Part shown: one piece after another, positions 1-53,234 of the stretch
Numbering within the stretch: position 1 is the first letter of the stretch
Layout: every line of letters begins with the position of its first letter
Origin: an uncultured Candidatus Saccharibacteria bacterium
GTDB lineage: Bacteria > Patescibacteriota > Minisyncoccia > Minisyncoccales > Staskawiczbacteraceae
Assembly (NCBI GenBank): GCA_964366875.1
Contig: CAYIVF010000002.1
Coordinates: 1 to 53,234 of the forward strand
Direction of reading: 5' to 3'
DNA length: 53,234 nt
The notes under the pieces: model-generated
What the model was told of the DNA's origin: nothing
Databases searched by the model: none
What the model saw: the letters and a program-made list of their open reading frames with translations, nothing else
Translations under genes and position numbers: made by a program

Positions 1-2
1 CA

Positions 3-338
3 AGAACAATATCGCCCTTTAATGACGAATTAGCCGTAAAATCTGTAAGAAAAACTGGCCGCTGTATTGTGGCAGACAATGATTGGCTTCATTGTGGATT
101 TTCGGCCGAGGTGGCTGCCCGAATTTATGAAAAATGTTTTGGCAAATTAAAATGTCCAATTGAAAGAATAGGTTTTGCGCCCACTCCTTGTCCCACAGCA
201 AGGCATTTGGAAAACGAGTTTTATTCCAACGCAATTAAAATTATAAGAACTGCCGAAAAGATGTTGAAATTGAGCCCTACGGATTTGTCAAAAGAAGAAT
301 TTTATAGCCACGAGAAGAGATTTAAAGGTCCATTTTAA
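3..338 (+). CDS. 5'-truncated CDS: C-terminal domain of a transketolase / 2-oxoacid dehydrogenase E1-beta-like ThDP enzyme
   Basis: The frame is open from the window edge (phase starts at nt 3; the ORF-track M at 69 is an internal GTG). The translation RTISPFNDELAVKSVRKTGRCIVADNDWLHCGFSAEVAARIYE...GFAPTPCPTARHLENEFY resembles the transketolase_C / E1-beta C-terminal fold. Confidence 0.6.
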   Translation, partial: RTISPFNDELAVKSVRKTGRCIVADNDWLHCGFSAEVAARIYEKCFGKLKCPIERIGFAPTPCPTARHLENEFYSNAIKIIRTAEKMLKLSPTDLSKEEFYSHEKRFKGPF

Positions 339-362
339 TTTAAGGTAATTAATTACAAAAAC

Positions 363-971
363 ATGGAAAATATAAAAGCCAGAGAGTTCGCTAAAAATTA
401 TTTAGATGAATTAAAAAAAATTTTAGACCTGATGGAGGAGGATCTATTAGGTAAAATAGAAGAATTAGCAGTTTTGCTGCAAGAAGCGAAAAACAAAAAA
501 AATAGAATTTTTATGATGGGAAATGGGGGTTCTGGTTCAACCTCTTCCCATTTTGCTGAAGACCTTTCAAAGGGAACAATAGTCGGAGAGTCGTTGAGAT
601 TTAAAGCCATATCTCTATCAGACAGCATGCCTACAATGCTGGCATGGGCAAATGACAGCAGTTACGACGATATTTTTGTTGAGCAGTTAAAAAATTTAAT
701 GGAGCCAGGCGACATTGTGATTGGCATAAGCGGCAGCGGTAATTCAAAAAATGTAATTAAAGCGATTGAATATGCCAACAACAATGGCGGCGTCACAGTC
801 GGATTTTCAGGATATGACGGCGGAAAATTGATTAAATGCGCCAAGATTAATGTCCATGTGCCGAATTTCAGCATGCAAAGGGTAGAGGATATACACATGA
901 TGGTTGCTCATATTTTGATGGCTTTATTGCTGGAAATGGAAAAATTTAGTAGCCAAGAAAAAAAATCTTAA
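363..971 (+). CDS. gmhA: SIS-domain sedoheptulose-7-phosphate isomerase (GmhA family)
   Basis: The 202-aa product has the motifs MGNGGSGSTSSHFAEDL and GISGSGNSKNVIKAIEYA. It is clustered with heptose kinase and heptose-1-P nucleotidyltransferase/phosphatase genes. Confidence 0.8.
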   Translation: MENIKAREFAKNYLDELKKILDLMEEDLLGKIEELAVLLQEAKNKKNRIFMMGNGGSGSTSSHFAEDLSKGTIVGESLRFKAISLSDSMPTMLAWANDSSYDDIFVEQLKNLMEPGDIVIGISGSGNSKNVIKAIEYANNNGGVTVGFSGYDGGKLIKCAKINVHVPNFSMQRVEDIHMMVAHILMALLLEMEKFSSQEKKS

Positions 972-1018
972 AACCCAATTCTAAAATAATTTTTAATTAT
1001 TAATAAACAAAAAAATAT

Positions 1019-1726
1019 ATGTGCTGGCTGGATAAAAAATCTATTGAACAAATGCTAAAGATAAGAGATGATTTTGATATCTCTACTTTTGTGGAGACAG
1101 GAACATTTAAGGGTATAAACGCAAAATTCCACGCCCAGAATTTTAAAGAAGTGCTTACTTGCGACATAATAGACGAATATCTTAGGGTCGCTACAAAAAG
1201 GCTTGAGCCGTATAAAAACGTATTTGTTTACAAGCAATCAAGTCCTGATTTTTTGAAATTATTTATTCAAAAATATAACGAGCAGGGAAGAAAGGATATT
1301 GTTTTTATGTTTCTTGATGCCCATTTCTATGACCCCTCGCTTCCGCCGGATGAAAAATGGGTTGTTATTAACGAACTGAAAGCGTTAAAAGGTTTTAAAA
1401 ATTGCGTAATTTGTATCCATGATTTTGATTGCGAAGGGTTGGGACATTGCGTTTACGATGGTGAAAGTTTGGGTTGGCCATTAATAAAAAATGACTTAAT
1501 GAAGGTTAATACAGATTTCTCCCTTTATACAAATACTAAAGAATTCTGCCAGATTTATGATGAAAAAACAATTGCTAACGTACCCGGTATTGCTTTAGAC
1601 GCAGATACTTTAGATAATATCAGATACGCTTATAGCGCTGAGAGGCTGACTTACAGGGGGATTTTGTATTGTACCCCGAGAAAATTAGATTTAAATAATT
1701 TTCAGCTTAAAGAATTTAAGCCATAG
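1019..1726 (+). CDS. hypothetical protein with a class I methyltransferase-like fold (family not recognised)
   Basis: The 235-aa product has FVETGTFKG (Rossmann motif I-like) and FLDAH acidic motifs. It lies inside the sugar locus. Confidence 0.4.
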   Translation: MCWLDKKSIEQMLKIRDDFDISTFVETGTFKGINAKFHAQNFKEVLTCDIIDEYLRVATKRLEPYKNVFVYKQSSPDFLKLFIQKYNEQGRKDIVFMFLDAHFYDPSLPPDEKWVVINELKALKGFKNCVICIHDFDCEGLGHCVYDGESLGWPLIKNDLMKVNTDFSLYTNTKEFCQIYDEKTIANVPGIALDADTLDNIRYAYSAERLTYRGILYCTPRKLDLNNFQLKEFKP

Positions 1727-1736
1727 TAATAATTAT

Positions 1737-2516
1737 ATGGATTTGGACTTAAAAAATAAATATGCGTTAATAACAGGCGGCAGCCATGGAATCGGCCGTT
1801 CCATTGCTTTGGCTTTGGCTGAAGAGGGGTGCAATGTGGCGATTTGCGCGATTAATGAAGAAGAAGTCCAAGAAGTTGTGAAAGAAATAAAATTAAAAGG
1901 AGTCCAAGCTATTGGCATAGTTGCCGATGTAATGATTCGCGCAGATATTGATCGCGTAATAAAGACAGTTATAAATTCCTGGGGGACAATCGGTATTTTA
2001 GTAAATAACGTTGGCGGAGGAGGCAGGTGGGGCAGTTCGATTGTTGAGGAAACAAAAGAAGATGTATGGTTAGATGTTTATAATAAAAACGCTTTGGCGG
2101 CAGTTCGTTTTACCATGCGCGTTATCCCTTTTATGAAAAAACAAAAATGGGGCAGAGTGGTAACAATTAGTTCTATTTGCGGCCGCGAAGGAGGCGGCAG
2201 GCCATGGTTTAATATGGCAAAAGCCGCAGAGATTAGCCTTATGAAGACGTTAGCAATGAATCCTGACTTAGCAAGAGATGGAATTACCTTTAATAGCGTT
2301 GCTCCTGGTCCGATTATGATACCTGATACGGGTTGGGAAAAAGAGCAAAAAGAGAATCCCGAAGCATTTAAAAAAATTGTGGAAAAAATTCCACTCGGCA
2401 GGTTAGGCGCGCCAGGGGAAGTTGCTAGCCTTGTCGCCTTTCTTTGTTCTGCTAAAGCAAGTTTAATTAATGGAGCCTGTGTGGCTATAGATGGCGGAGA
2501 AAGCAAAAGTTTTTAA
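1737..2516 (+). CDS. short-chain dehydrogenase/reductase (FabG-like SDR)
   Basis: ITGGSHGIGRSIALALAEEG is a TGxxxGIG motif, and NNVGGG and the typical SDR C-terminus (PLGRLGAPGEVASLVAFLCS) are present. Confidence 0.85.
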   Translation: MDLDLKNKYALITGGSHGIGRSIALALAEEGCNVAICAINEEEVQEVVKEIKLKGVQAIGIVADVMIRADIDRVIKTVINSWGTIGILVNNVGGGGRWGSSIVEETKEDVWLDVYNKNALAAVRFTMRVIPFMKKQKWGRVVTISSICGREGGGRPWFNMAKAAEISLMKTLAMNPDLARDGITFNSVAPGPIMIPDTGWEKEQKENPEAFKKIVEKIPLGRLGAPGEVASLVAFLCSAKASLINGACVAIDGGESKSF

Positions 2517-2537
2517 ACTTTAATTTAGTGTCATATT

Positions 2538-3551
2538 ATGATAGAAAAAAATATTTTAGAAAATTTTAAAGGAAAAAATACTTTAGTGACTGGTGGAACT
2601 GGCATGATTGGCAGACAAGTGGTTGATATTTTATGCAATGCCGGAGCTAATGTTAAAATTGTTTCTTTAGACAACATAAATGTAGACAGCCGAGCCGAAC
2701 ATATTTTCGGCGATTTGACTAACTTTGAGTTTTGCAAAGAAATAACCAAAAATGTTGATTTTGTTTTTCATTTAGCCGGCATAAAGGGCTCAATTGAAGT
2801 AACTAAAACAAAACCAGCTAGTTTTTTCGTGCCTCTTCTGCAGTTTAACACTAATGTTTTAGAAGCATGCCGGCTTAACAGTGTTAAAAAAATTGTTTAT
2901 ACTAGTTCTATCGGGGCTTACGCTTCAGCTGAAGTTTTTAAGGAATCTGAAAATCTTGAAGGGTCCCCTATGGATATGTTCCCTGGCTGGGCGAAAAGAA
3001 TGGCTGAGTTGCAAGTTCAGGCCTATAAAATTCAATACGGTTTAGATAATTTTTCTATTGTAAGGCCCTGTAATGTTTATGGTCCGGGTGATAATTTTGA
3101 TCCTGAAAATGCCATGGTCATTCCTTCTTTAATGTATCGGATTTATCATAAAGAAGACCCGGTTGTGGTTTGGGGCGATGGAAAGGCAATTCGGGACTTT
3201 GCTTATAGCCGAGATGTGGCGGAAGGAGTAATTTTAGCTCTTTATTACGGAACTAACTCTAAGTTTGTAAATTTGGCTAGCGGCAAGGGATATTCAATCA
3301 AAGAATTATTAGAAACATTGCGCAGTTTTTTGGATTTTAATTATAAATTTGATGCTGAAAAGCCATCGGGATTTCCTAAAAGAGTTATGGATATATCTTT
3401 AGCTAAAGAGTTAATTCACTACAATCCAACAACTTCTTTGTTAGATGGTCTTAAAGAAACCTGGGATTGGTATGTAAAAAATCAAGAGGAATACTTAAAA
3501 AGAAAAAATTATTTTCGAGCAAACGAGAGTAATTCAGAAACTAATTTCTGA
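2538..3551 (+). CDS. NAD-dependent sugar-nucleotide epimerase/dehydratase (extended SDR)
   Basis: VTGGTGMIGRQVV is a Rossmann motif. The 337-aa length and the motifs RPCNVYGPGDNF and DFAYSRDVAEG are typical of the family. Confidence 0.75.
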   Translation: MIEKNILENFKGKNTLVTGGTGMIGRQVVDILCNAGANVKIVSLDNINVDSRAEHIFGDLTNFEFCKEITKNVDFVFHLAGIKGSIEVTKTKPASFFVPLLQFNTNVLEACRLNSVKKIVYTSSIGAYASAEVFKESENLEGSPMDMFPGWAKRMAELQVQAYKIQYGLDNFSIVRPCNVYGPGDNFDPENAMVIPSLMYRIYHKEDPVVVWGDGKAIRDFAYSRDVAEGVILALYYGTNSKFVNLASGKGYSIKELLETLRSFLDFNYKFDAEKPSGFPKRVMDISLAKELIHYNPTTSLLDGLKETWDWYVKNQEEYLKRKNYFRANESNSETNF

Positions 3552-3611
3552 ATTACCGAGCGAGCAATGAAAATATAGGATATTAAACTATATTTCAAAG
3601 AATTTTAAAAT

Positions 3612-4142
3612 ATGACCCAAGTATTAAAAACAAAATTAGACGGCGTTTTAATGTTCCAGTTAGAGCATAATGAAGACCACAGGGGAACCTATACTCAGCT
3701 TTACCATAAGGCAGATTATGCAGAAATTATTAAGAGAGAATTGGGAAAGGATGTAGAATTTGTTGAGGATGATTTTGCCGCATCCTCAAAAAATGTTTTA
3801 AGAGGCATTCACGGCGACGACAGAACCTGGAAGTTGGTAACTTGTTTGTCGGGAAAGTTTTACATAGTGGTTGTTAACTGCGATGAAAGTTCCAATAATT
3901 TTGGCCAGTGGCAGAATTTTATTTTGACCAAAGAAAATGGAAAGCAATTATTAATACCGCCAAAACACGGGCATGCTTATTTGGTTTTGAGCGATAACGC
4001 AGTGTTCCATTATAAGCAGTCCTGTTATTATCAAGGCATGGAAAAACAATTTACTTACAAATATGACGACCCCAGATTTAAGATTTGGTGGCCGATAAAA
4101 AACCCCATAACTTCTCTAAGGGATGAAATGGGGCATATATAA
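3612..4142 (+). CDS. RmlC-like cupin, NDP-4-keto-6-deoxy-sugar 3,5-epimerase family
   Basis: The 176-aa product has HNEDHRGTYTQLY, VLRGIHGD and LLIPPKHGHAYLVLSDNAVFHYKQ, matching the dTDP-4-dehydrorhamnose 3,5-epimerase fold. Confidence 0.85.
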   Translation: MTQVLKTKLDGVLMFQLEHNEDHRGTYTQLYHKADYAEIIKRELGKDVEFVEDDFAASSKNVLRGIHGDDRTWKLVTCLSGKFYIVVVNCDESSNNFGQWQNFILTKENGKQLLIPPKHGHAYLVLSDNAVFHYKQSCYYQGMEKQFTYKYDDPRFKIWWPIKNPITSLRDEMGHI

Positions 4143-4143
4143 T

Positions 4144-5109
4144 ATGAACCAAAAAACAGATTTTTATAAAGATAAAAAAGTTTTAGTGGCTGGCGGAGCC
4201 GGCTTTATCGGGACAAATTTAATAAAAAAACTTCTTTTGTTGGGAGCTAAAATAAAAGCGGCTGATATTAAAAAAGAGCCCCAATTAAAGGATGACAGAA
4301 TTGAATATCTAAATTGCGATTTTACCAAAAAAGAGGATTGCCAAAAAGCAGTTAAAGACATTGATTATGTTTTTATGGCCGCAGCCAATACTTCGGGAGC
4401 CGCAGTAATGGAAAAAACGCCTTTAGTTCATGTAACGCCTAATATTATCATGAACAGTTTAATGCTGGAAGCCAGTTACGAAGCAGGAGTAAAAAAGTTT
4501 TTATTTATAAGCAGTAATACTGTTTATCCGGTTTCAGACCAACCGGTAAAAGAGAGCGATATGAAATATGGCGATTTGTTTTCTAAATATTATTTTGTGG
4601 CTTGGATGAAGCAATTTTCAGAAGTGCTTTGCGAAATGTATACCAAAGTAAAAAATCCTATGAAGACAGTTGTGGTCAGGCCGGCAAATAGCTTTGGACC
4701 CTATAGCGATTTTGAATGGGAAACATCGCATGTTATTCCGGCTTTAATCAGAAAGGTTGTTGAAAGGCATAATCCAATAGAAGTTTGGGGCGATGGTTCA
4801 GATATTAAAGATTTTATTTATGTGGAAGATCTTGTTGAAGGGATGATTTTAGCAATGGAAAAGATTGAAAACTTTGAACCAATAAATATAGCTACCGGCA
4901 GGCCCTGCACTGTTAAAGAAATTTTAAACGCTATTTTAGTCGCCGATAATTATCAAGACGCGAAAATTGTTTTTAATACTTCCAAACCAACAATGATACC
5001 AAAGCGGCTGATTGACGCTTCAAAAGCAAAAGAGCTTTTGGGTTTTGAGGCAAAAACCTCATTAGACCAAGGCATTAAAAAAACCATTGATTGGTACAAA
5101 AATATATGA
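4144..5109 (+). CDS. NAD-dependent epimerase/reductase (GDP-fucose-synthase-like extended SDR)
   Basis: The start is moved to the ATG at 4144, just after the upstream stop (4140-4142). VLVAGGAGFIGTNL, SSNTVYP and DFIYVEDLVEG are present. Confidence 0.75.
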   Translation: MNQKTDFYKDKKVLVAGGAGFIGTNLIKKLLLLGAKIKAADIKKEPQLKDDRIEYLNCDFTKKEDCQKAVKDIDYVFMAAANTSGAAVMEKTPLVHVTPNIIMNSLMLEASYEAGVKKFLFISSNTVYPVSDQPVKESDMKYGDLFSKYYFVAWMKQFSEVLCEMYTKVKNPMKTVVVRPANSFGPYSDFEWETSHVIPALIRKVVERHNPIEVWGDGSDIKDFIYVEDLVEGMILAMEKIENFEPINIATGRPCTVKEILNAILVADNYQDAKIVFNTSKPTMIPKRLIDASKAKELLGFEAKTSLDQGIKKTIDWYKNI

Positions 5110-6104
5110 TTATTAGCAAAACACCTTTTCGTATTTCTTTTTTTGGAGGCGGAACGGATTACCCTGTTTGGTATGAAAAAAATGGCGGTTCGGTGTTAAG
5201 CACCACCATTAACAAATATTGTTACATAAATTGTCGGTATCTGCCGCCATTCTTTGACTATAAATATCGTATAAGGTATGCGGTTCGAGAGGAGGTTAAA
5301 AATATTTCTGAAATTGTGCATCCTTCTGTCAGAGAATGCTTAAAATTCTTAAATGTAAGCAATGGAATTGAAATGGTTCATACCAGCGATTTGCCGGCTA
5401 TGTCGGGGATTGGCTCTTCTTCCGCATTCACCGTAGGTTTTTTAAATAGTTTATACGCTTTGGCAGGAAAAATGGTTCCCAAAAAGCAATTGGCATTAAA
5501 CGCCATTTATGTTGAACAGGATTTAATAAAAGAAAATGTTGGTTCTCAAGACCAGACAGCAGCAGCTTTCGGCGGATTTAATCGGATAGATTTTGGCGGG
5601 GCCGAAGAAATCAATATTCATCCAGTAATTATTAGTCCAGAAAAACTAAAATTACTCCAGGACCATTTTATTTTGTTTTTTACCGGTTATTCAAGAGATG
5701 CTTCAGATATTGCCAAAGAACAAATAAAACAAACTCCCTCAAAATACAATGAATTATCTGCCATAAAAGCAATGGTAGACGAGGCAATGAGCATTCTTTA
5801 CAGCCAATCCCGCGGAATTGAAGATTTTGGAAAGCTTCTTCATGAATCATGGAAAATTAAAAGAAGCCTTACCAGCCTTATTTCAACAAACCAGATTGAT
5901 GAAATTTATGAAACCGCTATGAAAGCAGGAGCTATCGGAGGAAAATTATGCGGAGCAGGAGGGGGCGGTTTTATTCTCTTTTTCGCTCCGCCCGAAGTTC
6001 AACCACGCATAAAAGAAGCGTTAAAAAACTTATTATATGTGCCTTTTTCTTTTGAAACAGGAGGGAGCCAGGTAATTTTTAATAATCCGCAAGATTTTGT
6101 ATAA
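5106..6104 (+). CDS. hddA: GHMP-family sugar kinase, D-glycero-alpha-D-manno-heptose 7-phosphate kinase-like
   Basis: The start at 5106 gives MIISKTPFRISFFGGGTDYP and overlaps the upstream stop as ATGA. GHMP motifs LPAMSGIGSSSA and CGAGGGGF are present. Confidence 0.75.
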   Translation: MIISKTPFRISFFGGGTDYPVWYEKNGGSVLSTTINKYCYINCRYLPPFFDYKYRIRYAVREEVKNISEIVHPSVRECLKFLNVSNGIEMVHTSDLPAMSGIGSSSAFTVGFLNSLYALAGKMVPKKQLALNAIYVEQDLIKENVGSQDQTAAAFGGFNRIDFGGAEEINIHPVIISPEKLKLLQDHFILFFTGYSRDASDIAKEQIKQTPSKYNELSAIKAMVDEAMSILYSQSRGIEDFGKLLHESWKIKRSLTSLISTNQIDEIYETAMKAGAIGGKLCGAGGGGFILFFAPPEVQPRIKEALKNLLYVPFSFETGGSQVIFNNPQDFV

Positions 6105-6107
6105 AAA

Positions 6108-6128
6108 AAGAGGAACATTATTCCTCTT
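6108..6128. terminator. hairpin between convergent hddA and the NUDIX gene
   Basis: aagaggaa-catta-ttcctctt forms an 8-bp stem preceded by an A-run, so it could act in both directions. Confidence 0.5.
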
Positions 6129-6145
6129 ACCTTGAATGTCGCACC

Positions 6146-6694
6146 TTAACAGACATATCTTTGGGCGAGAAAAGTGACAGCAATTGTTTTTGAGTCACAA
6201 ATATCGCCCTCGTAGATCATTTTGAGCCAATCTGTCCAATCAATCAGCAGGAGACCGCCGATTTCCATTTTTTCAGTTTCGTCCAGTTTTTGCTCTCCGT
6301 CTTTTTTGCAGTCGGTAGCTAATACTGGCATAAATGGAGTGAAACAGCTGGCTGGATCAAGCCAAATAGGCTTGCCAAGTTTTGTCAATTTGTCAGCGAC
6401 ATAGCCGGTTTCTTCTGTCAATTCTCTGCCGGCAGATACCAGAATATCTTCCTTGGGATTAGTCCCGCCTCCGGGAATCTCAAGGATACACTCATTTGCT
6501 CCTCGGCGAAATTGGAGCAGAGCAATGACCTTTTTTTCCGGAGTGAGGGGAAGGACTATGACAGGAGGGGTCTTTCCGCCCCAAAGCAAAAAATCCCTTG
6601 TTTCGCCATCAGGATCAGAAAAATACCTTTCCAGTATTACCTTGCCATAACGTTCAATCAGGATTTTTTCATGGTCGATTTCTGGAATGTTCAC
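6146..6694 (-). CDS. NUDIX hydrolase (ADP-ribose / NDP-sugar pyrophosphatase-like)
   Basis: GGTNPKEDILVSAGRELTEETGY is a canonical Nudix box (Gx5Ex7REUxEExGU). Confidence 0.85.
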   Translation of the reverse strand: MNIPEIDHEKILIERYGKVILERYFSDPDGETRDFLLWGGKTPPVIVLPLTPEKKVIALLQFRRGANECILEIPGGGTNPKEDILVSAGRELTEETGYVADKLTKLGKPIWLDPASCFTPFMPVLATDCKKDGEQKLDETEKMEIGGLLLIDWTDWLKMIYEGDICDSKTIAVTFLAQRYVC

Positions 6695-6833
6695 AGAGGT
6701 CTCCTTTCATTTGTCAAAGATCGTGTCAAAAATGCTATAAAATAGAGTTTATTATATTATTATTATTTTGTCAAACGTTTATGAATAATGAATCGTTAAT
6801 TATAAAAGCATCAGAAATTAATTTAAACTTATT

Positions 6834-8129
6834 ATGAAAGCAGTAATTGCGGCGGGCGGAAAGGGCACTCGTCTGGCCATGGTTGCCAAAGATATTCCCA
6901 AGGCCTTAGTAAAGATAGGCGAGAAACCCATTATAGAACACCAAATTATACTTTTGAAAAAATACGGCATTAAAGACATCTGGATGCTTTTGGGATATAA
7001 AGGAGACCAAATAAATGAATATCTTAAAGACGGTAAAAAATGGGGAGTGAACATTCATTATCATCAAGAAAAAAAACCCTTAGGAAGAACAGGCGCCCTA
7101 AAAACAATAGAGGACAAAATAAAAGAAGATTTTTTATTTTTGTCTGGAGATATTATGATGGATTTTGATGTAAAAAGATTTATTGATTGGCACAGACAAA
7201 AAAAAGATAGAATTGCTTCAATTGTTGTTCATCCTTCAGACCATCCTTTTGACAGCGATTTAATTGAAACAGACAGCGCGGATAAAATTGTTTCTTTACT
7301 ATTAAAGCCCCATCAATCGGATATAATTTTTCAGAATTTAGGTATTGCCTCAATATTTATTTTTTCGTCCGATATATTTAAATATATACCAAAGGGCAAA
7401 AAAACTGATTTTGAAAAAGATGTATTGCCTGCAATTTTAAAAGCGGGCGAAAATGCTTATGCCTATAAAACTCCTGAATATATAAAAGATATGGGAACGC
7501 CAGAGCGCTTGGCGCAAGTTAAAAAAGATTATCTTTCAGGAAGAACAAAGAAACTTAATTTAAAAAATAAAAGAAAGGCAATTTTTCTTGATAGAGATGG
7601 AGTTATTAACAAAGAAGTTGACCAACTTTCAAAAATAGAGGACTTTAAGTTGTATGATTTTTCTGCCAGAGCCATAAAAAAAATCAATAATTCTGAATAT
7701 CTAACAATTATAATCACTAACCAGCCAATGATTGCCAAGGGTTTTATGCAAGAAAAAGACCTGTTTTTAATTCATAAAAAAATGGAAACAGAATTAAGTT
7801 TTAAGGGAGCAAAAATTGATGCTATTTATTATTGTCCCCATCATCCAGAAAAAGGATTTCCAGGCGAAGTGCCAGAATTAAAAATTGAATGCGATTGCCG
7901 GAAGCCCAAAATCGGATTGATTAAAAAAGCGGTTAAAGATTTTAATTTGGATTTAAACAAGTGTTTTTTTATAGGGGACTCAACCGCTGATGCTAAAACA
8001 GCTGAAAACGCTAAAATTAAGTTTGTTGGCGTAAAAACCGGCTATGGCTGTAAAGACGATATACACAAAATAAGTAAAAAATTTCTATTATATAAAAATT
8101 TGTTAAAAGCAATAGAGAATATTATTTAA
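6834..8129 (+). CDS. bifunctional fusion: sugar-1-phosphate nucleotidyltransferase (HddC-like) plus HAD D,D-heptose-1,7-bisphosphate phosphatase (GmhB-like)
   Basis: The N-terminus MKAVIAAGGKGTRL is the nucleotidyltransferase signature. The C-terminal half has HAD motifs IFLDRDGVINK, the GmhB-type Zn motif CPHHP...CDCRKP, and GDSTADAKTA. Confidence 0.8.
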   Translation: MKAVIAAGGKGTRLAMVAKDIPKALVKIGEKPIIEHQIILLKKYGIKDIWMLLGYKGDQINEYLKDGKKWGVNIHYHQEKKPLGRTGALKTIEDKIKEDFLFLSGDIMMDFDVKRFIDWHRQKKDRIASIVVHPSDHPFDSDLIETDSADKIVSLLLKPHQSDIIFQNLGIASIFIFSSDIFKYIPKGKKTDFEKDVLPAILKAGENAYAYKTPEYIKDMGTPERLAQVKKDYLSGRTKKLNLKNKRKAIFLDRDGVINKEVDQLSKIEDFKLYDFSARAIKKINNSEYLTIIITNQPMIAKGFMQEKDLFLIHKKMETELSFKGAKIDAIYYCPHHPEKGFPGEVPELKIECDCRKPKIGLIKKAVKDFNLDLNKCFFIGDSTADAKTAENAKIKFVGVKTGYGCKDDIHKISKKFLLYKNLLKAIENII

Positions 8130-8135
8130 AAATTA

Positions 8136-9299
8136 ATGAAACTTTTAATTATTTATCATGCAGGATTAGCAGAAGACGCCAAAGCGATTTTTAAAGAATA
8201 TGCTAGCCAAGGCATTGACCTTGCTGTTATCGTGCCTTTTAAATTTTATTCCTCAATCGGCCGCTGTTTTGAGTATGGCGAAAAAGACGATGACAAAACA
8301 TATCGTTTTATTCCGATAGAACTTAAAACTGGCTTTAATTTTTTTCGCCTTTTTAGAGCAATCAAACAAACCAAACCAGATGTTATTCATGTTTTAGACG
8401 AGTATTCAAGTATTTACCTTGCCCAAGCAATATTATGCCGCAATATTTTATATGGAAAAAAAGTTCCGGTTCTTGCTTATGTTTTTCAAAATATTCCATT
8501 TAAATCTCCTCCTTTTATTTTTGAATTTTCAATAAGATTCTTTAAGAGAATTGTATATAAAACATTTTATCCCTTAATTTTTTATTACCATAAAAAAAAT
8601 GTGAATGGCATTGCTGGCGGCAACAGTGAAGCGCTTTTGAATGTTAAAAACCTTAATCCGAATGTTCCTGCGCGTTTGATTTTTTGGGGAGTTGACCTTA
8701 AAAAATTTTCTTCTAAAAACCGCAATGCCTGCAGGGAAAAATTGGGAATTCAAAAAGGCATTAAAATGTTTGGTTATTTTGGAAGAATCATTAAGTTGAG
8801 GGGATTGGACAAGCTTATTTTGGCAATGAGCAAAATTGATGATTGTAATTTGATGATTGTGGGCGATGGAGAATATAAAGATAAATTAAATAAACTTATT
8901 GTTTCTTTGGGAATCCAAAATAAGATTCATTGGCATAACAGCGTTAAACTGAGAGAAATTGCAGATTATTACAACTCCATTGACGCTTTTGTTTTTCCGT
9001 CGCAAACCACTTTTACTTGCAAGGAACAATATGGCAGGGTTTTAGTGGAGGCGATGTCTTGCCAGATTCCAATTGTTGGCTCTAGTTCAGGAGCAATTCC
9101 TGAAGTGTTAAATGGTTATCCAAAGCATTTAATTTTTAAAGAAGACAGCGTTGACGATTTAATTGACAAATTAAATAAAATAACTGATTTAAAGTTTCCA
9201 GAAAATTTTAATATAAACAATTTTTTGCAAAAGTTTAGCATAGAAAATTTTGTTTCAGAGAATATTAAGTTTTATCAGAATTTTTTAAAAAATGATTAA
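8136..9299 (+). CDS. glycosyltransferase, GT4 (GT-B) family
   Basis: The C-terminal EQYGRVLVEAMSCQIPIVGSSSGAIPEV is an E-x7-E type GT4 motif. Confidence 0.8.
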   Translation: MKLLIIYHAGLAEDAKAIFKEYASQGIDLAVIVPFKFYSSIGRCFEYGEKDDDKTYRFIPIELKTGFNFFRLFRAIKQTKPDVIHVLDEYSSIYLAQAILCRNILYGKKVPVLAYVFQNIPFKSPPFIFEFSIRFFKRIVYKTFYPLIFYYHKKNVNGIAGGNSEALLNVKNLNPNVPARLIFWGVDLKKFSSKNRNACREKLGIQKGIKMFGYFGRIIKLRGLDKLILAMSKIDDCNLMIVGDGEYKDKLNKLIVSLGIQNKIHWHNSVKLREIADYYNSIDAFVFPSQTTFTCKEQYGRVLVEAMSCQIPIVGSSSGAIPEVLNGYPKHLIFKEDSVDDLIDKLNKITDLKFPENFNINNFLQKFSIENFVSENIKFYQNFLKND

Positions 9300-10089
9300 T
9301 TGCCCGATATGCGATTCGCCCTCTTATTTTTTTGCGTTAAAAAAAGATAGGTTCGGTCAAGAATATAAATATATAAAATGCGGCCAATGCCGATTTTTGT
9401 TTGATGAAGATTTAGTATTGGATAAAGGCAAACTGCAAGCTAAAACAAGCAAGGTTTATCAGGAAGATTATTTTAAGATTATTGACAGCGGCTGGAAAAT
9501 GAGAGGGGATAAAATATCTAAAATTATAAATAAATTTTTGAAAATATATAAGTTTATAAAATATAGAAAAAAACTAAAAGTTTTAGATTATGGAGGAGGA
9601 AATGGCTATATAACTTCAAAGATAGCTCCTTTTTTTGACGTTCTTTACTATGATAAATACGAAAAGCCGACCTATTTCAGCAATTATACGGTTTTAGAAA
9701 AGCCGGCCGAAGCTCATATTGTTTGCGCCATAGAACTGATAGAACATATTACGGATTTTAATGAATGGGATAATCTTGCTAAACTATCTTTTAACGCCTT
9801 GCTTTTTACTACTGAGTTATCAGACGAAATTTCAGATAAAGAATTGACTAATTGGTGGTATTTAAATCCAGACGCAGGACATACCTCTATTTATTCTTTT
9901 ATGGCGCTTTATTTATTAGCTAAAAAGCATGGTTTTGTTTATTTCTTTTTTCCTTCTAAATCTTTTCATATTTTTTTGCGCAATTCATTTTTAAGCAAGA
10001 TTAATTTTGTAGAATTAGAATATCCTATTTACAATATTTTTAGAAAAATAAAACATATATTGAAAAGGTCTCATGAAAATATTTTTTGA
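9292..10089 (+). CDS. class I SAM-dependent methyltransferase with an N-terminal zinc ribbon
   Basis: CPICDS...CGQC is followed by VLDYGGGNGYIT (motif I). The start overlaps the upstream stop. Confidence 0.65.
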   Translation: MINCPICDSPSYFFALKKDRFGQEYKYIKCGQCRFLFDEDLVLDKGKLQAKTSKVYQEDYFKIIDSGWKMRGDKISKIINKFLKIYKFIKYRKKLKVLDYGGGNGYITSKIAPFFDVLYYDKYEKPTYFSNYTVLEKPAEAHIVCAIELIEHITDFNEWDNLAKLSFNALLFTTELSDEISDKELTNWWYLNPDAGHTSIYSFMALYLLAKKHGFVYFFFPSKSFHIFLRNSFLSKINFVELEYPIYNIFRKIKHILKRSHENIF

Positions 10090-11164
10090 CGCTAAAATAT
10101 TATCATTGCAACCGCGCGGAGGAATTAGCCGGTTAGTTTTTGAATTGACAAAATCATTTAGTGAAATTAAAGAATTGGAAAAGATTTTTTATAGAGGTTT
10201 GTATATTGACCAATATCCTTTTAAAAAAGAATGGTTTAAAAAATATTATGGTATCCGTGTTCCGGCCTTTTTTGACAGTCGTTTCGTCAGTTTTTTAGAT
10301 AATATGGGCGCAGAGATGGCTTATAAATTTAACGCAAGTTCTGATTTAATTTATCACTCTTTTTATCACCGCATACCCAAGAATCCCAAAGGTCCAGTGG
10401 TTGTCCATGTGTATGATATGATTCAAGAGCTGTTTTATAATAGTACCAAAACAATAAAATTTAAAAAGAAGTCATTTGATGCGGCGGATTTGATTATTTC
10501 AATATCTGAATCAACCAAAAAAGACCTCTGCGAGCTTTATCCTATTGACCCTAAGAAAGTTATTGTTGCCTATTCTGGCGTGAATGAAGTATTTCTCAAA
10601 GACCGTATTTCAACAAAAAGAGCAAATAAGAGGCCGTATATGCTTTATATTGGCAGCCGCAGTTATAGTTATAAAAATTTTGACCTTTTATTAAATACAT
10701 TTATTGATAAAAAGTATTTTTTTGATTTCGACCTTATTTTAGCGGGCGGAGAAAAAAATCTTGCGCCTGAGCAAAAAGAAAAAATAAAAAATACTGTTAA
10801 ACAGGGAAGCTGGCTTTTGCAAGAATTTTGCGACGATGAAAAATTAGCCGATTTATATTCAGACGCGTCGGTTTTTATTTATCCTTCGCTATACGAGGGT
10901 TTTGGAATCCCCCCCCTTGAAGCAATGGCTCGCGGCTGTCCTGTGGTTGCTTCTAATGTTTCTTCTATTCCGGAAGTAGTTGGCGATGCTGGCTTGCTAT
11001 TTAATCCCAAGGATTCCGACGATTTAGCCCAAAAAATAGAAATGATTATTAATAATAAGTCCACGGCATTAAATCTTATTGAAAAAGGAAAAATCAGAGC
11101 TAAACAATTTACCTGGAATGCTTCAGCTGATACAATTTATCAAGGATATTTAAAATTAATATAA
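10073..11164 (+). CDS. glycosyltransferase, GT4 family
   Basis: [33 protein letters not shown] is a classic GT4 C-terminal motif. Confidence 0.85.
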
Positions 11165-11232
11165 AATTATAAAATATGAAAGATTTTATCAAGAATTTTT
11201 CCGAGGAGTTAAAAAAGCCCATTCAATGATTT

Positions 11233-11261
11233 TTGCACTGGTTCATATGATATGGTATTAT
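11233..11261 (+). promoter_or_regulatory. candidate internal sigma70-type promoter
   Basis: TTGCAC-17 nt-TATTAT with TGn just upstream of the -10, inside the 160-nt gap before the Rmd-like gene. Confidence 0.35.
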
Positions 11262-11324
11262 AAAATACATATATTTAAAAGATGGAAAAAGCATAATGGA
11301 TATTGTAAAACAGCAATAAAAACT

Positions 11325-12290
11325 ATGAAAATATTAATCACTGGAATAACCGGATTTGTTGGTTCTTATCTTGCCGAATATTGCCTTTCAAAGCCCAATG
11401 TAAAAGTTTATGGGACAGTATTCAGCCCTAATTTTAGAGAAGAAGCGGAAAAGATAAAGAATATTAAAAGTAGGGTAGAACTTTTAAAGTGCAATCTTGT
11501 TCAAAAAGAACAGGTAATCAAAGTTCTTTTGAAATCGAAGCCGGATAAAATTTTTCATTTAGCCGGTCAAAGTCGCGTTTCTTTTTCTTTCCAATCGCCC
11601 GAAAAAACATTATTTAATAATATCATTTCTGACTTGAATATTTTTGAAGGCATTAGAAAATTAAAGCTTAATCCAGTTATAGTTATAGCAGGCAGCTCAG
11701 AGGAATATGGTTTAACCTTTAAAAAAGAATTACCAATAAAAGAAAATAATCCTTTGAGGCCCTTGTCATCCTATGCCGTTTCAAAGATTGCCCAGGAAAA
11801 ATTGGCTTTCCAATATTGTCAAAGTTACGGATTAAAAACAGTTTTAATGCGGTTTTTTAATACCGAAGGTCCAAGACGAGGTCAAGAATTTGTTACTTCT
11901 ACTTTTGCAAAACAAATCGTCGAAATAGAAAAAAACAAAAAAGAACCAACAATCTACGTGGGTAATTTAGACGCTAAAAGAGATTTTATAGATGTAAGAG
12001 ATGTAGTTAGGGCATATTGGTTAGCCTCAGAAAAGTGTAAATTTGGCGAACCATATAATGTTTGTTCTGGAAAAGTAAGGTCAATAAAATCGGTTTTAAA
12101 CCTATTGCTAAGCTTGAGCAAGGTAAAAAATATTAAAGTAAAACAAGACCCAAAAAGAATGCGGCCGTCAGATGTGCCAGTTATTTTAGGCGATTGTTCA
12201 AAATTTAGGAAGCAAACCGGTTGGAAACCAGAAATTCCATTTGAAAAAACAATGGAGGATTTGTTAAATTATTGGAGAGAAGTATTATAA
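11325..12290 (+). CDS. NAD-dependent GDP-sugar dehydratase/reductase (Rmd / GDP-4-keto-6-deoxy-D-mannose reductase-like)
   Basis: The start is moved to MKILITGITGFVGSYLAEY at 11325; the upstream 33 codons look non-coding. SSEEYG, YAVSKIAQE (YxxxK) and RFFNTEGPRRG are present. Confidence 0.7.
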   Translation: MKILITGITGFVGSYLAEYCLSKPNVKVYGTVFSPNFREEAEKIKNIKSRVELLKCNLVQKEQVIKVLLKSKPDKIFHLAGQSRVSFSFQSPEKTLFNNIISDLNIFEGIRKLKLNPVIVIAGSSEEYGLTFKKELPIKENNPLRPLSSYAVSKIAQEKLAFQYCQSYGLKTVLMRFFNTEGPRRGQEFVTSTFAKQIVEIEKNKKEPTIYVGNLDAKRDFIDVRDVVRAYWLASEKCKFGEPYNVCSGKVRSIKSVLNLLLSLSKVKNIKVKQDPKRMRPSDVPVILGDCSKFRKQTGWKPEIPFEKTMEDLLNYWREVL

Positions 12291-12293
12291 TAT

Positions 12294-13052
12294 ATGAATA
12301 TTTTAAAAAAAATTAGAAAAAAAATAAGAGGCGTCGGAAGAAGAGCCGGAATTATGGACGATTTTGATTGGTCTCATTATTACGAGGACGAATATTCAAA
12401 ACAAATTTATGATTTAGAAAAACAATATACTTTTATATTGCCCGATGGCAAATATTCTGTTGTTGATGGAAAAATAATTTTAAATTCTGAGCTTTTGCCC
12501 CTAAATGAAAATCACGAAGCTTTATATGAATCAATTTATGCTTTAAAGCCAAATTCAGTATTAGAAATTGGATGCGGCTGTGGAGATCATTTGGCAAATA
12601 TTAAAAAAATATTGCCCGGAGTAAAATTAAACGGATTGGACCTTTTGCAAAAACAATTAGAATTTTTGCAAAAAAGACATCCAGAATTAAAAAACCAGGC
12701 AAATTTATTTATTCAGGATATGACCTTAAATATTTCCAAAAAAGTTAAAGTTGATTTGGTTTACACGCAGGCTGTTTTAATGCATATCCAAAGATATAAT
12801 CATTACTTGTCTGCTTTTAAAAATATTTTTTTTCTTGCCGAAAAATATGTTGTTCTTATGGAAAATTGGACTAGGCATAATTTTATTGAAGATATTAAAA
12901 AAATTTCAAAAACCTTAGATTTTCCCTGGAAAAATGTTCATTTTTACATTAATGATACCGGTAAACAGATATCATTGATTCTTTCCAAGACGGCTTTGGA
13001 CAAATTTAATGAATTAAAAAACAGTAAAGAATTATTAAAATATTTATGTTAA
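12294..13052 (+). CDS. class I SAM-dependent methyltransferase
   Basis: [12 protein letters not shown] is motif I, and the 252-aa product lies in the sugar locus. Confidence 0.7.
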
Positions 13053-14092
13053 AAGCGTTAATAACCGGGATTTGTGGTCAAGACGGGTCATATTTGGCAG
13101 AATTTTTGCTATCCAAGGGTTACGAAGTACACGGCATTATAAGGTGGGATAGTGTTTTTACAACAGAAAGAATAGATCATCTTTATCAAGATCCGCATCT
13201 AAATAATGTTAAATTATTTTTACATTATGGAGACCTTATAGATACCGGAAACTTAGAGCGGTTGATTAATCAAATAAAGCCAGATGAAATATATCATCTT
13301 GGAGCGATGTCTCATGTTAGAGTAAGTTTTGATATGCCCGAATCAACTGCCAATATAGATGGTGTGGGGACTCTAAGAATATTAGAGGCAATTAAAAATT
13401 CTAAATTGCCAGTAAAATTTTATATGGCGGCAAGCTCTGAAATGTTTGGCAGTAACCCTCCACCTCAAAATGAAAATACACCCTTTCATCCTAGAAGCCC
13501 CTATGCTTGCGCTAAAGTTTTTTCCTATCATATTACTCGTTTATATAGAGAGGCCTATGGTATTTTTGCCTGCAGCGGGATTTTATTTAATCACGAGGGA
13601 TGCAGAAGAGGGCCTACTTTTGTGACTAGAAAAATTACAAGAGCCGTAGCAAGGATTAAGGCGGGCTTAGAAAAGAAAATTTATTTAGGGAATATTAATA
13701 CTAAACGCGATTGGGGTTTTGCCCAGGAATATGTGGAAGCAATGTGGCAGATGCTTCAACAGGATTATCCGGATGACTTTGTTATAGCAACTGGCGAAGC
13801 TCACTCGATAAAAGAATTTCTGGAACATGCTTTTCAATATGCTGGTTTGGGTGATTGGAAACAATATATTGAAATTGACCCTCAATATTTTAGGCCGGCA
13901 GAAGTAGAGGTTCTTGTCGGAAATTCGGCAAAGGCCAAAGACAAATTAAATTGGGAGGCAAAAATTAAGTTTAAAGAATTAGTAAAGATAATGGTTGATT
14001 CTGATTTTAGGGCAGTGGGGTTGACTCCGCCAGGAGAAGGAGATAAAATATTAAAAGAAAAATTTACTGATAAATGGTGGAAAGTTGATTAA
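13046..14092 (+). CDS. gmd: GDP-mannose 4,6-dehydratase
   Basis: [45 protein letters not shown] and [11 protein letters not shown] are diagnostic of Gmd. Confidence 0.9.
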
Positions 14093-14098
14093 AAATAA

Positions 14099-15046
<948 letters not shown>

Positions 15047-15070
15047 TTTTTAAATTTTAGATGATAAAAA

Positions 15071-15916
15071 ATGGAAAATCCATTAGTTTCAGTAATTATT
15101 CCAACCTTCAACAGAGAAAGATATATAAAAAGAGCGCTTGCTAGCGTTCTTTCTCAAACTTATCAGAGTTTTGAAATAATAATTATTGATGACGGGTCAA
15201 CCGACAAAACCAATGAGATTATCAGTCTTTATCTAAAAGATAAAAGAATTCGATATATTTATCAACAGAATCAGGGCGTAAGCATAGCAAACAATAATGG
15301 AATAAAAGTTGCCATAGGTAAATATATTGCTCTTTTGCATTCTGATGATTTTTGGTGCGATGATAAAAAATTAGAAAAACAAGTTAATTTTTTAGAAGGG
15401 CACCATGATTATTTATTGACAGGAGGGGGAATTATAAGAGTGAAAGAAAGCGGTAAAGAAGTTTCTCATATTTTATATCCCGAGACTGAGGAGCAGATTA
15501 AAAAAACAATGCTTTTAAGCTGTTCATTTGCATCTAGCTCTGTTGTTTTTAGAAAAAATGCTTGGGAGATAACCAAGGGATTCGATAAAAATTTAGAAGT
15601 TTGCGAAGACTGGGATTTGTGGCTGAAGATTGGTAAAATCGGTAAACTCTATAATTTTCAGGAATATTTTACCTATTATCAGGAAAGCGAAAAAAGCTTG
15701 TCTAACATTCATCGTAAAAGAAGTTTTAAATATAATCTCAAATTAATCAAAAAATACAGTAAGGATTATTTGTTTTTTAAGAAAGCCATGTTTTTAAATA
15801 TCTGCTATTATTTTTATACTTTTGTGCCATTCAATCAAAAATTATTGCCGATTTTTTCTAAAATAAAAAGAATGATTTTCGGAAAACCATCCTATAAGGA
15901 CTTCAAAACTAAATAG
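15071..15916 (+). CDS. glycosyltransferase, GT2 family
   Basis: VSVIIPTFNRERYIKRALASVLSQTYQSFEIIIIDDGSTDKT, with DD and ED acidic motifs. Confidence 0.85.
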   Translation: MENPLVSVIIPTFNRERYIKRALASVLSQTYQSFEIIIIDDGSTDKTNEIISLYLKDKRIRYIYQQNQGVSIANNNGIKVAIGKYIALLHSDDFWCDDKKLEKQVNFLEGHHDYLLTGGGIIRVKESGKEVSHILYPETEEQIKKTMLLSCSFASSSVVFRKNAWEITKGFDKNLEVCEDWDLWLKIGKIGKLYNFQEYFTYYQESEKSLSNIHRKRSFKYNLKLIKKYSKDYLFFKKAMFLNICYYFYTFVPFNQKLLPIFSKIKRMIFGKPSYKDFKTK

Positions 15917-15924
15917 TCTTTAAA

Positions 15925-16962
15925 TTAATTTGTTTTTGTAATTTCTTCAGATAATATTTTAGCGAAATATCCGGCGCTAAAAGGGTATGCATCGCTACTT
16001 TTAAGAAAATTATTTATAGCGTCTATGTAGTTTAGATAATCTTTATCGGATATATTCTTAATGTATTTATAGAGCTCATCATAAGTTTTAAATTTTTTTT
16101 TGTTAATAAATGTGTTTTGGGGAATATGGTCGGTTATATTCTGCGCTCCCCAATAAACCGGAATGCATCCTCCAAAGAAGCAATCAAATATTTTTTCTGT
16201 GATATAACCTTTAAAATCCCTGACATTTTCATAGCAAATAGAAAATTTATATTTTTCGTAAGTTTTTTTCTTTGATTTAACTTCCCCCTTATAAGAAGGG
16301 TAATCGGGCCTTAAAAGTTTGGTTAAAAATTTCAATCTATTTAATCTGGCTAAATTTATCCCCAAAAATTTGCCCTGAAAATTATGTTTATCCCAGCCTT
16401 TTCCATATAGGTCAAAATCTTCAGGATGGTTATTTTCAAACCAGCGGATTGCTTTTATTCTTTCGGTATATAATTCTAAAGGATGTGAAGCGGACTTATT
16501 GCTGGCTATCAGGGTGCATAATTTTTTCTTTTTACCTAAATCAAAATTTAAATTAGACGGTATTTTATGAGAATAGTTTATTTTAAAATATTTTTTATTG
16601 TCAATAAGTTCATCTGACCAAGTAAATATTTTTTTAAAATATTTGTGGTTTTCTAAATTTAAATTGTCTGGTTTTATAATGGGCGATTCAAAAGTTGTTA
16701 AATATATGTTTCGGAAATTATTTTTAATAAGTTTTTGAAAATATTTATTTTTAAAACCGGGGAAGTCTATAAATACCACGGCGTCAAATTTTTTAAAATC
16801 ATCTTTCATATCAATGGTATTTATTTTATGTCCCAGTTTTTTTAAGTATTGCCCTAAAAAAACAAAGGGATACATCAAATCATCACCGATAGGCGATGAC
16901 GGGTCAGTGAACATTTTGTTTTTGTTAAATTGTTTGGTATGGTTATAAAAACCTATATACAT
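15925..16962 (-). CDS. GT10-family alpha-1,3-fucosyltransferase (FutA-like)
   Basis: YKFSICYENVRDFKGYITEKIFDCFFGGCIPVYWG matches the GT10 signature (Helicobacter FutA has YKFNLCFEN..GYVTEKI.DAYFSHTIPIYWG). The start is set to Met23 (16962) to avoid a 52-nt overlap; the 17028 start is also possible. Confidence 0.8.
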   Translation of the reverse strand: MYIGFYNHTKQFNKNKMFTDPSSPIGDDLMYPFVFLGQYLKKLGHKINTIDMKDDFKKFDAVVFIDFPGFKNKYFQKLIKNNFRNIYLTTFESPIIKPDNLNLENHKYFKKIFTWSDELIDNKKYFKINYSHKIPSNLNFDLGKKKKLCTLIASNKSASHPLELYTERIKAIRWFENNHPEDFDLYGKGWDKHNFQGKFLGINLARLNRLKFLTKLLRPDYPSYKGEVKSKKKTYEKYKFSICYENVRDFKGYITEKIFDCFFGGCIPVYWGAQNITDHIPQNTFINKKKFKTYDELYKYIKNISDKDYLNYIDAINNFLKSSDAYPFSAGYFAKILSEEITKTN

Positions 16963-16976
16963 TTTAAGATAGATTA

Positions 16977-17891
16977 TTAGTGACGGCCGATATAGATTAA
17001 TTTTTTTTTGGTTTTTATCCTTTTCCAAATCCTATCAATCAATTCAGGACGATATTTTCTTGTAGCAAAAAGCAGCCATAAAATTATTTTTCTTAGCGGG
17101 CTTTTTATTTTTGATTGCGTTGTTTTTTTATTCCAGTAGTTTGAAACGCGATAAGCACTTTGAATAGGCCACTTCTCCCTAGAGCTATTTATTAAAGTTT
17201 TTCCCTTAGTGGCAAAAAACATAACTTCTACTCCTTTTGACGACAATATTAATTGTTCTTTTAACGCCGCCTCTTTACATTGATAAATTTTTGCCCCCTT
17301 TTCATAATTTAAAAAAGAACCTTCCAATATAAAACAGCTGAAATTTTTAAAACCATTAAGGGTGAAATAATCAAAAAAAAGAGTTGGACTAATTTGATAA
17401 AAACCGTGATTGATGGCGTTTGATGATGGGCAGTCAAGAATTACCGTTCCTTCGGGTTTTAACATCAGCTTTATATTTTCAAGGGCTTGAGGGATATTAA
17501 AGATATGTTCTAAACTTCCTATATCCAATATAACATCAAATTTGTTATGATATTGCTTCTTAACAGGAATATTCAGGTCCATTAATATGTCGGGGTTTTC
17601 ATAATCCGAAATATCGGCGACAAAAACTCTTTTAGCTCCAAATAAGGACAGAACTGTTTGACAATTAGTGTAATTCTGATAATTCGTTTCTCCCCAAGCA
17701 GGAATTTTATTCTTGGTATCAAAGCCAAGGGGCAGATTTTTGAGGGGCACTTTTTCCTTTTTGAATAACTTTTTAACTTCATTTAAGGTGCCATAAACAG
17801 CTTGCTGACTCAGAACTAATACATCGCCTTTTATAGGATATTTTTTTTGTTCTCTGGCCAATAAATACAAATTTCTTTTTAGCAAAGCCAT
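16977..17891 (-). CDS. class I SAM-dependent methyltransferase
   Basis: The start is set to MALLKRNLYLL (17891), because the 93-codon extension in the ORF track overlaps the divergent GT4 gene. FDVILDIGSLEHIFN and LKPEGTVIL motifs are present. Confidence 0.65.
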   Translation of the reverse strand: MALLKRNLYLLAREQKKYPIKGDVLVLSQQAVYGTLNEVKKLFKKEKVPLKNLPLGFDTKNKIPAWGETNYQNYTNCQTVLSLFGAKRVFVADISDYENPDILMDLNIPVKKQYHNKFDVILDIGSLEHIFNIPQALENIKLMLKPEGTVILDCPSSNAINHGFYQISPTLFFDYFTLNGFKNFSCFILEGSFLNYEKGAKIYQCKEAALKEQLILSSKGVEVMFFATKGKTLINSSREKWPIQSAYRVSNYWNKKTTQSKIKSPLRKIILWLLFATRKYRPELIDRIWKRIKTKKKLIYIGRH

Positions 17892-17982
17892 TTGTTGATT
17901 TTTTCTTAATATAATTATAGGATAATAATATAATAAATTTGTTTTAATTACAAGGCCTAAAAGAGCTTTGTTTTGATTAAAA
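17892..17982. promoter_or_regulatory. AT-rich divergent intergenic (promoter) region
   Basis: This 91-bp gap separates the minus-strand methyltransferase/GT10 pair from the plus-strand GT4 gene. I could not pick unambiguous hexamers. Confidence 0.4.
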
Positions 17983-19140
17983 ATGATTGATAAAAAAGAG
18001 AGGGTCACTATAGCTTTTTTTCTTCCTTCGCTTGAACCTGGAGGAACCGAAAGAAATGTAGTCAATCTTATTAATAATATTGATAGAAAAAAGTATAGAT
18101 TATCTCTTGTTTTGGGCGAAGCGGGAGGAGATTTTACAAGAGAGGTAAACAAAGGTATTCCTATTGTCAATTTAGATGTTTCTTATACATTGGGATTATT
18201 TTTTAAATTAATAAAATATTTTAAAAAAGAAGAACCCGATATTTTTGTTTCTGCTTTTCCCCGCATCAATATTGTTGCTATAATAGCGAGAATTCTTTCA
18301 GGAAAAAAAACAAAAATTGTTATCACCGAACATACTATTTTTTCTTTTCTGCCGATTATTGCCAAAACTTTTTGGCGCAGGTTTTTCGCGCGAGTTTTTC
18401 TGCCTGGCATTAGCAAGTTTGTTTATCCTAAAGCCGATGCGATAATATGCGTTTCTAATGGCATAGCCGACGACCTTTTAAAAATTATCCGTTGTTCAGA
18501 AAAAGTTAGGGTAATTTATAATCCCGTTACAAGCGCTAAAATTTATAAATTAGCAAAAGAACCGCTTAGCCATTCATGGTTTTCTAATTCAAAAATTCCG
18601 GTTATTATTGCAGTTGGACGTTTGGTAAAATGCAAGGATTACCCGAATATTTTTAGGGCTTTTAGCTTAATCCTTCAAAAAGAGCCTGCTCGTCTTGTAA
18701 TTTTAGGAAGAGGGCCGGAAAAAGAAAAATTGATACAACTGGCCGATAAACTTGATTTGTCCAAAAACATCGCTTTTTTAGGTTTTCAAAAAAATCCCTA
18801 CAAGTATATGAAAAAAGCATCGGTTTTTGTTTTATCTTCTTTACAAGAAGGTTTTGGCAATGTAATAATTGAAGCAATGGCTTGCGGAACGCCAGTGGTT
18901 TCAACAAATTGCCCGGCTGGACCAGATGAAATCATTGAAAATGGCAAAAACGGCATTTTAGTTTCCGTTGGGGATTATAAAGAGTTAGCCAAGGCAATTC
19001 AAAAAGTATTAAACAGTCCTTTTTTGAGAAAAAAATTTTCTGATGAGGGCAAAAACAGGGCCCAAGATTTTTCAATAATAAACAGCGTTAAACAATACGA
19101 GGAAGTTTTTTTAAAAATAATGTCCTCGTCGTTTAAATAA
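17983..19140 (+). CDS. glycosyltransferase, GT4 family
   Basis: FFLPSLEPGGTERNVVNL is at the N-terminus. VLSSLQEGFGNVIIEAMACGTPVVSTNCPAGPDEII is the GT4 motif. Confidence 0.85.
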   Translation: MIDKKERVTIAFFLPSLEPGGTERNVVNLINNIDRKKYRLSLVLGEAGGDFTREVNKGIPIVNLDVSYTLGLFFKLIKYFKKEEPDIFVSAFPRINIVAIIARILSGKKTKIVITEHTIFSFLPIIAKTFWRRFFARVFLPGISKFVYPKADAIICVSNGIADDLLKIIRCSEKVRVIYNPVTSAKIYKLAKEPLSHSWFSNSKIPVIIAVGRLVKCKDYPNIFRAFSLILQKEPARLVILGRGPEKEKLIQLADKLDLSKNIAFLGFQKNPYKYMKKASVFVLSSLQEGFGNVIIEAMACGTPVVSTNCPAGPDEIIENGKNGILVSVGDYKELAKAIQKVLNSPFLRKKFSDEGKNRAQDFSIINSVKQYEEVFLKIMSSSFK

Positions 19141-19144
19141 AAAT

Positions 19145-20671
19145 ATGATTAATATTCTAAGTATTTTAAGAACTGATAAAAAAATATTATTTATTTTGTT
19201 TTTGGTTTTATTGATTTTAATCAGCGCAGTTTTTTCTAACTGGGAGATAGCGGTAGGCCTTATGCTTATTTTGTTTTTATCAATAATTACCTTTTTAGTT
19301 CTTTTTAAAATAGGAGTTAGAGACAAGGAAGTATATCAGCTTTTTTTAATCGCTTTTTTAATTCACTTATTCGCCTCGCTTCTTATTTTTTATATAATTT
19401 ATTACACATCTTTTCGTCCCGTCGGCGGCGGCGCGGATTTTGATTTATATCAAAATAACGCTGTTGAAATAGCCAATAGATTCAAACTGGGAAATTTTTC
19501 TTTAAAGGGAATGTACACTGAAAATTATTTCTCGCTGTTTATGGGGATGATATACGTTTTTACCACACCAGAGATGATTATAGGCCAATTATTTTCAGTT
19601 TGGCCGGCAGTTCTTTCCGTTTTACTTGTGTATTTTTTGGTTATTGAAATTGGCGGCTCAAAAAAATGGGCTTTTTTAATCGGATTAGTCGTTAGTTTTT
19701 ATCCGAGCTATTTGTATTTTGGCAGCGTTCCGCTGAAAGATATTTTAGTGATTCCCCTTGTTTTATCTGGAATTTTATTATCTGTAAAAATGTTTAAAAT
19801 TTTTTCGGCGTTCAAGTTTTTGGCTTTTTTTGCTATTTTGACCAGTGTGATTCATTTTCGTTTCTATGTTGGTTATGCCCTGATGTTTAGCTTTATTATT
19901 TGCTGGTTTTTAATATCAAACCTTAAAGTAAGCGAAAGGATTATTTATGGAGCAGCCATTATTTTTCTTTTAGGGTTTTCGCCCCAACTATTGGGTTATG
20001 GCTATTACGGCACAACTCCTCTAAATATTTATCTTACTAAAAAATATATTACAGAGTTGCGGGAAATAGTTTATGCTCCAACTCCTGAAATAGTTTATGC
20101 TCCAACTCCTGAAAAGGAGGTGGCCATAAAAAATCCGCGCGGGACATCCGCTCCCACGCCAGACTTCTATAAAGAAATTCCGACCAAAGAAGAAAATATG
20201 GCAAGTATGCCCAAAGAAACGTTTATAAAAGGCACCGGAGTTAATTCTTCTTTTGTGATAAAAGCTGGTTTTGAGAATCCTTTTACATTTATTAAGAATT
20301 ATTTTCTATCTTTTATTTATAGTTTATTAGGGCCATTTTTCTGGCAAGTAAAAGTAAAGAGACAATTGGTTGCCTTAGCTGAGGTGATTCCTTGGTATTT
20401 TTTCTTTTGCCTTATTTTTTATGGCGCCTATAAATCCATTAAAATATATGGCTTTTTGCAATTTTTGGAGCGCTATAAATATGCTCTTCCTTTGCTATTG
20501 TTTAGTATGATATCATTGGGAGCCCTTTCTCTTTTTATAAATAATTTCGGGATAATTATCAGGATTCGCATTCCTGCCATTATCGCATTATTATGTATTG
20601 TGTCTTTAGAGCCAAGTTTTATTAATAGTTTAGAAAAATGGATAAAAACATTAAAACGCTCTGTTGTATGA
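19145..20671 (+). CDS. polytopic membrane protein, candidate GT-C-type glycosyltransferase or glycan polymerase
   Basis: The 508-aa product has about 10 or more hydrophobic segments. An early loop carries an acidic motif (GGGADFDLYQNN) like GT-C first-loop motifs. A Pro/Thr-rich soluble loop contains the duplicated EIVYAPTP. Confidence 0.45.
   Translation: MINILSILRTDKKILFILFLVLLILISAVFSNWEIAVGLMLILFLSIITFLVLFKIGVRDKEVYQLFLIAFLIHLFASLLIFYIIYYTSFRPVGGGADFDLYQNNAVEIANRFKLGNFSLKGMYTENYFSLFMGMIYVFTTPEMIIGQLFSVWPAVLSVLLVYFLVIEIGGSKKWAFLIGLVVSFYPSYLYFGSVPLKDILVIPLVLSGILLSVKMFKIFSAFKFLAFFAILTSVIHFRFYVGYALMFSFIICWFLISNLKVSERIIYGAAIIFLLGFSPQLLGYGYYGTTPLNIYLTKKYITELREIVYAPTPEIVYAPTPEKEVAIKNPRGTSAPTPDFYKEIPTKEENMASMPKETFIKGTGVNSSFVIKAGFENPFTFIKNYFLSFIYSLLGPFFWQVKVKRQLVALAEVIPWYFFFCLIFYGAYKSIKIYGFLQFLERYKYALPLLLFSMISLGALSLFINNFGIIIRIRIPAIIALLCIVSLEPSFINSLEKWIKTLKRSVV
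20063..20110 (+). repeat. perfect in-frame tandem duplication, 2 x 24 bp
   Basis: gaaatagtttatgctccaactcct occurs at 20063-20086 and again at 20087-20110, followed by gaaa. It encodes EIVYAPTP-EIVYAPTP-E. Confidence 0.95.
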
Positions 20672-21591
20672 AAAAATATATAATAATTGGCGGCGCTGGT
20701 TTTATTGGTTCTCATTTGTCAGAAAAACTTTTAAAATTAGGCAATAAACTGGCAATAATAGATGACTTTTCCGCTAACTCCGCAGATAAAAACAGTTCGC
20801 AAATTAAAACTTATAAGGCCGATGTTGACAATTTAAACAGCATTATAGAAATTTTTAAAAAGGAAAAACCCCATATTGTTTTTCATTTAGCAGGCGCTAT
20901 AAACCTAAGGCGCAACGTGGCAGACCCTCTTTTTGCAAAAGATTTAGATATTTTGCAAAGGACTAAGAATATTTTAGATGTTTGTAAAAAAACAGAAGTT
21001 GGCAGGTTTATTTTTGTTTCCAGCGGGGGAGCGATTTATGAAAACGCCAATGTAATTCCAACTCCAGAAAATTATCCAGCAAGCCCTTCTTCTTTGTACG
21101 GACTGGCAAATTTAATAATAGAGAAATATATAGAACTTTATTGTAAAAATTATAATTTGGACTTTATTATAATCCGTTTAAGCAATGTTTATGGGCCCAG
21201 GCAATGGGAAAGCGGAATTATTCCCTCTATAATTATAAAAATTTTAAAAAAAGAAAATCCAGTTATCTATGGAAAGGGAAATCAAACGAGGGATTTTATA
21301 TATATTGATGATGCAATTGAGGCATTAATTATGCTGGCAAAGAAGAATAAAAACGGAATTTATAATGTTGGTACCTGCAAAGAGATTAGTTTAAATGAAG
21401 TTTTTAAATTAGCCAAGTTTTTTCTTGATGCTAAAATTGAGCCGATATATAAAAATTTAATGATGGCAGAAACAAAAAGAAGCGCTTTAGATATTAAAAA
21501 AATAAAAAAGGAACTCGGCTGGGAACCTAAAACCGATTTTAAAAGCGGCTTAGCAAAAACAATTAAATGGTTTGAAGAAAAAAAACCATGA
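20668..21591 (+). CDS. NAD-dependent epimerase (UDP-hexose 4-epimerase GalE-like)
   Basis: The start at MKKYIIIGGAGFIGSHL overlaps the upstream stop as ATGA. YGLANLIIE is a YxxxN/K region, and DFIYIDDAIEAL is present. Confidence 0.75.
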   Translation: MKKYIIIGGAGFIGSHLSEKLLKLGNKLAIIDDFSANSADKNSSQIKTYKADVDNLNSIIEIFKKEKPHIVFHLAGAINLRRNVADPLFAKDLDILQRTKNILDVCKKTEVGRFIFVSSGGAIYENANVIPTPENYPASPSSLYGLANLIIEKYIELYCKNYNLDFIIIRLSNVYGPRQWESGIIPSIIIKILKKENPVIYGKGNQTRDFIYIDDAIEALIMLAKKNKNGIYNVGTCKEISLNEVFKLAKFFLDAKIEPIYKNLMMAETKRSALDIKKIKKELGWEPKTDFKSGLAKTIKWFEEKKP

Positions 21592-22529
21592 AAAAATATT
21601 TAGTCACCGGAGGAGCTGGTTTTATTGGTTCTAACATAACAAAAAAACTGTTAGAAACAGGAGGGTTTGTGAGGATTGTTGATAATTTTTCTACAGGCAG
21701 AAAAGAAAATATTAAAGAGTTTATCAATAACCCTAATTTTGAATTGATAGAGGGGGACTTAATTGATTTTGCCATTGCTCGCAAGGCTGTGAAGGGAATG
21801 GATTTTGTTTCGCATCAGGCCGCTGTGTCTTCTGTTGTTTGTTCAATTGAAGATCCCTTAAAGTCCAACAATTCAAATATTACCGCTACTTTAAATTTAT
21901 TAATTTCAGCCAAAGACGAAGGTGTTAAAAAGTTTGTATATGCCTCTTCTTCTTCAATTTATGGAGATAACCCCGAGTTGCCCGAAAAAGAAAATTTTTT
22001 AATAGAGCCGATTTCTCCTTATGCCTTAACAAAATATGCCGGCGAGAGATACTCCCAACTTTTTTGGCAAATTTATAAGTTTCCTACAATTTGTTTGCGT
22101 TATTTTAATGTTTTTGGCCCAAAACAAAATCCTTTTTCTCAGTACTCAGCCGTGATTCCTAAATTTATTACAGCTTTTTTGAAAAACGAAAAACCAATAA
22201 TTTACGGCACAGGCGAACAGAGTAGAGATTTTATTTATGTGGACAATGTGATAGAAGCTAATTTATTGGCAACAGATTTAAAAAACGGCAATGGAGAGAT
22301 TTTTAATATCGCTGGCGGAAAGGAAACGAATCTTAATCAGTTAATTAATTTGTTGCAAAAAATTACCGGTAAAAATATTAGGCCGGAATATCAAAAAGAA
22401 AGGCAGGGCGATGTTTTGCGCTCTCTGGCTGATATATCTAAGGCCCAGAATGTTTTGGGTTATAATCCAAAAGTTAGTTTTGAAGATGGATTGATAAAAA
22501 CTTTAAATTGGTATGAACAAAATGGATAG
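21588..22529 (+). CDS. NAD-dependent epimerase (WbpP/TviC-like UDP-HexNAc or UDP-uronate 4-epimerase)
   Basis: VTGGAGFIGSN, SSSSIYG, YALTKYAGE, RYFNVFGPKQ and RDFIYVDNV are present, with an ATGA overlap. Confidence 0.8.
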   Translation: MKKYLVTGGAGFIGSNITKKLLETGGFVRIVDNFSTGRKENIKEFINNPNFELIEGDLIDFAIARKAVKGMDFVSHQAAVSSVVCSIEDPLKSNNSNITATLNLLISAKDEGVKKFVYASSSSIYGDNPELPEKENFLIEPISPYALTKYAGERYSQLFWQIYKFPTICLRYFNVFGPKQNPFSQYSAVIPKFITAFLKNEKPIIYGTGEQSRDFIYVDNVIEANLLATDLKNGNGEIFNIAGGKETNLNQLINLLQKITGKNIRPEYQKERQGDVLRSLADISKAQNVLGYNPKVSFEDGLIKTLNWYEQNG

Positions 22530-23688
22530 ACCCAAAATAAAAATTTGTTATGTGGCAAGCGCAGACATAACAATAAGATTTCTGTTACTGAGCCAGTTAA
22601 AATTTCTGCAAAATAATGGTTATGATATTTCAGTTATTTGTTCTTATGGAAAGTGGGTAAAAAATTTAGAAGTTCAGGGAATTAAAGTTAAGGCCATCAA
22701 AATAAAAAGAAAAATGAGCCCGTTTTTTGACCTGATTACTCTTTGGCAGTTATTTTTATACTTTAAGAAAGAAAAATTTGACATTATCAATACTTTCACC
22801 CCAAAGCCAGGATTATTAGGTCAATTAGCGGCTAAATTAGCCGGCGCACCTATTATTTTAAATACTATTTTCGGTTTTTATTTTTACGAGGGAACTCCTT
22901 ATTTGAAAAGAAAATTTTTTATTTTCATTGAAAAAATTGCTGCCAAATGCTCTGACTCGATTTTTTTTAGAAATATAGAAGATTTTAATACAGCAAAAAA
23001 AGAAAAAATTGGCAATAACGCTTTGAATAAATATGTAAGCGACGGAATCAATATCTTAAAATTTGACCCTAAAAGATTTTCCCAGGAATTTATGCAAGAA
23101 AAAAAGAAAAAACTCGGGCTTAATTTAGAATTACCCGTTATTGGAATCGTAGCCAGATTGGTTCAAGAAAAAGGGTATTTTGAGCTTTTTGAAGCATTTG
23201 AAAAAGTTCTTTTGAAGTTTCCCGATGTTTTATTATTAGCAGTTGGGCCGGCTGATAACCAAAAAAAAGACAGCATTGATATCAGCATTGTTAAGGGACT
23301 TGGCATTAAAAATAATATTATATTTTTAGGAGAGAGAACAGATGTTGATGAGATTTATGCTTTGATGGATATTTTTGTTCTGCCTTCCTGGAGAGAGGGT
23401 TTTTCACACAGCATTATGGAGGCTTCAGCTATGGCAAAACCATCGATTGCCTCGGATATTCGCGGATGCAGAGGGGCGATTGAGCCGGGCATAACGGGAC
23501 TTTTGGTTCCGCCCAAAGATTCCCCAAAATTAGCTGAAGCGATTATTTATCTTCTTTCAAATCCAGAAAAAGCAAAAGAAATGGGCAGATTAGCCAGAAA
23601 AAAAGCGGAAAGAGAGTTCGATGAGAGGCAGGTTTTTCAAAAAACAGAAGAAGAATATAAAAGACTTATCAAAGAAAAATTAAGATGA
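22513..23688 (+). CDS. glycosyltransferase, GT4 family (PglA/WbuB-like)
   Basis: VLPSWREGFSHSIMEASAMAKPSIASDIRGCRGAIEPGITGLLV is a GT4 motif. Confidence 0.8.
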   Translation: MNKMDRPKIKICYVASADITIRFLLLSQLKFLQNNGYDISVICSYGKWVKNLEVQGIKVKAIKIKRKMSPFFDLITLWQLFLYFKKEKFDIINTFTPKPGLLGQLAAKLAGAPIILNTIFGFYFYEGTPYLKRKFFIFIEKIAAKCSDSIFFRNIEDFNTAKKEKIGNNALNKYVSDGINILKFDPKRFSQEFMQEKKKKLGLNLELPVIGIVARLVQEKGYFELFEAFEKVLLKFPDVLLLAVGPADNQKKDSIDISIVKGLGIKNNIIFLGERTDVDEIYALMDIFVLPSWREGFSHSIMEASAMAKPSIASDIRGCRGAIEPGITGLLVPPKDSPKLAEAIIYLLSNPEKAKEMGRLARKKAEREFDERQVFQKTEEEYKRLIKEKLR

Positions 23689-24293
23689 TATTTCAATTAT
23701 TTTTAAAAAGAATTTTTGATTTTTTAGGCGCTTTAATAGGATTGATTCTATTGTCTCCCTTATTTTTAGTAGTTGCTGTTTTGCTTAAAATAGATTCTTC
23801 CGGCTCAGTTTTTTTTAGATATGAGAGAATAGGCAAAGATGGAAAACCCTTTTATCCATTTAAGTTTAGGACAATGACGGAAAGCGCAATAAATAAAGGA
23901 TTGGGTTATACTGTTGCCGAAAATGATGAAAGAATAACAAAGTTTGGTAAATTTCTTAGAAAGTGGGGAATAGACGAGTTCCCGCAATTAATAAATGTTT
24001 TAAGGGGAGAAATGAGTTTAGTGGGTCCGCGGCCGACTTTTCGCTACCAAGTTGAAAAGTATAATGATTTTGAGAAAAAACGGCTGCAAGTTTTGCCAGG
24101 CTTAGCGGGCTGGGCATTAATCCACGGCAGAAATTCTCTTTCGTGGAAAGAAAGAATTAAATACGATGTTTGGTATGTTGAAAACTGGTCGTTCAGACTG
24201 GATATCAAAATTATATTTAAGACATTTTATTTAATTTTTATTAAACAAGAGGGCGTTTACGGGAAAGACGGAGTAAATGACCTTTTTGGCTAA
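23685..24293 (+). CDS. small monotopic phosphoglycosyl transferase (PglC/WbaP C-terminal-type bacterial sugar transferase), priming enzyme
   Basis: The 202-aa product has one N-terminal hydrophobic helix plus KFRTM, DEFPQLINVLRGEMSLVGPRP and WYVENWSF. Confidence 0.85.
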   Translation: MIFQLFLKRIFDFLGALIGLILLSPLFLVVAVLLKIDSSGSVFFRYERIGKDGKPFYPFKFRTMTESAINKGLGYTVAENDERITKFGKFLRKWGIDEFPQLINVLRGEMSLVGPRPTFRYQVEKYNDFEKKRLQVLPGLAGWALIHGRNSLSWKERIKYDVWYVENWSFRLDIKIIFKTFYLIFIKQEGVYGKDGVNDLFG

Positions 24294-24307
24294 AAATATC
24301 AAAAATT

Positions 24308-25084
24308 ATGAAATATAAAAAATTAATAAAAGAGCACTACAAAAAAGAAGCCGGAAAAGACAAACTTTCTATGCATAGTACAATGGCCGATTTGAATACT
24401 AGAAGATTGGAAATTGAAAACATTGTTGCTTTTTTGAAAGATAATAAAAAATGTTTGGAAGTCGGCTGTGGCAATGGCAGCGCCTCCATAGAGATTTCTA
24501 AAGCCAAAAAATTGGACTTATTATGCGTGGATTTTTCTCCGGAAATGATAGCTTTGGCAAAAAAACAGCCAACGCTCGGCATTAAAGGAAAAATAAAATT
24601 TCAGGAGGAGGATGTTTTAAAGTTAAAATATGAAAACCTTTTTGATTTTATTTTTACAGAAAGATGTATAATTAATTTATTAAGTTTAGAGGATCAGAAA
24701 AAAGCGTTAAAAAATATATCAAACGCTTTGAAGGTCGGCGGAAATTTAATATTGCTTGAGGCCTTTAATGATGGTTTGGGGGAGTTAAACAGCGCTCGTA
24801 AAGATATCGGCTTAGAGCCTATTGCTCCCGCTTACCATAATTTGTATTTAGATAAAGATTTAGTTATTGAATACTTAAAAGGCCAAGATTTGAAATTTGT
24901 TAAAGAAAGTAATTTTTTAAGTTCCTACTTTTTTGGCTCAAGAGTTATCTATCCGTTTTTTGCCAAAGCGAATAAAAAAGATATAAAATATAATACAGCT
25001 TTTGCCAGATATTTTTCTTTTTTTCCTCCTTTTGGCAATTATTCCCAAATTAAAATTTTACTATTCAAAAAAGTAAAAAAATGA
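24308..25084 (+). CDS. class I SAM-dependent methyltransferase
   Basis: CLEVGCGNGSASI is motif I, and LKVGGNLILLE is present. Confidence 0.75.
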   Translation: MKYKKLIKEHYKKEAGKDKLSMHSTMADLNTRRLEIENIVAFLKDNKKCLEVGCGNGSASIEISKAKKLDLLCVDFSPEMIALAKKQPTLGIKGKIKFQEEDVLKLKYENLFDFIFTERCIINLLSLEDQKKALKNISNALKVGGNLILLEAFNDGLGELNSARKDIGLEPIAPAYHNLYLDKDLVIEYLKGQDLKFVKESNFLSSYFFGSRVIYPFFAKANKKDIKYNTAFARYFSFFPPFGNYSQIKILLFKKVKK

Positions 25085-26211
25085 GATGGAAAATACCATT
25101 ATCTGAACCCGACATTACAGCAAAAGAAATAAGAGCGGTAGGGGGAGTTTTGAAAACGCTCTATTTAAGCATGGGCTCAAAACTTGAGGAATTTGAAAAA
25201 TTGATGGCCAAATTTACAGGCGTAAAGTATTCCGTGGTTGTAAGCAGCGGAACGAGTGGTTTGCATCTTATAATAAAAGCTTTAGGCATCAGCAGGGGAG
25301 ATGAAGTTATCACAACTCCGTTCTCTTTTATTTCTTCTTCTAATTGTATTTTGTTTGAAGGGGCAAAGCCTGTTTTTGTTGATATTGATGAAAAAACTTT
25401 TAATATTGATGTTAAAAAAATAGAAGAAAAAATTACCAAAAAAACCAAAGCAATTTTAGCTGTTGATATTTTTTCCCAGCCAGCTGATTGGAATGAATTA
25501 AAAAAAATAGCAAAAAAACATAAACTTTATTTAATTGAGGATTCAGCAGAAGCATTGGGGTCAGAATATAAAGGTAAAAAGTGCGGAAGTTTTGGAGACG
25601 CTGCTATTTTTGCTTTTTATCCGAACAAACAAATTACGACCGGAGAGGGCGGCGTGATTTTAACCAATAACAAGAAAATTTATTACTTATGCCAAAGTAT
25701 GGCAAATCAGGGCAGAAAAGTTTTAAATGGAAAATGGTTAGAACACGTGAGGCTTGGTTATAACTATAGGTTAGACGAAATGAGTTGCGCTTTAGGCATA
25801 GCCCAGATGGAAAGGATAAAAGAAATTTTAAAAAAGAGGACAATGGTGGCAGAATTATATATCAAAAAATTAAAGGGAATTGAGGATTTGGATATACCTT
25901 ATATTAAGCCGGGGAATAAATTAAGCTGGTTTGTTTACGTAATAAAATTAGCAGAAAGATTAGCAGGCAAAAAAAGAGATAAAATTATAAAAGAAATGGC
26001 AAAAAGAGGAATACAATGTAGCAATTATTTTCAGACAATACACTTGCAGCCATTTTATAAAAAAGAATTTTTCTACAAGGCGGGTGACCTTCCTGTTGCA
26101 GAAAATACAAGCGAGAGAACATTAGCTTTGCCCTTTTTTAATGACTTAACGGAAAAAGAATTAGATTTTGTTGTTAAAAACTTAGAAGAAATAATTGGAA
26201 ACATTAGATGA
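25081..26211 (+). CDS. DegT/DnrJ/EryC1/StrS-family PLP aminotransferase (PglE/WecE-like sugar 4-aminotransferase)
   Basis: VVSSGTSGLHL, IEDSAEALGSEYKGK, FAFYPNKQITTGEGG (PLP-lysine region) and NYRLDEMSCALG are present. Confidence 0.85.
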   Translation: MRWKIPLSEPDITAKEIRAVGGVLKTLYLSMGSKLEEFEKLMAKFTGVKYSVVVSSGTSGLHLIIKALGISRGDEVITTPFSFISSSNCILFEGAKPVFVDIDEKTFNIDVKKIEEKITKKTKAILAVDIFSQPADWNELKKIAKKHKLYLIEDSAEALGSEYKGKKCGSFGDAAIFAFYPNKQITTGEGGVILTNNKKIYYLCQSMANQGRKVLNGKWLEHVRLGYNYRLDEMSCALGIAQMERIKEILKKRTMVAELYIKKLKGIEDLDIPYIKPGNKLSWFVYVIKLAERLAGKKRDKIIKEMAKRGIQCSNYFQTIHLQPFYKKEFFYKAGDLPVAENTSERTLALPFFNDLTEKELDFVVKNLEEIIGNIR

Positions 26212-28061
26212 ATTTTATATTCAAGAAAACAGCTTTTACAAGGACATTGTTTTTCGTGCTCTCGGATATTATTTTGATTACCATCTCGGTATGGCTGGCC
26301 TTTTTTTTACGATTTGACTTTAATATACCTTCGCAGTATGTACCTTTTATCTACAAAATGATTGGTTTAGCCATAATCTTTGTGGTCCCTGTTTTTTATT
26401 TTCAAAAACTTTATTCTTTTTCGTGGTCGTATGTAAGCACCAATGAAGTAATATCATTATTCCGGGCGACAACTATTGCCTTTGTATTTTTGACTATTAC
26501 AATTTTTATATCCTACTATTTTCCTCATTTTACTAATTTCCCCAGGTCAACTATTTTTGTAAGCTATATTTTAGTTTTTATTTTTTGCGGAGGTCTGCGT
26601 TTGGCTAAAAGGATTTATTTACGCATTTTAGGACAAAACAGGATGGCAGAAAAAGAGAAAACTTTAATCGTTGGCGCCGGAGATGCGGGCGAGCAGATTT
26701 TGAGAAGTATTATTTCATCTGATAAAACCTTATATAATCCCATTGGTTTTGTTGATGATAATCCAATAAAAAAAGGAGTTTTAATACATGGCTTAAAAGT
26801 ATTGGGAAAAATTTCAGATATTCCAGAAGTTATTTCAGAAAATGGCGTAAAACAATTAATTATTGCGCTTCCTTCGGCCGGAAACGCAACAATAAAGAAG
26901 GCGGTTGAGCTAGGAAGAAAAGCTGGATTAAAAAAAATTAAAATTGCGCCGCCCCTAAGCGAAGTTATAGACGGCAGGGTTTCTTTCAAAAATCTTAAAG
27001 ATGTTGAAGTGGAGGATTTGCTGGGCAGAGAAGAGGTTAATTTAGATACAAAACAAATTGAGACCTTTATAAAAGACAAGGTAATTTTAGTTACCGGGGC
27101 CGCAGGTTCAATTGGGTCTGAATTATCAAGGCAGACAGCAAAGTTTAGCCCAAACCTGCTTTTATTATTAGACCAAGACGAAACTGGCATTTTTAATATT
27201 TCAAAAGAATTGGAAAACAATTTTCCTGCTCTGAAAATCCAGCCGATAATTGCAGATATAAGGGATAAAGAGAAGCTCAGCGAAATTTTTAAAAAGTTTC
27301 AGCCTAAAATTGTCTTTCACGCAGCTGCATATAAGCACGTTCCTTTAATGGAAGAAAATCCTGATGAAGCTGTAAAAAACAATATATTTGGCACAGAAAA
27401 CTTGGCAAGCGCCAGTTTGAAGCAAGGTGTTGAAAATTTTATTTTTATTTCAACAGACAAAGCAGTTAATCCTACATCTGTGATGGGGGCCACTAAAAGG
27501 GTGGGTGAAATGATCTGTCAGGCATATAACCAAAGAAACCACACAAAATTTATTTCTGTAAGGTTCGGCAATGTTTTAAATAGCAGGGGAAGCGTTATTC
27601 CTATATTTCGCGAGCAAATTAAAAGGGGCGGGCCGGTGGAGGTTACCCATCGCGATATGAAGAGATATTTTATGCTGACATCAGAGGCATGTCTTTTGGT
27701 GATGCAGGCGGGCGCTATGGGCCAAGGCGGAGAAGTGTTTGTTTTAGATATGGGAAAACCAGTTAAGATTTTGGACCTGGCAAAAGAAATGATAAGATTG
27801 TCTGGGTTTGAGCTGGATAAAGACATCGCCATTGTGTTTACGGGTACGAGGCCAGGAGAAAAATTATTTGAGGAGATTTTAACGGCCGAAGAAGGTACGA
27901 TAGCCACCCATAACGAGAAGATATTTATTGCCAAATTATCCAATGCTAACGAAAGCAGGCTGAATCATGAATTAGAAAAAATAAGAGAGATGATCCGTGC
28001 TAAAAACAGGGAAGAAATCAAAAAGATATTAAAAAACATAGTCTCTTTTTGTGTGATATAA
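26208..28061 (+). CDS. membrane-anchored NDP-HexNAc 4,6-dehydratase (CapD/PglF/WbpM family)
   Basis: Four N-terminal TM segments precede two Rossmann regions (LIVGAGDAGEQI and LVTGAAGSIGSEL), followed by FISTDKAVNPTSVMGATKR and RFGNVLNSRGSV. Confidence 0.85.
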   Translation: MNFIFKKTAFTRTLFFVLSDIILITISVWLAFFLRFDFNIPSQYVPFIYKMIGLAIIFVVPVFYFQKLYSFSWSYVSTNEVISLFRATTIAFVFLTITIFISYYFPHFTNFPRSTIFVSYILVFIFCGGLRLAKRIYLRILGQNRMAEKEKTLIVGAGDAGEQILRSIISSDKTLYNPIGFVDDNPIKKGVLIHGLKVLGKISDIPEVISENGVKQLIIALPSAGNATIKKAVELGRKAGLKKIKIAPPLSEVIDGRVSFKNLKDVEVEDLLGREEVNLDTKQIETFIKDKVILVTGAAGSIGSELSRQTAKFSPNLLLLLDQDETGIFNISKELENNFPALKIQPIIADIRDKEKLSEIFKKFQPKIVFHAAAYKHVPLMEENPDEAVKNNIFGTENLASASLKQGVENFIFISTDKAVNPTSVMGATKRVGEMICQAYNQRNHTKFISVRFGNVLNSRGSVIPIFREQIKRGGPVEVTHRDMKRYFMLTSEACLLVMQAGAMGQGGEVFVLDMGKPVKILDLAKEMIRLSGFELDKDIAIVFTGTRPGEKLFEEILTAEEGTIATHNEKIFIAKLSNANESRLNHELEKIREMIRAKNREEIKKILKNIVSFCVI

Positions 28062-29785
28062 TGAACAATATGTCAGTCATGTTAAAACAAAAAATAATTC
28101 TATCAGCAGTGTTGTTTTTTTTGTTGTTTCCGTTTGCTACGATTTGCGCCCAATCTGTCGGTTTGGGCCAAAAAGCCAATTTTTTTATTGACCCAAACTA
28201 TGACTTATCGCAGCGCGATAGAATTTCGGCCATTTTGCAGAGGGCAGGCAATAACGCTTATTTTTACGTAGACGAACAATGGTGGAACTCTTTGACTCAG
28301 GAAGAAAAAGACAAAATGAATGAATCATTGAAAAATTTAGACCAAGAATTTTATTCGAAAATTTATCCGGTTTTAATATCAACCTTTGGCTTGGAATGGA
28401 GGCCGGGAATTGATAATGATACACGGATTACCATTTTGATTCATCCAATGCAGGAAGACGCCGGAGGATATTTTGCAGAAAAAGATGAGTATCCCCGTCT
28501 GGCAATTACTAATTCTAACGAAAGAGAAATGGTTTATCTTAATTCAAAATATATAGACACAGCTTATTCAAAAAGTTTTTTGGCACATGAATTCACGCAT
28601 TTGATTACCTTTAACCAAAAAGATAAAACCCGGGGGGTAAGCGAAGACGCTTGGCTCAATGAAGCCCGAGCAGAGTATGCTCCAACTTTATCCAGCTACG
28701 ATTTAACTTACGATGATAGCAATCTTCAAAGAAGAGTTAAAAAATTTTTAGAAAAGCCTGGAGATCCGCTTACTGAATGGCAAAATATTTCATCGGATTA
28801 CGGTGTTATAAATCTTTTTATACAATATTTGGTTGACCACTACGGCGTTAAAATCCTTTCTGATTCCCTGCAGTCAACAAATATTGGAATTCAAAGTTTA
28901 GATTATGCTTTAAAGAAAAATAATTTTAAAGAAGACTTTTCGCAAGTTTTCACCGATTGGACCATTGCTGTTTTGATAAACGATTGCAGCGTTGGTATTA
29001 AATACTGTTATTTAAATCAAAACTTAAAGAACCTTCGTATTGTTCCCCAAATTAATGTTTTGCCTTCGGGTGGAAGAAGCACATTGACAATTACTAACGC
29101 AACAAAAAATTGGGCAGGGAATTGGTATAAAATTATCGGCGGCAAAGGATTATTAAAATTAAAGTTTGCCGGAAATAAAAACATTTCTTTCAAAGTCCCC
29201 TATATAATTAAAAATTCAAATGGTGCTTATACTGTTGGTTTTCTCACATTAGACACATCTCATCAGGGCGAAATCCCTGTTGAAGATTTTGGAACAGAAA
29301 ACAATGCTCTTTTTTTAATCCCCACCATACAGAATAAGGACCCTGAATTTAGCAGCGAGCCCTTTTATTCTTTCAGTTGGTCGGTTTCTGTTGCAGAGAA
29401 TTCGGATAATACAGATGAGATTAATAGATTATTAGCTATAATAGACAGCCTAAAAAAACAAATTGCTGCTATTATAGCGCAAAAGAATGGCCAGAGCGGG
29501 GCGGGATCAAATTATTGCTTGCAGATAAATAGCAATCTTTCGTTTGGTATGCAGAATAGCAATGAAATAAGGTGTTTGCAGGAATTTTTGAAAAAACAAG
29601 GCGCAGATATTTATCCCGAAGGCTTTGTTACTGGAAATTTTGGCAATTTGACAAGATTGGCTGTAATAAAATTTCAAGAAAGATATGCTCCAGAAATCTT
29701 AGCACCCATAGGGCTTTCTAATGGGACGGGTTATGTGGGCGAGAGAACAAAGCAAAAAATAAACCAAATTTTAGGCGGTGGATAA
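28061..29785 (+). CDS. secreted HExxH metallopeptidase-like protein with a C-terminal peptidoglycan-binding (PG_binding_1-like) domain
   Basis: A TAATG overlap with capD favours the start at 28061. A signal-peptide-like N-terminus (KIILSAVLFFLLFPFATICAQS) is followed by AHEFTHL. The C-terminus CLQEFLKKQGADIYPEGFVTGNFGNLTRLAVIKFQERY looks like a PG-binding repeat. Confidence 0.55.
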   Translation: MNNMSVMLKQKIILSAVLFFLLFPFATICAQSVGLGQKANFFIDPNYDLSQRDRISAILQRAGNNAYFYVDEQWWNSLTQEEKDKMNESLKNLDQEFYSKIYPVLISTFGLEWRPGIDNDTRITILIHPMQEDAGGYFAEKDEYPRLAITNSNEREMVYLNSKYIDTAYSKSFLAHEFTHLITFNQKDKTRGVSEDAWLNEARAEYAPTLSSYDLTYDDSNLQRRVKKFLEKPGDPLTEWQNISSDYGVINLFIQYLVDHYGVKILSDSLQSTNIGIQSLDYALKKNNFKEDFSQVFTDWTIAVLINDCSVGIKYCYLNQNLKNLRIVPQINVLPSGGRSTLTITNATKNWAGNWYKIIGGKGLLKLKFAGNKNISFKVPYIIKNSNGAYTVGFLTLDTSHQGEIPVEDFGTENNALFLIPTIQNKDPEFSSEPFYSFSWSVSVAENSDNTDEINRLLAIIDSLKKQIAAIIAQKNGQSGAGSNYCLQINSNLSFGMQNSNEIRCLQEFLKKQGADIYPEGFVTGNFGNLTRLAVIKFQERYAPEILAPIGLSNGTGYVGERTKQKINQILGGG

Positions 29786-29791
29786 ACGAAC

Positions 29792-29820
29792 TTGACTTTG
29801 GGGCAGTAATTTGCTAATAT
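29792..29820 (+). promoter_or_regulatory. near-consensus sigma70-type promoter
   Basis: TTGACT (29792-29797), a 17-nt spacer, then TAATAT (29815-29820), 7 nt after the upstream stop codon. Confidence 0.5.
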
Positions 29821-29826
29821 ATAAGC

Positions 29827-29906
29827 GTGAGTGTAAATCCGCCTTAGGCGGACTCTGATTATAAGTCGGCACAAATCCTCTCTTAAGCGAGGATTTTTGC
29901 TTTTTT
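29827..29906 (+). ncRNA. candidate ~80-nt small RNA (promoter, hairpin and intrinsic terminator), family unknown
   Basis: The hairpin tccgcc-tta-ggcgga is followed by the terminator aaatcctc-tcttaagc-gaggattt and ttgctttttt. The terminator could instead simply end the upstream operon. Confidence 0.3.
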
Positions 29907-30026
29907 ACGTTATATTGATATAATAAAATTGGCTGCAGGCTAGCACTCACATAGACTTTTATATTGGAGTAAACTCTGCAGCCATTAAAGACCCCGTCCC
30001 TAAAAGCCGAACCTGGCGGGTTTTTT
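29897..30026 (+). promoter_or_regulatory. candidate promoter plus structured leader/attenuator upstream of murB
   Basis: TTGCTT-16 nt-TATAAT lies at 29897-29924. An 8-bp stem pairs ggctgcag (29931-38) with ctgcagcc (29976-83). An imperfect GC hairpin ends in ggcgggtttttt (30015-30026), about 40 nt before the murB ATG. Confidence 0.35.
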
Positions 30027-30064
30027 AATTTACAAAAGTTGAATTGGTTGATAGAATACAAGCA

Positions 30065-30973
30065 ATGAAAGATAAAATTTTCCAAAAGAATGTCTTGTTA
30101 AAAAAATACACTACATATAAAATTGGCGGGCCGGCTCAATATTTTTTTGTTGCCAAGACAAAAAAAGATTTGATAAGGGCGGTAAAAGCAGCCAAAGAAT
30201 TTAAACTGCCTGTCTTTGTTTTGGGCGGGGGAAGCAATATTTTGGTGTCTGACAAAGGAGTAAAGGGTTTGGTTATTAAGCTTCAGATTTCTGATTTTGT
30301 TTTAAATAAAAACAGCGTGCATATTGGAGCTGGCGCAATGCTGCCTAAATTGGTTGCTATTGCCACAGAAAACGGCTTTGCAGGGCTTGAATGGGCGGCA
30401 GGGATCCCGGGTACCGTCGGAGGGGCTATATACGGCCACGCCCAGGCGTTTGGCGCAAAGATTTCTGATGCAGTAAAGAGCGTTGAGGCGTTGGATATAA
30501 AAACATTAGAAATGAAAAAGCTGTCGAAAAAACAATGCGGGTTTTCGTTGAAAAGCAGCATATTTAAGAAGAATAAAAATTTAATAATCGTTTCCGCTTT
30601 TTTAGAGTTTGAGAAACGACCCGGGGTACCCTCTGGGTCATACCCCAAAAGAAAAATACAAGAGAAAATAAAAGAATATTTGAATTACAGGAAAACGAGG
30701 CATCCAATATCTCTGCCTTCGGCCGGATCAACTTTCGTAAACCCAGAGACTAATAAAGGAGTAATCCCGGCAGGCGAGCTTATTGAAAAAGCAGGTCTCG
30801 CTGGCAAAAGAATAGGCAAAGCCCAGATATCGGAAAAACACGCTAACTTTATAGTTAATCTCGGCGGGGCAAAGGCAAAAGATGTACTGGCGCTTATTAA
30901 GTTAGCTCAAAAAAAAGTGAAAAAGGATTTTGGAATAAAATTGAAGCCAGAAGTGCAATTTGTGGGATTTTAA
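30065..30973 (+). CDS. murB: UDP-N-acetylenolpyruvoylglucosamine reductase
   Basis: The ATG at 30065 is preferred to the TTG at 30044. KYTTYKIGGPAQYF, VLGGGSNIL and PSAGSTFVNP are MurB FAD-binding motifs. Confidence 0.9.
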   Translation: MKDKIFQKNVLLKKYTTYKIGGPAQYFFVAKTKKDLIRAVKAAKEFKLPVFVLGGGSNILVSDKGVKGLVIKLQISDFVLNKNSVHIGAGAMLPKLVAIATENGFAGLEWAAGIPGTVGGAIYGHAQAFGAKISDAVKSVEALDIKTLEMKKLSKKQCGFSLKSSIFKKNKNLIIVSAFLEFEKRPGVPSGSYPKRKIQEKIKEYLNYRKTRHPISLPSAGSTFVNPETNKGVIPAGELIEKAGLAGKRIGKAQISEKHANFIVNLGGAKAKDVLALIKLAQKKVKKDFGIKLKPEVQFVGF

Positions 30974-30993
30974 TTAAAATAGTAAAATCAAAA

Positions 30994-31371
30994 ATGAAGA
31001 TAATAATCAAAACGAAAAATATAGAGCCGACGGAGTCGCTTCGTGATTTTATTAATGAAAAATTTATCAGTCTTAAAAAATTCATTGCTCTTTTGAAAAG
31101 AGAAGAAGGAATGGGTAAAACCTTAGCCGAAGTTTTTGTTGAGGTGGAAAAAGAAACAAAACACCACAATAAAGGAGAAATCTTTTTAGCAGAAGCCAGT
31201 CTCAAGTTGCCTGGTAAAAGCTTGATGGCTTCAGCTCGAAGCGACGATATTTTAAATGTAATTACTAAGGCAAGAAACGAGTTAAAATCAGAGATTAATA
31301 AATACAAGTCAAAGGAAATTGAAGGCATGAGGCGAAGGAAAAAGCAAACAAAAAAAGAAATTAATTTTTAA
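30994..31371 (+). CDS. hpf: ribosome hibernation promoting factor / RaiA family
   Basis: The 125-aa product begins MKIIIKTKNIEPTESLRDFINEKF, the typical sigma54-modulation/RaiA N-terminus. Confidence 0.8.
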   Translation: MKIIIKTKNIEPTESLRDFINEKFISLKKFIALLKREEGMGKTLAEVFVEVEKETKHHNKGEIFLAEASLKLPGKSLMASARSDDILNVITKARNELKSEINKYKSKEIEGMRRRKKQTKKEINF

Positions 31372-31436
31372 AATGAGATGATACCAAGTAAAATGTTTTT
31401 TACAAAAGGTGTTGTTATTGAAAATTAATTAAAAAA

Positions 31437-32819
31437 ATGAAAAATACTAAAAAGAAGATAAATTTAGAAAAATTTTGGAAAATAAATAAAGAAGAATTCA
31501 ATACTCAATTTTTTGGCATATCCAAAGATAATGAATTGGTGGTCAAGGAGGGAAATTATCAGTATAATATAGCTGATATCGTAGCAAAATTTGGCACGCC
31601 CTTGGAGATTTTTTTTCCGTTTGTTATAGAAAAAAGATATTTAGATTTGACGCAGATTTTTAATTTTCATATAAAAGACCATGAATATAAGGGGAGATTT
31701 TTTTATCATTATCCGATGAAAGTGAATCAGAATAAAGAGTTTGTTCTCCCTTTGATTTCTGAGGGCGCAAATTTGGAGACAGGTTCTTACAATGAACTTT
31801 GGCTTATACGCAAGTTGTGGGACCAAGACCAATTTCATTCCCGTATCAGAATTATTTGCAATGGGCCCAAAACAGATAAATATTTGGGATTGATTAAGGA
31901 GTTGAAAGAAAATGGTCTTTCAATAATTCCAATAATTGAAGATATAAACGAATATGAAGCTTTAAAAGGCTATCGCGGAGATGTCGGAATAAGGGTCAAG
32001 CTTGATTTGAGGGTGAGTTCTCATTGGGACAAAAAAGATGATCGTTATGGTTTACTGGCAGAAGAAATTTATAGTTTGGGCCGTATTCGTAATTTAAAAA
32101 TATTGCATTATCATGTTGGTTCCCAGATAATGGGTCAAAAAGATTTGATTAATGCCGTCCGAACAGCAATCAAAATCTATGTTAAACTTAAAAAAAATAA
32201 TCCTTCCTTAGATACGTTTGATATCGGCGGGGGCTTTGCTATTCCCTACGAAAAAAAGATGCATTATGGAATTAATTCGGTGGTGAAAGGAATTATCAGC
32301 ACAATTATAAAAGCCTGCAAAGAGGGTAATGTTGCTCACCCAAATATTATTTGTGAATGGGGGCGCTATATAGTTGCTCCGTCACAAATCACGATTTTTA
32401 AAGTTTTATGCGCAAAACCGATTAATAACAAAGTGGTAAAAAGATGGTATATTATTGATGGCAGTTTTATAAACGACCTAATTGATACTTGGGCAATTCA
32501 TCAAAAATGGCATATTGTGCCGGTTACCAACTTAAATGCTCAGAAGCTAACAAGAGTTTGGTTAGCTGGCTCTTCTTGCGATTCAGATGATCGTTATACT
32601 GCTGGCGGAAGTTATATTTTGTTGCCACAAATAGAAGACATAAAAGATAATGAATATTTGACTATTGCTTTTTTTGATTCTGGAGCATATCAGGATCCTT
32701 TGGCGTCTCATCATTGTTTGTTATCTTCTCCGGCAAAAATTATTGCTCAAAACGGAGTAATAACAATAGCAAGACGGCGCGAAACATCAGATGAAGTCGG
32801 CAGAATTTTCGGCTGGTAA
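31437..32819 (+). CDS. speA: PLP-dependent Orn/DAP/Arg decarboxylase family 2, arginine decarboxylase (SpeA)-like, short form
   Basis: YHYPMKVNQNKEFV carries the PLP-Lys region YP.KVN. HYHVGSQI, FDIGGGFAIPY and AGSSCDSDD are also present. Confidence 0.65.
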   Translation: MKNTKKKINLEKFWKINKEEFNTQFFGISKDNELVVKEGNYQYNIADIVAKFGTPLEIFFPFVIEKRYLDLTQIFNFHIKDHEYKGRFFYHYPMKVNQNKEFVLPLISEGANLETGSYNELWLIRKLWDQDQFHSRIRIICNGPKTDKYLGLIKELKENGLSIIPIIEDINEYEALKGYRGDVGIRVKLDLRVSSHWDKKDDRYGLLAEEIYSLGRIRNLKILHYHVGSQIMGQKDLINAVRTAIKIYVKLKKNNPSLDTFDIGGGFAIPYEKKMHYGINSVVKGIISTIIKACKEGNVAHPNIICEWGRYIVAPSQITIFKVLCAKPINNKVVKRWYIIDGSFINDLIDTWAIHQKWHIVPVTNLNAQKLTRVWLAGSSCDSDDRYTAGGSYILLPQIEDIKDNEYLTIAFFDSGAYQDPLASHHCLLSSPAKIIAQNGVITIARRRETSDEVGRIFGW

Positions 32820-32830
32820 ATTTTTTCATT

Positions 32831-35287
32831 ATGAGTTTTTTATCTAAAATATTCGGGGACCCTAATGAAAAATATATAAAAGGATTGGGGCCCATAGTCC
32901 AAGAAATCAATAAACTTGAGGATAGTTTAAGCAAACTTTCTGATTTAGAGCTGAAAGAAAAAACTAAAGAATTAAAGCTTGAGCTAGCCGGAGGAAAAAC
33001 TTTGGACGATATACTTCCAACAGCTTTTGCTTTGGTAAGAGAATCAGCCAAAAGAACATTAAAGCAGCGCCACTTTGACAGCCAAATAATCGGCGGAATT
33101 GTTTTGCACCAGGGAAAAATTGCAGAAATGAAAACAGGCGAGGGAAAAACCTTGTCGGCAACTTTACCGGTATATTTGAACGCGCTAGAGCAGAAAGGAG
33201 TGCATGTTGTTACGGTAAACGATTATTTAGCAAAGAGGGATACAGTGTGGATGGGCCAGATTTACGATGCCCTGGGCCTTACAACAGCCTGCATAACCAA
33301 TGAGTCTGGATACATTTATGATTCTAACTTAAAAAATGAAGAGCAAGACAAGCAGAGAGATATTGAGGGCGGCTTTAAGGTGCAAAAGAATTATCTAAGG
33401 CCAGTCACAAAAAAAGAGGCCTATGCGGCTGACATTACTTATGGCACAAACAATGAATTCGGCTTTGATTATTTGAGAGATAATATGGCGCAAAATTTAT
33501 CTGATGTTTCCCAGCGCGGTTTTAACTTTGCCATAGTTGACGAAGTGGACTCTATTTTAATTGATGAAGCAAGGGTGCCTTTGATAATTTCCGGGCAAGC
33601 CGAAGAGGCAACAGAAAAATATTATCAGTTTGCTAAAATAGCAGCTCCCTTAGAAAAAGCTCAAGATTATGAACTTGATGAAAAAACAAAAACAGTTAAC
33701 TTCACAGAGCAGGGCCAGAACAACGTTGTAAAAAGCTTGGGATACGACCCCTGGCTAGACAACGATATTATTACAACGCATCAATTAGAGTCTGCCCTTA
33801 GGGCTAAAGCTCTGTTTTTTAAGGACAGAGATTATGTTGTAAAAGATGGAGAGATAATGATTATTGACGAGTTTACAGGCAGAATACTTCCGGGACGCAG
33901 GTGGTCGGCCGGGCTTCACCAGGCAGTGGAAGCAAAAGAAGGTGTCAAAGTGCAGCCCGAATCAATAACTATGGCAACAATCACTTTCCAGAATTATTTT
34001 AGAATGTACAAAAAGTTATCTGGAATGACAGGCACCGCCTTAACTTCTGCAGAAGAGTTTGATAAAGTTTACAAGTTAGAAGTTGTTTCAATTCCCACCA
34101 ATAAGCCCATGATAAGGCAGGATTTTAGCGACAAAGTTTATAAAACAGAAAACGGCAAGTTTACCGCAGCAGTAAGAGAAATAGAAGAATTGCACAAAAA
34201 AGGCCAGCCCATATTAGTAGGTACAAGGTCAGTTGAAAGAAATGAATATTTAGGAAAGCTGTTAGAAATAAAAGGAATACCCCATAATATTTTAAACGCT
34301 AAAAACCACGAAAGGGAAGGAGAGATTATAGCTCAGGCAGGCAAAAAGGGAGCCGTAACCATTGCCACAAACATGGCAGGCAGGGGAGTTGATATTATCT
34401 TGGGAGGCAACCCCTTTAATCCCGCAGAGGCAGAAGAGGTAAAGAAATTAGGGGGCCTGCACGTGATGGGAACCGAGAGGCACGAGGCAAGAAGAATAGA
34501 CAATCAGCTTAGAGGCAGGTCGGGCAGGCAGGGAGACCAGGGCTCTGCGCAGTTTTTTGTTTCTTTGGAAGACGATTTAATGAGAATATTCGGCGGAGAC
34601 AGGATAAAATCATTAATGACTGCTTTAAACATCCCAGAGGACGAACCCATACAAGCAGGAATGATTTCGGGAGCCATTGAATCAGCTCAAGAAAAGATTG
34701 AGGGTTTTAATTTTGACGCTCGCCACCATTTGCTAGAATACGACGACGTGCTCAACAAGCACAGGGAGATAATATACAAGAAACGCAAAGAAATATTAGT
34801 TTTGCAAGGCCTGTCCTTGCAAAACTACGTTTTGAATATAGTCAAAAAATCAGGGGTTTCAGAGGAGGATTATTTTAAAAAAGAAAAAGAAATTGGGCCA
34901 GATAACATGCGCCAACTAGAAAAATTCGTATGCCTTAGAGTCACAGATATGCTTTGGCAGGACCACTTGTCATATATGGACCACGTAAGAGATTCAGTAA
35001 GATTAAGAGCTTACGCTGGGAGAGATCCTTTGGTAGAGTATAAAAACGAGGGTCACAAGGCGTTCGGTCAATTGCTGGCAATGCTTGACGCCAGCATTGC
35101 AGAAAACATTATGAAAGCTGGTTTGCAGTCCCAGCAAAAGCCAATGCCGAACTCTAGGCCGGTTGAGGCAGGTAACAAGGAAATTGGCAGAAATTCGCCA
35201 TGTCCTTGTGGTTCTGGTAAAAAATATAAGAAGTGCGGCATGCTCGGGACAGAGGAACACAAGAGAAATATGGCACAAAAAAGATGA
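32831..35287 (+). CDS. secA: preprotein translocase ATPase SecA
   Basis: MKTGEGKTL is Walker A. VTVNDYLAKRD, DEVDSILIDEARVPLIIS, TNMAGRGVDI and the C-terminal Zn finger CPCGSGKKYKKC are present. Confidence 0.97.
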   Translation: MSFLSKIFGDPNEKYIKGLGPIVQEINKLEDSLSKLSDLELKEKTKELKLELAGGKTLDDILPTAFALVRESAKRTLKQRHFDSQIIGGIVLHQGKIAEMKTGEGKTLSATLPVYLNALEQKGVHVVTVNDYLAKRDTVWMGQIYDALGLTTACITNESGYIYDSNLKNEEQDKQRDIEGGFKVQKNYLRPVTKKEAYAADITYGTNNEFGFDYLRDNMAQNLSDVSQRGFNFAIVDEVDSILIDEARVPLIISGQAEEATEKYYQFAKIAAPLEKAQDYELDEKTKTVNFTEQGQNNVVKSLGYDPWLDNDIITTHQLESALRAKALFFKDRDYVVKDGEIMIIDEFTGRILPGRRWSAGLHQAVEAKEGVKVQPESITMATITFQNYFRMYKKLSGMTGTALTSAEEFDKVYKLEVVSIPTNKPMIRQDFSDKVYKTENGKFTAAVREIEELHKKGQPILVGTRSVERNEYLGKLLEIKGIPHNILNAKNHEREGEIIAQAGKKGAVTIATNMAGRGVDIILGGNPFNPAEAEEVKKLGGLHVMGTERHEARRIDNQLRGRSGRQGDQGSAQFFVSLEDDLMRIFGGDRIKSLMTALNIPEDEPIQAGMISGAIESAQEKIEGFNFDARHHLLEYDDVLNKHREIIYKKRKEILVLQGLSLQNYVLNIVKKSGVSEEDYFKKEKEIGPDNMRQLEKFVCLRVTDMLWQDHLSYMDHVRDSVRLRAYAGRDPLVEYKNEGHKAFGQLLAMLDASIAENIMKAGLQSQQKPMPNSRPVEAGNKEIGRNSPCPCGSGKKYKKCGMLGTEEHKRNMAQKR

Positions 35288-35289
35288 TT

Positions 35290-35323
35290 AAAATGTAAAT
35301 ATGGATTTTCTTATTTACATTTT
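35290..35323 (+). terminator. secA terminator hairpin
   Basis: aaaatgtaaata (35290-35301) pairs perfectly with tatttacatttt (35312-35323), giving a 12-bp stem and 10-nt loop. Confidence 0.6.
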
Positions 35324-35347
35324 AGGCGTTAAGTGTAAATAAAAAAA

Positions 35348-35375
35348 TTGACAGAAGATTTAAAGTTGATAATAT
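35348..35375 (+). promoter_or_regulatory. near-consensus sigma70-type promoter
   Basis: TTGACA-16 nt-TAATAT, 21 nt upstream of the 35396 ATG. Confidence 0.55.
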
Positions 35376-35395
35376 GAAGTATAAGCAATAAATTT

Positions 35396-35707
35396 ATGGC
35401 AGAAGAAACACTCGCAAAAAAAGATATTCAAGAACTTTTGGCTGGGCAGACAACAGTCATTTTAGAAGCGGTTGATGAAAAATTGTCCGAAGTAAAAATA
35501 GAAATGGTGAATATGGAGGAACGAATAGATAAAAAAATAGAAGTTTTGGATTTGAAATTTTCCGAAAAATTTGATAAGCTCACCACAACACTTGATAATT
35601 TTCTAAAAAGAATGATCGATATTGAAGATGAATTTACAATGATGCGCAACGATATCAATAGGATCAAAAAAACCATAAAAGAAAAGCTTGGAGTGGAATT
35701 GTCTTAG
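35396..35707 (+). CDS. hypothetical coiled-coil protein
   Basis: The 103-aa product is heptad-rich and charged. No family was recognised. Confidence 0.5.
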   Translation: MAEETLAKKDIQELLAGQTTVILEAVDEKLSEVKIEMVNMEERIDKKIEVLDLKFSEKFDKLTTTLDNFLKRMIDIEDEFTMMRNDINRIKKTIKEKLGVELS

Positions 35708-35816
35708 TTGGGTCAAAAATAATTTTGTAGCATAACTAACATTTGAGTAGTACCTGCGCCTGCCGAAAGGGAGTGTGCAGGTTTTTACTTTTATGCTACA
35801 ATTTATTAAATAACCG

Positions 35817-36002
35817 ATGAAAAATTTTAGTAAGACTAAAAAAGAAACTTATTATAAATGCGTTCATTGCGGAGATGAGATTTTTTGGAACACAAATAAA
35901 AAATTAACAGAATGTAGGTGCAGGAAAATTTATGTTGATGGCTGCGAGTTTTATGTTCGCATAGGCGGAGACAAGGAAGATTATGAAATAATTCAAAAAT
36001 AG
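35817..36002 (+). CDS. hypothetical small zinc-ribbon protein
   Basis: The 61-aa product has CVHCGDE...CRCRK, i.e. four Cys in a CxxC...CxC arrangement. Confidence 0.45.
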   Translation: MKNFSKTKKETYYKCVHCGDEIFWNTNKKLTECRCRKIYVDGCEFYVRIGGDKEDYEIIQK

Positions 36003-36088
36003 ATTTGTGGCAAATTCGCGCTAAATCAGTGCGGGTTTTTTCGTATACAATCAGATATAATTGGATATAGTTGGAGTCGTGCAAAAAA

Positions 36089-36117
36089 TTGACAAATCTT
36101 AAAATTTCATTTAATTT
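36089..36117 (+). promoter_or_regulatory. candidate sigma70-type promoter
   Basis: TTGACA-17 nt-TAATTT. A strong RBS (aaaggagatgtATG) follows at 36165-36178. Confidence 0.45.
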
Positions 36118-36175
36118 AAAATGAGGAACGTGGAATTGTGTTCAATCTGTAATTTGAAAATAAGAAAGGAGATGT

Positions 36176-37057
36176 ATGGCCAATCAAACTTTTCTCGAAA
36201 AAGTTGGAGCACGGAGTGTGCTTCTTGGTGACGGTGCAATGGGAACTGAGCTACAAAGACGTGGTTTTGTAGTGAGTGGATGCATGGAGTCAGCTAACGT
36301 TATAAATCCTGAGTTGGTGCAGGGGATTTATTGCGATTACTACAATGCCGGCTCGCAAATTGTTGAAACCAACAGTTTTGGTGCTAATCGTATTCGCCTA
36401 CAGAGATATGGACTGTCTCAAAAAATCGTCGAACTCAATAGGTTAGCCGTAGAACTTGCTAAGGCAGTTCGCCCGAAAGGATGTTTTATCGGCGGTTCGA
36501 TTGGGCCGACAGGTAGCATTCTTGAACCGTTTGGCGATTTAAAGTTACGGATAGCTTACGATGCATTTGCCGAACAAGCTGAAGCGCTTGCAGGGGGCGG
36601 AGCGGATGTGATTTACGTCGAAACTATGTCTGCGCTCGATGAAGTCGAAGTTGTCCTAAGAGCAGTAAAGGAAAGAACCGGTTTGCCAACAATAGTCACG
36701 ATGGTTTTTAAGGCTGGTAGAACCGGGCTTCGTACTTCTTTCGGTGTGGATGTGGTTACGGCAGTGCAAAAACTCTCTGAGTTTGGCGCTGATGTTATTG
36801 GAGCAAACTGCGGAGACCCAGAGGATATAATTGTCGCTATTCGGGAAATGCGCCCACTTACGGCAAAACCTATAATTGCTCAACCAAATGCTGGAATTCC
36901 AGAATTGGTGGATGGAACACCCGTTTATAGGCAAACGCCCGAAGCATTGCAATTTTGTATCGAGCAATTGCTAAAGACGGGTGTTAATATTATAGGCGGT
37001 TGTTGTGGGGTTGGACCAGCTCATATAAGGGCTATGCGGCAGTTGATGCTGTCATGA
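36176..37057 (+). CDS. stand-alone homocysteine S-methyltransferase domain protein (MetH N-terminal / MmuM-like)
   Basis: LLGDGAMGTELQRRG, ETNSFGAN, GSIGPTG, NCG and GGCCGVGPAHI (the Zn-binding Cys cluster) are typical of the Pfam S-methyl_trans domain. The first 60 nt contain 28 G+C. Confidence 0.8.
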   Translation: MANQTFLEKVGARSVLLGDGAMGTELQRRGFVVSGCMESANVINPELVQGIYCDYYNAGSQIVETNSFGANRIRLQRYGLSQKIVELNRLAVELAKAVRPKGCFIGGSIGPTGSILEPFGDLKLRIAYDAFAEQAEALAGGGADVIYVETMSALDEVEVVLRAVKERTGLPTIVTMVFKAGRTGLRTSFGVDVVTAVQKLSEFGADVIGANCGDPEDIIVAIREMRPLTAKPIIAQPNAGIPELVDGTPVYRQTPEALQFCIEQLLKTGVNIIGGCCGVGPAHIRAMRQLMLS

Positions 37058-37090
37058 TCGCGAAGCTTTGGCGTGCAAAAGCGCAGCAAT

Positions 37091-37119
37091 GACCTTTGGG
37101 TAAAACTGAAGGTCTTTTT
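37091..37119 (+). terminator. intrinsic terminator
   Basis: gacctt-tgggtaaaactg-aaggtc followed by ttttt. Confidence 0.6.
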
Positions 37120-37216
37120 ATTTGAGTTAAAATTATGAGTTTACAAAAGTTGACAGAGCGATTTTGGATTAAAAAACGTCTGAAAAATAGCATTAAAAGT
37201 TATTCACTCATAGCTC

Positions 37217-37244
37217 TGGACAAGGGGTTATGAGCTGGTAATAT
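37217..37244 (+). promoter_or_regulatory. candidate promoter of the GACAAGGGG class
   Basis: TGGACAAGGGGT, a 16-nt spacer with TGn, then TAATAT (37239-37244). It shares GACAAGGGG with the rnpB promoter and with the minus-strand promoter at 52113-52142. Confidence 0.4.
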
Positions 37245-37364
37245 TACTTTAGGAACATTAAAATTTTAAGGATTTACTCGCCCCGTTAGAAATTTAAATT
37301 ATAGATTTTTAACGGGACGAGCAGTCGAGATTCGTTATGTGTGAGGTATTACTCAGTTCTGACT

Positions 37365-37451
37365 TCCTGCGGGTAAGGAAATAAATATAAAAAATGCGGA
37401 ATACTAAATACAGAGGAGCATCAAAAGCTAACGAGAGAAAAGGAAATATAA
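37365..37451 (+). pseudogene. orphan copy B of the secA C-terminal zinc-finger tail
   Basis: It translates in one frame as SCG*GNKYKKCGILNTEEHQKLTREKEI*, compared with the live secA PCGSGKKYKKCGMLGTEEHKRNMAQKR*. The Ser codon is replaced by TAA and there is no upstream ORF. Confidence 0.75.
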
Positions 37452-37480
37452 AAAAAGCCCAAACTATGTTGGGTTTGGGT
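37450..37480 (-). terminator. intrinsic terminator of the Dabb gene (possibly bidirectional)
   Basis: The minus-strand RNA reads acccaaac-ccaacata-gtttgggc followed by ttttttt. Confidence 0.65.
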
Positions 37481-37488
37481 TAATGGTG

Positions 37489-37812
37489 TTAGCTGTTGCG
37501 AACGGGTGATGGGTGATGAATATCACCCACTTGCCAGTCAGCGACCTTGCAAAGGATGTCAGTAAGCTCTTTGTGTTTTGGGTGATTTCTAAAATTCTGC
37601 ATGGCTTCATCGTCGCTAAAGACGGCGATTTCAACCAGGTGCACGTTCTTCCTGAGGTCGAGATTGTGGCCGACCGTCCAAAAAAGAATTCCCGCTTCTT
37701 TCCCGCCACAGTCTTTGGCTAGCGATTGATAGCGTTCGTAGATTTCTTGTTTGATTTCCTCCGATGCTCCTGGCTTGAACCCGATTAGTACAACATGCCA
37801 GAGGTTTCCCAT
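37489..37812 (-). CDS. Dabb (stress-responsive alpha/beta-barrel) domain protein
   Basis: The 107-aa product has HVVLIGFKPGASEEIKQEIYERYQSL...HLVEIAVFSDDEAMQNFRNHPKH, which is typical of Dabb. The 60-nt sample 37501-37560 contains 31 G+C. Confidence 0.8.
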   Translation of the reverse strand: MGNLWHVVLIGFKPGASEEIKQEIYERYQSLAKDCGGKEAGILFWTVGHNLDLRKNVHLVEIAVFSDDEAMQNFRNHPKHKELTDILCKVADWQVGDIHHPSPVRNS

Positions 37813-37870
37813 TTTTTAGTCCTTTCCTGCTGCGGGTTGTGGGGTACGGATAGTTCAAGGTTCTATTTTG

Positions 37871-37899
37871 ATATTAGTACGCAGAGCTCCTAATGTCAA
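37871..37899 (-). promoter_or_regulatory. consensus sigma70-type promoter for the Dabb gene
   Basis: The minus strand reads TTGACA-17 nt-TAATAT (plus strand tgtcaa at 37894-99 and atatta at 37871-76). The RBS aggaaagga lies upstream of the ATG. Confidence 0.6.
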
Positions 37900-37917
37900 T
37901 TATAGTGAAATTTTTAT

Positions 37918-37992
37918 AAGTGCAGTAAAAAATATAAAAAATGCGGAATGTTAAATACCGAGGAACATCAAAAATTAATGAGAGAGAAGTAA
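37918..37992 (+). pseudogene. orphan copy C of the secA C-terminal tail
   Basis: It translates as KCSKKYKKCGMLNTEEHQKLMREK*, preceded by an in-frame TGA at 37906-08. It shares 52/60 nt with copy B over KYKKCG..EK (hand alignment). Confidence 0.75.
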
Positions 37993-38001
37993 ACCATAGG
38001 T

Positions 38002-38439
38002 ATGAAATATATAGAGTTAAAACATAAAAATGGACCAGTTATCAGATTCCGTCTTTACGAGAACAACTCGCCGGCTACTTGCAAAGCTTTTATCGATGCA
38101 CTTCCCTTTAATGCCAAAGCTGTCCAAGCAAGATTTGCAGGAGAGGAAATTTGGATACAAAAAGGGCCTTATTTAAAAATTAATCAAGAAAATGCCACTA
38201 TACTTTTAAAACCTGGTGAGTTAGGCTATGCGTCCCCAAACAAAAAAAGTGAAATTGGGCAAAGCATAGCTATAGTTTATGGAGAGGCGAAACTTTCAGG
38301 CCGTGTTAATGTTTTTGCCATGGTTTTTAAAGAAGATTTTAAAAAACTGCAAAAACTTGGCGAAAAAATATGGCTTGGGGGCAGTAGAGTTTTACGTTTT
38401 GAACTTAAGGAAAAAAAGAAGCGACATGAAAGTATCTAA
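38002..38439 (+). CDS. cyclophilin-like-fold protein (DUF3830-like)
   Basis: The 145-aa product has ENNSPATCKAFIDALPFNAKAVQARFAGEEIWI, resembling DUF3830 family N-termini. Confidence 0.45.
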   Translation: MKYIELKHKNGPVIRFRLYENNSPATCKAFIDALPFNAKAVQARFAGEEIWIQKGPYLKINQENATILLKPGELGYASPNKKSEIGQSIAIVYGEAKLSGRVNVFAMVFKEDFKKLQKLGEKIWLGGSRVLRFELKEKKKRHESI

Positions 38440-39322
38440 AATAATAATTTTAGTTTTGATAATCGCGGCGTTTGGAGCGGGTATATATTTTAAAGACGAT
38501 GCCATAAGGCTTTATAATTCCGCCAGCTGGCGGATTAATAAACAAGTTCAGGATTTTAAGAAAACAGAAATCGGAACTCTGATAACAGAGGCTGGCAAAG
38601 AGATTTTTACTCCGCCTCCGCTGAATATCGGCGGAGGACCCAAAGGGTACCCCACCAATGTTGTTTTACTGAAAAGCAAGGTGATTGAAGAAACCAACAT
38701 TCAGAGAGAAATAAACGGATTGCCAGTCCTAAAAGAAAATGCACAGCTTGATAATGCAGCTTCAGCTAAAGCCAATGATATGTTCCAAAACCAGTATTTT
38801 GAGCACACGTCTCCTGCGGGTATTGACGCTGGTAAGTTAGTACAGAGTTACGGATATGATTACATAATTGCCGGGGAAAATTTAATTTTAGGGAATTTTT
38901 CCAGTGAAAAAGAAGTGGTTTCAGATTGGATGGCAAGCTCGGGGCATAGAGCAAATATTTTAAATAATAGATACGCAGAAATAGGAGTGGCTGTTGTAAA
39001 AGGAACATATAAAGGCGAAAGTGTCTGGATTGGCGTGCAGGAGTTTGGGCTCCCCTTGTCTGCTTGCGCAGAGCCCGATGCTAGCTTAAAAGCAGAAATT
39101 GAGTCAGATAAAATGCAGCTAAATATTCTATCTTCGCAAATTGATGAAAAAAGAAGCGAAATCAACAGCGCAAATCCAAGAGCTGCGTATTATAGCCAAC
39201 TGGTTGATGACTATAATCAATCAGTTGAAAGTTATAACTCTTTAGCAGAAGCCGTAAAAATCCTTATCTCTCGCTTTAATAACCAGGTAAATATTTTTAA
39301 CCAGTGCGTCGCCGGCAAATAA
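38426..39322 (+). CDS. membrane-anchored CAP/SCP/PR1-like (YkwD-type) domain protein with a C-terminal coiled coil
   Basis: The start is set to MKVSKIIILVLIIAAFGAGIYF (a TM anchor). The CAP core reads NDMFQNQYFEHTSP...GENL...WMASSGHRANILNNRYAEIGVAV. Confidence 0.75.
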   Translation: MKVSKIIILVLIIAAFGAGIYFKDDAIRLYNSASWRINKQVQDFKKTEIGTLITEAGKEIFTPPPLNIGGGPKGYPTNVVLLKSKVIEETNIQREINGLPVLKENAQLDNAASAKANDMFQNQYFEHTSPAGIDAGKLVQSYGYDYIIAGENLILGNFSSEKEVVSDWMASSGHRANILNNRYAEIGVAVVKGTYKGESVWIGVQEFGLPLSACAEPDASLKAEIESDKMQLNILSSQIDEKRSEINSANPRAAYYSQLVDDYNQSVESYNSLAEAVKILISRFNNQVNIFNQCVAGK

Positions 39323-39323
39323 C

Positions 39324-39866
39324 ATGAAAATTAATATTGGGTCAAAAAATAAAGTAAAAATTGAGGCGGTCAGCGAATTGCTGAAAGATTATTCTGATTT
39401 TAAAGATGCAGAGATTATCTCAATTGAGGTTGATTCTGGGGTTTCTCCTCAGCCAAAATCATTGGACGAAGCAATCGCTGGAGCTATTAAAAGAGCAAAA
39501 AAATCTTTTATCGCATGCGATTATAGTTTTGGCATAGAATCTGGATTAATGAAGGTTCCCGAAACTAAAACAGGATATATGGACGTTACTTGCTCTGCAA
39601 TTTTCGACGGTAAAAACATTCATTTAGGATTATCCTCTGCTTTTGAATTTCCGCCAAAAGTAATAAAATATATTTTTGAGAAAGATGAAAATGCGAGCGT
39701 TGCTTTTAGAGAGTTGGGACTTACAAAAAGTGAGTATATAGGATATGAAGAGGGTATCATAGGAGTTTTAACAAAAAATAAGATAACAAGAAAGCAATAC
39801 ACAAAAGAAGCTATAAGAATGGCATTAATTCATTTAGAAAATAAAAAATTATATGAAATACAATAA
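39324..39866 (+). CDS. yjjX: inosine/xanthosine triphosphatase (YjjX / DUF84 NTPase)
   Basis: VDSGVSPQPKSLDEAIAGAIKRA and EGIIGVLTKNKITRKQY align with E. coli YjjX (VESGVPEQP..., GAIGVFTAGKLTR). Confidence 0.75.
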   Translation: MKINIGSKNKVKIEAVSELLKDYSDFKDAEIISIEVDSGVSPQPKSLDEAIAGAIKRAKKSFIACDYSFGIESGLMKVPETKTGYMDVTCSAIFDGKNIHLGLSSAFEFPPKVIKYIFEKDENASVAFRELGLTKSEYIGYEEGIIGVLTKNKITRKQYTKEAIRMALIHLENKKLYEIQ

Positions 39867-40155
39867 ATTAGTCAGGGATAAAATACCGGAATATATAAAA
39901 AGCAAGGGCGGGACGCCAATAACTCATATCGCAGACGATAAGGAATACTGGCAGAAGTTAAAAGAAAAATTACAGGAAGAAATAAATGAATTTGCAGAAG
40001 CTGAAACCATTGAAGAGATGGCGGATATTTTGGAAGTTGTTGATGCGATATGCGATTATAAAAAATTTAATAAAGACGAACTGGAAAAAACAAAAAATAA
40101 AAAAGCGCAAGAACGAGGAAAATTTGAGGATAAAATAATTTTAGAAGAGTCATAA
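39853..40155 (+). CDS. MazG-like all-alpha nucleotide pyrophosphohydrolase
   Basis: The 100-aa product has YNKLVRDKIPEYI...KLQEEINEF...EEMADILEV, an EExxE...D-type metal motif. Confidence 0.65.
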   Translation: MKYNKLVRDKIPEYIKSKGGTPITHIADDKEYWQKLKEKLQEEINEFAEAETIEEMADILEVVDAICDYKKFNKDELEKTKNKKAQERGKFEDKIILEES

Positions 40156-40157
40156 AA

Positions 40158-40640
40158 ATGAAAATTGCGATTGTTTCAGATACGCATAATAATTGGGTTA
40201 ATTTTAAAAAAGCGATTGATTGGATAAATAAAGAAAAAATCCAATTAATTTTGCATTGCGGAGATATAAACAGCAGAGAGATAATAGACAATGCGCAGAA
40301 ATTATTTAACGGAGAAATAAAATATGTAAAAGGAAATGCCGATTATGGCTTAGAGATTCCCGGCAAAATGGAAATTGAGTTGGAAAATAAAAAAATCGCA
40401 CTCACACATTTTCCGAGTGAAGCAAAAAAAATGGCGCAGTCGCGGAACCCTTCGAGAGCCTTAGGGCAAGAATATGATTTAGTTTTTTACGGCCACACGC
40501 ACAGGCCATGGGAAGAGAAAGTAGGGGATTGCCGGCTTATAAATCCCGGCGAACTCGCCGGCCAGTTTTATAAACCTTCTTTTGCAGTTTACGATACCGT
40601 CACGGGCAATTTGGAACTAAAAATTTTAGAAAAATTATAG
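40158..40640 (+). CDS. YfcE/MJ0936-family metallophosphoesterase
   Basis: IAIVSDTHNN, HCGDI, GNADY and YGHTH are present. Confidence 0.85.
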   Translation: MKIAIVSDTHNNWVNFKKAIDWINKEKIQLILHCGDINSREIIDNAQKLFNGEIKYVKGNADYGLEIPGKMEIELENKKIALTHFPSEAKKMAQSRNPSRALGQEYDLVFYGHTHRPWEEKVGDCRLINPGELAGQFYKPSFAVYDTVTGNLELKILEKL

Positions 40641-40669
40641 CTTTCTCCTTGGCGAAGCCAAGGAGACGC
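40618..40669 (+). repeat. direct repeat copy 1 (last 7 codons plus stop of the phosphoesterase gene, plus hairpin)
   Basis: The sequence is taaaaattttagaaaaattatagctttctccttggcgaagccaaggagacgc. It shares 47/52 nt with 41359-41410. Confidence 0.9.
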
Positions 40670-40801
40670 CGTGTTAACCTAGTTTTTTAATTTGACTAAC
40701 AAGTTTTTATGATATAAGGTGCAAATAAGAGCGAAAGGCGTTCTTTTGCTCCCGCAGAGGGATCTGCGTTGATATTTTACATCAGAATAAGGGGAACCAT
40801 C

Positions 40802-41326
40802 GTGGAAGGCGATAGAACTCATACGAAAGAGCACATTAAGGCTTTCTTCGCCGTCACCGAAACGTCAGTGTATCTGGCGAGAATCGGCACTGACAATCCC
40901 AAGGAAGCCGTCCCAGCGCTTGTCAAAATCGCCGTGAGAGGAGATAGCGCAGTTCCGGTTGGAAAAACTATCTCCAACGGCACGATGATTGCAGTGTGCA
41001 GAGGCCTTGTAGTGTTCATGCCAGAGGGCAGCGGCCGACAATCTCCAGCTTCAACATATGAGCGGGAGATTGCGCGAGTGAACATACTCTATCACGGAGG
41101 AGGCACCTCGCTAATCGTTGCCTTATTTCTGAATGAAACCGATGCGCTTGCTTGCAGCGGCATGCCAAATCTGCAGCCCTGCGATCCGCGATGGAAAGAA
41201 AAAACCATCGCAACGCTAAAAGCGATTGGCGAAAATCATCCGTACTGTTCGATATCCACTTGGCCAGATTTATGGCTCATTCCGCCATCGGAATGGATGG
41301 ACATCGCCAACGCTAAGAAACAATAA
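40802..41326 (+). CDS. hypothetical protein on a GC-richer cassette
   Basis: The ORF is open from 40769 (TTG). GTG at 40802 is preferred because aagggg lies 7 nt upstream. No family was recognised. The first 60 nt contain 29 G+C, against 16/60 at the start of the flanking phosphoesterase gene. Confidence 0.45.
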   Translation: MEGDRTHTKEHIKAFFAVTETSVYLARIGTDNPKEAVPALVKIAVRGDSAVPVGKTISNGTMIAVCRGLVVFMPEGSGRQSPASTYEREIARVNILYHGGGTSLIVALFLNETDALACSGMPNLQPCDPRWKEKTIATLKAIGENHPYCSISTWPDLWLIPPSEWMDIANAKKQ

Positions 41327-41358
41327 GGGCATCCCTCCCGGGCTGTCTTTTTTATTTA

Positions 41359-41410
41359 TAAAAATTTTAGAAAAATTATAATTTTCTCCTTGGCTTCGCC
41401 AAGGAGACGC
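41359..41410 (+). repeat. direct repeat copy 2 (orphan duplicate of the phosphoesterase 3' end plus hairpin)
   Basis: The sequence is taaaaattttagaaaaattataattttctccttggcttcgccaaggagacgc. It still reads ...KILEKL*. The hairpin loop gaa in copy 1 is ttc here, the exact reverse complement. Confidence 0.9.
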
Positions 41411-41428
41411 GTCTAATTTTTAAAACAA

Positions 41429-41457
41429 TTGACTATTTTGGGAGCAGGGGATATAAT
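41429..41457 (+). promoter_or_regulatory. consensus sigma70-type promoter of secD
   Basis: TTGACT-17 nt-TATAAT, 24 nt upstream of the secD ATG. Confidence 0.6.
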
Positions 41458-41481
41458 AAAAAATACTTTTTTTAATACAAA

Positions 41482-42903
41482 ATGCAGCAGAAGTATTATA
41501 TTTTTATTGGCGTGATAATCTTGGCTGTTTTGGCTGGGATTTTTTCATACCCCAATTATTTTAATAAAGGAATTGATTTTTTAAATAATAAATTTTCATG
41601 GACTTTGCCTCATTTCTGGCAAAAACCCTATGTTTTAGGCCTTGATTTGCAGGGCGGAGTCAATCTTGTATACCAAGCCGACTTAAGCCAGGTACAAGAC
41701 AAATCAGGGTCTATGGCTGGACTTAGAGACGTAATTGAAAGAAGGGTTAACTTATTCGGGGTGTCGGAGCCCGTAGTGCAGGTGCAAGGCCAAGACAGAT
41801 TATTGGTTGAATTGCCAGGAGTTAAAGACGTAAAACAAGCAATAGAAATGATAGGCCAAACGCCTTATTTAGAGTTTGACGAACAAAGAACAGAGCCAGA
41901 AACCCAGCAGATTTTAGACAAAATAAAAGAATTGCAGGCGGCTCAAGAAAAAAAAGAAGATATTACAAAAATAAAAGACTGGCGGATAGCATTGGAAAAT
42001 CCGTATTTTAAACCAACAGAGCTTACAGGAAAATACTTGCAGAAAGCAACAATTATTTTTGACCAGACAACTTACAAGCCCCAGATACAATTGCAGTTTA
42101 ATGACGAGGGAGCCAAGTTGTTTGAAGAAATCACGGCAAGAAACATTAAAAAACCTATAGCGATTTATTTAGACGGCGCGTCTATTGTTGATACTAATGG
42201 AGATAGTAAAATTGACAATCAGGATTTATACGCCCCTATTGTGCAAGATAAAATATCAGGAGGCAAGGCAGTGATTACAGGCGACATGTCAACGCAAAAG
42301 GCCAACGAAATTGCCAGGCGCTTAAACTCAGGGGCCTTGCCGGTAAAAATAGGAACTCCCATTTCGCAAGAAACCGTAGGGCCTACTTTGGGAGCAGTTT
42401 CTCTGCAAAAGTCTTTAATCGCAGCTATTTACGGGCTTTTGGCAATTATATTATTTATGATATTAATTTACAGATTACCCGGGCTTTTAGCTTCTGTTGC
42501 CTTATTAATATATGTTGCCTTGGTGCTTTCAATATTCAAACTAATTCCAGTTACTTTAACCCTAGCTGGCATCGGAGGCTTTATACTTTCCATTGGCATG
42601 GCGGTTGACGCCAACATACTTATCTTTGCCAGAATGAAAGAAGAAATAAAACAGGGCAAGAGCTTAGCTGGGGCAATTGACGAAGGGTTCAAACGCGCCT
42701 GGCCGTCAATAAGAGACAGCAACTTTAATTCTTTGATTGTTTGCGCCATCTTGTTTATGTTTGCCACATCCTTTATCAAGGGTTTTGCCCTAACATTGTC
42801 TTTAGGTATTATATTAAGCTTGTTTTCAGCTATATTTATAACCAGGATTTTTTTGATGGTTTTTGTGGGGCCAAGATTAGAAAAATTTAAATGGCTTTTG
42901 TAA
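41482..42903 (+). CDS. secD: protein-export membrane protein SecD
   Basis: LGLDLQGGV, RVNLFGVSEPVVQ, IGQTPYLEF and the C-terminal six-TM region with AVDANILIFARMKEE are present. Confidence 0.92.
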   Translation: MQQKYYIFIGVIILAVLAGIFSYPNYFNKGIDFLNNKFSWTLPHFWQKPYVLGLDLQGGVNLVYQADLSQVQDKSGSMAGLRDVIERRVNLFGVSEPVVQVQGQDRLLVELPGVKDVKQAIEMIGQTPYLEFDEQRTEPETQQILDKIKELQAAQEKKEDITKIKDWRIALENPYFKPTELTGKYLQKATIIFDQTTYKPQIQLQFNDEGAKLFEEITARNIKKPIAIYLDGASIVDTNGDSKIDNQDLYAPIVQDKISGGKAVITGDMSTQKANEIARRLNSGALPVKIGTPISQETVGPTLGAVSLQKSLIAAIYGLLAIILFMILIYRLPGLLASVALLIYVALVLSIFKLIPVTLTLAGIGGFILSIGMAVDANILIFARMKEEIKQGKSLAGAIDEGFKRAWPSIRDSNFNSLIVCAILFMFATSFIKGFALTLSLGIILSLFSAIFITRIFLMVFVGPRLEKFKWLL

Positions 42904-42916
42904 CTATAAAATATTA

Positions 42917-43384
42917 ATGGCCAAGAAATGTGATCATAAGAGCGTTGGAATGTTGATTTGGAAGGAAGGAAAACTCCTTCTTATCGAAAGAAAAAAACCG
43001 CCATTTGGTTTTGCACCGCCTGCAGGGCACATTGACGGGGATTTAACTTTTGAAGATGCCGTAAAACGCGAACTAAAAGAGGAAGTTGGATTAAACACAA
43101 AAAGTATTGAATTAGTTATAGAAGGCAGGAAAGAAAATCATTGCAGAAGAGAAGATGGGACGTGGCACTATTGGAAAATATATAAAGTAGATGCTAATGG
43201 AGAAGTTCTTGCGAATCAGGACGAAACAAAACAGGTGGGTTGGTATGATAAAGTACAAATCAATATGCTCGCTAAAAAAACCGAGAAATATATTAAAGGC
43301 GAAATTACAGAAGATTCATGGCAGAAATCGCCAGGTATAGAACCCGTCTGGTATGAATGGTTTTTGCAATTAAAAATAATTTGA
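42917..43384 (+). CDS. NUDIX-family hydrolase (variant Nudix box)
   Basis: GHIDGDLTFEDAVKRELKEEVGL carries REUxEExGU intact, but the upstream Glu position is Leu. Confidence 0.7.
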   Translation: MAKKCDHKSVGMLIWKEGKLLLIERKKPPFGFAPPAGHIDGDLTFEDAVKRELKEEVGLNTKSIELVIEGRKENHCRREDGTWHYWKIYKVDANGEVLANQDETKQVGWYDKVQINMLAKKTEKYIKGEITEDSWQKSPGIEPVWYEWFLQLKII

Positions 43385-43388
43385 ATAT

Positions 43389-43820
43389 ATGAAAATTTAT
43401 ATTTGTGGGAGCATGCATTTTGCAAAAGAGATGGTTGAAACCAAAAAACTGCTAGAGAAAAATGGGTTTGAAGTTGATTTTGCACCAGACACATACGATT
43501 GTCTTAAAAATCCCAACTTAAAACTAAATGAGGACCTTGAGCATTGCGAAAGAACAGATATTATGAAAGCCTGCATGCATTTGCAGGAAAATTGTGACGC
43601 AGTGCTTATTCTAAATCACCCCAAAGAAGGGATAGATGGTTATATCGGGACTCACTCTCTAATAGAATTAGGTCTTGCATATTATTTAAAACAAAAAATA
43701 TTTCTGCTTTACCCGCCTCCGCCAAAAGAAGAAGCAAGATATCATGTTGAAGTTATGCATATGAAACCGATTATCCTTAATGGTGATATAAATAAAATAA
43801 AAGAATATTTAGTAAGCTAA
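43389..43820 (+). CDS. nucleoside 2-deoxyribosyltransferase / DNPH1(Rcl)-like protein, paralog 1
   Basis: MKIYICGSMHF and DAVLILNHPKEGIDGYIGTHSLIELGLAYYLKQKIFLL parallel the Rcl motifs IYFCGSIRGG and ...SLGVGYELGRA...ILCL (catalytic Glu in ELG). Confidence 0.55.
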   Translation: MKIYICGSMHFAKEMVETKKLLEKNGFEVDFAPDTYDCLKNPNLKLNEDLEHCERTDIMKACMHLQENCDAVLILNHPKEGIDGYIGTHSLIELGLAYYLKQKIFLLYPPPPKEEARYHVEVMHMKPIILNGDINKIKEYLVS

Positions 43821-43829
43821 AATTTTTTT

Positions 43830-44264
43830 ATGATAATCACACTTTGCGGAAGCGTAAAATTCGCCGATAAATTCGTTGAAACATATAATCTTTTGGAAAA
43901 AATGGGCCACGAGCCGAAGATGCACGAATTAATGTTTAAAATTGCTGATGGCACAGCTCCAGAGCTTATTGATAATATTTCTCGGGAGCATTGGTCGGCA
44001 AAAAGAAAGCACGGCTTTATAAAATGGTGGTATAATTCCATCAAAAACAGCGACGCAATTCTGGTTTTAAATTACGATAAAAAAGGAATAAAAAACTATA
44101 TTGGCGGGAATACTTTGATGGAAATGGGTTTCGCCCACGTAAACGATAAAAAAGTATTTTTGCTAAATCCGATGCCAGAAGAAGTTTCTTACGCAGATGA
44201 GATAAAAGCAATGACCGACAATATTTTGAATGGCGATTTGAGTAAAATTAATTTTGAAGCATGA
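43830..44264 (+). CDS. nucleoside 2-deoxyribosyltransferase / DNPH1(Rcl)-like protein, paralog 2
   Basis: MIITLCGSVKF and DAILVLNYDKKGIKNYIGGNTLMEMGFAHVNDKKVFLL give the same architecture as the upstream paralog. Confidence 0.55.
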   Translation: MIITLCGSVKFADKFVETYNLLEKMGHEPKMHELMFKIADGTAPELIDNISREHWSAKRKHGFIKWWYNSIKNSDAILVLNYDKKGIKNYIGGNTLMEMGFAHVNDKKVFLLNPMPEEVSYADEIKAMTDNILNGDLSKINFEA

Positions 44265-45160
44265 ATTTCAATTTTACAAAATATTCAATTGTCTATTATG
44301 TCATCTCCGGCATTTTAATTGCTGCTTCGGTTGTTTCTTTGTTTTTGTACGGCATTAAATTCGGGATTGAGTTTAACGGAGGCAGCAATATGGAAATAGA
44401 TTTCCAAGGTCAAAGGCCTTCAAACGAACAAATATCGCAGTCTTTGTCGCAATTTAATCTTGGAGAAATTATCATACAGCCCACGTCTAATAATGGAGCT
44501 GTTCTGCAGTTTAAGGGAGTAGACGAAGCGACTCACCAGCAAATTCTTTCTGAGTTAAATAAATTATCAGAAGTGCAGGAAAAAAGCTTTCAGTTTGTAG
44601 GTCCTTCTATCGGACAGGAATTAAGAAATAAAACAGAGCTTGCAATTGTTATAGCTTTGCTGGCAATAACTTTATACATTGCCTTTGCCTTCAGAAAAGT
44701 GTCGCGACCTGTTTCTTCCTGGAAATACGGTATTGCTTCTTTAATTGCTCTTTTTCACGACATTTTAATTCCTCTCGGCGTCTTTTCTATCTTGGGGCAT
44801 TTGTATAATGTAGAAATAACTATTCCTATTATTGCAGCCCTCTTAACTATTTTAGGTTTTTCAGTGCATGATACCATAGTTATCTTTGATAGAATAAGGG
44901 AAAACATTTTGAGAAGGGGAATGGGCCAGTTTGAAGAAACAGTGAACTGGAGTTTAAATCAAACAATCGGCAGGTCTATTAGCACTGTTTTGACGGTAGA
45001 ATTTGTTATGCTCTCACTTTACTTTTTCGGAGGAGAAACCTTAAAATACTTTGCATTGTCTTTAATAATAGGCATAACCTCTGGGGCTTATTCTTCTATA
45101 TTCATCGCCAGCCCATTATTGGTTAGCTGGTACAAATGGAGCGCAAGAAGGTCTGGTTAA
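44261..45160 (+). CDS. secF: protein-export membrane protein SecF
   Basis: GIEFNGGS, FVGPSIGQELR and SVHDTIVIFDRIREN are present, and the start overlaps the upstream stop as ATGA. Confidence 0.92.
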   Translation: MNFNFTKYSIVYYVISGILIAASVVSLFLYGIKFGIEFNGGSNMEIDFQGQRPSNEQISQSLSQFNLGEIIIQPTSNNGAVLQFKGVDEATHQQILSELNKLSEVQEKSFQFVGPSIGQELRNKTELAIVIALLAITLYIAFAFRKVSRPVSSWKYGIASLIALFHDILIPLGVFSILGHLYNVEITIPIIAALLTILGFSVHDTIVIFDRIRENILRRGMGQFEETVNWSLNQTIGRSISTVLTVEFVMLSLYFFGGETLKYFALSLIIGITSGAYSSIFIASPLLVSWYKWSARRSG

Positions 45161-45169
45161 AAGTATGGC

Positions 45170-45198
45170 TTGACAGGTATTTTTTGATATGGTAAACT
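45170..45198 (+). promoter_or_regulatory. sigma70-type promoter (extended -10)
   Basis: TTGACA-17 nt (ending in tgg)-TAAACT. Confidence 0.5.
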
Positions 45199-45217
45199 AT
45201 TAAAATAATGAATAAAT

Positions 45218-46258
45218 ATGGAAAAAGTTAACTACAAACAAATTTACCAAAAACTTACTAAAGGCCTTGGTCAAAAAACTAAGGATATTTTTGATCGCAG
45301 ATTTGGCGTCGGGGCACCCTCTGGGTCGGGCGAGCCCGAAACCCTTGAAGCTATTGGCCAGACCCTAGGCATTACTCGTGAAAGAGTGCGCCAAATAGAG
45401 GAAGTTGGTTTTAACTTTGTAAGAAAACAGAGCAAAGAGCTGTTAGACAATGTTTTTTCTGAATTTAACCTTTATTTTAAAAACAAAGGCGGGGTCAAAA
45501 AAGAAGACATTATTTTAGAGGAATTGGGAGGCAAAAATCAAAAACCTTATGTTTTGTTTTTACTTACTTTGGGAGACCAGTTTTTTAGAGTTTGCGAAAA
45601 AAAGGACTTTTACTATTTTTGGTCAACTATTCCTGATGCGCAGAATAAAGTAAAGGAAACCTTAAATTCTTTAGTGTCTGATATGCAGAAAATAGGAAAG
45701 CCAGTATCTAAAAAAGAGTTTTATGCAGCTCTTTCTCCAAAATTGGGATTTTCAGAAGAGGTCTTGGCTTCTTATCTTGAAGTTTCAAAAAAAATACAAA
45801 AAAACAAGGAAGGAAAATTAGGTTTAATTGAGTGGCCGGAAATAAAGCCCAGGGGAGTAAAGGATAAAGCCTTTTTAGTGTTTAAAAAGCATCAAAAGCC
45901 CCTTCATTTTACAAAAGTGGCAGAACTAATAGATAAGTTAGAGTACAACTTGCCAAACAAAAAAACCTATCCTCAAACAGTTCATAATGAATTAATAAAA
46001 GATTCAAGGTTTGTGCTGGTGGGCCGCGGAACTTATGCTTTAGCTGAATGGGGGTATGTACCTGGCACCATAAAAGACATAATTACAAAAGTTTTAAAAG
46101 AAAAGAAAGAGCCTACATGCAGGGACGATATTGTAAAAGAGGTGCTTTTGCAGAGATTGGTTGCTAAAAATACCGTATTGATGAATTTAAACAACAAAAA
46201 GCATTTTGCCAAAGATTCAAACGACAGGTATTTTTTAAGAAAAACCCAAACAGCGTAA
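45218..46258 (+). CDS. DNA-binding protein: sigma-70 region-4-like HTH plus a C-terminal HARE-HTH-like winged helix
   Basis: TLEAIGQTLGITRERVRQIEEVGFNFVRK is the region-4 signature. The C-terminal LHFTKVAELI...VHNELIKDSRFVLVGRGTYALAEWGY is HARE-HTH-like, as in the RNAP delta subunit. Confidence 0.6.
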   Translation: MEKVNYKQIYQKLTKGLGQKTKDIFDRRFGVGAPSGSGEPETLEAIGQTLGITRERVRQIEEVGFNFVRKQSKELLDNVFSEFNLYFKNKGGVKKEDIILEELGGKNQKPYVLFLLTLGDQFFRVCEKKDFYYFWSTIPDAQNKVKETLNSLVSDMQKIGKPVSKKEFYAALSPKLGFSEEVLASYLEVSKKIQKNKEGKLGLIEWPEIKPRGVKDKAFLVFKKHQKPLHFTKVAELIDKLEYNLPNKKTYPQTVHNELIKDSRFVLVGRGTYALAEWGYVPGTIKDIITKVLKEKKEPTCRDDIVKEVLLQRLVAKNTVLMNLNNKKHFAKDSNDRYFLRKTQTA

Positions 46259-46263
46259 AAACA

Positions 46264-46290
46264 AAAAATCCCGCCATGGCGGGATTTTTT
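46264..46290. terminator. perfect palindromic intrinsic terminator (bidirectional)
   Basis: aaaaaatcccgccatggcgggatttttt. Confidence 0.8.
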
Positions 46291-46299
46291 GTTGTATTG

Positions 46300-46384
46300 A
46301 CCCTTCACCTTTTCGTGGTTTGAGATACGTAAAGGGGGTAATTCTGTTAATCTGCCCTATTTTTATACCCAAAAGGTGAAGGGT
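46300..46384. repeat. 14-bp perfect inverted repeat enclosing 57 nt
   Basis: acccttcacctttt (46300-13) pairs with aaaaggtgaagggt (46371-84). The element lies between a terminator and the next promoter, whose -35 it touches. Confidence 0.85.
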
Positions 46385-46412
46385 TGATTATGATTTTTGG
46401 CAGAGGTATAAT
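46384..46412 (+). promoter_or_regulatory. sigma70-type promoter of the 46431-50811 operon
   Basis: TTGATT-17 nt-TATAAT. Confidence 0.55.
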
Positions 46413-46430
46413 GGAATAAAGAATATTTCA

Positions 46431-46655
46431 ATGGATATTTTTAATATATTGCTTATAATCCTGCTGATACTGACGGCGGTTTATTATATTGTGTTTTTTT
46501 CCTTTATTTTTTATTGGCACTTAAAAAAAACCTCCTTTGTGGTGGTGCCGCTCATTTTTACTTTTGATTTTTTCCTTATAGGGTTTTTAATTATTTCAAT
46601 ACTATCTATTGTTATTAAATATTTTCCATATTTAATTAAATTAACAGGCATATGA
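46431..46655 (+). CDS. small two-TM membrane protein
   Basis: The 74-aa product has two long hydrophobic segments. It overlaps the next gene as ATGA. Confidence 0.55.
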   Translation: MDIFNILLIILLILTAVYYIVFFSFIFYWHLKKTSFVVVPLIFTFDFFLIGFLIISILSIVIKYFPYLIKLTGI

Positions 46656-48052
46656 AAGTAAAAGATTTTCTTTTTTGGACAGAGTGGGTTAAGAAAGTGA
46701 TTTGGGACCCTTTTTGGTGGGTGATTTTGTTTTTGATTATTTTATGGGTGCCTTTTTTAAGAGTCTGGTGGTGGATTTTTCTGCCCTTGATGCTTCAAAG
46801 ACAGATGAGAACGCTTTATTTATGGTGGATTGACTGGGATTATGATTATGTTACTAAACACAAATGGGTGTTATTGGAGGTGATTCCGCCAAAAGAGGTT
46901 TTAGCTCCCTATAAAGCCATGGAGGATGTGTTTGCGGCAATATGGCCTTTAATAGATACGGCAAACTTTAGGGAAATATGGTGCGACGGAGAATTAGCCA
47001 ATGGGCCTTACTGGTGCTCTTGGGAAATGGCCAGCATTGAGGGTAAAATCCATTTTTATTTAAGATTTTTGCAGCAACACCGCCTTAGTGTTGAAACAGC
47101 GCTTTATGCTCATTATCCCGATATAGAAATCAGCGAGGTTTCAGATTATGTAAAGCTTGTTCCCCCTACTGTGCCCAATGACGAATGGGACATGTACGGA
47201 GAGGACTGGGATTTTTATAGAGAGGATGCTTTTCCAATGAAGACGTATGAAAAGTTTTTTGAGCCGCAGGGCGAAAGAATTACAGCTGAAGAGAAAAGAA
47301 TTGACCCAATGCTTTCTTTGCTTGAAAGCATGTCAAGAATAGGTCCGGGGGAGCATTATTGGGTGCAATTTATCACGGTTCCCATAACAGAGCACGATGA
47401 GCCGGATTGGCAAAAAGAGGGAGAAAAAATAATTAATAAATTATCCAAGCGCCAGGAAAAGAAAGAGCCCACTCTTTTAGAGGATTTAGGTTATATGACA
47501 AGGCAAGTTATTTTGGGTCCTGAAAAAGAGGGGTCGGGCGAAGGAGCTAAATATAGCTGGTTGGAACAGACAAAGTCTGAGACAGGCGAAAGGGAAATGG
47601 TTATTACCCCGGGCGAAAGAGAGATTATTGCTGAAATTGAAAACAAAATGAAAAAACCGGTTTTCAGGACGACTATAAGAGGGGTTTATGTTGCTAAGCG
47701 CGAGAACTTTAAAGTGCCGCATAGAGTGATTATGAGGTCATATATGGGGCATTTTGCTACTGTTAATTTAAATCATTTCAGATTTCAGCCCAAGACAAGG
47801 CCAAGAGTCCATTTTTTTTGGAGAGAGAGAAGAGTATTTTTAAGGGCAAGAAAAATGTTTAGAAATACTGTTTTAAGATTCCCGCCATTGTTTCCAAATA
47901 GGATGAGCGATGATTTAAACCCAATTTTAAGCACAGAAGAAATGGCAACTTTATTTCACTTCCCGTTAAGAGTTACAGGCATGGTAGTCCCGACTATGGC
48001 AAAAGTTGAATCTAAGAAAGGCGGTCCTCCGCCCAACTTGCCCGTTGAGTAA
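46652..48052 (+). CDS. bitopic membrane protein with a large soluble domain (unknown family), partner of the downstream ATPase
   Basis: The 466-aa product has two Trp-rich N-terminal TM helices (FWWVILFLIILWVPFL and VWWWIFLPLML). Its conserved-looking C-terminal motif LSTEEMATLFHFP is followed by a basic/Pro tail. Confidence 0.6.
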   Translation: MKVKDFLFWTEWVKKVIWDPFWWVILFLIILWVPFLRVWWWIFLPLMLQRQMRTLYLWWIDWDYDYVTKHKWVLLEVIPPKEVLAPYKAMEDVFAAIWPLIDTANFREIWCDGELANGPYWCSWEMASIEGKIHFYLRFLQQHRLSVETALYAHYPDIEISEVSDYVKLVPPTVPNDEWDMYGEDWDFYREDAFPMKTYEKFFEPQGERITAEEKRIDPMLSLLESMSRIGPGEHYWVQFITVPITEHDEPDWQKEGEKIINKLSKRQEKKEPTLLEDLGYMTRQVILGPEKEGSGEGAKYSWLEQTKSETGEREMVITPGEREIIAEIENKMKKPVFRTTIRGVYVAKRENFKVPHRVIMRSYMGHFATVNLNHFRFQPKTRPRVHFFWRERRVFLRARKMFRNTVLRFPPLFPNRMSDDLNPILSTEEMATLFHFPLRVTGMVVPTMAKVESKKGGPPPNLPVE

Positions 48053-48067
48053 AACAAAAAAATAAAA

Positions 48068-49774
48068 ATGAAGAGCGAAACTGTTTTTTTTGGACTAACT
48101 ACTTTTAGAAACCAGCGCAAGAAATTTGGCATTAAAACCGACGACAGGCGGAGGCATTTTTACTGTCTTGGAAAAACCGGCATGGGAAAATCCAATATGA
48201 TGGAAAGCATGGCCATACAGGATATTCAGGCGGGCCGCGGAGTGGCCTATGTGGATCCGCACGGAGAGGGAGCTACAAAACTTCTTGATTTTGTGCCGGC
48301 AAAAAGAATCAACGACGTTGTATATTTAAACCCAGCTGACTTAGACTATCCTGTTGCTTTTAACGTAATGGAAAGGGTTGATTTCAGATACAGGCACCTG
48401 GTAGCCGGCGGTCTTATGGGCGTTTTTAAAAAAGTGTGGCCAGATGTTTGGTCAGCTCGCATGGAATATATTTTGAACAATTCCATATTAGCTCTTTTAG
48501 AGTATCCCGACTCAACAATTCTCGGCATAAATAGAATGTTAGCTGACGTAGAATACAGAGAAAAAGTGGTTTCTAAAATTACAGACCCCATAGTGAAATC
48601 TTTTTGGGTTACAGAATACGCCAGATACACCCAGCGTTATGAGATTGAAGCTACGGCTGCCATACAAAACAAAGTAGGCCAGTTTATTTCCAACCCCTTG
48701 ATAAGAAACATTATCGGCCAGACAAAATCCACCATAAATATGCGAGACATTATGGACAAAGAAAAGATAATGATTATGGATTTAGCGAAAGGAAGAATTG
48801 GCGAAGACAACTCCAGGCTTTTGGGAGCGCTTTTAATTACAAAACTGCAATTAGCTGCCATGTCCAGAGTTGATATTCTTGAAGAGGACAGAAAAGACTT
48901 TTATTTGTATGTAGACGAGTTCCAAAACTTTGCTACGGAATCCTTTGCAAATATTTTGTCTGAAGCTAGAAAATACAGATTAAATATTACTTTGGGCCAC
49001 CAATATATTACTCAAATGGAAGAAGAAGTAAGAGACGCAGTTTTTGGCAACGTAGGAACTTTGGCTGTTTTCAGGATTGGAGCCGAAGACGCAGAATTTT
49101 TAGAAAGAGAATTTTCGCCTCAGTTTACCGCTGAAGATTTAGTTAATCTGCCAAAATACAATATTTATTTAAAATTAATGATTGACGGAGTTGCTGGTCA
49201 CCCCTTTTCAGCTGAAACCCTTCCTCCGCCAATACCCTTAGAAGAATCAAACAAAGAAAAAATTATCAAAGCGTCAAGAGAAAGATACGGCATTAAAAAA
49301 GAAATAGTTGAAGATAAAATTTCTCGCTGGTCGGGATTCGCAGAGGAACAAACAAATAAGAACAAACCAAGAGACCAGCAGCAAAACAATCCCCCAACAA
49401 ACCAAGCGAATCAAACACTGCTTTACGATGCAGTTTGTTCTAATTGCGGAAAACCCACAAAAGTTGTTTTTCCGCCAGAAAAGGGAAGGCCTGTTTATTG
49501 TAAATCCTGCTTAAAGAAGATGAAATCTCCCAACCAAGATTCTTTTGGGCAGGAGGTTTTAAAAGTAGAAAATATCCCATTTCATAATCCTAAAAGAAGG
49601 CCGGAAGACAAGCCCAAATCCGCGCATGGGCGGAAAGAGATTAATTTATCTGAGCTTAAAAAAGCATTAGAAGAATCGCTGGAAGGGGAGAATGCAAGCG
49701 ATGAGGAATCGGAGCAGGAGGAAGGGGGCGACAAAAAAGGAGTTATAAAACCAGGCCAGACGGTGCATCTATGA
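48068..49774 (+). CDS. FtsK/HerA-superfamily P-loop ATPase of the VirD4/TraD (type IV coupling protein)-like type, lacking a TM anchor, with a C-terminal zinc ribbon and disordered tail
   Basis: CLGKTGMGKSN is Walker A and DFYLYVDEFQNF is Walker B. RKYRLNITLGHQY is present. The C-terminal CSNCGKPTKVVFPPEKGRPVYCKSCLKK is flanked by Q/N/P- and E/K-rich segments. Confidence 0.7.
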   Translation: MKSETVFFGLTTFRNQRKKFGIKTDDRRRHFYCLGKTGMGKSNMMESMAIQDIQAGRGVAYVDPHGEGATKLLDFVPAKRINDVVYLNPADLDYPVAFNVMERVDFRYRHLVAGGLMGVFKKVWPDVWSARMEYILNNSILALLEYPDSTILGINRMLADVEYREKVVSKITDPIVKSFWVTEYARYTQRYEIEATAAIQNKVGQFISNPLIRNIIGQTKSTINMRDIMDKEKIMIMDLAKGRIGEDNSRLLGALLITKLQLAAMSRVDILEEDRKDFYLYVDEFQNFATESFANILSEARKYRLNITLGHQYITQMEEEVRDAVFGNVGTLAVFRIGAEDAEFLEREFSPQFTAEDLVNLPKYNIYLKLMIDGVAGHPFSAETLPPPIPLEESNKEKIIKASRERYGIKKEIVEDKISRWSGFAEEQTNKNKPRDQQQNNPPTNQANQTLLYDAVCSNCGKPTKVVFPPEKGRPVYCKSCLKKMKSPNQDSFGQEVLKVENIPFHNPKRRPEDKPKSAHGRKEINLSELKKALEESLEGENASDEESEQEEGGDKKGVIKPGQTVHL

Positions 49775-50811
49775 AAACCCTCAAAGATATTAATGTAATA
49801 AACAAAAAAGTTTTGGTAAGATGCGATTTTAACGTACCCGTAGATGAGCAAGGAAATATTTTAGATGATTTTAGGATTAGACAATCTCTTTTCACCATAA
49901 ACCGCTTGATAGAAAGCAAAGCCAAGATAATCTTAATGAGCCATTTAGATCCTAAAAGCACAGGAGTCGCAGACTCAAAGTTTAATCTAAATAAAGTAGC
50001 AGAGAAATTATCAGAATATTTAGGTTTTTCGGTAGCTAAGGCAGATAATTGCATTGGTCCTGAAATAGAAAGTTATGCTGATAATTTAGAGCCGGGGCAG
50101 ATTCTTTTGCTAGAAAATCTAAGGTTTCACAAAGAAGAGGAAGCAGGGGACTTAGAATTTGCAAAGAAGCTCGCGTATCTTGCCGAAGTTTATGTTAACG
50201 ACGCTTTTTCGGTTTGTCACAGAGAACATGCTTCAATTACCGCAGTTCCCATACTTCTGCCTCATTGCGCAGGGCTTTTGTTAGAAAAAGAAATCACAAA
50301 CTTAGATAAACTCTTGCAAGACCCGCAAAAACCGATGGTAGCCGTAATAGGAGGGAAAAAAGTGGAGACAAAGTCAAAATTTATTGATAAAATTTCAGAG
50401 TCAGCCGACTGCGTTATAATCAGCGGTCTTATCAAAAAAGAAGTTCAAGAAAAGAAAATTCAATTTAAAGAGCCGGAAAAAATATTGGGCCCTTTAGACT
50501 TTTTAGATGGTTTGGATATTGACCAAAAAACAACAGATATATTTTGCGAAAAGATATTGCAGGCAAAGACAGTTGTGTGGAATGGTCCCTTTGGAAAGTT
50601 TGAGGATGAAAAATACGCCCGGGGAACCTTGGCAATTGCTAATGCGATTATTGAAAGCGGAGCTTATTCTGTTGTTGGCGGGGGAGAGACAGTTGAATTT
50701 ATAACTAAACAGGGTATAATTGAAAAGTTCAGTCATGTTTCAACTGGCGGCGGAGCAATGCTGCAATATTTATCCGGCGAAAAATTGCCAGGTTTAGAAG
50801 CGCTGAACTAA
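49771..50811 (+). CDS. pgk: phosphoglycerate kinase (compact form, 346 aa)
   Basis: VLVRCDFNVPVD, ILMSHL, LLENLRFHKEEE, VWNGPFGKFE and STGGGAMLQYLSG are present. It overlaps the ATPase gene as ATGA. Confidence 0.9.
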   Translation: MKTLKDINVINKKVLVRCDFNVPVDEQGNILDDFRIRQSLFTINRLIESKAKIILMSHLDPKSTGVADSKFNLNKVAEKLSEYLGFSVAKADNCIGPEIESYADNLEPGQILLLENLRFHKEEEAGDLEFAKKLAYLAEVYVNDAFSVCHREHASITAVPILLPHCAGLLLEKEITNLDKLLQDPQKPMVAVIGGKKVETKSKFIDKISESADCVIISGLIKKEVQEKKIQFKEPEKILGPLDFLDGLDIDQKTTDIFCEKILQAKTVVWNGPFGKFEDEKYARGTLAIANAIIESGAYSVVGGGETVEFITKQGIIEKFSHVSTGGGAMLQYLSGEKLPGLEALN

Positions 50812-50884
50812 TCAGAAATAAAAATATTTTTTAGTTCGGGTTGGCCGTGGGCGAGGCGCGCTAAAAAATATTTTTATTTCTGAT
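50811..50884. repeat. 24-bp perfect inverted repeat with a 26-nt GC-rich centre
   Basis: atcagaaataaaaatattttttag (50811-34) pairs with ctaaaaaatatttttatttctgat (50861-84). The centre is ttcgggttggccgtgggcgaggcgcg. Confidence 0.95.
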
Positions 50885-50898
50885 AAGCGTATATCGGT

Positions 50899-52047
50899 AT
50901 GTTTCAAAAGATAAAAAACATAGAAAAAGCAGCAGAAAGAATAAAGAAAGCGGTCCAAAACAAGGAGCGTATTATTTTGTACGGCGACTCTGACCTGGAC
51001 GGCATATCATCTGTTGTTATTTTAGAGGAGGCGATAAAAAGTTTAGGAGGGCAGGTAGACTCAGTTTTTTTTCCCGACAGAGAAAACGACGGTTATGGAA
51101 TAAACCTAAATGCTTTAAATCTTTTAAAAGATAAAGCACCGGCGCTTTTTATAACCTTGGATTTAGGTATTGGGAACGTTAAAGAAGTTGAGCTCGCTAA
51201 CAAAATGGGTTTTGAGGTTATAATCGTAGACCACCACGAGACTTTAACCAGTCCTCCCGAAGCTTCTATAGTAGTTGACCCAAAACAAAAAACAGATGAT
51301 TATCCATTTAAAGGACTGGCAAATGTCGGAGTAACCTTTAATCTTTGCGAAGAGCTTTTGGGAGATAAAATTTCTCAAAACCTAAGAAATAGTTTTTTAG
51401 AGCTGGCCGCCTTAGGAACCATTGCTGATATGGTGCCGCAAATTGAACAAAATAAAAGAATTATTGAAGAAGGATTAAGATCTTTAAAAAACACTTTCCG
51501 CCCGGCATTAAGGGCGTTTTTAGATATTTTAGGTTCAGGTTATGTTTTTGAAGGGTCTATGCAGAAAATAATTTCAGCTTTGAATGCGGCAGAGAGCGTA
51601 AACTTTGAAAACGAGTCGTACTCGCTTTTAACCTGCTCCTCTGTCAAAAAATGTAAAGAAACGGCTCAGATACTTTTAGATAAAAACCAGTATAAACAAC
51701 AGCAAGTCAAAAATATTATACAAGAAGTAGAAAGAAGAATTTCGCAAAACCCAGACCAATCTTTTATTTTTGAAGGAGATACTGCCTGGCACTTAACCTT
51801 AGCGGGTTCTGTAGCATCTATAATTTGCCAAAAATATGAAAAGCCTGTTTTCATTTTTAAAAAAATGGATTTAGAATCCTGCGGCTCAGTCAGAAATCCA
51901 AAAGGCACAAATTCTGTAGATGCCATGAAAACCTGTTCTGATTTTTTAATGACCTTCGGCGGCCATGCGCAAGCTTCTGGATTTCGCATAAAAAACGAGA
52001 ACTTGGATAAATTTAAAGATTGTTTAAACAAATATTTTAGGAAATAA
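50899..52047 (+). CDS. DHH/DHHA1 phosphoesterase, short RecJ-like exonuclease (or NrnA-like)
   Basis: YGDSDLDGISS, IIVDHH and GGHAQASGF (the DHHA1 GGH motif) are present. At 382 aa it is shorter than canonical RecJ. Confidence 0.7.
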   Translation: MFQKIKNIEKAAERIKKAVQNKERIILYGDSDLDGISSVVILEEAIKSLGGQVDSVFFPDRENDGYGINLNALNLLKDKAPALFITLDLGIGNVKEVELANKMGFEVIIVDHHETLTSPPEASIVVDPKQKTDDYPFKGLANVGVTFNLCEELLGDKISQNLRNSFLELAALGTIADMVPQIEQNKRIIEEGLRSLKNTFRPALRAFLDILGSGYVFEGSMQKIISALNAAESVNFENESYSLLTCSSVKKCKETAQILLDKNQYKQQQVKNIIQEVERRISQNPDQSFIFEGDTAWHLTLAGSVASIICQKYEKPVFIFKKMDLESCGSVRNPKGTNSVDAMKTCSDFLMTFGGHAQASGFRIKNENLDKFKDCLNKYFRK

Positions 52048-52106
52048 ACGCAAAGGAGACTCCTTGCGGAGCCTCCAAGCTTTAGAAATCTTGGTTATTT
52101 CTAACC
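52042..52106 (-). ncRNA. candidate ~65-nt small RNA, convergent with the recJ-like gene
   Basis: It lies downstream of the minus-strand promoter at 52113-52142. The predicted RNA is GGUUAGAAAUAACCAAGAUUUCUAAAGCUU-GGAGGCUCC-GCAA-GGAGUCUCC-UUUGCGUUUAUUUCC. Hairpin 2 is fully paired (with one G.U) and GNRA-capped only in the minus-strand sense, and is followed by a U-rich tract. Confidence 0.35.
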
Positions 52107-52112
52107 AACTTT

Positions 52113-52142
52113 ATTATAGCAAATACATACACCCCTTGTCAA
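52113..52142 (-). promoter_or_regulatory. minus-strand promoter of the TTGACAAGGGG class
   Basis: The reverse complement reads TTGACAAGGGGTGTATGTATTTGC-TATAAT (18-nt spacer). It shares the 11-mer TTGACAAGGGG with the rnpB promoter. Confidence 0.45.
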
Positions 52143-52179
52143 TAGGTTGTCAATCAAGAAATAATTAAAAAATAAAATT

Positions 52180-52662
52180 ATGGAACCGGAAAATCTTTTA
52201 AAAGGGAGAATGGCTGAAAGTTTAATAGAAGAATTACTTAAAAAATGTGGCAATAAAGTCTATCGTTTTGGCTACGAAGCCGTTTTACAGAATTTGACTC
52301 AATTAGAAAGAGTATTTGATAGAGAAAGCGAAATGGGTCACAGAATTAGTTCTATTCCTGACTTTATTGTAATCAATAAACAAGGAAAACCATTTTTAGT
52401 TGAGGTTAAATTTAGAACAGATTTAGTCGTTTTCAATAGTAATGAAATCAGACGCCTTGAGTTTATTGAGAAATTCTGGAAAGCAAAAATAATTTTACTA
52501 ACAACTCAACAACCTTATTTTAGAGTTTCTAATAGTCCTTATTTAAACGAAAAACAAGAATGGAATTGGATTCCCATAAAAGAAGATTCTAATTTTGAAA
52601 TTTCTGACGATATTTTAGGAGAGTTTAATAAATTATTAGAAAAATATTATAAAAAAATATGA
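52180..52662 (+). CDS. PD-(D/E)xK nuclease-fold protein (YraN/UPF0102-like)
   Basis: GRMAESLIEELLKKCG...IPDFIVINKQGKPFLVEVKFR gives the E...D...(E/V)xK arrangement of restriction-endonuclease-like proteins. Confidence 0.45.
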   Translation: MEPENLLKGRMAESLIEELLKKCGNKVYRFGYEAVLQNLTQLERVFDRESEMGHRISSIPDFIVINKQGKPFLVEVKFRTDLVVFNSNEIRRLEFIEKFWKAKIILLTTQQPYFRVSNSPYLNEKQEWNWIPIKEDSNFEISDDILGEFNKLLEKYYKKI

Positions 52663-53102
52663 AAAAGATAATTATTTATACTGACGGCGGGTCAAGGGGG
52701 AATCCGGGCAAGGCGGGAATTGGAGTTGTTTTTTGCAATGAAAGAGAACAGATAATTAAAAAATATGGAGAATACTTGGGAGACAATCTGACAAACAACG
52801 AGGCAGAATACTTAGCTGTAATTTTTGCTTTAAAAAAGTTTAAAGCGTTATTTGGCAAGGCCATAGCCGAAACCTCAGACGTTGAAGTAAAAGCTGATTC
52901 TGAATTACTGGTGAAACAGCTCAATGGAGAATATAAAATTTTAGACGAAAAAATCCAGAAATTATTTATAGATGTCTGGAATCTAAAATTAGATTTTAAG
53001 TCAGTAAAGTTCAAACACACCCCTCGGGAAAAAAACAAGGAAGCAGACAGGTTGGTTAACGAGGCGCTAGACCAAGAGGCAGGAGCCAAATCGTTATTTT
53101 AG
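52659..53102 (+). CDS. rnhA: ribonuclease HI
   Basis: IIYTDGGSRGNPGKAGIGVV, NNEAEYLAVIFAL, DSELLVKQLNGEYK and NKEADRLVNEAL supply the DEDD catalytic residues. It overlaps the upstream gene as ATGA. Confidence 0.9.
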   Translation: MKKIIIYTDGGSRGNPGKAGIGVVFCNEREQIIKKYGEYLGDNLTNNEAEYLAVIFALKKFKALFGKAIAETSDVEVKADSELLVKQLNGEYKILDEKIQKLFIDVWNLKLDFKSVKFKHTPREKNKEADRLVNEALDQEAGAKSLF

Positions 53103-53105
53103 CGC

Positions 53106-53134
53106 TTGACAAGGGGGTAAAAATAGGCTATTAT
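53106..53134 (+). promoter_or_regulatory. rnpB promoter
   Basis: TTGACA-17 nt (agggggtaaaaataggc)-TATTAT. Confidence 0.6.
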
Positions 53135-53140
53135 ACAGGT

Positions 53141-53234
53141 GTCTCAGCAAGATGAGTGATTGCTCTTTATACGAAATAAGGAGAGGAAAGTCCGAACACC
53201 AACGTCCTTTTTAAAGGAGTTAAAATAATAGCGG
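53141..53234 (+). ncRNA. rnpB: RNase P RNA, 5' portion (truncated by the window end)
   Basis: The universal CR-I motif GAGAGGAAAGUCCGAACACCA lies at about 53181-53201 (E. coli has GAGGAAAGUCCGGGCUCCA). It is about 40 nt downstream of the predicted start, with a short P3-like hairpin agcaa...ttgct before it. Confidence 0.8.

Follow-up and report, generated by a model that had tools for sequence, protein, structure and literature searches.

Foreign blocks of DNA have entered secA, an essential gene, within its final ~30 codons at least three times in the 53,234-nt stretch analysed here (the window). The three copies of the secA tail in this locus very probably record serial C-terminal displacement at an insertion hotspot. 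The core of the first-pass annotation, which saw repeated 3'-end insertion into secA with a replacement end brought in each time, is thus supported, with modifications given below.

Results

The host of the window is a groundwater CPR bacterium, Candidatus Staskawiczbacteria-like. The secA product comprises the Pfam domains SecA_DEAD, P-loop_SecA, SecA_SW, SecA_PP_bind and SEC-C and is 92 % identical to P0002. The live tail (A) reads CPCGSGKKYKKCGMLGTEEHKRNMAQKR* (35201-35287; asterisks denote stop codons), and the non-coding orphan B reads SCG*GNKYKKCGILNTEEHQKLTREKEI* (37365-37451, plus strand); orphan C and the other features are listed in Table 1. Coordinates and reading frames of all three tails were reproduced as first annotated. 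A repeat search placed the three copies in one family, in which B and C are close (85 % identity over 67 nt) and the live tail is more diverged (61 % between A and B), as had been noticed before.

Table 1. Features of the secA locus in window coordinates
Feature	Position	Strand	Basis or remark
secA, 818 aa, live SEC-C zinc-finger tail	32831-35287	+	ORF and Pfam
Recombination zone in secA	35165-35236	+	ends at K-K-C codons (35228-35236)
Live tail remainder A (KKCGMLGTEEHKRNMAQKR*), left end of block 1	35228-35287	+	similarity to L086/L088 tails
Block 1 cargo	35288-37087	+	hairpin, promoter, 103-aa ORF, DUF7695, terminator, HMT
Hairpin, block 1	35288-35324
Promoter, block 1	35348-35375
103-aa coiled-coil ORF, block 1	35396-35707	+
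DUF7695 gene, block 1	35817-36002	+
Terminator, block 1	36012-36038
Homocysteine S-methyltransferase (HMT) gene, block 1	36176-37057	+
RE2, conserved right-end module of block 1	37088-37388	+	cross-genome identity
Terminator in RE2	37091-37114
Outward promoter TGGACA-16-TAATAT in RE2	37217-37244
~20-bp hairpin in RE2	37277-37321
Pseudo-tail SCG*GNKY in RE2	37365-37388
Orphan B remainder (KKCGILNTEEHQKLTREKEI*)	37389-37451	+	end of secA live before block 1 came
Block 2 cargo	37458-37899	-	terminator hairpin, Dabb gene, promoter
Terminator hairpin, block 2	37458-37479
Dabb gene, block 2	37489-37812	-
Dabb promoter TTGACA-17-TAATAT	37899-37871	-
Orphan C (KCSKKYKKCGMLNTEEHQKLMREK*), older displaced secA end	37918-37992	+	in-frame TGA upstream
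DUF3830 gene, block 3 cargo	38002-38439	+	Pfam
CAP-domain gene, first backbone gene	38426-39322	+	follows secA directly in relatives

A 35-nt B/C consensus pattern matched only twice in the 53 kb, at B and at C, with an expected count of 0.00 from 100 shuffles. Over 62 nt, orphan C matches the live secA tail of L123 at 93.5 % identity, and orphan B shows 81-87 % identity to live secA tails of other genomes; the likeness starts at 37366-37367 (second Cys codon) in B and at 37924-37926 (K-K-Y) in C. Because the pattern is confined to these two sites and both orphans match live tails elsewhere, the tail similarity reflects homology. Lys-codon bias, which the first-pass annotation had named as a possible source, is excluded by the shuffle count and the cross-genome tail identities, and the similarity is statistically solid. 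The annotation had also considered that the tails might be the 3' ends of small SEC-C ORFs; B and C lie outside ORFs, none of ≥25 aa being found over either in the tail frame.

An empty site, proposed earlier as a check, was found in L083, the closest relative (SecA 92 % identical). Its secA ends in a short tail, KKWKKCHGKK*, and shares 14 nt with the CAP gene, whose ATG lies inside the secA tail. Neither cargo nor orphan tails were present in the 567 nt covered past secA, so that no orphans without cargo were seen there. In L146, L130 and L007, a long-tail secA is followed by CAP 0-18 nt on. The comparison shows that the ancestral secA had a short zinc-finger tail abutting or overlapping CAP. 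Since secA of L083 overlaps CAP directly, the segment from ~35228 to ~38425, including DUF3830, is inserted. DUF3830 was absent from relatives, and homologs lie directly 3' of live secA in other CPR genomes (the P0244 contig, with a 4-nt gap, and L175). The gene is evidently a third cargo block and not backbone, so the two insertion blocks first proposed become at least three.

A fourth remnant may be present in the last ~10 codons of the DUF3830 gene (38405-38439, KEKKKRHESI*), which would derive from a short KKCHGK*-type tail that overlapped the CAP start. The DUF3830/CAP junction agrees with that of secA and CAP in L083 in its 14-nt overlap, its frame and the place of its stop codon, and the DUF3830 product extends C-terminally past the Pfam domain, its homologs being mostly shorter. 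The putative remnant shows only ~55 % identity in A-rich sequence, which is not significant. The final bases of orphan C form the purine-rich stretch 9 nt upstream of the DUF3830 ATG.

The units in the window measure 0.5-2.2 kb. Their first annotation (coiled-coil ORF, DUF7695, HMT and minus-strand Dabb) was borne out, as were the consensus Dabb promoter and the terminators. HMT and Dabb had been called GC-richer; this holds against their flanks (0.46-0.49 vs 0.30-0.36) but not against some stretches of secA, which reach 0.45-0.50. The coiled-coil ORF also lies directly 3' of the t2a-type tail of L086 (82 % aa identity), and the other block 1 genes did not occur in ~165 related loci. The sole match to Dabb in these loci was a distant one (35 %) elsewhere in L009. 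The nearest HMT homologs, with ≤62 % identity, were from non-CPR phyla, and the gene is of non-CPR origin. No donor genome was found for any block of the window.

The left breakpoint lies within secA itself. Identity with L083 secA is 90-95 % until ~35165, ~30 nt 5' of the CPC codons; from AAGGAAATTGGC on, the window secA resembles L086 and no longer L083. Past the breakpoint, the 3' end belongs to the 'EEHKRNM' (t2a) tail lineage. Tail A shares 82 % identity with the live L086 and L088 tails over 101-111 nt, and P0014, P0017 and P0038 also bear this type. In L086, tail A and the coiled-coil ORF occur together 3' of secA, a donor-type adjacency.

The 300 nt 5' of B, stop codon included, constitute a conserved module (RE2). 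The Ser-to-TAA change in B had been read as decay, but the TAA sits in this conserved module, and L087 and L088 have TGA there. RE2 was found in L087, L088 and L165 (79-84 % identity over ~200 nt) and in part in L118 and L086. Every copy was downstream of secA, with none elsewhere in the sequence searched. Together, RE2 and the t2a tail bracket entirely unlike cargo in the window, L087 and L088; in L086, the RE2 promoter lies 7 nt upstream of the dinB ATG. Orphan B is composite, consisting of the block 1 right-end pseudo-tail and the remainder of the previous live tail.

A second right-end motif of 18 nt, RE1 (CCATTCGTATCGCACATC), terminates unrelated cassettes in other loci; the window itself has none. 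All eight matches (six distinct) are on the same strand and downstream of secA. RE1 always adjoins the K-K/R-C codons, followed by a t1, t2 or t5 tail remainder, and the remainders joined to it share only ~9 nt. Three copies stand in series in L025, between single genes or small gene sets, and L100 has a diverged copy.

We surveyed ~165 related loci and scored the tail motif as live, downstream or upstream of secA, scanning 0.77 Mb downstream and 0.65 Mb upstream. The motif was live in 155 cases and lay downstream on the same strand in 23, downstream on the opposite strand in one and upstream in two. Orphan tails were found in L001, L002, L013, L014, L023, L025, L087, L088, L118, L166, L175 and others. 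The gap between secA and CAP ranges from -13 nt to 4.6 kb and holds toxin-antitoxin pairs, restriction-modification and defence genes, NUDIX, dinB and unknowns; in L118, dinB appears to start within an orphan. Tail types (t1, 71; t2, 32; t3, 11; t2a, 4; t4, 1; t5, 1) are intermingled when the loci are ranked by SecA similarity and do not track SecA-body similarity. Orphan start points vary (GRN, CG, GSG, KKY or KKC), which fits non-uniform joints followed by erosion. None of ~12 distinct t2 orphans begins 3' of K-K-C, an outcome with a probability of roughly 1e-4 if joints were uniform along the tail. These comparisons indicate that the secA 3' end is a recurrent insertion hotspot across Paceibacteria-type CPR genomes and not a one-off scar.

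In agreement with the first-pass annotation, no integrase or transposase was found in the 53-kb window. Pfam scans of the cargo of L087, L088 and L166 revealed no recombinase, and none was evident by eye among other cargo ORFs.

Discussion

We propose that at least three incoming DNAs recombined within the ~70-nt SEC-C coding core of secA, never 3' of K-K-C. Each would have brought genes of its own, preceded by a new secA terminus that spans roughly K-K-C to the stop, and the resident end would have been shifted downstream to become a non-coding orphan. The likely order of arrival would be tail C with DUF3830, then tail B with Dabb, then tail A with the coiled-coil ORF, DUF7695, HMT and RE2; alternatively, part of the array may have been imported ready-assembled. 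A replacement secA end would be required because secA either overlaps the next gene or lies tightly against it. Insertion would be tolerated only if a new end is supplied and the old one stays to serve the downstream gene as its start region. The outward promoter of RE2 could restore transcription downstream.

With regard to the enzymology, we tentatively favour uptake of DNA from related CPR bacteria and its integration by RecA-type recombination, with the conserved SEC-C codons as the anchor and the other joint being illegitimate or of short homology (homology-facilitated illegitimate recombination). Later recombination between tails would reshuffle existing cassettes among genomes. This full statement, displacement history included, has in our estimate slightly less than an even chance of being correct. 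The ~9 nt common to RE1-joined tails are too little for RecA, and the RE1 joints, the bracketing by RE2 and t2a and the K-K-C limit look more like a defined recombination site. Moreover, the non-CPR origin of HMT implies that at least one step was not an exchange between relatives.

The same displacement history could have been produced by a site-specific cassette system with its recombinase encoded elsewhere in the genome, an explanation that we take seriously without thinking it probable. The composite cassette site would join RE1 or RE2 to a sequence imitating the secA tail from K-K-C on and would be exchanged with the K-K-C region in secA or in a previously displaced tail, and the newest cassette would adjoin secA. 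Such a system might resemble integron attI x attC recombination, Xer-exploiting IMEX or integrase-less cis-mobilisable elements. It is consistent with the uniform strand and position of RE1 next to K-K/R-C and three tail types, with the RE1 series in L025 and the diverged copy in L100, and with the conserved pseudo-tail stop of RE2 and the t2a left end around unrelated cargo in three genomes. All orphans keep K-K-C onward and none starts later, the left breakpoint in the window and the orphan left boundaries fall within the same ~70 nt, and the cassettes are small, self-contained units, often with defence or toxin-antitoxin genes as cargo. However, no integrase or transposase occurs in the window or the examined cargo, no conserved dyad-symmetric core or attC-like hairpin was found at the junction, and a search of 2.9 million viral contigs found no RE1, RE2 or t2 tail. 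Orphan left boundaries differ between families, and the window lacks RE1, while its cassettes have their own promoters and one inverted gene.

An origin in situ, in which the secA end was duplicated by slippage or unequal crossing-over and then diverged while the genes arrived separately, would account for direct, same-strand repeats lying close together. It is very improbable, as B (81-87 %) and C (93.5 %) are nearer to live tails of other genomes than to tail A (61 %), tail A is of a different type, which other genomes carry together with the coiled-coil ORF and RE2, and L083 has neither repeats nor cargo. We give equally little credence to the orphans being functional and not scars, whether they would encode the C-termini of small proteins with a SEC-C motif or act as RNA or regulatory elements. 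They sit just 5' of the next gene and can provide its ribosome-binding region or start codon, but such reuse accounts for their retention and not for their origin. A second SEC-C motif in L001 does lie in a 68-aa ORF with an ATG; B, however, is interrupted by an in-frame stop and lacks a start codon, and C has no start after its upstream TGA. RE2 folds into a long hairpin, yet the z-score of the RE2-B fold is only -2.0 and there was no match in Rfam. Chaining of secA-end strain variants by the assembler, suggested by contigs of close relatives that tend to end just past secA, can practically be dismissed, since an independent assembly from a replicate sample has one mismatch in 17.8 kb across the array, another assembly has two in 4.1 kb, both flanks were recovered from a third sample, and the blocks hold complete genes with their own signals.

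Returning to serial displacement, we compared the locus with known systems. Integrase-bearing islands, prophages, ICEs and IMEs enter the 3' ends of genes or tRNA genes and restore them, and such elements include tandem accretions and integrase-less cis-mobilisable forms. As in these, the insert at secA supplies a replacement end, the displaced end is a direct repeat on the far side, tandem arrays arise by reuse of one site and relatives have an empty site. Unlike them, the secA locus has no recombinase in the window or examined cargo, its units are small and its repeat boundaries vary between families. We know of no description of secA as a target of 3'-end integration, and a literature search for it found nothing.

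Integron cassette arrays and Xer-dependent IMEX arrays at dif are ordered cassettes at a fixed anchor. Both have been compared with T6SS arrays (PMC5361080). The secA array likewise has ordered small cassettes at one anchor, short conserved sites between them (RE1 and K-K-C), no recombinase gene in the cassettes and cargo that is often toxin-antitoxin or defence. In contrast, it lacks intI and an attC-type folded palindrome as well as the dif-like 28-mer of IMEX arrays, its anchor lies inside a coding sequence and has to be rebuilt at each event, and the window cassettes have their own promoters.

Homology-facilitated illegitimate recombination in natural transformation is attributed to work of de Vries & Wackernagel, Prudhomme et al. 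and Meier & Wackernagel in passages of PMC5361080 and PMC3240628. It shares with the secA locus one conserved anchor next to foreign DNA and needs no mobile-element genes. Here, however, the events would have to be confined repeatedly to one ~70-nt anchor, and this process alone does not account for the conserved right ends.

Polymorphic toxin loci (Rhs, CdiA-CT orphans) also form arrays by C-terminal displacement, reportedly described by Jackson and colleagues in 2009. T6SS effector-immunity arrays have been proposed to arise by homology-facilitated illegitimate recombination (Kirchberger et al. 2017, PMC5361080). As in these arrays, a constant 5' gene receives a new 3' tip together with downstream gene(s), startless old tips, all oriented like the gene, pile up behind it with the newest nearest to it, and no integrase is present. 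The secA locus differs in its conserved right-end modules RE1 and RE2, in its 20-30-codon zinc-finger tails instead of toxin domains, and in its cargo of unrelated accessory, defence and metabolic genes instead of cognate immunity genes. No selection for tip diversity is evident at secA, and its anchor is an essential gene. The locus thus very probably represents serial C-terminal displacement as in Rhs and T6SS arrays, here in a housekeeping gene.

Orphan secA ends downstream of secA

The secA gene of the window encodes a protein of 818 aa, and ORF and Pfam scans recovered the complete SecA domain set plus SEC-C. Downstream of its live end (tail A), the region reads exactly as the first-pass annotation had claimed, with two further secA tails, the orphans B and C, in the coordinates and frames given there (Table). 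A repeat search grouped A, B and C as a single family, in which identity was 85% between B and C (67 nt) and 61% between A and B. A 35-nt B/C consensus had two sites in the window (B and C), compared with 0.00 expected from shuffles.

Positions of secA tails, right-end modules and other insertions (asterisks denote stop codons)
Feature	Sequence	Position	Strand	Reading or content
secA	window	32831-35287	+	
Tail A (live secA end)	window	35201-35287	+	CPCGSGKKYKKCGMLGTEEHKRNMAQKR*
AT-rich inverted repeat	window	35288-35324		AAAATGTAAATA..TATTTACATTTT
RE2, right end of block 1	window	37088-37388		
Orphan B	window	37365-37451	same as secA	SCG*GNKYKKCGILNTEEHQKLTREKEI*
+1-frame ORF of B	window	37394-37483		MRNTKYRG..
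Orphan C	window	37918-37992	same as secA	KCSKKYKKCGMLNTEEHQKLMREK*
+1-frame ORF of C	window	37941-38027		MRNVKYRG..
Last ten codons of DUF3830	window	38405-38439		KEKKKRHESI*
hpf-secA insertion	window	31437-32819		PLP-dependent ornithine/arginine decarboxylase gene
secD-secF insertion	window	42917-44264		NUDIX gene and two unknowns (143, 144 aa)
Gene downstream of secF	window	45218-46258		Sigma70_r4 + HARE-HTH protein
Gene downstream of secF	window	48068-49774		HerA/DUF87 ATPase, weak TraG/TrwB coupling-protein matches, treble-clef zinc finger
Serial RE1 array	L025	11940-13724		three RE1 copies
Cargo-less tail replacement	L013	10490-10615		GC-rich hairpin in spacer
Cargo-less tail replacement	L175	4831-4955		GC-rich hairpin in spacer
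DUF3830 gene just downstream of a tRNA gene	L173/L174	4750-5000		other CPR lineage; not after secA

An ORF search of the window found none that contained B or C. B is interrupted by an in-frame stop and lacks its first Cys, C lacks both N-terminal Cys codons, and a start codon is missing in both. It is thus unlikely that the orphans are functional small ORFs of the SEC-C kind, a possibility that the annotation had raised: stand-alone SEC-C-motif proteins were considered and rejected, as these would need an uninterrupted reading frame that has its own start and a complete C-x-C...C-H/C motif, which both copies lack. Each orphan does carry a +1-frame ATG (AAA-AATG-CGG), which opens an ORF of 28-29 aa. 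In the related locus L118, the same orphan ATG is the sole available start of dinB, whose own ATG is mutated to ATA. Searches for RNA families, at gathering threshold in the window and by E-value in 35100-38600 and the L025 array, gave chance miRNA-level matches only, and the 53-kb window contained no tRNA or tmRNA genes. The array was recovered in two replicate-sample assemblies, one of which had a single mismatch over 17.8 kb and the other two over 4.1 kb, and is therefore unlikely to be an assembly artefact.

The secA-CAP interval in related genomes

SecA homologs placed the window among Candidatus Staskawiczbacteria-like CPR bacteria (Paceibacteria) from Hainich groundwater. The gene order kept in relatives is MurB - S30AE/hpf - secA - [variable] - (NUDIX) - CAP - (DUF1653) - NTPase_I-T - Metallophos - secD - secF, where CAP is the first backbone gene after secA. 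In the closest relative, L083 (SecA 92% identical), secA has a KKWKKCHGKK* end that runs 14 nt into CAP, the CAP ATG lying inside TGC-CAT-GG. This locus has neither orphan tails nor any of the window's cargo. CAP likewise follows a long-tailed secA after 0-18 nt in L146, L130 (same aquifer) and L007. Direct repeats of the secA 3' end thus flank inserts for which the empty site is seen in relatives, and it follows that everything from ~35228 to ~38425 in the window was inserted, the DUF3830 gene included.

Across ~165 related loci, collected by a single scan each of genomes and metagenomes and by looking up exact proteins, the secA-CAP interval ranged from -13 nt to 4.6 kb. It held dinB, NUDIX, UDG, HicAB and Gp49/XRE toxin-antitoxin pairs, a nucleotidyltransferase, an EcoRI-type methylase, NYN, RhuM, GmrSD/HNH, an AAA_14 ATPase and unknowns. 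We searched all six frames of these loci for the tail core K-[KRHNQ]-C followed by HG, CG or G[MILD][LI]. In addition to 155 live secA ends, there were 23 same-strand matches downstream of secA, 1 opposite-strand match downstream and 2 matches upstream (0.77 Mb downstream and 0.65 Mb upstream searched); part of the locus set had been picked by tail pattern, and the orphans in loci picked by their live secA (L001, L002, L013, L014, L023, L025, L087, L088) are unbiased. The array, which the first-pass annotation described as a scar, is therefore not private to this genome but belongs to a lineage-wide hotspot with conserved right-end modules. In L153, a 279-aa ORF clearly ends with ..SGKKYKKCHGK*.

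Among the 120 closest SecA proteins we distinguished six tail types: t1 (..KKCHGK*; n=71), t2 (..KKCGMLNTEEHQKL..*; n=32), t3 (CGAKHPDGRPIKYKHCHGK*; n=11), t2a (..EEHKRNM..*; n=4), t4 (n=1) and t5 (n=1). The types were interleaved in the SecA similarity ranking, the three nearest relatives having t1, t2 and t1 and the window t2a, which indicates that tail swapping has been frequent. One cassette of a Gp49-like toxin and XRE antitoxin, which has a TTGACA..TATACT promoter to itself, is found directly 3' of the secA stop in both L118 and L165 (75% identical over 814 nt), and the secA tails of these two loci differ.

The contigs of the three closest relatives (L083, L084, L085) end 61-611 nt past secA, as one would expect if the site varies within populations. 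The hotspot seems to be a place where assemblies break up, and MAG-based views of the region are perhaps biased. The first-pass annotation had proposed a search for population variants lacking blocks. Exact SecA and CAP look-ups returned no variant without a block, only contigs carrying the same array.

At least three blocks of tail and cargo

Up to ~35165, the window's secA DNA is 90-95% identical to that of L083. From AAGGAAATTGGC on, it matches the t2a-tailed L086 and not L083. This left breakpoint lies ~60 nt upstream of the tail codons K-K-C. The empty site in L083, the L086-type tail and the same-strand orphans support the earlier proposal of an insertion at the secA 3' end that brought a replacement end. 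The two events originally proposed are too few: the DUF3830 gene is absent between secA and CAP in L083 and thus is also cargo, which gives at least three blocks, each consisting of a tail and its cargo.

Block 1 comprises tail A, a 103-aa coiled-coil ORF, DUF7695 and a homocysteine S-methyltransferase (HMT) gene. The same coiled-coil ORF (82% aa identity) follows the t2a tail in L086. The nearest HMT homologs were at most 62% identical and were named Ignavibacteria, KSB1, Bacteroidota and the like; HMT is thus an outside addition to the CPR gene pool. An AT-rich inverted repeat starts at the first base past the secA stop; it is not conserved behind the t2a tails of L086, L087 and L088. Block 2 is a minimal self-contained unit of the tail remainder B, a hairpin terminator and a minus-strand Dabb gene with its promoter.

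In block 3, the DUF3830 gene starts 9 nt past orphan C. When the orphans were compared with secA of relatives, as the annotation had recommended, C proved 93.5% identical to the live tail of L123; an origin of the tails by in-situ duplication is unlikely. DUF3830 homologs (55-69% identical) all came from CPR bacteria. The annotation had asked whether secA abuts this gene in relatives. It does so in the P0244 contig, where a DUF3830 homolog lies 4 nt behind live secA; in the closest relative, L083, CAP occupies that position. L175 has secA with a t3 tail, a hairpin spacer, an orphan GFKRCHGK* and then DUF3830. In other genomes, too, a secA end and DUF3830 thus occur naturally side by side, as they would if the DNA was imported in one piece. 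tRNA genes are classical integration sites, and a DUF3830 gene of another CPR lineage lies beside one (Table).

The last ten DUF3830 codons overlap the CAP start and run past the Pfam domain, and most homologs are shorter. The DUF3830/CAP junction resembles the secA/CAP junction of L083 in its frame, in the length of the overlap (14 nt) and in the position of the stop; identity between the DUF3830 end and the L083 secA end is only ~55% in A-rich sequence, which is not significant. This C-terminal extension is possibly what is left of a fourth tail, now joined to a cargo ORF. No donor genome was found for the cargo: no homolog exceeded 69% identity for DUF3830 or 62% for HMT, and Dabb, DUF7695 and ornithine decarboxylase were absent from the related loci, bar a distant 35% Dabb match elsewhere in L009.

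The window has other insertions. A decarboxylase gene separates S30AE/hpf from secA, which adjoin in L083-L087, and a non-homologous pyruvoyl arginine decarboxylase (PvlArgDC) occupies this slot in L088. Three genes lie between secD and secF, which are adjacent in L087. There were no orphan gene ends at the flanks of the decarboxylase insertion, and neither orphan gene ends nor a duplicated secD end was found at the secD-secF insertion. Of the features downstream of secF (Table), the HerA/DUF87 ATPase could be relevant to DNA transfer.

Right-end modules and joint positions

The right end of block 1, RE2, was 79-84% identical over ~200 nt in L087, L088 and L165, with partial copies in L118 and L086. 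All copies lay downstream of secA and none elsewhere in the sequence searched. RE2 consists of a terminator, an outward promoter (TGGACA-16-TAATAT), a hairpin of ~20 bp and a pseudo-tail; in L086, the promoter is 7 nt upstream of the dinB ATG. The pseudo-tail reads TCC TGC GGG TAA GGA AAT AAA TAT, with TGA in place of TAA in L087 and L088, where it is followed by t1 remainders (KHCHGK*, KKCHGK*) and unrelated cargo. Since L087 and L088 share the pseudo-tail with other remainders, orphan B is composite: 37365-37388 belongs to RE2, and only 37389-37451 is the remnant of the previously live tail. The stop codon in B, earlier taken for a decayed Ser codon, is thus a conserved part of the module. 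Similarly, a stretch 'RDSLC...' upstream of B, which tblastn had suggested as a GRNDLC relic, is better read as RE2, being conserved in L087 and L088.

A second module, RE1 (CCATTCGTATCGCACATC; 18-21 nt, non-palindromic), occurred eight times, six of them distinct, in a search allowing up to 2 substitutions. All copies were on the same strand downstream of secA and abutted K-K/R-C with a t1, t2 or t5 remainder. In L025, three serial copies separate a methyltransferase, a nucleotidyltransferase and a HicAB block. Others end unrelated cassettes in L110, L115/L151 and L094/L131/L162, and L100/L155 has a diverged copy. Of all observations, this joining of RE1 to K-K/R-C points most strongly to a defined recombination site.

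Orphan families differ in their left limit. The full GRN..CPC motif is present in L104, L166 and L001; the limit is the second Cys in the RE2 family, L014/L162/L002 and the first L025 orphan, G-S-G in L013, L124/L119 and L153, K-K-Y in orphan C of the window, and exactly K-K-C in the RE1 family, L118, L023 and L175. K-K-C onward was retained in all orphans, and RE1 and RE2 stop exactly at K-K-C. None of ~12 distinct t2 orphans started 3' of K-K-C, although 16-20 more codons are on offer there.

Tails have also been replaced without cargo. In L013, L166, L124, L119 and L175, a live t3/t4 tail is followed by a 45-110-nt spacer and an orphan t1/t2 tail. The live tails have an 'insertion-type' zinc finger (CGAKxxDGxPxKYKHCHGK or CGAxNPxTGxxYKYKxCGLINAPxHK), the orphan tails are ordinary, and a AGCGGAGTCC-like box near the stop codon is common to these loci.

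Possible mechanisms

Taken together, these results demonstrate that the secA end has repeatedly been imported with foreign genes into the SEC-C core and that the displaced end was kept downstream. As there is overlap or no space between secA and its neighbour, an insertion would be tolerated only if it rebuilt secA and left the displaced end in place as the start region of the neighbouring gene. In many loci dinB begins at the secA stop codon, and in L118 it appears to begin within the orphan. The outward promoter in RE2 may be explained in the same way.

We tentatively favour DNA uptake followed by RecA-type recombination at the conserved secA end, with an illegitimate or short-homology far joint. 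The anchor would be the sole strongly conserved DNA at the secA end, and recombination between tails would reshuffle the blocks afterwards. The left breakpoint of the window is compatible with the homologous-anchor side. No competence genes were found within the 53-kb window. The same mechanism has been proposed for formally identical T6SS and Rhs arrays (PMC5361080).

A site-specific system acting in trans is the main rival, in our view only somewhat less probable. It would account for the RE1 and RE2 right ends, for the joining of RE1 to three tail types with only ~9 nt in common and for the absence of orphans starting after K-K-C. However, orphan boundaries vary, a dyad-symmetric core is absent and no recombinase was found. 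The Pfam scan of the whole window bore out the annotation in detecting no integrase or transposase; for recombinase genes, a Pfam scan of the L087, L088 and L166 cargo was likewise negative, as was inspection by eye of the ORF lists of ~25 arrays. The t2 tail pattern, RE1 and RE2 each had 0 matches in viral_contigs.

It is rather unlikely, but conceivable, that Paceibacteria-group CPR bacteria have an integron-like cassette system without a linked integrase, for which the secA zinc-finger codons serve as attachment site. Each cassette would combine an imitation of the secA end with RE1 or RE2 as a short, conserved motif at its right end. A recombinase encoded elsewhere or a host enzyme would insert, stack and exchange the cassettes at K-K-C, and the SecA C-terminus would be rewritten at every event. 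Integrons and IMEX elements share the ordered-cassette logic. In an integron, however, intI lies next to attI; the window has no recombinase, and the upstream neighbours of secA are ornithine decarboxylase and hpf/S30AE. Integron cassettes also have an attC site at their 3' end, an imperfect palindrome 57-141 nt long, but RE1 is not palindromic, and the RE2 hairpin lies ~65 nt from the junction and is missing in RE1 cassettes.

In architecture, the array corresponds to the C-terminal displacement arrays of Rhs, CDI and T6SS. In these, too, the 5' body is constant and the 3' tips are exchanged (in the window, the secA body is L083-like and the tail L086-like), and displaced tips without a start codon lie downstream on the same strand, each with one or more genes of its own behind it. 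There, however, a toxin tip is paired with an immunity gene; here the tips are SEC-C zinc-finger ends, accompanied in the window by HMT, Dabb, DUF3830, DUF7695 and a coiled-coil ORF. Integrative elements at gene 3' ends share tandem accretion, repeats of the target 3' end and an empty site, but have a tyrosine or serine recombinase of their own, of which there was none in the scanned window and cargo. The array belongs to none of these families, as it has no toxin/immunity genes, integrase, intI, attC or dif site. In the literature, we found neither secA described as a target for integration nor arrays of this kind described for CPR bacteria.

Implications for gene acquisition in CPR bacteria

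CPR bacteria (Patescibacteria) have tiny genomes and few recognisable mobile elements, and for this reason their uptake of accessory and defence genes is poorly understood. The secA locus is a concrete, recurrent entry point for foreign genes in these organisms. The end of an essential gene is rewritten with each small foreign block, and the accumulated old ends form a readable history; a gene-less SEC-C tail downstream of secA is a signature of recent gene gain. Displacement of the secA end accounts for the mosaic SecA C-termini in the lineage and may explain assembly breaks just past secA. Displacement arrays are known from toxin loci. If the right-end motifs are recombination sites, they would define a new kind of cassette system; if they are not, the secA arrays would be a clear natural case of homology-anchored illegitimate insertion outside toxin loci.

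Follow-up and report, generated by a model that had tools for sequence, protein, structure and literature searches.

A putative two-polypeptide VirD4/TrwB-like motor with a DUF8128 partner is conserved in the chromosomes of Patescibacteria

Two neighbouring genes in the 53,234-nt stretch of Patescibacterial DNA analysed here (the window) belong to an unusually conserved core chromosomal module that a large group of ultra-small bacteria shares and whose motor is kin to the ATPases that supply type IV secretion systems (T4SSs) with DNA or proteins. The first gene encodes a 466-aa DUF8128 protein and the second a 568-aa protein that, as judged from its sequence, is a VirD4/TrwB-like type IV coupling protein (T4CP) ATPase lacking an anchor of its own. 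The two are partners, as their fusion elsewhere and their tight adjacency here show, and would together form a membrane-tethered, T4CP-like motor of two polypeptides. This would most likely be the coupling or energising ATPase of a relaxase-less chromosomal T4SS encoded elsewhere in the genome, a reading to which we give about even confidence.

The three ORFs described in the earlier note were confirmed in the sequence (Table 1), as were their junctions: the start of the 466-aa ORF at 46652 overlaps the 74-aa stop (catATGAaag), an A-rich gap of 15 nt separates its TAA from the ATG of the ATPase, and the pgk start at 49771 overlaps the ATPase stop (ctATGAaaa). The motifs quoted in that note (GKTGMGKS, YLYVDEFQNF, LGHQY, CSNCGKPTKVVFPPEKGRPVYCKSC and LSTEEMATLFHFP) are likewise all present. 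A promoter-like site hints that an operon of the 74-aa gene, DUF8128, ATPase and pgk may possibly start there; 19 such sites were found in the region versus 14 expected by chance. A Pfam scan of ~58 ORFs of the window, which took in every ORF of 110 aa or more except three within the sugar cluster, detected no gene for a T4SS component, relaxase, integrase or pilin and no comEC, in agreement with the statement that no other conjugation gene is nearby. That no T4SS gene lies within 53 kb is an observation that speaks against T4SS coupling.

Table 1. Coordinates and supporting evidence for the features of the locus, in positions of the window.
Feature	Position	Strand	Evidence or detail
Promoter-like site TTGATT-17-TATAAT	46384..46412	+	Consensus match only; 19 nt 5' of first ORF
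74-aa ORF, two-TM hairpin protein	46431..46655	+	ORF listing; hydrophobic segments 1-31 and 33-72; short basic loop WHLKK
466-aa ORF, DUF8128 (PF26449) protein	46652..48052	+	ORF listing; close homologues carry precomputed PF26449/DUF8128
Trp-rich hydrophobic membrane segment, residues 20-48, Arg37 mid-way	46709..46795	+	Single run in 84/99 members
C-terminal signature LSTEEMATLFHFP, residues 426-438	47927..47965	+	Family consensus LNTEELATxxHFP
Extreme C-terminal peptide ESKKGGPPPNLP	48008..48043	+	K456, P460, L463, P464 conserved
568-aa ATPase ORF	48068..49774	+	ORF listing
ATPase core, residues 1-440, anchorless VirD4/TrwB-type FtsK-HerA NTPase	48068..49387	+	Pfam, PDB profile search, hhalign
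Walker A GKTGMGKS, residues 35-42	48170..48193	+	G35, K36, G38, G40, K41 invariant
Walker B YLYVDEFQNF (279-288) through LGHQY (309-313)	48902..49006	+	Motif and orthologue conservation
CxxC-x17-CxxC zinc ribbon CSNCGKPTKVVFPPEKGRPVYCKSC, residues 457-481	49436..49510	+	PF23477 2e-13; TIGR04272 2.3e-13
pgk	49771..50811	+	PGK Pfam E 2.7e-111

The conserved module consists of two genes rather than the three originally proposed. The 74-aa gene is lineage-restricted, being kept in only ~13 of 80 loci. Ten orthologues of 24-62% identity are placed directly 5' of DUF8128 genes; most loci lack the gene and have <60 nt between the upstream gene and DUF8128. Its product, which resembles mature VirB2-type pilins in size and topology, has no Pfam, VirB2, VirB3 or T4SS_pilin similarity and is an optional, lineage-specific membrane accessory. 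The DUF8128 family, on the other hand, was retrieved with the pattern EE[LM]A[TS][ILM][FYW]H[FL]P from no fewer than 542 species-representative Patescibacteria genomes, and the pair lies in the conserved order secF, sigma-r4/HARE-HTH, DUF8128, ATPase, pgk, DHH. The ATPase gene is directly 3' of DUF8128 in 74 of 83 loci, mostly at a distance of -14 to +80 nt, and the two are not adjacent in a few lineages (L005, L071, L077). Among the six genes, conservation is highest for the ATPase core at 25 of 25 loci, with a median identity of 73% versus 42-48% for SecF, PGK and DHH. Conjugative T4CPs are usually poorly conserved, and such extreme conservation suits a housekeeping nucleic-acid motor better than a conjugative T4CP.

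The pair is thus core, chromosomal, vertically inherited, very strongly constrained and not mobile, which upholds the original view of a core rather than a mobile function. A remnant or cargo of a mobile element (the conjugative T4CP of an ICE) or a defence system built on a HerA/MADS-type ATPase would account for the nearest relatives outside Patescibacteria being on plasmids and phages, and for a PADLOC mad8 match (1.3e-14) and weak HerA matches. This explanation is largely refuted, and we regard it as highly improbable, by the secDF/pgk synteny kept across dozens of lineages, a GC content in line with the surroundings, the very strong purifying selection, the lack of integrase, relaxase, transposase and further mad genes over the 53 kb, and a search of IMG/VR in which no relatives were found.

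Several comparisons place the ATPase with the VirD4/TrwB type. It scores above the Pfam gathering cut-offs for TrwB_AAD_bind (PF10412), TraG-D_C (PF12696) and DUF87 (PF01935), and a PDB profile search puts TrwB (3.4e-7) and DotL (4.8e-6) at the top. Alignment by hhalign to TrwB gave a probability of 96.5 (E 7e-10, 269 columns, ~22% identity) versus 3.7 for VirB4/TrwK. The Walker A residues listed in Table 1 are invariant among 29 diverse orthologues, as are D283, E284, Q286, Q312 and Y313 in the Walker B-LGHQY region, which aligns with LFIDE...GLQS of TrwB. Since Walker A begins at residue 35, there is no N-terminal membrane anchor, as the earlier note had recognised. The ATPase misses the NCBIfam equivalog cut-offs for TraD, CD1115 and CedD by a wide margin.

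The partner was originally thought to have two N-terminal TM helices and a soluble domain that could not be assigned, and both points have changed. It has one 28-residue hydrophobic stretch broken by Arg37, and in 84 of 99 family members a single hydrophobic run is followed by more Lys and Arg (2.9) than precede it (0.8), which by the positive-inside rule suggests a single anchor with its N-terminus outside, its C-terminus inside and the following domain in the cytoplasm. Near the C-terminus, residues E429, E430, H436 and P438 vary little or not at all among 99 diverse members. An AlphaFold2 model from the 99-sequence alignment (pLDDT 88.7, pTM 0.84) was compared by Foldseek with the PDB, where the top 13 matches are all TrwK/VirB4 chains (best E 2.6e-4, probability 1.0) and VirB4 chains are the only matches at E <0.02, with TM-scores of 0.3-0.34. 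In BFVD the model matched phage G gp156 (4e-17), the VirB4-like gp155 (2e-5) and, at 2.6e-4, a protein named 'Component of type IV transporter system'. Sequence profiles were negative in every test against VirB4 (TrwK), TrsD, gp155 and PF03135, so that the predicted VirB4-N-terminal-domain-like fold of what is now DUF8128 is a suggestion from Foldseek only.

Such a fold would also fit a VirB4-like assembly ATPase, as opposed to a substrate translocase, that makes a surface filament by extracting or inserting small two-TM pilin-like subunits such as the 74-aa product. The hairpin gene overlaps the DUF8128 start here and, on the Clostridium botulinum plasmid pCLK, a TrbC/VirB2 pilin gene overlaps the fused homologue of the pair. 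We nevertheless consider a filament-building role improbable in view of the hhalign results, by which the motor is VirD4-like and not VirB4-like, and of the small gene, which is missing from most loci and shows no similarity to VirB2, VirB3 or T4SS_pilin.

That the 466-aa protein is the partner of the ATPase, as the earlier note had surmised, is supported by Bacillus phages G, SP8 and CP-51 and by C. botulinum plasmids, in which a DUF8128-like domain is fused to the ATPase in a single polypeptide; phrog_5156 (824 positions) is co-linear with both proteins. The DUF8128 profile aligned to the N-terminal parts of these fused homologues, within residues 22-346, namely phage G gp156 (hhalign probability 98.6, E 1.3e-15; hmmsearch 77 bits), SP8 (38 bits), CP-51 gp91 and the 800-aa protein of pCLK, and the ATPase profile matched their C-terminal halves (E 1e-29 to 1e-59). 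In gp156 the C-terminal DUF8128 motif (LNxEE...H.P) stands just before the ATPase domain, and the ESKKGGPPPNLP stretch corresponds to the linker into the ATPase in the fused forms. In phage G the fused gene adjoins TrbL/VirB6-like and VirB4-like genes and on pCLK, as noted, it overlaps the TrbC/VirB2 pilin gene, both of which link it to T4SSs. Judged by these fusions, the window carries the split form of one machine. In the mechanism that we propose, one N-terminal hydrophobic segment would hold the DUF8128 subunit in the membrane, where it would present a cytoplasmic domain of ~390 residues with the VirB4-N-terminal-domain-like fold. Its C-terminal peptide (LNTEELATxxHFP...PPxNLP), which runs straight into the ATPase in the fused versions, most likely docks on the separate ATPase here and so would bring it to the membrane. 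The ATPase, presumably a hexameric ring as in its relatives, would use ATP to recruit and push the substrate, and the zinc ribbon of its flexible tail could capture substrate or an adaptor.

A possible context for such a motor is provided by the VirB4-type T4SSs of Patescibacteria, which are present in 2,417 of 3,035 genomes with almost no relaxases, and by the VirD4-type homologues, which number 5,713 across 2,918 genomes, just 148 of them near virB4 (PMC12102498). The earlier note had pictured a minimal stand-alone translocase and had seen membership of a complete conjugative T4SS or ICE elsewhere in the genome as speaking against its model. Relatives, including the genome of locus L004, in which VirB4 is listed as present (PMC12102498, Table S1), do carry a chromosomal relaxase-less VirB4 T4SS, so the pair may be no more than the coupling protein of this T4SS, encoded in trans to it; the stand-alone idea is to this extent undercut. 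T4CP homologues are found in more genomes (96%) than VirB4 (80%), and some may therefore act without a T4SS (PMC12102498). This near-universality would fit an FtsK-like housekeeping pump for chromosomal DNA that acts independently of any T4SS, perhaps to segregate chromosomes or to clear them at division. In such a pump DUF8128 would stand in for the membrane domain of FtsK and the zinc ribbon for its gamma domain. The conservation of the ATPase is typical of core information-processing proteins, the operon is a housekeeping one in which the ATPase stop overlaps the pgk start, and the ATPase falls within the FtsK-HerA superfamily. However, Pfam gave no FtsK_SpoIIIE match and T4CPs match best, ftsK is annotated in at least Saccharimonadia (bioRxiv 10.1101/2022.03.25.485537), and the neighbours of the fused homologues are VirB2-, VirB4- and VirB6-like genes and not division genes, which makes a pump of this kind rather unlikely.

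A further alternative is a nucleic-acid importer in which the zinc ribbon, which lies inside a low-complexity Q/N/P/E/K tail (residues 430-568), would bind host DNA or RNA that is pulled into the cell, by the pair alone or as the CedD-like part of a Ced-like T4SS. We rate this as a minority possibility. The analogy with Ced drawn in the earlier note gains a published precedent, since the VirD4-like ATPase CedD, whose gene lies away from the rest of the ced genes, is indispensable for DNA import (PMC11823120), although the CedD model matches the ATPase here at the Walker A (P-loop) region only (32 bits versus a cut-off of 600). In addition, Patescibacterial T4SSs lack relaxases and nucleotide synthesis is generally absent from these organisms (PMC12102498), and a motor so highly conserved suits a universal substrate, nucleic acid for instance. 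Of 69 complete orthologous ATPases, 48 have kept the ribbon and charged tail but the other 21 lack the ribbon, its domain class, as found experimentally in Methanosarcina mazei small proteins, is known to bind zinc only (PMC12704099), and no VirB6, CedA or ComEC channel gene is present at the locus.

The coupling-ATPase reading that we prefer has parallels in known systems. T4CPs that are split from a membrane partner form a recognised subfamily, exemplified by TraJ/TraI of pIP501 (PMC7434980), and there, as with TraK of pSK41 (NCBIfam CD1115 family), a VirD4-type ATPase without its own TMD has a membrane protein encoded immediately 5'; the pSK41 partner gene, of 154 aa, overlaps the start of its T4CP. 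The partner here is by contrast 466 aa long, has a large folded domain in the cytoplasm and bears no similarity to the small one of pSK41. The ATPase is no more than a distant relative of the CD1115 family (27 bits versus a cut-off of 250; hhalign probability 22) and, unlike the pIP501 and pSK41 T4CPs, it has a zinc ribbon and a chromosomal, core, relaxase-free locus. TrwB (R388), VirD4 and DotL give the best sequence and profile matches, with Walker A, Walker B and the Q motif co-linear and a long Walker A-B insert where TrwB has its all-alpha domain. The ATPase differs from all three in having no N-terminal TMD, in lying away from relaxase and T4SS genes and in the zinc ribbon as its C-terminal extension. 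VirB4 (TrwK), too, joins an N-terminal domain close to the membrane to a RecA-like motor, whereas the motor paired with DUF8128 is VirD4-like; a VirB4-type N-terminal domain encoded as a separate gene is seen in TrsD (PMC12102498). CedD shares with the ATPase its type and its separation from partners, some of its orthologues have no TM domain (PMC11823120), and Ced is a chromosomal, non-conjugative T4SS-like machine, yet CedD is archaeal and has neither a DUF8128 partner nor a zinc ribbon, and import is demonstrated for CedD only. Phage G gp156, the 900-aa 'VirD4-like' proteins of SPO1-like phages and the C. botulinum 800-aa ATPase lack the zinc ribbon and are on mobile genomes beside VirB2-, VirB4- and VirB6-like genes, and gp156, which aligns from residue 30, is without the N-terminal anchor of the DUF8128 protein, but they have, in a single chain, the same two modules in the same order.

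A membrane protein of the DUF8128 family and an ATPase of the type IV coupling protein (T4CP) type are encoded side by side in the window, in a position that is retained across a large group of Patescibacteria. The three open reading frames of the locus were recovered from the window sequence where the earlier note had placed them (see table), and their tight linkage is visible in the raw sequence: an ATGA overlap at 46652 joins the genes for the 74-aa and 466-aa proteins, an A-rich gap of 15 nt precedes the ATPase start, and a second ATGA, at 49771, joins the ATPase stop to the start of the gene for phosphoglycerate kinase (pgk). Every motif quoted in that note is present. Pfam scans across the 53-kb window revealed no T4SS or relaxase gene, in agreement with the claim that no other conjugation gene is nearby, and integrase and competence genes, tRNAs and Rfam matches were likewise not found in it. 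The window is otherwise occupied by a sugar-nucleotide/glycosyltransferase cluster (about 0.4-30 kb) and housekeeping genes. The two minus-strand genes within the cluster possibly entered a surface-glycan locus by lateral transfer.

Features of the DUF8128/ATPase locus and of the remainder of the window
Feature	Position	Remarks
74-aa two-TM protein gene	46431-46655	
466-aa DUF8128 protein gene	46652-48052	
568-aa ATPase gene	48068-49774	core 48068-49387
Phosphoglycerate kinase gene (pgk)	49771-50811	PGK Pfam E 2.7e-111
Promoter-like TTGATT-17-TATAAT	19 nt upstream of first ORF	consensus match only
346-aa sigma-70 region 4 + HARE-HTH protein gene	45218-46258	1.2e-9 and 4.7e-12; weak RNAP delta match
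Sugar-nucleotide epimerases/dehydratases, aminotransferase, methyltransferases, GT1/GT4/GT10 glycosyltransferases	about 360-29800	
Two minus-strand genes	15925-18170	in lowest-GC stretch of window (0.29)
Highest-GC stretch of window (0.42)	35288-38001	neither tRNA nor Rfam match
Homocysteine S-methyltransferase gene	36176-37057	sole ORF of at least 110 aa in highest-GC stretch
160-aa ORF	52180-52662	sub-threshold TnsA-like endonuclease N-terminal match, 8e-5; stop overlaps start of RNase H-like gene at 52659

The T4CP-like nature of the ATPase is borne out by the Pfam families PF10412 (TrwB_AAD_bind; 26.0 bits, GA 20.5) and PF12696 (TraG-D_C; 27.0 bits, GA 22), both of which, together with DUF87/HerA, exceed their gathering scores, and by a profile of 29 diverse orthologues, for which the best solved structures in a PDB search are TrwB (3.4e-7) and DotL (4.8e-6). 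With hhalign, this profile aligns with TrwB of R388 over 269 columns (probability 96.5%, E 7e-10), with TrsE/VirB4 of pSK41 over 98 columns (89%, E 2.3e-6) and with TraK of pSK41, a member of the CD1115 family, over 303 columns (22%, E 1e-3). The Walker A, Walker B and HQ motifs are invariant within the ATPase family, and the roughly 240 residues between Walker A and Walker B were aligned by hhalign, with low column confidence, to the all-alpha-domain region of TrwB. The profile matches and the invariant motifs thus identify the ATPase as a VirD4/TrwB-type motor of the FtsK-HerA superfamily; matches to the Pfam families P-loop_TraG and AAA_10 are absent. A VirB4-like assembly ATPase working on small membrane proteins is very unlikely, as the motor meets TrwK/VirB4 of R388 at a probability of only 3.7% (E 0.011) over 25 columns confined to Walker A. 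An FtsK-like housekeeping DNA pump, independent of any T4SS, would share the superfamily of the ATPase; it is quite improbable, as neither FtsK_SpoIIIE nor FtsK_gamma gave a Pfam match in the ATPase at E values up to 0.1, and the Saccharimonadia strain TM7x carries an annotated ftsK (bioRxiv 10.1101/2022.03.25.485537).

The Walker A motif begins at residue 35 and no hydrophobic segment lies ahead of it, and the ATPase therefore has no membrane anchor of its own, as the earlier note had recognized. T4CPs that lack a transmembrane domain (TMD) and depend on a small membrane partner, such as TraJ/TraI of pIP501, are a recognized subfamily (PMC7434980), and by analogy DUF8128 presumably provides the anchor. 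The ATPase would thus act like a TMD-less T4CP, yet judged by its sequence it falls outside the TraJ/CD1115, TraD and CedD families, since it scores 27-37 bits against NCBIfam equivalog cut-offs of 250-647 for TraD, CD1115 and CedD models. The CedD comparison bears on the proposal of the earlier note, in which the locus encodes a Ced-like nucleic-acid import motor. CedD of Sulfolobus is VirD4-like and is encoded away from the remaining ced genes, DNA import depends on it, and a TM domain is lacking in some orthologues (PMC11823120); the CedD model, however, reaches 32 bits on the window ATPase against a cut-off of 600, in the P-loop region only, and we consider a Ced/CedD-like role unlikely.

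The C-terminal zinc ribbon was also correctly read, as PF23477 (zf_Tbcl_2; 50.2 bits, GA 27, E 2e-13) and TIGR04272 (CxxC-x17-CxxC; 49.6 bits, cut-off 36) are both above cut-off, with the four cysteines at the spacing of the family. It is found in 48 of 69 complete orthologous ATPases, and the CxxC-x17-CxxC domain binds zinc in small proteins of M. mazei (PMC12704099). The nearest annotated relative of the ATPase outside the Patescibacteria is an anchorless 395-aa protein on a plasmid of Sulfitobacter mediterraneus (locus L091, 8968-10155; 39.5% identity, E 5e-89), which is encoded alone amid transposase and recombinase genes.

The 466-aa protein itself matches no model in the searched copies of Pfam (without PF26449), NCBIfam and PADLOC and was placed in PF26449/DUF8128 through homologues of 69-93% identity with precomputed PF26449 assignments; one family member is named 'DUF8128 domain-containing protein' in UniRef. 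An exhaustive HMMER search with the family yielded 1,295 clusters at 50% identity, 441 of them at E ≤1e-30, nearly all of which are stand-alone proteins of about 420-470 aa. The two N-terminal TM helices attributed to this protein in the earlier note proved to be a single hydrophobic stretch of 28 residues (residues 20-48) with Arg37 in its midst. A single hydrophobic run is also seen in 84 of 99 diverse relatives, and the excess of Lys and Arg behind it (2.9, against 0.8 before) predicts an N-out, C-in anchor with a cytoplasmic DUF8128 domain. The number of membrane segments nevertheless differs among close relatives, with one or two extra N-terminal helices in some homologues of 541-549 aa (P0059, P0061, P0080, P0081) or about 497 aa (P0020, P0032). 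The 541-549-aa variants are not fusions to the 74-aa protein, as their extra TM helices are unrelated to it and the 74-aa gene is still found upstream.

For the soluble domain, which the earlier note could not assign, an AlphaFold2 model made with 99 diverse sequences reached pLDDT 88.7 and pTM 0.84; one made with 30 close homologues (pLDDT 50) was discarded. In the PDB, the 13 best Foldseek matches of the model are all chains of TrwK/VirB4 from the R388 T4SS (best E 2.6e-4, probability 1.0), a likeness of moderate level (TM 0.32-0.34) that comes without residue ranges, and apart from these chains no PDB match falls below E 0.02. Among viral models, the best match is gp156 of phage G (4e-17), joined by two further Bacillus phage proteins, gp155 of phage G (2e-5) and a protein named for the VirB4 N-terminal Pfam family (2.6e-4). 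Sequence profiles do not support the VirB4 relation. PF03135 (CagE_TrbE_VirB) matches none of the 99 DUF8128 members, hhalign against TrwK, gp155 and TrsD gave probabilities of at most 0.3, and the DUF8128 profile found no sequence-level match in TrwB, the small pSK41 T4CP partner, the PDB or all of Pfam. What links DUF8128 to the VirB4 N-terminal domain is thus a lead from the predicted fold and not established homology, and by these profile comparisons DUF8128 is not a demonstrable member of the VirB4 family or of that of TrsD, itself a stand-alone protein with a distant relationship to the N-terminal part of VirB4 (PMC12102498).

That the two proteins act as one unit is indicated by their fusion elsewhere, a Rosetta-stone argument. 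In phrog_5156 (824 positions), the 466-aa protein matches positions 80-289 and the ATPase positions 407-819. On gp156 of phage G, a protein of 825 aa, the alignment of the DUF8128 profile spans residues 30-320 (hhalign probability 98.6, E 1.3e-15), including LNxEE..H.P, the motif near the end of the window DUF8128 protein, and the profile also detects the N-terminal part of a 906-aa protein of phage SP8; matches to the corresponding parts of CP-51 gp91 (20 bits) and of an 800-aa protein of a C. botulinum plasmid, pCLK (13 bits), are weak. The C-terminal halves of the fused proteins match the ATPase profile with E values of 1e-29 to 1e-59. The fused genes of phage G and pCLK have T4SS-like neighbors: in the jumbo phage G, gp156 is encoded next to a VirB4-like ATPase (P-loop_TraG, 1.6e-15) and a protein resembling TrbL/VirB6 (1.8e-11), all three side by side in locus L085 (3774-9338), and in pCLK a TrbC/VirB2 pilin gene runs into the start of the fused gene. 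In the SPO1-like phages CP-51 and SP8 (L088, L089), the fused protein of roughly 900 aa is encoded inside a conserved block of small genes. The Bacillus phage genes look like an uncharacterized T4SS-like module. No match was obtained with the N-terminal domain of gp156 as query against a large protein database, and tblastn with DUF8128 found none among phage and plasmid records.

A scan for the C-terminal motif, with one genome per GTDB species, showed that at least 542 genomes encode a DUF8128 relative; a pattern scan of IMG/VR viral contigs found none. Almost all named taxa among the 80 loci that were kept belong to the Patescibacteria, and there to the Paceibacteria/ABY1 type (Staskawicz-, Nealson-, Wildermuth-, Moran-, Magasanik-, Lipton-, Terry-, Portnoy-, Wolfe-, Niyogi-, Gribaldo- and Spechtbacteria). 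Some TPA MAG labels ('Saccharibacteria', 'Gammaproteobacteria', 'Pacearchaeota') look unreliable because these loci share the Paceibacteria synteny, and the few deviant labels are probably erroneous. The ATPase gene directly follows that for DUF8128 in 74 of 83 loci, with a gap mostly between -14 and +80 nt, and the order secF, sigma-r4/HARE-HTH, DUF8128, ATPase, pgk, DHH recurs across lineages, which makes the pair part of the core gene complement of these bacteria. Where all six genes are found together (25 loci, L003-L068), the most conserved product is without exception the ATPase core. With the window proteins as reference, its median identity is 73%, compared with 48% for SecF, 47% for DHH, 42% for both PGK and the sigma-r4/HARE-HTH protein and 37%, the lowest of the six, for DUF8128.

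Synteny, gene context and conservation speak strongly against both the mobile-element and the defense readings, and a remnant of either kind has almost no weight. The latter is touched by the PADLOC model of mad8, a component of the MADS defense system, which matches ATPase residues 6-367 at 1.3e-14, better than any Pfam T4CP model. PADLOC found nothing beyond a weak MzaA match in the 74-aa protein, the DUF8128 protein and two neighbor proteins, and Pfam scans of the window gave no other defense genes; a mad8 match without other mad genes hints that mad8 itself belongs among the T4CP-like ATPases.

The pair can be uncoupled, as in three Magasanikbacteria loci (L071, L076, L077), where DUF8128 comes straight after secF with no adjacent ATPase, and in locus L005, where pgk directly follows DUF8128. 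In these Magasanikbacteria, DUF8128 is preceded by a two-TM ORF of 52-53 aa with a GWWWT motif (L071, 5696-5857; L076, 5727-5885; L077, 5783-5944) that differs from the 74-aa gene. In some Staskawiczbacteria, DUF8128 and the ATPase are separated by genes for a PemK toxin and for a 567-aa protein without Pfam match (L092, 5683-7873), and in another, four tandem genes of some 565-577 aa, also without Pfam match, replace pgk after the ATPase (L001, 11677-17395).

Of the three-gene module proposed earlier, it is the pair that is recurrent, whereas the 74-aa gene lies upstream of DUF8128 in no more than about 13 of the 80 related loci. In the majority, fewer than 60 nt separate DUF8128 from the end of the gene ahead of it. 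The 74-aa protein is a conserved hairpin of two TM segments, and its ten orthologues share 24-62% identity with it; its identification as VirB2, VirB3 or a pilin found no support, as hhalign against TrwM and the pCLK VirB2 gave a probability of 0.1 and none of ten family members matches the Pfam families TrbC/VirB2, T4SS_pilin or VirB3. The sigma-r4/HARE-HTH gene, a near-constant upstream neighbor of DUF8128 in most loci, was rejected as a module member because opposite-strand genes intervene in L001 and L092 and because it is absent from the Magasanikbacteria loci. Its product has an unusual architecture and could be a transcription factor that only these bacteria possess.

Taken together, the data suggest a mechanism in which DUF8128 would be a single-pass membrane protein with a cytoplasmic domain resembling the VirB4 N-terminal domain, and this domain and the conserved C-terminal peptide would recruit and organize the soluble VirD4-type ATPase at the membrane. 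Once docked, the ATPase would form an ATP-driven ring, by inference a hexamer, that receives and pushes a substrate, and the zinc-ribbon tail could be a hook for that substrate or for an adaptor. Of this model, the homologies, the fusions in phages and plasmids, the adjacency in the window and the core status are demonstrated, and the docking, the hexamer, the topology and the role are proposed. VirB4-type T4SSs occur in 2,417 of 3,035 Patescibacteria genomes, usually near dnaA, while relaxases are almost absent, and 2,918 genomes together contain 5,713 VirD4-type T4CP homologues, with virB4 close by in just 148 cases (PMC12102498, Quinonero-Coronel et al., 2025). VirB4 is present in most Staskawiczbacteria, including the genome of locus L004, which has the full trio (PMC12102498, Table S1). 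The most likely cellular role of the pair, to which we give about an even chance, is that of the coupling or energizing ATPase of a relaxase-less chromosomal T4SS encoded elsewhere. Three points argue against a conventional coupling role: the extraordinary conservation of the motor, the presence of T4CP homologues in 96% of genomes compared with 80% for VirB4 (PMC12102498), and the report that a t4cp homologue is non-essential in the Saccharimonadia strain ML1, although this is not necessarily the orthologue of the window ATPase (PMC12102498). The same authors, who could not place these orphan VirD4 homologues, consider exaptation of t4cp a possibility (PMC12102498). A bolder and rather unlikely proposal is that the pair is the cytoplasmic motor of a Ced-like importer that, with the relaxase-less T4SS, draws nucleic acid from the host, or some other universal substrate, into the epibiont. 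If true, it would explain both the essentiality of the T4SS in nucleotide-auxotrophic bacteria and a motor conservation above that of SecF and PGK, and the family would be an evolutionary intermediate in which a VirB4-type N-terminal domain is joined to a VirD4-type motor.

Orphan T4CP homologues in Patescibacteria are already published. No earlier description seems to exist of DUF8128 as an obligate partner, of the split in the window versus the fusion in phages and plasmids, of the VirB4-like fold or the zinc ribbon in the tail, or of the constant gene order and the unusually strong conservation, and no literature mention of DUF8128 or PF26449 was found. The Patescibacteria, which depend on hosts, account for much of bacterial diversity, and no T4SS other than their chromosomal one has been reported as essential for its owner. 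One orphan VirD4 family is now concretely defined by its partner with a predicted VirB4-like fold, its frequent zinc ribbon, its chromosomal position and its constraint, and Pfam DUF8128 gains a putative working function. The pair offers two defined proteins with which to ask what cargo the Patescibacterial T4SS carries or, alternatively, whether a T4CP was co-opted for another core task.

Among known systems, FtsK/SpoIIIE differ from the window ATPase in the motor profile, the gamma domain and the polytopic N-terminal domain, and the Ced/Ted systems, with their CedA/CedB-type partners, differ in that the CedD equivalog is not matched and the window holds no polytopic channel or VirB4-like gene. 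VirB4 resembles DUF8128 at the level of the predicted fold, but the motor of the pair is not of the VirB4 type. Canonical T4CPs share the NTPase domain profile with the window ATPase; they differ in having an N-terminal TMD on the same chain and in their linkage to T4SS and relaxase genes, which is not found at this locus. In pSK41, a 154-aa upstream gene overlaps the equivalent T4CP gene of the CD1115 family, and in pIP501 the TMD-less T4CP TraJ is paired with the small membrane protein TraI, an arrangement in which the motor, like that of the window, carries no TMD.
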